Source: Enterobacteria phage P2-EC58. Taken from it: 1,988 nt of DNA. Under the pieces are notes generated by a model. The model saw nothing but the letters and a program-made list of their open reading frames with translations. It was not told the origin of the DNA and ran no database searches. Made by a program: the position numbers and the translations under genes. The stretch is taken from the sequence record AJ512683.1. One strand, given 5' to 3'. Numbering within the stretch: position 1 is the first letter of the stretch; each line of letters begins with the position of its first letter. Positions 1 through 1,988 of the stretch are shown here, piece by piece.

Positions 1-30
1 AATCCTGAATGGCCGGAAATGCCGAAATAA
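1..30 (+). CDS. G: 3' end of an upstream gene running off the left edge; probably the tail-fibre assembly chaperone of a P2-like phage (last 9 codons NPEWPEMPK plus TAA stop)
   Basis: In-frame codons aat cct gaa tgg ccg gaa atg ccg aaa end at TAA (28-30). The C-terminal peptide resembles what I recall of P2 gpG-type tail-fibre assembly proteins, and the position immediately upstream of the FI start matches P2 gene order (H-G-[Z/fun]-FI). Only 9 codons are visible, so the identification rests on recollection and synteny. Confidence 0.5.
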   Translation, partial: NPEWPEMPK

Positions 31-63
31 GTTGTATGAGCTCTGGTGTGAGCTGACATATCT

Positions 64-120
64 ATGGCACAGAGTAAAGCCTAATCTGACAGTCCGCTCT
101 GTGCCATGAGCGGACTGTCA
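64..120. terminator. Two overlapping, mutually exclusive inverted repeats between convergent genes: stem A 64-74/97-107 (11 bp, 22-nt loop) and stem B 87-99/108-120 (13 bp, 8-nt loop); possible bidirectional terminator or protein-binding palindrome
   Basis: Base pairing checked by hand: tggcacagag (65-74) is the reverse complement of ctctgtgcca (97-106), and gacagtccgctc (88-99) is the reverse complement of gagcggactgtc (108-119). Neither strand has a U-tract after the stems, so intrinsic-terminator function is uncertain. Confidence 0.35.
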
Positions 121-314
121 ATCAACAGATTTACGTGTAAATCTTGAAGCTATACATATTTACTTTCAATGATAAATAAAAGAACCACCCCAAAATCACT
201 GAAAGTATATTTTAACTAACCACCTGCAACTACTAACATTAATTTCACTCAACCTCAAAGAGTCGTAATTAAAATGATATGTGTAGCAATTTGCCTCGAT
301 ACGAATCATATGAA

Positions 315-1013
315 TTATATTTTTCCATGCTTTTCACCGTCAAATCGAATCATGCCAGGATCAAGAAAATAAATCAAATCAATTAACGCATGTTGTATTC
401 TGATTAGCCTTTCTTTATAAGGCTCGATATTTTTTGTCAAATTTATCACTTCATTGTTTAAATCTAAAAAAAATGGTTCATTGACAAAGCAATTTTCCTT
501 TGTGAAACCGCCGTAACCTATGCAATCAAATCCAGCATCTGTTGATATCAACATCTTTTCCGCAATAGCTCTCTGCTCTCCTATGAAAAACATAAAATAC
601 TGACCAAAGGCGTCTGTTTGGATTAATGAGTTAATATTGTTCTGTAATCTAATAAACTCCCTCATTTTTTTATTTTTTTCTAGACTAAGGTATTGAATGT
701 CTATGCGGGCGGCTTCTGTCCATGCAAAGAACTGGGAAAAAAGAAAAACCGTGTTTTTGATAACATAATCTTGTTGGCGCTTACTCCCATTATGATAAAA
801 CTCTTCAATAAACCCTAATTCTAATATGTTATAAATGCGGCTTTGTAAGTCTGAAGCTGAGCGAATTAACGGTTCAATATAGTACTGATGTTTTCTCCTT
901 ACATCCAGTGTTTCATTGAGCTTGTTTATTCTATTCTGATTATAGGTAGATATAGCAATAGAGATTATAGATATTGCACCACCAATAAGGCTTGAAATTA
1001 ATGCCACACTCAT
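315..1013 (-). CDS. Hypothetical membrane-anchored protein, 232 aa, with one N-terminal transmembrane helix and a soluble domain of unknown function; candidate anti-phage or phage-exclusion protein in the position of P2 Z/fun
   Basis: ORF of 232 codons in AT-rich DNA, where stop codons are frequent and long ORFs are unlikely by chance. ATG at 1013-1011 is preceded by AAGGA (complement of 1021-1025) with a 7-nt spacer. Residues 3-24 (VALISSLIGGAISIISIAISTY) are uniformly hydrophobic, followed by a basic stretch (NQNRINK...RRKH), which by the positive-inside rule suggests a cytoplasmic C-terminal domain. Stop is TAA at 317-315. Function is inferred from genomic context only. Confidence 0.85.
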   Translation of the reverse strand: MSVALISSLIGGAISIISIAISTYNQNRINKLNETLDVRRKHQYYIEPLIRSASDLQSRIYNILELGFIEEFYHNGSKRQQDYVIKNTVFLFSQFFAWTEAARIDIQYLSLEKNKKMREFIRLQNNINSLIQTDAFGQYFMFFIGEQRAIAEKMLISTDAGFDCIGYGGFTKENCFVNEPFFLDLNNEVINLTKNIEPYKERLIRIQHALIDLIYFLDPGMIRFDGEKHGKI

Positions 1014-1020
1014 CTAAAAG

Positions 1021-1025
1021 TCCTT
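1021..1025 (-). promoter_or_regulatory. Shine-Dalgarno sequence (AAGGA) for the 232-aa gene
   Basis: Minus-strand sequence reads aatcAAAGGActtttagATG; the spacer to the start codon is 7 nt. Confidence 0.7.
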
Positions 1026-1084
1026 TGATTTTCTTGGTTAACAAAATGACATGGTTTTATTTAATGTCGCAGCAACTTAATAAT

Positions 1085-1118
1085 ACACCATGATATGATT
1101 ATTATGGTGTGATTTTTC
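1085..1118. promoter_or_regulatory. AT-rich hairpin or palindrome (stem 1085-1095/1100-1110, 4-nt loop) followed by TTTTT on the + strand; lies about 70-100 nt upstream of the cargo gene start on the opposite strand; operator-like, or a weak + strand terminator
   Basis: acaccatgata / tattatggtgt pair over 11 positions, one of which (1092 g with 1103 t) is a G.U wobble in RNA and a mismatch in DNA; followed by gatttttcgc (1111-1120). Confidence 0.3.
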
Positions 1119-1466
1119 GCATCTGTAATCCATTACAAACAGATGCAAGGTATAACTTGTCTATTTTCAGTCAGAAAATTCGTAAACATCCAAAGTAGCC
1201 TCATCAAACTCTTAAAATTCTATACGTTTGAGTGTAAAGATTTTAAATCCAGCTGCGTGGTATCGACTCAACTTTATTATGTTTTTTATTTGTAATTAAA
1301 GGTTGCATTATTTTCGATAATAAATCATCACAAGATTGAAATATGGTTTCACTTGATGCAATGTTTCATGTGGTCCAGCGATTTGAGTTACACCCAGCTG
1401 TACGGGTAATATAAATCAAATTGATGAACTTTTGATGCACTCCTCTCTCTTCATTACTTTATGTTT

Positions 1467-1500
1467 TTGCTCTCAAAAATATCTTGCTCTCTGAAAATTA
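1467..1500. repeat. Imperfect tandem direct repeat, two copies of TTGCTCTC(TG)AAAAT(A), period about 16 bp, preceded by a polypyrimidine run (tcctctctcttc, 1441-1452)
   Basis: Copy 1 ttgctctcaaaaata at 1468-1481 and copy 2 ttgctctctgaaaatta at 1484-1500, read directly from the sequence. Confidence 0.4.
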
Positions 1501-1817
1501 TTCTTTAAGTTAAAAGTCGAGGACTGCATGAGTGTTAGATACAAAGCTAATATGTTGAAATGTTTTTCATCTCCCCATAACGGCATTATTATCTAAAACA
1601 TTTACACAAATATAGGATTACCCCTTTAACGTAAACTAGGAATCAAGTTAACACCATTATATATATCATAAACATGATATTTTGTATATTTTTATCATTT
1701 AGCCTTGATTGTACAGGGCGTACTCTCAACGAAGTAGGGAAAGTCTGTTTTTCGCTCAAAGCAGACTGTCAGATTTGATAGCGTTTTGGCTATGTAAATT
1801 GTCAGTCGGAAAATGAG

Positions 1818-1835
1818 TGTGTACAAATCAGGACA
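1818..1835 (+). promoter_or_regulatory. TGT-N12-ACA dyad (TGTgtacaaatcaggACA), matching the consensus activator site of P2 late promoters bound by Ogr-type zinc-finger activators; candidate element of the FI late promoter
   Basis: Exact TGT at 1818-1820 and ACA at 1833-1835 with a 12-nt spacer. It lies about 125-140 nt upstream of the FI start codon, but it overlaps the 5' arm of the terminator stem and no clear -10 element was found, so the assignment is tentative. Confidence 0.25.
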
Positions 1836-1862
1836 GGCGGGCAGATTGCCCGCCTTTTCTTT
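1835..1862 (+). terminator. Rho-independent terminator on the + strand: 8-bp GC-rich stem (aggcgggc / gcccgcct), 5-nt loop (agatt), then T-tract ttttcttt
   Basis: Pairs 1835-1842 with 1848-1855 verified by hand (7 G:C plus 1 A:T), immediately followed by a T-run through 1862. The minus-strand version lacks a good U-tract, so it is oriented for + strand transcripts. Confidence 0.7.
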
Positions 1863-1946
1863 ATCTGTTGTTTCATCCACTGACCAGCCAGGTCAAATAG
1901 CGTCTCATGTACTACCCAACGGAAAATAGTTGCACCCATTAACCAC

Positions 1947-1950
1947 GGAG
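1947..1950 (+). promoter_or_regulatory. Shine-Dalgarno sequence (GGAG) for the tail sheath gene
   Basis: ccacGGAGttaaacggATG; the spacer to the ATG at 1959 is 8 nt. Confidence 0.7.
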
Positions 1951-1958
1951 TTAAACGG

Positions 1959-1988
1959 ATGAGCGACTATCATCACGGCGTGCAGGTG
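1959..1988 (+). CDS. FI: 5' end of the contractile tail sheath protein gene of a P2-like phage (first 10 codons MSDYHHGVQV); continues off the right edge
   Basis: atg agc gac tat cat cac ggc gtg cag gtg translates to MSDYHHGVQV, which I recognise as the N-terminus of P2 gpFI; a good RBS sits upstream. GC content rises again here relative to the cargo. Confidence 0.8.
   Translation, partial: MSDYHHGVQV

Follow-up and report, generated by a model that had tools for sequence, protein, structure and literature searches.

The 1,988-nucleotide stretch of Enterobacteria phage P2-EC58 analysed here in full (the window; AJ512683.1) raises the question of what a P2-like prophage carries between two of its tail genes, and what that cargo does for the lysogen. 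The window is the slot for accessory genes that a P2-like prophage of E. coli has between its tail genes G and FI. Its cargo is a module of two parts, both transcribed against the late genes: an intact gene encoding 232 aa and, 5' of it, a decayed nuclease gene. The G/FI hotspot has been known for two decades, and its confirmation therefore adds little; what is new is its cargo gene. The best overall explanation, with a probability of roughly 0.6, is that the slot holds a two-part module whose membrane-anchored 232-aa protein protects the lysogen against other phages.

The slot between G and FI

The window opens on the plus strand with the 3' end of the P2-type tail fibre assembly gene G (1..30), whose last nine codons and stop translate as NPEWPEMPK* (the ending in other prophages is NPEWPEMPQ*), and closes with the start of the P2-type tail sheath gene FI (1959..1988, plus strand), whose first ten codons read MSDYHHGVQV and whose GGAG ribosome-binding site (1949-1952, plus strand) lies 7 nt before the ATG. 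Both translations and the ribosome-binding site are as given in an earlier note made from the sequence alone, which had placed the window at the G/FI hotspot of a P2-like prophage. Megablast bears this out, with both ends extending into P2 G and FI and matching the P2-family genes in 88 records of phages and 1,892 of E. coli, and with sequenced P2-like phages matching the flanks only (14-18% of the window). An E. coli prophage 99.8% identical to the window has the annotated order tail fibre assembly protein, 'lysogenic protein' (minus strand) and tail sheath protein, and its RefSeq tail sheath CDS starts at the same base as FI in the window. The surrounding late genes, as annotated in locus L001, are of P2 type, with V, W, J, I, H and G before the slot and FI, FII, E, E', T, U and D after it.

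The flanks are conserved across prophages and the cargo is not. The left flank is present in 733 of 5,426 complete E. coli genomes, in nearly all of which the match to window positions 1-125 stops at 100-117. No two of six sampled prophages share their cargo: the six cargos are unrelated, comprise one to three genes each and lie on either strand. The cargo of P2-EC67 at G/FI is different again. The conserved P2 backbone 3' of G (31..107, plus strand) runs to the limit of homology with other cargos, and the border alignment shows it to be common to the window and P2-EC67 up to about position 107, despite the unrelated cargo of the latter. The conserved backbone 5' of FI includes a terminator-like, GC-rich hairpin followed by a T-run (1835..1855, plus strand; 9-bp stem with 7 GC pairs); TTTCTTTATC directly follows the stem, and the hairpin is kept in P2-EC67.

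The border alignments delimit a cargo insert of 1,635 bp (108..1742) with 32.2% GC, between window ends of 46.7% (1-107) and 46.3% (1743-1988) and adjoining P2 genes of 52.8% and 56.2%. The compositional break described in the earlier note is real. At about 1.64 kb, the AT-rich cargo is shorter than the 1.9 kb given there, since conserved P2 backbone makes up about 105 nt on the left and about 245 nt on the right. By blastn, neither phage nor plasmid collections match the cargo interior, and the window contains no tandem repeat arrays and no tRNA or tmRNA. The G/FI junction is recognised as the variable 'moron position 2' of P2-like phages (PMC3573123), and the analysis of Rousset et al. (2022) was limited to the other P2 hotspot, old/tin.

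Inverted repeats at the borders of the slot

A left inverted-repeat core, IR-L (AATCTGACAGTCCGCTCTGTGC; 83..104, plus strand), is complementary at 19 of 22 bases to a right core, IR-R (1754..1775, minus strand), with an alignment score of 29, whereas 500 shuffles averaged 14.1 and reached 26 at most. IR-L lies 53 nt past the G stop in P2-EC67 and all six sampled prophages, with 0-2 mismatches (41 nt in L051). IR-R is kept beside unrelated cargo, and both copies are present, in P2-EC67 and five of these six. The 22-nt inverted repeat is part of the phage backbone and brackets the slot, with unrelated cargos between its copies across prophages; in the 733 genomes, homology to the G end breaks off just inside the repeat. 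The GenBank record AJ512685, entitled 'P2-EC67 proviral Z-region' and reportedly belonging to the study of the P2 Z/fun region by Nilsson et al. in 2004, annotates a 'left inverted repeat' at the IR-L site; of the long inverted repeats of about 100 nt in that annotation, the present alignment yields the 22-nt core only. A weaker addition to the more speculative reading of the 232-aa protein as an autonomous anti-phage system, given below, is that the repeats could serve as recognition sites of a dedicated cargo-swapping mechanism.

A perfect 13-bp hairpin, TGACAGTCCGCTC-N8-GAGCGGACTGTCA (87..120; 100% complementary), straddles the junction between backbone and cargo. Its distal half (108-120) is cargo DNA and accompanies the 232-aa gene into two non-P2 loci, L002 and L009.

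The intact cargo gene and its protein

The gene on the opposite strand that the earlier note had reported is a single ORF of 232 aa (315..1013, minus strand), annotated in RefSeq as 'lysogenic protein' (WP_087889723 family) and the only ORF in the window longer than 61 aa. It has an AAGGA Shine-Dalgarno sequence 8 nt ahead of its ATG. Promoter-like sites in the window are not above chance; the roughly 200 nt ahead of the ATG have been conserved in each of the three lineages that carry the module, and the spacer between pseudogene and intact gene (1014..1164, minus strand; hairpins at 1084-1111 and about 1118-1150) probably holds its promoter and leader. Values of dN/dS of 0.17-0.27 across the three lineages, against 0.5-0.9 for every frame of the upstream stretch, show that the 232-aa gene is under purifying selection.

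The protein is predicted to be a single-pass membrane protein with an N-terminal transmembrane helix and a helical domain facing the cytoplasm. Hydropathy peaks at residues 3-21 (Kyte-Doolittle mean 2.35), with no second segment above 1.0, and residues 25-45 hold five K/R against two D/E. The AlphaFold model (pLDDT 84.9) contains the N-terminal helix, and polar motifs are strongly conserved in the family alignment, in which D55, R59, E146 and R148 are invariant. Fold searches with the model against the PDB and a viral structure set returned generic helical bundles only, with no specific match. The protein belongs to PHROG 5606, a PHROG of unknown function, and obtained no direct family assignment in PADLOC, Pfam or NCBIfam and no enzyme signature; tblastn against 50,697 phage records, including P2 and P2-EC67, gave no match at E <= 1e-3. 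A HEPN-like Rx5H motif seen by eye near residues 202-208 was rejected, its histidine not being conserved across the family alignment.

Protein family and kinship with RTasTM/Drt1b

The 232-aa protein is a member of a large, wholly unannotated family of 1,842 cluster representatives (50% identity), nearly all of them stand-alone proteins of about 230-280 aa, from soil, water and gut Proteobacteria and not from pathogens in particular. The genes are usually solitary and next to toxin-antitoxin or defence genes, in contexts that include SIR2-HerA, RelE/MqsA with an integrase, a P2-like remnant beside a tail-fibre assembly gene, an ICE, an island with DUF4238, and PIN and ParE/MazE pairs; several distant members are flanked by housekeeping genes and not by clear defence islands. 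A scan of genome contigs for close relatives found only a fragmentary copy in Yersinia rohdei, and a full-text literature search with the protein accessions and 'RTasTM' returned nothing relevant.

The only detectable relatives of the family are the membrane partners of DRT1/UG5 defence systems. The 232-aa protein matches the PADLOC profile RTasTM (PDLC03799) remotely, at E 1.4e-6 and 26 bits; ten of ten diverse family members match the same profile at E 1e-5 to 1e-9, and one also matches Drt1b (PDLC02172) at E 0.005. These matches suggest a remote relative of RTasTM/Drt1b rather than a demonstrated member. Drt1b/RTasTM is a single-pass membrane protein found alongside some UG1 (DRT type 1) and UG5-large RT-nitrilase systems, a suspected effector (PMC13275509, PMC9226505, PMC9122126) that is dispensable in many DRT1/UG5 systems (PMC13275509, PMC13436386), and it occurs in P2/P4 hotspots (PMC9122126, PMC9226505). 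No reverse transcriptase or nitrilase gene adjoins the family genes in 12 contexts examined, the annotated neighbourhood of the window included, and a six-frame Pfam scan of the DNA upstream of the 232-aa gene found no domain.

A decayed nuclease gene upstream

The roughly 700 nt of seemingly non-coding DNA upstream of the 232-aa gene, and the 930 nt there that the earlier note took for featureless AT-rich DNA, are mostly a pseudogene. Positions 1165..1596 (minus strand, as the 232-aa gene) are the decayed gene of a 150-aa PD-(D/E)xK-fold nuclease family, which explains most of the DNA that looks non-coding. It became recognisable only after a scan of metagenomes for a pattern with two invariant anchors had recovered an intact homologue of 163 aa (L033), itself without an adjacent 232-aa gene; the six-frame Pfam scan for a decayed known domain had been empty. 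The family has the REase fold, with an alpha-beta-beta-beta-alpha-beta core and the D...(D/E)xK arrangement, and its invariant residues are D, E-x-K and H; at the sequence level it obtained no family assignment. A small upstream ORF ('SRY..GFK..F.EFDE') found in three lineages was considered as a live gene and rejected, as dN/dS is 0.5-0.9 in all frames, third-position bias is absent and the window has an in-frame TAA; it is the C-terminal part of the nuclease pseudogene. The former upstream region of the nuclease gene (1597..1742, minus strand), now the distal end of the cargo, has no ORF and no Rfam match, and the window, L002 and L009 can be aligned up to about window position 1722.

The nuclease and the membrane protein could also have formed a two-gene system, of which the module would now be a relic with a 232-aa ORF that has not yet decayed. 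Some defence systems do pair a nuclease with a membrane protein, and the two genes here lie side by side in the same orientation and were transferred together in three lineages. However, in all fetched loci the two families occur together only in these closely related modules and never with an intact nuclease, each being found alone elsewhere. Six inactivating deletions are common to the window and the ST131-type copy of the module, and the nuclease was therefore dead before these two split, yet dN/dS of the 232-aa ORF between them is 0.27. A relic of this kind is accordingly very unlikely; the two genes are independent cargo in tandem by chance, and the 232-aa gene remained under selection after the death of its neighbour.

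It is similarly improbable that the stretch of about 700 nt now serves as a functional RNA or a long regulatory leader to the 232-aa gene (an antisense RNA, for instance, or a structured 5' UTR). Its retention in three lineages despite heavy decay would fit such an RNA, as would predicted folding that beats shuffles on both strands (z -3.2 and -2.9) and a long hairpin at about 1520-1615 with three compensatory pairs in RNAalifold. The z-scores, however, come from 20 shuffles and are strand-symmetric, and the covariation term is weak, contributing -3.5 of -61 kcal/mol in an alignment of three sequences with many broken pairs. At 1050-1450 the window and the ST131-type copy differ by 20-30%, more than the ORF does at synonymous sites (0.15), and the upstream gaps of most family members measure just 150-350 nt. 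Searches of the window against Rfam gave no match above 21 bits and none at gathering score, and covariance models of retron msr/msd, DRT ncRNAs, type III antitoxins and sRNAs matched nothing in it. A structured ncRNA in the upstream stretch is thus not supported. The dead nuclease gene also offers a caution for genome scans, namely that long AT-rich 'non-coding' stretches in cargo slots may be dead cargo genes.

Transfer to a lambdoid-type prophage

The same two-part module is present in a lambdoid-type prophage in 409 of 5,426 complete E. coli genomes (about 8%), with scraps of P2 backbone at both module ends. This widespread E. coli prophage received a copy of the whole module, a clean, datable case of cargo from a P2-like slot reaching a lambdoid-type prophage. 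The ST131-type copy has gone to fixation in a human-associated lineage that is itself successful.

Proposed function of the 232-aa protein

We infer an anti-phage role for the 232-aa protein, in which the prophage would express the protein, its N-terminal helix would anchor it in the inner membrane with the conserved helical domain on the cytoplasmic side, and it would protect the lysogen against other phages by membrane exclusion or abortive infection. It would need no reverse transcriptase for this and would work on its own, as has been proposed for the related membrane partner Drt1b/RTasTM of RT-nitrilase defence systems. The analogy with P2 Z/fun, tin and old proposed in the earlier note holds for position and composition only; the cargo protein shows no similarity to any of the 50,697 phage records, P2 included, and exclusion of other phages is a putative function of it.

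A lysogenic-conversion or host-fitness factor unrelated to defence, acting for example in envelope physiology or host interaction, is the less likely alternative. It has a precedent in the same slot, where CFT073 carries the AT-rich, opposite-strand acyltransferase gene neaT, which promotes bacteraemia fitness (PMC3573123), and it agrees with the RefSeq name 'lysogenic protein', the fixation of the ST131-type copy in its human-associated lineage and the placement of some family members among housekeeping genes. Against this, the predicted location of the domain is the cytoplasm, the domain lacks an enzyme signature, the family shows no pathogen focus across soil, water and gut Proteobacteria, its neighbours are repeatedly toxin-antitoxin or defence genes, and its sole detectable relatives are defence-system partners. 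Protection of the lysogen against other phages is thus preferred.

A further possibility, considerably less probable than protection as such, is that the 232-aa protein is the first example of a new kind of anti-phage system, autonomous and made of a single gene. A membrane protein resembling Drt1b/RTasTM would then, without any reverse transcriptase, sense infection and respond by cell killing, shutdown or an entry block. If this were true, the membrane partner of RT-nitrilases would be a self-sufficient effector module that RT systems have recruited. The gene is a concrete candidate for study, as a member of an unannotated, widespread family that occupies a proven cargo slot and toxin-antitoxin or defence neighbourhoods, and such study could clarify how Drt1b-type proteins act.

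Comparison with known systems

The nuclease gene differs from XisH-like or stand-alone PD-(D/E)xK nucleases in being destroyed in the window and unassignable to a family by sequence. Prophages are known to carry single-gene membrane exclusion or abortive-infection proteins, with P2 tin and old as cargo analogues and the RexB-type membrane components of lambda. The 232-aa protein is without detected sequence or fold similarity to these, but shares what is generally known of them, being small, membrane-anchored by prediction, non-essential to the phage and encoded in a prophage accessory slot.

The closest parallel for the slot is P2 Z/fun ('moron position 2'), which has the same position, conserved flanks, bracketing inverted repeats and AT-rich composition, and whose cargo is often on the opposite strand and differs between prophages. 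Unlike in P2 Z/fun, the cargo protein has no relationship with P2 fun(Z), with ORF1 of P2-EC67 or with any other protein of the phage collection, and the cargo includes a pseudogene. For the protein, the comparison is with Drt1b/RTasTM. Unlike in DRT1/UG5-large systems, no reverse transcriptase or nitrilase gene lies by the genes of the 232-aa family in the 12 contexts examined, and the similarity amounts to just 22-36 bits. Like Drt1b/RTasTM, however, the protein is of similar size (the profile has 229 positions) and has a predicted N-terminal transmembrane helix, and the similarity, although remote, is consistent across the family and nearly full-length in places.

Position and borders of the cargo

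The ends of the window encode NPEWPEMPK-stop (1-30) and, behind a GGAG, MSDYHHGVQV (1959-1988), which the earlier note had read as conserved late-gene ends on the plus strand. A megablast search of 50,697 phage records placed them on the P2-family genes G and FI: 88 records, including P2, Wphi, L-413C and P2-EC67, matched the window, all of them aligning to its two ends only (14-18% of its length), where the annotated features are G, or tail fibre assembly, and FI, or tail sheath. The entire window occurs at 99.7-99.8% identity in 4 of 5,426 complete E. coli genomes. In one of the four, GDAR2-2, it lies within a complete P2-type late cluster, flanked by V, W, J, I, H and G at one end and by FI, FII, E, E', T, U and D at the other, confirming the assignment of the flanks to tail-fibre assembly and tail sheath genes; the sole annotated feature of the G-FI interval is a minus-strand 'lysogenic protein'. 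The compositional break that had also been claimed is present, the cargo (108-1742) having 32.2% GC vs 46-47% in the backbone ends of the window and 53-56% in neighbouring P2 genes.

The annotated end of G in GDAR2-2 is 3 nt off that in the window owing to a SNP in GDAR2-2. Two SNPs there (window 21 and 25, equivalent to 6021 and 6025 of this locus, L001) turn the G end ...EMPK-stop into ...EIP-stop, one codon shorter, and other prophages have ...EMPQ-stop; from these differences, the extreme C-terminus of G evidently tolerates change. A 261-aa hypothetical gene on the opposite strand, between a virion morphogenesis gene and the baseplate gene V (L001 207-992, minus; 691-1476, minus, in L048, a prophage of the same type), suggests a further accessory slot.

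The G/FI junction is known as 'moron position 2' of P2-like phages, and in CFT073 it holds neaT, which is likewise AT-rich and on the opposite strand (PMC3573123). The left flank (window 1-125) was found in 733 genomes, with the alignment stopping at 100-117 in nearly all, and six prophages sampled from this list carried six different cargos, as expected of conserved flanks around variable cargo; their intervals measure 1.1-3.5 kb and contain 1-3 genes in either orientation. Border alignments with P2-EC67, whose cargo is unrelated, left 1 to ~107 and ~1743 to 1988 common to both. Site-specific recombination is an old proposal for the filling of this slot, which makes it notable that one of the six sampled cargos (L047 3952-5885, NZ_CP126944.1, APEC E16002) includes a 194-aa tyrosine recombinase/integrase fragment as well as a DUF5677 protein.

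Left and right inverted repeats are annotated at the slot in GenBank AJ512685 (the P2-EC67 'proviral Z-region'). Of these long repeats, 22 nt remain when they are aligned here: the core AATCTGACAGTCCGCTCTGTGC (window 83-104) and a complementary copy (1754-1775), with 19 of the 22 bases paired. Their alignment scores 29, whereas 500 shuffles averaged 14.1 and reached 26 at most. The G stop and the downstream left core are 53 nt apart in P2-EC67 and in five of the sampled prophages, and 41 nt apart in the sixth; the right core was found in five of the six. The cores, which recur around unrelated cargos, are therefore backbone sequence flanking the cargo on both sides, and the breakpoints between the window and other cargos sit a little inward of them. 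The right core is followed, before FI, by a TGT-N12-ACA element (1818-1835) that abuts a strong terminator-like hairpin (1835-1855), both conserved in P2-EC67. A dyad of this form is associated with Ogr-type P2 late promoters; taken alone, the one at 1818-1835 does not exceed chance expectation (0.8 per window).

The position, borders, repeats and composition of the slot thus support its interpretation as a variable G/FI hotspot. The hotspot itself was already known, and the cargo is a new, uncharacterised addition to the genes carried there.

A conserved gene beside a decayed nuclease gene

The cargo contains an intact 232-aa ORF (315-1013, minus strand) with an AAGGA ribosome-binding site and a dN/dS of 0.17-0.27 across three lineages. 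In E. coli, the 930 nt upstream of it never occur without the ORF, and they had no match in phage or plasmid collections. An RNA and a small ORF were tested first as explanations of this stretch, both with negative or weak results. A three-lineage alignment showed it to be homologous down to ~1722 in the window, the ST131-type copy (L002) and a related copy in a non-phage island (L009).

A metagenome scan using two invariant anchors recovered a locus (L033) in which the corresponding DNA, 88% identical to L009, forms an intact 163-aa ORF and the 232-aa gene is absent. Alignment to this ORF identifies window 1596-1165 as a nuclease pseudogene, with the start codon gone, 11 deletions, in-frame stops and the D...ExK motif destroyed. 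Six of the 11 deletions are common to the ST131-type copy, and the sole lesion in L009 is a 1-nt deletion in an A-run. The intact nuclease family comprises 1,266 matches, none annotated, with D, E-x-K and H among the invariant residues. It also occurs as solitary cargo, in E. coli TA054 adjoining a Cap4-nuclease gene and a UvrD-like helicase, and elsewhere directly beside the tail-fibre assembly gene of a different P2-like prophage. Wherever both families were present in a fetched locus, that locus was one of these closely related modules and its nuclease was broken. The simplest reading is a tandem of two cargo genes that are independent of each other, one now dead. The 232-aa gene has stayed under selection since the nuclease died, with a dN/dS of 0.27 between two lineages that share nuclease-inactivating deletions.

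The pseudogene and the 232-aa ORF are separated by two neighbouring hairpins (1084-1150), one with a 12-bp stem (1084-1111) and the other with a stem of 8-10 bp (~1118-1150). A T-run follows the first on the plus strand, so that this hairpin might halt antisense read-through.

Transfer to a lambdoid-type prophage

Window ~33-1762 has an 86-87% identical counterpart in 409 of the 5,426 genomes. At least one carrier is labelled O25b:H4-ST131, and several strain names are those of ST131 reference strains. This two-part module (22686-24400 in L052, NZ_CP146595.1) lies in a lambdoid-type prophage, with the replication genes on one side and antiterminator Q on the other; the prophage itself is integrated beside the tRNA cluster that adjoins pgsA/uvrC. 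P2 backbone remains at both ends of the module: on the left about 75 nt from downstream of G, in which the left repeat core has one mismatch, and on the right the first 20 nt of the right P2 backbone. The module was therefore captured from a P2-like G/FI slot, in line with a recent report of hotspot gene exchange between P2 and other mobile elements (PMC13586616). In two genomes (H35 and H36), IS1 has inserted in the module copy.

The 232-aa family and its relation to known systems

The 232-aa protein has no Pfam or NCBIfam match and falls in PHROG 5606, a group of unknown function. At E <= 1e-3 an exhaustive profile search found 1,842 cluster representatives, of which 400 reach E <= 1e-30; almost without exception they are stand-alone and about 230-280 aa long. 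The family alignment contains the invariant polar motifs EPLxRAxxDLQSRIYNI, NTxFLxAQFFAWTE, FxGEQRAIGE and LQHALIDLxxFLDP. The AlphaFold model of the 232-aa protein (pLDDT 84.9) begins with a long N-terminal helix, in which the sole hydrophobic segment lies (residues 3-21); after it comes a helical bundle with a small beta hairpin. Since basic residues come after the TM helix, the domain is predicted to be cytoplasmic. Nothing was found in the PDB by sequence profile, or in the BFVD viral structure library at E <= 0.001.

Rare long members (P0249, 557 aa; P0250, 622 aa; P0338, 328 aa) have extra C-terminal regions: two carry a weak chymotrypsin/NARROW LEAF 1 (NAL1)-like region and the third a GerE/LuxR HTH, a hint that an effector or regulator can be joined to the family domain. 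Yersinia rohdei ATCC 43380 has only overlapping fragments (residues 16-48 and 186-232; L019 2459-2646), probably a decayed copy.

Members of the family adjoin SIR2-HerA, RelE/MqsA with an integrase, or PIN and ParE/MazE pairs, and also occur beside the tail-fibre assembly gene in a Providencia P2-like remnant, within an ICE, in an island with DUF4238 and close to transposase fragments. The sole family-level lead is the PADLOC model PDLC03799 'RTasTM', which was matched by the 232-aa protein (E 1.4e-6) and by 10 of 10 diverse members (E 1e-5 to 1e-9), some nearly over their full length; one member also weakly matches Drt1b. RTasTM/Drt1b is a single-pass membrane protein beside a minority of UG1/UG5 RT-nitrilase systems, a suspected effector of unknown role that is dispensable in many of them (PMC9226505, PMC9122126, PMC13275509, PMC13436386). 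DRT systems are defined by a reverse transcriptase, whereas none was found in the window, its neighbourhood or any other context of the family examined, and the 232-aa protein is therefore not part of a DRT system. With moderate confidence, we propose that it would instead be expressed from the prophage, anchored in the inner membrane, and act alone in shielding the lysogen from other phages, much as its remote relatives Drt1b/RTasTM are suspected to do as effectors.

Follow-up and report, generated by a model that had tools for sequence, protein, structure and literature searches.

A predicted membrane protein in the Z/fun slot of a P2-like prophage is a distant relative, without an RT, of the 1TM protein in a validated anti-phage system

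What is encoded by the AT-rich cargo that Enterobacteria phage P2-EC58 (AJ512683.1) carries between two tail genes, and would its 232-aa product take part in anti-phage defence? The whole stretch of DNA analyzed here, 1,988 nucleotides long, is referred to as the window, and its features are collected in Table 1. The initial annotation placed the cargo in the P2 Z/fun slot, between genes of the G and FI types, and a comparison with P2 bears this out, being the left flank a P2 G orthologue (74% identity) and the right flank a P2 FI orthologue (98% identity), with junction sequences common to P2 and P2-EC67. In P2-EC67 (AJ512685), the left junction is annotated as 'left inverted repeat', and in the alignment the likeness to other P2-type cargos stops at about position 106. 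The GC content of the cargo is 27-37% versus 40-45% at the window edges. A perfect hairpin stands at the left end of the cargo, but it lacks a T-run and thus is not a typical terminator. Moreover, the description of this interval as a defence hotspot agrees with the literature, where the P2 fun locus is described as a second defence hotspot of P2, with three validated systems found there (Vassallo et al. 2022, PMC9519451).

Table 1. Features of the 1,988-nt window, with coordinates, strand and the evidence for each
Feature	Position	Strand	Evidence or remark
Last codons and stop (3' end) of the P2 G-type tail fibre assembly gene (NPEWPEMPK, stop)	1-30	+	Translation; 74% identity to P2 G; annotated in RefSeq at a locus that is 99.8% identical
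Left junction of the Z/fun cargo slot	49-106		Alignment; common to P2, P2-EC67 and the lambdoid cassette copy
Inverted repeat flanking the slot	83-119 / 1739-1775		37 nt, 76% complementary
Perfect 13-bp hairpin (TGACAGTCCGCTC / GAGCGGACTGTCA)	87-120		Repeat search; second arm specific to this cargo
AT-rich cargo cassette of the P2-like prophage	107-1743		GC 0.27-0.37
232-aa ORF, ATG start	315-1013	minus	Predicted single-pass membrane protein; UniProt Q858R8; phrog_5606
Codons of the predicted N-terminal TM helix (residues 3-24)	942-1007	minus	Hydropathy and family conservation
Shine-Dalgarno AAGGA	1021-1025	minus	7 nt before the ATG of the 232-aa ORF; read from the sequence
12-bp hairpin followed by ATTTTT	1084-1117 (hairpin 1084-1111)	+	Between the pseudogene and the 232-aa (1TM) gene; terminator-like, antisense to the gene
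Pseudogene, decayed from a gene whose product had about 150 aa	1171-1572 (about)	minus	Three-frame translations; tblastn of the reconstructed protein; intact plasmid homologues
Best-conserved upstream stretch	1656-1747	minus	Sliding-window identity, P2 versus lambdoid copies
Conserved P2 backbone right of the slot	1744-1958	+	Alignment with P2 and P2-EC67; right junction/right inverted-repeat arm at 1739-1775, region upstream of FI
Rho-independent terminator	1835-1864	+	Terminator scan; inside the conserved P2 backbone
Start of the tail sheath gene FI (MSDYHHGVQV)	1959-1988	+	98% identity to P2 FI

The ORF is present exactly as first described; it is a genuine gene, kept by purifying selection. 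At about 31% GC, some 7.6% of random codons would be stops, so that an open stretch of 232 codons is expected, by our estimate, about 1e-8 times per start position; this value, a dN/dS of 0.12-0.25 against three diverged copies of the gene and the 1,867 representatives of its family at 50% identity exclude chance. The topology proposed initially, one N-terminal transmembrane (TM) helix with a basic juxtamembrane segment and a cytoplasmic domain of some 210 aa, is also what the present analysis predicts. The most hydrophobic 19-residue window begins at residue 3 (Kyte-Doolittle 2.35), an N-terminal TM helix is found in 187 of the 192 family members whose N-terminus is intact, and residues 25-45 hold five K/R versus two D/E, which is consistent with an N-out/C-in orientation. 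The AF2 model (pLDDT 85, pTM 0.79) agrees with a single-pass protein whose C-terminal domain is predicted to lie in the cytoplasm, and it shows a helix that spans residues 3-65. Several polar residues of this domain are invariant in the family (D55, Q57, S58, R59, N62, Q94, E100, R103, G145-E146-Q147-R148, and Y167).

To which family does this protein belong? The initial annotation left room for an undescribed one, but the exact sequence is already catalogued as UniProt Q858R8 under the name "Putitive lysogenic protein", and the profile of phrog_5606, a PHROG without known function, matches residues 1-232 of 232 (E 6e-149). The representatives of the stand-alone family come from many phyla, and homologues extend outside prophages, into phyla with very different envelopes. 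Pfam and NCBIfam gave no match for the 232-aa protein even at E ≤ 10, the PDB sequence search gave none for the protein or the family profile, and a tblastn search of 50,697 phage records was equally empty, although this collection evidently does not hold the original Z-region deposit. The fusion proteins of the family were uninformative, with sub-threshold NAL1_N matches and one GerE match. Also, no experimental evidence or report on the protein or its family was found by a full-text search for accessions and keywords or in the searchable supplements.

From the sequence alone, the domain could not at first be matched to any defence family, and in this case the profile comparisons say otherwise. 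Among the PADLOC 2.0 and Pfam profiles searched, SLATT, PD-T4/T7/lambda, Rst_*, the PDC candidates and others gave no match, and PADLOC returned RTasTM only. This DRT profile matches residues 69-205 of the 232-aa protein (26 bits, E 1.4e-6) and all 43 of the 43 aligned family members, with a best E of 9.8e-11. The 1TM protein of E. coli E101 belongs to the RTasTM family of PADLOC along its full length (541 bits), true members scoring about 400-540 bits. Comparison of the family profile by hhalign gave 96.9% (E 1.8e-10) with the E101 protein and 96.7% (E 4.3e-10) with a profile of 16 RTasTM members, and pairwise BLASTP with the E101 protein gave E 5e-4. At the level of sequence, then, the 232-aa protein is best described as a remote RTasTM homologue that sits in a sister family and not as a member of the RTasTM subfamily itself. 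The RT-nitrilase and 1TM protein of E101 (UG5-large) form a validated anti-phage system in which the 1TM protein is reported to be needed (Mestre 2022, citing Rousset 2022; PMC9226505) and which was active at room temperature only. A TM protein is absent from other UG1/UG5 systems that nevertheless defend (PMC13436386, PMC13275509). By analogy with the E101 protein, anti-phage defence is a plausible candidate role for the 232-aa gene.

That this closest characterized relative works with an RT-nitrilase could also mean that the 232-aa protein is an orphaned or trans-acting component, needing an RT-nitrilase encoded elsewhere or having lost a partner, now the upstream pseudogene, and being inert or tolerated in its present place. 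We regard this as highly improbable. A cognate RT-nitrilase locus is found in 33 of the 5,426 E. coli genomes but in none of the four that carry the P2-like cassette, the window itself holds no RT gene, and a Pfam check of 10 adjacent ORFs revealed none either, so that for the loci examined an RT, either adjacent or in trans, is ruled out. Moreover, there is no conserved partner in 86 family loci, each neighbour family being confined to seven of them at most, and the initial view of a stand-alone gene is thus upheld. The stand-alone family also dwarfs the RT-linked subfamily, which comprises 29 clusters.

The case for a lost partner comes from the upstream region. Here the early reading stood in part: the cargo has no convincing gene other than the 232-aa ORF, but the remaining cargo is not plain spacer, because it holds the pseudogene, which has at least three in-frame stops and several frame changes. 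The decayed gene lies immediately upstream of the 232-aa gene and is co-directional with it, and in each of the three related E. coli cassettes it has degenerated. Its family carries the motif FDLG...ILVECK[AS]H.WT.GG.VPSAK, which is PD-(D/E)XK-like by motif only; Pfam, NCBIfam and the PDB gave no match, and a REase match in PADLOC is marginal. Intact homologues (57-58% identity, 97-98% coverage) are found on two plasmids. Nonetheless, the 232-aa gene is still under purifying selection while the upstream gene decays almost neutrally, the intact homologue on a Pseudoalteromonas plasmid has no adjoining member of the 232-aa family, and the upstream gene adjoins the 232-aa gene in none of the 80 species-level loci, so that it was rejected as a conserved partner.

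An ncRNA or regulatory RNA was also considered for this region and rejected in favour of the pseudogene, because the divergence of 19% is close to the synonymous rate (dS 0.16), the indels are not multiples of three and frame-shifted remnants of a protein can be recognized. The region is missing from the copies at loci L013 and L014, which also counts against an ncRNA, and an Rfam search of the whole window gave no match. Between the pseudogene and the 232-aa gene, the 12-bp hairpin of the lambdoid copy differs by four substitutions that preserve its pairing on the plus strand only; this is a single comparison, and the hairpin is not kept at locus L010, so that it was discarded as a conserved element. 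Farther upstream, the best-conserved stretch reaches 93-97% identity between the P2 and lambdoid copies versus 75-85% elsewhere, and may correspond to the promoter/operator region of an ancestral two-gene unit. Standard and relaxed scans revealed no convincing conserved sigma-70 promoter for the 232-aa gene, the sole candidate of the relaxed scan being a weak one (TACAAA-19-TATAAT, 1686 to 1656).

The carriage of the gene bears on a second alternative. In 409 complete E. coli genomes, some of them labelled ST131, a lambdoid prophage carries the whole cassette of 1.7 kb (positions 49-1762) as one block, and relatives are also found in an AlpA/DUF4238 island and in a P2 remnant adjoining DUF2971. 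A small, predicted single-pass inner-membrane protein carried by two unrelated prophage types, and as a moron in the slot that P2 fills with fun(Z), the gene that blocks T5, would suit a superinfection-exclusion or lysogenic-conversion protein that blocks DNA entry or an early membrane step while the host survives. Such a role was in fact the first guess, being implied by the deposit name, 'putative lysogenic (conversion) protein'. However, the protein is predicted to be mostly cytoplasmic, and the only two residues that precede the TM helix leave little to meet an incoming phage at the periplasmic face. Also, the spread of the family beyond prophages and across such different envelopes, together with a homologue that works within a cytoplasmic RT-based system, argues against exclusion, which we consider quite unlikely.

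The gene neighbourhoods give mixed support for a family-wide defence role. Some homologues adjoin SIR2-HerA, PIN, JukB, HsdR, Mokosh-like, nSTAND or CHAT-NACHT genes. On the other hand, strong PADLOC matches account for only about a dozen of the 149 immediate neighbours, about a tenth being defence-like, and many homologues lie amid housekeeping genes, including ALAD, YchF and LysR, with synteny at the level of lineages. For example, in seven loci the gene stands between the carboxyltransferase and biotin-carboxylase genes of an acyl-CoA carboxylase, with a spacing of 3-34 nt, in seven Acidobacteriaceae loci it is near ALAD, and at locus L013 it lies between aminotransferase and hydroxylase genes. 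These neighbourhoods would fit a non-defence cellular membrane protein, for instance one involved in envelope or metabolic stress, that travels occasionally on mobile elements and whose prophage copy has no phage phenotype. We find this explanation doubtful, because in Enterobacterales the copies lie throughout on prophages or islands, and in a recognized defence slot, the gene is accessory in E. coli (413 of 5,426 genomes), and the protein is homologous to one that a validated defence system requires.

The explanation that we put forward, tentatively and as a little short of probable, is that the 232-aa protein is a single-gene anti-phage effector of the abortive-infection type. The gene would be an autonomous 'moron' in the P2 Z/fun slot, expressed from the prophage, and its product would be anchored in the inner membrane, with the N-terminal TM helix tethering the helical cytoplasmic domain that bears the invariant polar residues. 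A phage-derived cue would make this domain release or rearrange the long N-terminal helix, and oligomers would then perturb the membrane, so that the growth of the phage stops. Here we infer the defence itself, the self-sufficient sensing of the phage and the membrane damage by the stand-alone protein. A broader proposal, which at present seems to us rather unlikely, is that the 232-aa protein founds a large, phylum-spanning family of autonomous, single-gene membrane immune effectors that both sense and kill or arrest, and that the UG5/UG1 RT-nitrilase systems captured one of them as their output module.

If the 232-aa gene defends, a minimal one-gene membrane system would be added to the P2 fun-locus hotspot, and it would be widespread by way of the lambdoid-prophage cassette. 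Moreover, it opens a simple genetic route to the RT-associated TM proteins of UG5-large and possibly of DRT1, which are needed in some systems and dispensable in others. That the stand-alone form is common and broad and the RT-linked form a narrow offshoot changes the view of the ancestral module, and if the broader proposal of autonomous effectors is true, the stand-alone protein would explain the TM component of DRT1/UG5. If the gene does not defend, it would be a conserved uncharacterized bacterial membrane protein that hitch-hikes in hotspots, and a caution against taking location in a hotspot as proof of defence.

Comparison with known systems separates likeness of place from likeness of protein. 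The gene shares with P2 Fun(Z) (NP_046777) the slot between G and FI, the minus strand and the character of AT-rich, non-essential prophage cargo, and the initial annotation had considered that it could be a Z/fun homologue. However, the direct comparison dismisses this, being the best BLASTP match between the two proteins (528 versus 232 aa) one of E 3.2 over 12 residues, and the proteins are unrelated. Fun(Z) is the one that blocks the growth of T5 and confers FUdR sensitivity. Drt1b is a small RT-nitrilase-associated TM protein that adjoins about 18% of the DRT type 1 (UG1) genes, and others have speculated that it works as a gated channel in the manner of Hailong HalA (PMC13275509). Its PADLOC profile matches marginally one of the 43 family members (E 0.005), which does not establish homology.

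With respect to the fold, searches with the AF2 model gave generic helical-bundle matches only, none of them confident. The α-pore-forming toxins of the ClyA family (ClyA, NheA, AhlB, and PaxB) appear among the Foldseek matches at non-significant values (E ≥ 0.16, TM about 0.24), level with FliD, talin rods and designed bundles; the structural support for pore formation thus amounts to this weak similarity. Moreover, there is no sequence similarity to these toxins, and the hairpin of the 232-aa protein (ISTDAGFDCIGY) is not hydrophobic.

The closest system is RTasTM (PADLOC PDLC03013/PDLC03799; cluster 1858 of Mestre et al. 2022). Both proteins have nearly the same length (229 aa in RTasTM), both have one N-terminal TM helix running into a long helix, and in their AF2 models the predicted helices follow one another in the same sequence, with a small β-hairpin in each. 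Also, both are found on phage-related mobile elements of E. coli. The remote homology covers about 130-160 columns at an identity of only about 20-23%, and in the hhalign alignment the motifs of the two sides run in parallel: ...SR and ...GR; Y..NT.F..AQ.F.W....R and Y..ST.FY..QY..W....R; EQ..IGE; and C.(G/S)Y..F. There are also differences. The family-specific invariant motifs DLQSR.YN and GEQRAIGE differ in RTasTM, and each RTasTM gene overlaps an RT(-nitrilase; RVT_1) gene of about 960 aa at the 3' end of the latter, whereas the stand-alone family has no RT neighbour in the loci examined. Moreover, RTasTM is restricted to Enterobacterales, whereas the stand-alone family has about 1,900 representatives in many phyla. 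Since the RT-linked subfamily is by far the smaller of the two and taxonomically the narrower, the RT systems probably recruited a member of the stand-alone family, and the 232-aa gene would then not be what remained of an RT system.

The window contains a single long open reading frame, the 1TM gene, with an AAGGA ribosome-binding site read from the sequence 7 nt 5' of its ATG. At the base composition of the cargo, 232 open codons would arise by chance at an estimated rate of about 1e-8 per start position. Moreover, the dN/dS of the gene is 0.12-0.25 against three diverged copies, and a profile search recovered 1,867 representatives at 50% identity (410 with E <= 1e-30). For these three reasons, the frame is no chance feature.

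The genomic context is the one claimed in the initial annotation. The window starts inside a tail-fibre-assembly gene, with its final nine codons and the stop (NPEWPEMPK-stop), and ends with the start of the tail-sheath gene, from 1959, the products being 74% and 98% identical to G and FI of P2, respectively. In an E. coli chromosome that is 99.8% identical (L001), both genes are annotated inside a complete P2-type tail module. Beside the junction, the tail-fibre-assembly gene ends in ...EMPK-stop in the window (25-30) and in ...EIP-stop-stop in L001 (6025-6030). Between the flanking genes the DNA has 27-37% GC, and in the same slot P2 carries its own cargo, fun(Z), on the minus strand. Alignments show junction sequences common to the window, P2 and the Z-region record of P2-EC67. 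Since these reach about 106 and begin again at about 1744, the cargo proper spans about 107-1743. Two overlapping, mutually exclusive hairpins lie at the left end, the first in the conserved P2 junction and the second with an arm peculiar to the cargo of the window; they may have a bearing on how cassettes are exchanged at the slot. Vassallo et al. 2022 (PMC9519451) describe the fun locus as a second defence-enriched locus of P2-like phages, with three of the systems that they validated.

Features of the cargo slot in the window
Feature	Position	Strand	Description
Left junction	to ~106		annotated 'left inverted repeat' in AJ512685
Right junction	from ~1744		followed by conserved backbone including a strong terminator (1835-1864)
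Imperfect inverted repeat	83-119 / 1739-1775		37 nt, formed by the two junctions
First hairpin	64-74 / 97-107		perfect, 11 bp
Second hairpin	87-99 / 108-120		perfect, 13 bp
1TM gene	315-1013	minus	232 aa, ATG start
Promoter-like site	343-314	minus	near-consensus sigma-70, TTGACG-18-TATAAT (11/12), at extreme 3' end of the 1TM gene
Hairpin and ATTTTT	1084-1117	plus	12 bp, antisense strand, 70 nt upstream of the 1TM start codon
Decayed gene remnant	~1171-1572	minus	~150-aa protein, co-directional with the 1TM gene; frame-shifted fragments, in-frame stops

The predicted membrane anchor also stands. The sole strongly hydrophobic segment of the protein is the helix at residues 3-24, with a net-basic stretch directly behind it; 187 of the 192 family members with an intact N-terminus have this helix. 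For these reasons an N-out/C-in topology is most likely, with a cytoplasmic domain of about 210 residues. The promoter-like site within the gene points outward to G, antisense to it, and its -10 element reads TATAAC in the lambdoid-prophage copy.

In the 730 nt upstream of the 1TM gene, the longest open reading frame is at most 61 codons. This region is found solely together with the 1TM gene, is absent from more distant copies (e.g. L013 and L014), and diverges by 19%, approximately the synonymous rate (dS 0.16 in the coding sequence), with indels whose lengths are not multiples of three. In another copy of the cassette (L010, the third), which lies in an AlpA/DUF4238 island and encodes a protein 83% identical, two small frames are present here; joined over one frameshift, they give a 150-aa protein. 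Intact homologues in a single frame, on a Pseudoalteromonas plasmid (WP_208844580.1) and a Methylobacter plasmid, validate this reconstruction with 57-58% identity over 97-98% coverage. The rest of the cargo is thus a pseudogene. A second intact gene was rejected given the short frames, in-frame stops and frameshifts, and an RNA gene given the absence of an Rfam match, the synonymous-rate divergence and the frame-shifted protein remnants. The family of the pseudogene conserves FDLG...ILVECK[AS]H.WT.GG.VPSAK, which resembles a PD-(D/E)XK motif. Searches of Pfam, NCBIfam and PDB gave no match for this family, and PADLOC only a marginal one, to REase, so the family would be nuclease-like by this motif only. 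The 1TM family does not have this gene as a conserved partner: it stands beside a 1TM gene in 0 of 80 species-level loci, and on the Pseudoalteromonas plasmid the gene downstream of the intact homologue is unrelated. As for the antisense hairpin, four substitutions in the lambdoid copy all keep pairing, on the plus strand only and via G-U pairs; the T-run is gone there, and L010 lacks this hairpin.

The 1TM gene is accessory in E. coli: of 5,426 complete genomes, 413 carry it. A stretch matching 49-1762 of the window at 87% identity, which spans the gene with its flanks and takes in part of each P2 junction, is found in 409 complete genomes, among them strains labelled ST131. The P2-borne version occurs in only four. 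The copy examined of the 87%-identical stretch (L008, ~6001-7713) lies in a lambdoid prophage between ImmA/IrrE-family and LprI-family genes. Since the segment recurs with its junction parts at this different place, the cassette travels as a unit between prophage types. In some genomes (NZ_AP022044.1, NZ_CP051661.1), the span of the cassette match includes an IS1 element.

A homologue of Fun(Z), considered in the initial annotation, is excluded by direct comparison, the two proteins (232 and 528 aa) being unrelated. The 232-aa protein has no match in Pfam or NCBIfam and matches phrog_5606, a family of no known function, over its full length. In UniProt the identical sequence is entry Q858R8_9CAUD, 'Putitive lysogenic protein', and the P2-EC67 Z-region record has the same misspelling. 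We infer that both were deposited by one survey of ECOR P2 prophages (Mol Biol Evol 21:1-13, 2004); the NCBI name 'lysogenic protein' has evidently spread from that deposit. The initial view that no defence family could be matched proved wrong. The PADLOC profile RTasTM (DRT) matches residues 69-205 (E 1.4e-6) and all 43 aligned family members (best E 9.8e-11). From Rousset et al. Table S2A we took the 1TM protein of E. coli E101, a validated 'RT-nitrilase + 1TM' system; this protein belongs to RTasTM, scoring 541 and 406 bits over its full length. With hhalign, the window family profile matches this protein at 96.9% (E 1.8e-10, 157 columns) and a 16-member RTasTM profile at 96.7% (E 4.3e-10, 129 columns), and BLASTP aligns the two proteins at E 5e-4 (23% identity, 143 residues). 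Also, confident AlphaFold models (pLDDT 85 for the window protein and 84.9 for E101) give the same order of elements: a long N-terminal helix that contains the TM segment comes first, followed by two long helices, then a beta-hairpin with a short helix on either side, and finally two helices at the C-terminus. The protein is best regarded as a distant, stand-alone relative of the RT-associated TM protein found in UG5-large DRT systems.

Many polar residues are invariant in the 1TM family and several align with conserved RTasTM residues, which suggests that the cytoplasmic domain holds a specific binding or regulatory site and is not a purely structural bundle. Pore formation, by analogy with other TM effectors, is a hypothesis, since ClyA-family alpha-pore-forming toxins recur in the fold-match lists with scores that are not significant and the small hairpin of the model is not hydrophobic.

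Defence is favoured by the hotspot location, by carriage on two prophage types and genomic islands, by the accessory status of the gene in E. coli, and by homology to a required component of the E101 system. Superinfection exclusion is a rival reading of a prophage-borne membrane protein, and an orphan needing a partner is another. Individual homologues have SIR2-HerA, PIN, DUF4238, DUF2971, JukB, HsdR, helicase-REase (probably the source of Mokosh-like matches), nSTAND1-CHASE2 and CHAT-NACHT-TPR neighbours. In Citrobacter freundii (L016, 4776-5660), JukB (PADLOC E 8e-137) lies directly upstream of a 58%-identical homologue. However, strong PADLOC scores are limited to about a dozen of the 149 immediate neighbours, and many homologues lie amid housekeeping genes with lineage-level synteny, where a non-defence membrane function is the rival. 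Seven MAG loci (L049, L050, L055, L058, L060, L064, L066), which bear the labels Blastocatellia, Acidobacteria or 'Heliomicrobium', have the homologue flanked by genes for carboxyltransferase and biotin carboxylase; in three of them the downstream gene is only 3-34 nt away. Such an operon-like housekeeping setting is hard to square with defence. No test of the family is apparent in the literature. The defence hypothesis is reasonable: an anti-phage phenotype of the E. coli prophage copy is slightly favoured, and a membrane-effector, abortive-infection mechanism specifically falls just short of an even chance.

The E101 system requires its TM protein (cluster 1858) for defence, and related proteins accompany 33/175 UG1 and 31/299 UG5-large RTs (Mestre et al. 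2022, PMC9226505). Other UG5 and DRT1 systems defend without any TM protein (PMC13436386, PMC13275509); a structural paper on DRT1 speculates that the TM protein is a Hailong-like gated channel (PMC13275509). The RTasTM subfamily is small (29 clusters, Enterobacterales only), and in each of the loci inspected the RTasTM gene overlaps an RVT_1 gene (about 960 aa) at the 3' end of the latter. In contrast, among 86 loci of the 1TM family from many phyla, no neighbour family occurs in more than seven, the recurrent ones belonging to two groups with common local synteny, and the ten adjacent ORFs compared with Pfam include no RT. The RT-nitrilase + 1TM locus occurs in 33 of 5,426 complete E. coli genomes, and in none of the four with the P2-borne cassette. 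Since the stand-alone family is larger and broader than the RT-linked subfamily, the simplest reading would be that RT systems recruited one of its members. Among the many uncharacterised genes of hotspots, the 1TM gene, beside a decayed neighbour in a mobile cassette of 1.7 kb, offers a specific link to an unexplained part of RT-based immunity, and one that can be tested.

Follow-up and report, generated by a model that had tools for sequence, protein, structure and literature searches.

A decayed neighbor gene best explains the gene-free stretch in the Z/fun cargo slot of phage P2-EC58

Results

Organization of the cargo slot

We analyzed a 1,988-nt stretch of DNA from Enterobacteria phage P2-EC58 (AJ512683.1), hereafter called the window, in which an initial annotation had singled out positions 1014-1834 as an AT-rich gap with no credible gene. 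The window is the Z/fun locus of a P2-like prophage, a cargo slot in the interval between the tail fiber assembly gene G and the tail sheath gene FI, with conserved inverted repeats on both sides (Table 1). Gene annotations were taken from Escherichia coli GDAR2-2, which carries a near-identical locus. P2-like phages match the window at its two ends only. The 3' end of G shares 93-95% identity with P2-EC67 and Wphi, and comparison with these two phages (AJ512685 in the case of P2-EC67) places the backbone at positions 1-113 and 1742-1988. The insert thus spans approximately positions 114-1741, and it contains one intact gene, which is encoded on the minus strand. The Z-region of P2-EC67 occupies the same G-FI slot and is bracketed by the same two repeats, left and right, which are 93-94% identical to those of the window; its cargo, likewise AT-rich, carries the annotation of a putative lysogenic conversion gene. 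The cargo itself differs, however, being a 303-aa ORF1 on the plus strand in P2-EC67 and orf44 in Wphi.

Table 1. Features of the window and the evidence by which each was assigned
Feature	Position	Strand	Basis
Tail fiber assembly gene G, 3' end, P2-type	1-30	+	GDAR2-2 annotation 'tail fiber assembly protein'
Z/fun 'left inverted repeat', backbone	3-113		AJ512685 repeat_region 3-115, 93% identity
Cargo gene, intact, 232 aa	315-1013	-	ORF list; RefSeq name 'lysogenic protein'
Spacer between pseudogene and cargo gene	1014-1170	-	Matches other copies of the cassette only
12-bp A+T-rich hairpin followed by ATTTTT, terminator-like	1084-1111	+	dG -14.1, z = -4.1
Pseudogene, ~150-aa family with predicted PD-(D/E)xK-like fold	1171-1572	-	Codon-anchored alignment to intact genes; blastn
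Probable former 5' flank of the decayed gene	1573-1741	-	No ORF; matches cassette alleles only
Z/fun 'right inverted repeat', backbone	1742-1834		Aligns with AJ512685 repeat_region 1255-1345
Intrinsic-terminator-like hairpin, backbone, just upstream of FI	1835-1855	+	9-bp G+C-rich stem and T-run
Start of tail sheath gene FI	1959-1988	+	'phage tail sheath protein' in GDAR2-2; FI in Wphi

In the left repeat, two nested hairpins (positions 64-107 and 87-120) are supported by the perfect inverted repeats I13 and I24, and another inverted repeat, I1, pairs positions 83-119 with 1739-1775. The right repeat is 94-95% identical to the corresponding sequences of P2-EC67 and Wphi, whose cargo differs, and harbors a hairpin at 1742-1767 (dG -12.4 kcal/mol, z = -2.4). 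We compared the window to a close relative, L037, which is 98% identical overall and aligns without gaps. Here, the right repeat accounts for 10 mismatches in 93 positions, as against 29 in 1895 elsewhere (p = 6e-6), and judged from this alignment it is likely that the right repeat represents a recombination junction. The terminator-like hairpin that follows (dG -20.5 kcal/mol, z = -5.4) is kept in P2-EC67 and Wphi despite their other cargo. A likely role, as we assume, is to keep transcription that originates in the V-G late operon or in the cargo from reaching the FI late promoter. The initial annotation had also recognized this hairpin, and had concluded from it that something in the gap, or read-through from G, is transcribed toward FI. 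The hairpin is real, but as a backbone element that is present whatever the cargo, it is uninformative with regard to a gap-specific transcript.

The absence of a credible ORF from positions 1014-1834 was borne out by our analysis. The longest entry for the gap in the ORF list is a GTG-initiated ORF of 61 aa on the minus strand (1695-1880), which crosses the P2 backbone repeat and the terminator, and no RefSeq annotation lies under the gap among the E. coli matches listed. The gap is also AT-rich, as had been proposed (G+C about 0.31, ranging from 0.28 to 0.34 over positions 1001-1800), but the cargo gene has the same composition, and AT-richness thus marks the entire insert rather than the gap, with the backbone at a G+C of about 0.45. 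The span singled out initially is mixed: positions 1014-1741 belong to the insert, and the last 93 nt (1742-1834) are conserved P2 backbone. The gap is made up of four parts, namely a spacer forming the 5' region of the cargo gene, a pseudogene, the former flank of this pseudogene, and the backbone repeat.

The surviving cargo gene

The 232-aa cargo protein has a hydrophobic N terminus (by eye) and matches phrog_5606 in PHROGs (E = 6e-149); Pfam and NCBIfam contain no match. In PADLOC, residues 69-205 weakly match the RTasTM profile (PDLC03799, E = 1.4e-6, 26 bits), a likeness to DRT systems that lies in this weak profile match. Unlike DRT and UG-Abi systems, the window contains neither an RT ORF nor an RT remnant, and the gene calls at ten loci sampled for the cargo family include no RT. 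A reverse transcriptase remnant, a candidate prompted by the RTasTM match, was found neither in the ORF list nor by tblastn; the remnant upstream of the cargo gene is instead that of a ~150-aa nuclease-like gene, as outlined below.

The cargo gene, whose family numbers about 250 members, is under purifying selection, with dN/dS values of approximately 0.25 and 0.12 in comparison with two other alleles. More distant homologs were found in Erwinia, Providencia, Lonsdalea, a Xanthomonadaceae contig and two other contigs, where the gene has 0-360 nt of upstream sequence and unrelated neighbors. Three of these neighbors (a DUF2971 gene in Providencia, a 248-aa gene in Erwinia and a KTSC gene in the Xanthomonadaceae contig) were tried as sources of the remnant in the gap, and their tblastn matches were not above chance.

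A decayed gene upstream of the cargo gene

We scanned metagenome contigs with a conserved block of the gap and obtained six loci. One of them, L023, matches window positions 1412-1568 only, and the cargo gene is absent there. The sequence in L023 that matches the gap falls within an intact ORF of 163 aa. Searching four independent intact genes of this ~150-aa family with positions 1171-1572 by blastn returned E-values of 9e-29 (L023), 2e-21 (L030), 4e-20 (L028) and 2e-18 (L025). A codon-anchored alignment of the four intact genes with three alleles of the gap, from the window, from the ST131 clone of E. coli and from L012, covers the full coding length (codons 1-151). In this alignment, the window allele shows 11 frameshifting indels, five premature stops (at 1569, 1512, 1500, 1368 and 1214) and a start codon changed from ATG to AGA, and its deletions add up to 51 nt. 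One of them, 11 nt long and located at 1401, takes out part of the stretch containing D60 and E71-C72-K73, which is discussed below. The ST131 allele has six frameshifting deletions, including deletions of 11 and 26 nt, and has lost its start codon, but it contains no premature stop. The L012 allele has a single 1-nt deletion, no premature stop and an intact start codon, and retains 86% amino-acid identity. All six deletion sites of the ST131 allele are common to the window allele, and the gene was thus already dead in their common ancestor.

In tblastn searches with the protein, the L012 allele was recovered in two adjacent frames with an E-value of 1e-73, and the ST131 allele with 7e-15 (scaled to 1 Gb). 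For the window allele alone, tblastn at the same scaling gave no match to the protein with an E-value of 0.01 or lower, in keeping with its more advanced decay. We assigned it by its nucleotide matches to the intact genes and by the chain leading through the ST131 and L012 alleles. Taken together, the segment is homologous to the intact genes along most of their length, carries disabling lesions, and has diverged at close to the neutral rate. We put the probability at about 90% that positions 1171-1572 are an ordinary decayed gene, with spacer, former flank and backbone making up the rest of the gap. The initial annotation had listed the decayed remnant of a former partner gene among several options. 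A remnant is indeed present, over about half of the span and on the strand of the cargo gene; the word 'partner' did not stand up to the comparisons described below.

The same annotation had considered small proteins of under 50 aa. The longest ATG-initiated ORF surviving in the gap measures 50 aa and lies outside the ancestral frame, no ORF is conserved between the alleles, indel lengths do not keep to multiples of three, and the stretch diverges at least as fast as synonymous sites. We found no support for small proteins here. Two gene calls in L012, of 63 and 61 aa, are the two halves of the frameshifted gene rather than small proteins.

The intact family is predicted to be nuclease-like at the level of its fold

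Intact members of the ~150-aa family are widespread, with 1,472 homologs at 60-79% identity in Dickeya, Yersinia, E. coli TA054, Pectobacterium, Vibrio, Nitrosomonas and others. The family could not be named from its sequence, as Pfam, PADLOC, NCBIfam and the solved structures in the PDB are all without a match; in PHROGs, only phrog_7353, a fragment family of 55 residues, matches the N terminus. An AlphaFold2 model of the intact family calculated from a 30-sequence alignment reached a pLDDT of 88.4 and a pTM of 0.82. The top Foldseek matches of this model in the PDB all have a PD-(D/E)xK fold, but the matches are weak (E-values of at least 4.6e-3, TM scores of 0.46-0.52), the best being the XisH-like protein 2okf, the CdiA-CT nuclease toxin 4g6v, Cas4 SSO0001, Cdn1 and AF1548. 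Across 30 diverse family members, D60 and E71-C72-K73 do not vary, which fits the catalytic D...(D/E)-x-K motif. The likeness to PD-(D/E)xK proteins such as 2okf and 4g6v thus consists of the best structural matches of a confident model and of the invariant D60/E71-x-K73; in contrast to this, a match at the sequence level is lacking, and nuclease activity is a prediction only. Given the weak structural scores and the invariant residues, we restrict the term nuclease-like to the fold class.

The genomic contexts of the intact genes vary. The E. coli TA054 member, EAXG_01575, adjoins a gene for a Cap4 nuclease, another intact member is found as cargo beside the tail fiber assembly gene of a P2-like prophage, the members from Yersinia and Vibrio have differing neighbors, and the L023 member stands alone. 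The decayed gene has thereby led to a highly conserved and uncharacterized family, predicted to be nuclease-like, that recurs as mobile cargo.

Distribution of the two-gene cassette

A first count of 996 genomes matching the gap is misleading, because about 580 of them match only the backbone piece at 1742-1834. The insert-specific part, 1014-1741, occurs in 413 genomes and in two alleles, one of which is that of the ST131 clone. Approximately 750 nt of the gap are found at 81% identity in 409 genomes, essentially all belonging to this clone. The ST131 copy does not lie between G and FI but in another island, directly upstream of a 91%-identical 232-aa gene. A third allele, represented by L012-L014 (three sequencing runs), lies in yet another context, where a gene with 83% protein identity is preceded by a homologous stretch of about 800 nt. 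Searches of 50,697 phage records and 72,556 plasmid records gave no match to the insert. A cassette with both genes intact was absent from species-representative genomes, metagenomes, IMG/VR, phage records and plasmids, the scan of species-representative genomes yielding one weak Yersinia match only. These comparisons indicate that the repeat-bracketed cassette has moved between the P2 tail-gene slot and two non-P2 locations, one of them a locus fixed in the pandemic ST131 clone.

We investigated whether the two genes belong together. They share a strand and are separated by 157 nt, an arrangement found in all three alleles; the cargo protein weakly resembles the RT-associated membrane protein of DRT systems, and the intact ~150-aa family has a nuclease-like motif and a predicted nuclease-like fold. 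One could thus imagine a former two-component system composed of a nuclease and a membrane effector, with the surviving gene being the orphan of a degraded defense system. However, in reciprocal tblastn over all loci retrieved, this cassette, in its three alleles, was the only place where both families occurred, and they were never adjacent in 11 other contexts sampled. Elsewhere, intact ~150-aa genes are carried as cargo on their own, one of them by a P2-like prophage, and the IMG/VR, metagenome and species-representative scans yielded no cassette in which both genes are intact. In addition, the cargo gene has remained under purifying selection after the death of its neighbor (dN/dS 0.12-0.25). 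We consider a former two-component system unlikely. Linkage of the two families is confined to this cassette and hence does not support a functional partnership; most likely the two genes are independent cargo that happened to be stacked.

Sequence divergence and constraint

We compared the divergence of the gap with that of the adjacent gene. The gap stretch differs by 18% from the ST131 allele and by 35% from the L012 allele, the corresponding values for synonymous sites of the adjacent gene being 14.6% and 45%. Against L012, the gap stretch is 64.9% similar and hence falls below the third codon positions of the gene (73%). The alignments contain 12 (ST131) and 84 (L012) gap columns. On average the stretch is unconstrained, diverging at or above the synonymous rate of the neighboring gene.

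Within the gap, the rate of change is uneven. In comparison with L037, the pseudogene body has 14 mismatches in 402 positions (3.5%) and the cargo gene 4 in 699 (0.6%; p = 7e-4); the body is free to drift. The two flanks together have 3 mismatches in 326 positions as against the 14 in 402 of the body (p = 0.026), and a similar gradient is seen between the window and ST131, with identities of 77.5% for the body, 82.7% for the spacer and 88.2% for the upstream flank (p = 0.006). The slower flanks may reflect a retained function, or chance at such counts.

The initial annotation had raised the possibility of a functional non-coding RNA, antitoxin-like or regulatory, acting with the membrane protein. 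The slower flanks would be compatible with such an RNA, as would the fact that a stretch of about 750 nt accompanies the cargo gene in three genomic contexts, but descent from a two-gene cassette accounts for this co-travel entirely. The best structural candidate is the stable hairpin at 1084-1111, which is kept in ST131 through C-to-T changes that preserve pairing, as G.U pairs, on the plus strand only. No equivalent of this hairpin is evident in the L012 alignment (by eye). Rfam searches on both strands at E <= 10 returned best scores of 14-21 bits, which is chance level when compared with gathering scores of 40-115. No 30-nt bin exceeds 74% three-way identity between the alleles, no ORF is conserved, and the average divergence does not fall below the synonymous rate. 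Distant cargo homologs do with only 0-360 nt upstream. A non-coding RNA is thus an extremely improbable explanation for the gap. Tandem or direct repeats of the kind found in type III toxin-antitoxin loci or CRISPR arrays were also sought, and only short two-copy matches were seen.

The 5' region of the cargo gene

The promoter and operator of the cargo gene, also suggested initially, probably do lie in the gap, in the proximal ~75-157 nt, but they do not fill it. Our search for promoter-like sites found TTGACT-17-TATATT in L012 (10/12 consensus positions) and TTGTTA-18-TAAAAT in ST131 (9/12) at homologous positions near the cargo gene. The window has a weaker version, TTATTA...TAAAAC (by eye), which scores below the scan threshold. 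Judged by consensus, the cargo gene probably has its own promoter at approximately 1085-1054 on the minus strand. A Shine-Dalgarno sequence, AAGGA, is located at about 1021-1025, 7 nt before the cargo ATG (by eye). The first 30 nt upstream of the ATG are 97% conserved in comparison with ST131, and the spacer has a single mismatch in 157 nt in comparison with L037.

These sites and their conservation could be taken to mean that the whole stretch is promoter, operator and long 5' UTR, retained for regulation. They account for ~75-160 nt and not for 730, however, and the rest can be aligned, codon by codon, to a protein-coding gene; cargo homologs elsewhere suffice with 0-360 nt upstream. We regard a purely regulatory stretch as highly improbable. 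On the far side of the pseudogene, positions 1573-1741 are 88% identical to ST131 and about 59% identical to L012. This segment presumably holds the old promoter of the dead gene; a scan of its minus strand found no promoter-like site.

Discussion

Our comparisons are best explained by a cassette in which a ~150-aa PD-(D/E)xK-like gene once would have immediately preceded the 232-aa cargo gene, both being read in the same direction. After its death in the ancestor shared by the window and ST131 alleles, the ~150-aa gene would have drifted neutrally and lost about 11% of its length through small deletions. Positions 1014-1170 would then represent the old intergenic spacer, today the 5' region of the cargo gene that survived, and positions 1573-1741 the former upstream flank of the dead gene. 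The segment 1742-1834 is the right-hand one of the inverted repeats flanking the Z/fun slot, followed by the backbone terminator ahead of the FI operon; positions 1742-1855 are identified as backbone by their identity to other P2-like phages. Read in this way, the gap requires no new RNA or regulatory mechanism, and a false lead is removed.

About 400 nt of dead sequence have persisted without large deletions over a dS of ~0.16-0.7, which is long for bacterial junk DNA.

The pseudogene is probably without a residual role. Nevertheless, its long survival and the slower change of its flanks leave room for one, for example as a promoter, a long leader or a silencing target. It is conceivable that the carcass has been co-opted, the old promoter in 1573-1741 now driving the cargo gene through a leader of about 550 nt, or the AT-rich body acting as a platform for silencing or antisense transcription. 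Co-option would explain the near-full-length retention of the body and its flanks in three contexts over a dS of about 0.2-0.7 as well as the slower change of the flanks, and a silencing or antisense platform could keep a potentially toxic membrane protein off until phage infection. We consider this very unlikely, and favor the ordinary decayed gene.

Decayed genes of this kind are already known from P2-like prophages. A recent survey of 1,511 such prophages found at least one pseudogene in 98% of them (PMC13586616, NAR 2026). About half of the pseudogenes were in defense-associated loci, approximately 90% were detected as intergenic sequence, most of them being 'very small' pieces, and most resembled genes of unknown function (PMC13586616). 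The same study describes a cargo hotspot within the tail genes (PMC13586616). Our gap shares with these pseudogenes that it is an unannotated intergenic stretch in a P2 accessory locus with homology to a gene of unknown function, and it is a further example of an intergenic pseudogene in the P2 cargo hotspot. It differs from the very small pieces in that the remnant is close to full gene length (about 400 of 459 nt). Positions 1171-1572 should accordingly be marked as a pseudogene in genomes carrying the cassette. A second difference is that graded decay is visible across three alleles, which carry 1, 6 and 11 frameshifts. The cassette thus provides a clean and dated case of cargo erosion, in which one gene is maintained under selection and its neighbor decays stepwise.

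Genomic Contexts of the Cassette

We found the complete cassette not only between G and FI, but also without any G/FI surroundings. In the ST131 clone, one copy lies inside a fixed island, where it adjoins ImmA/IrrE and LprI genes. Another copy occurs in a third context, with genes for an EAL-domain protein and an AlpA-like protein nearby. The cassette comprises the cargo gene and the nuclease-like pseudogene, along with parts of the left and right inverted repeats of the P2 Z-locus. The repeats seem to be mobile together with the cargo, which suggests that cargo exchange takes place inside them. We compared the window to its close relative L037, which is 98-99% identical apart from the backbone right inverted repeat. 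This repeat (1742-1834) carries 10 mismatches in 93 positions versus 29 in the remaining 1,895 (p = 6e-6), an excess that gives it the look of a junction where cargo and backbone have recombined.

The cargo slot of some P2-like prophages is flanked by a tail fibre assembly gene and gpU, which face each other across it. An intact copy of the ~150-aa nuclease-like gene occupies this slot in loci L028/L029, and a homolog of the 232-aa cargo protein occupies it in a Providencia locus (L005), each together with a different companion gene. The two families are therefore sampled independently by one and the same P2-like slot.

Coordinates of the cassette and of associated features
Feature	Sequence	Position	Strand	Remark
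Whole cassette	window	33-1762
Whole cassette	L002	3030-4759
Whole cassette	L012 (third allele)	about 3200-4924
Cargo protein, 232 aa	window	315-1013	-	intact
A+T-rich hairpin, 12 bp, then ATTTTT	window	1084-1111	+	70 nt upstream of cargo start codon
Intact ~150-aa gene copy	L028/L029	4001-4489		with NOV_C gene
232-aa homolog	L005	5001-5699		with DUF2971 gene
248-aa gene	L004 (Erwinia)	3894-4640		same strand as cargo-gene homolog

The Cargo Gene and Its Neighbors

No family was found for the 232-aa cargo protein in Pfam or NCBIfam. Residues 69-205 give a weak match to the PADLOC model RTasTM (E = 1.4e-6), a DRT reverse transcriptase-associated membrane protein; no reverse transcriptase was found among the called genes of ten sampled loci of this family.

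In the 83% allele (L012), the nuclease-like gene is broken only by a 1-nt deletion within an A/T run at position 3577 (CAAAAAAT-ATAG), and gene callers report two ORFs of 63 and 61 aa in its place. The same deletion is present in L013 and L014, in three separate sequencing runs. The PHROGs family phrog_7353 (55 positions) may be built from such fragments, because its match is limited to the N-terminal part of the gene.

The hairpin upstream of the cargo gene is stable on the plus strand only, antisense to the gene. It is retained in ST131, with C-to-T changes generating G.U pairs; L012 has no evident counterpart.

A cargo-gene homolog in Erwinia sp. AG740 (61% identical) is preceded by a 248-aa gene, of which the window contains no trace. 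This gene may represent a distant paralog or a partner of the cargo gene; by eye, the N-terminus of its product is apparently hydrophobic too.
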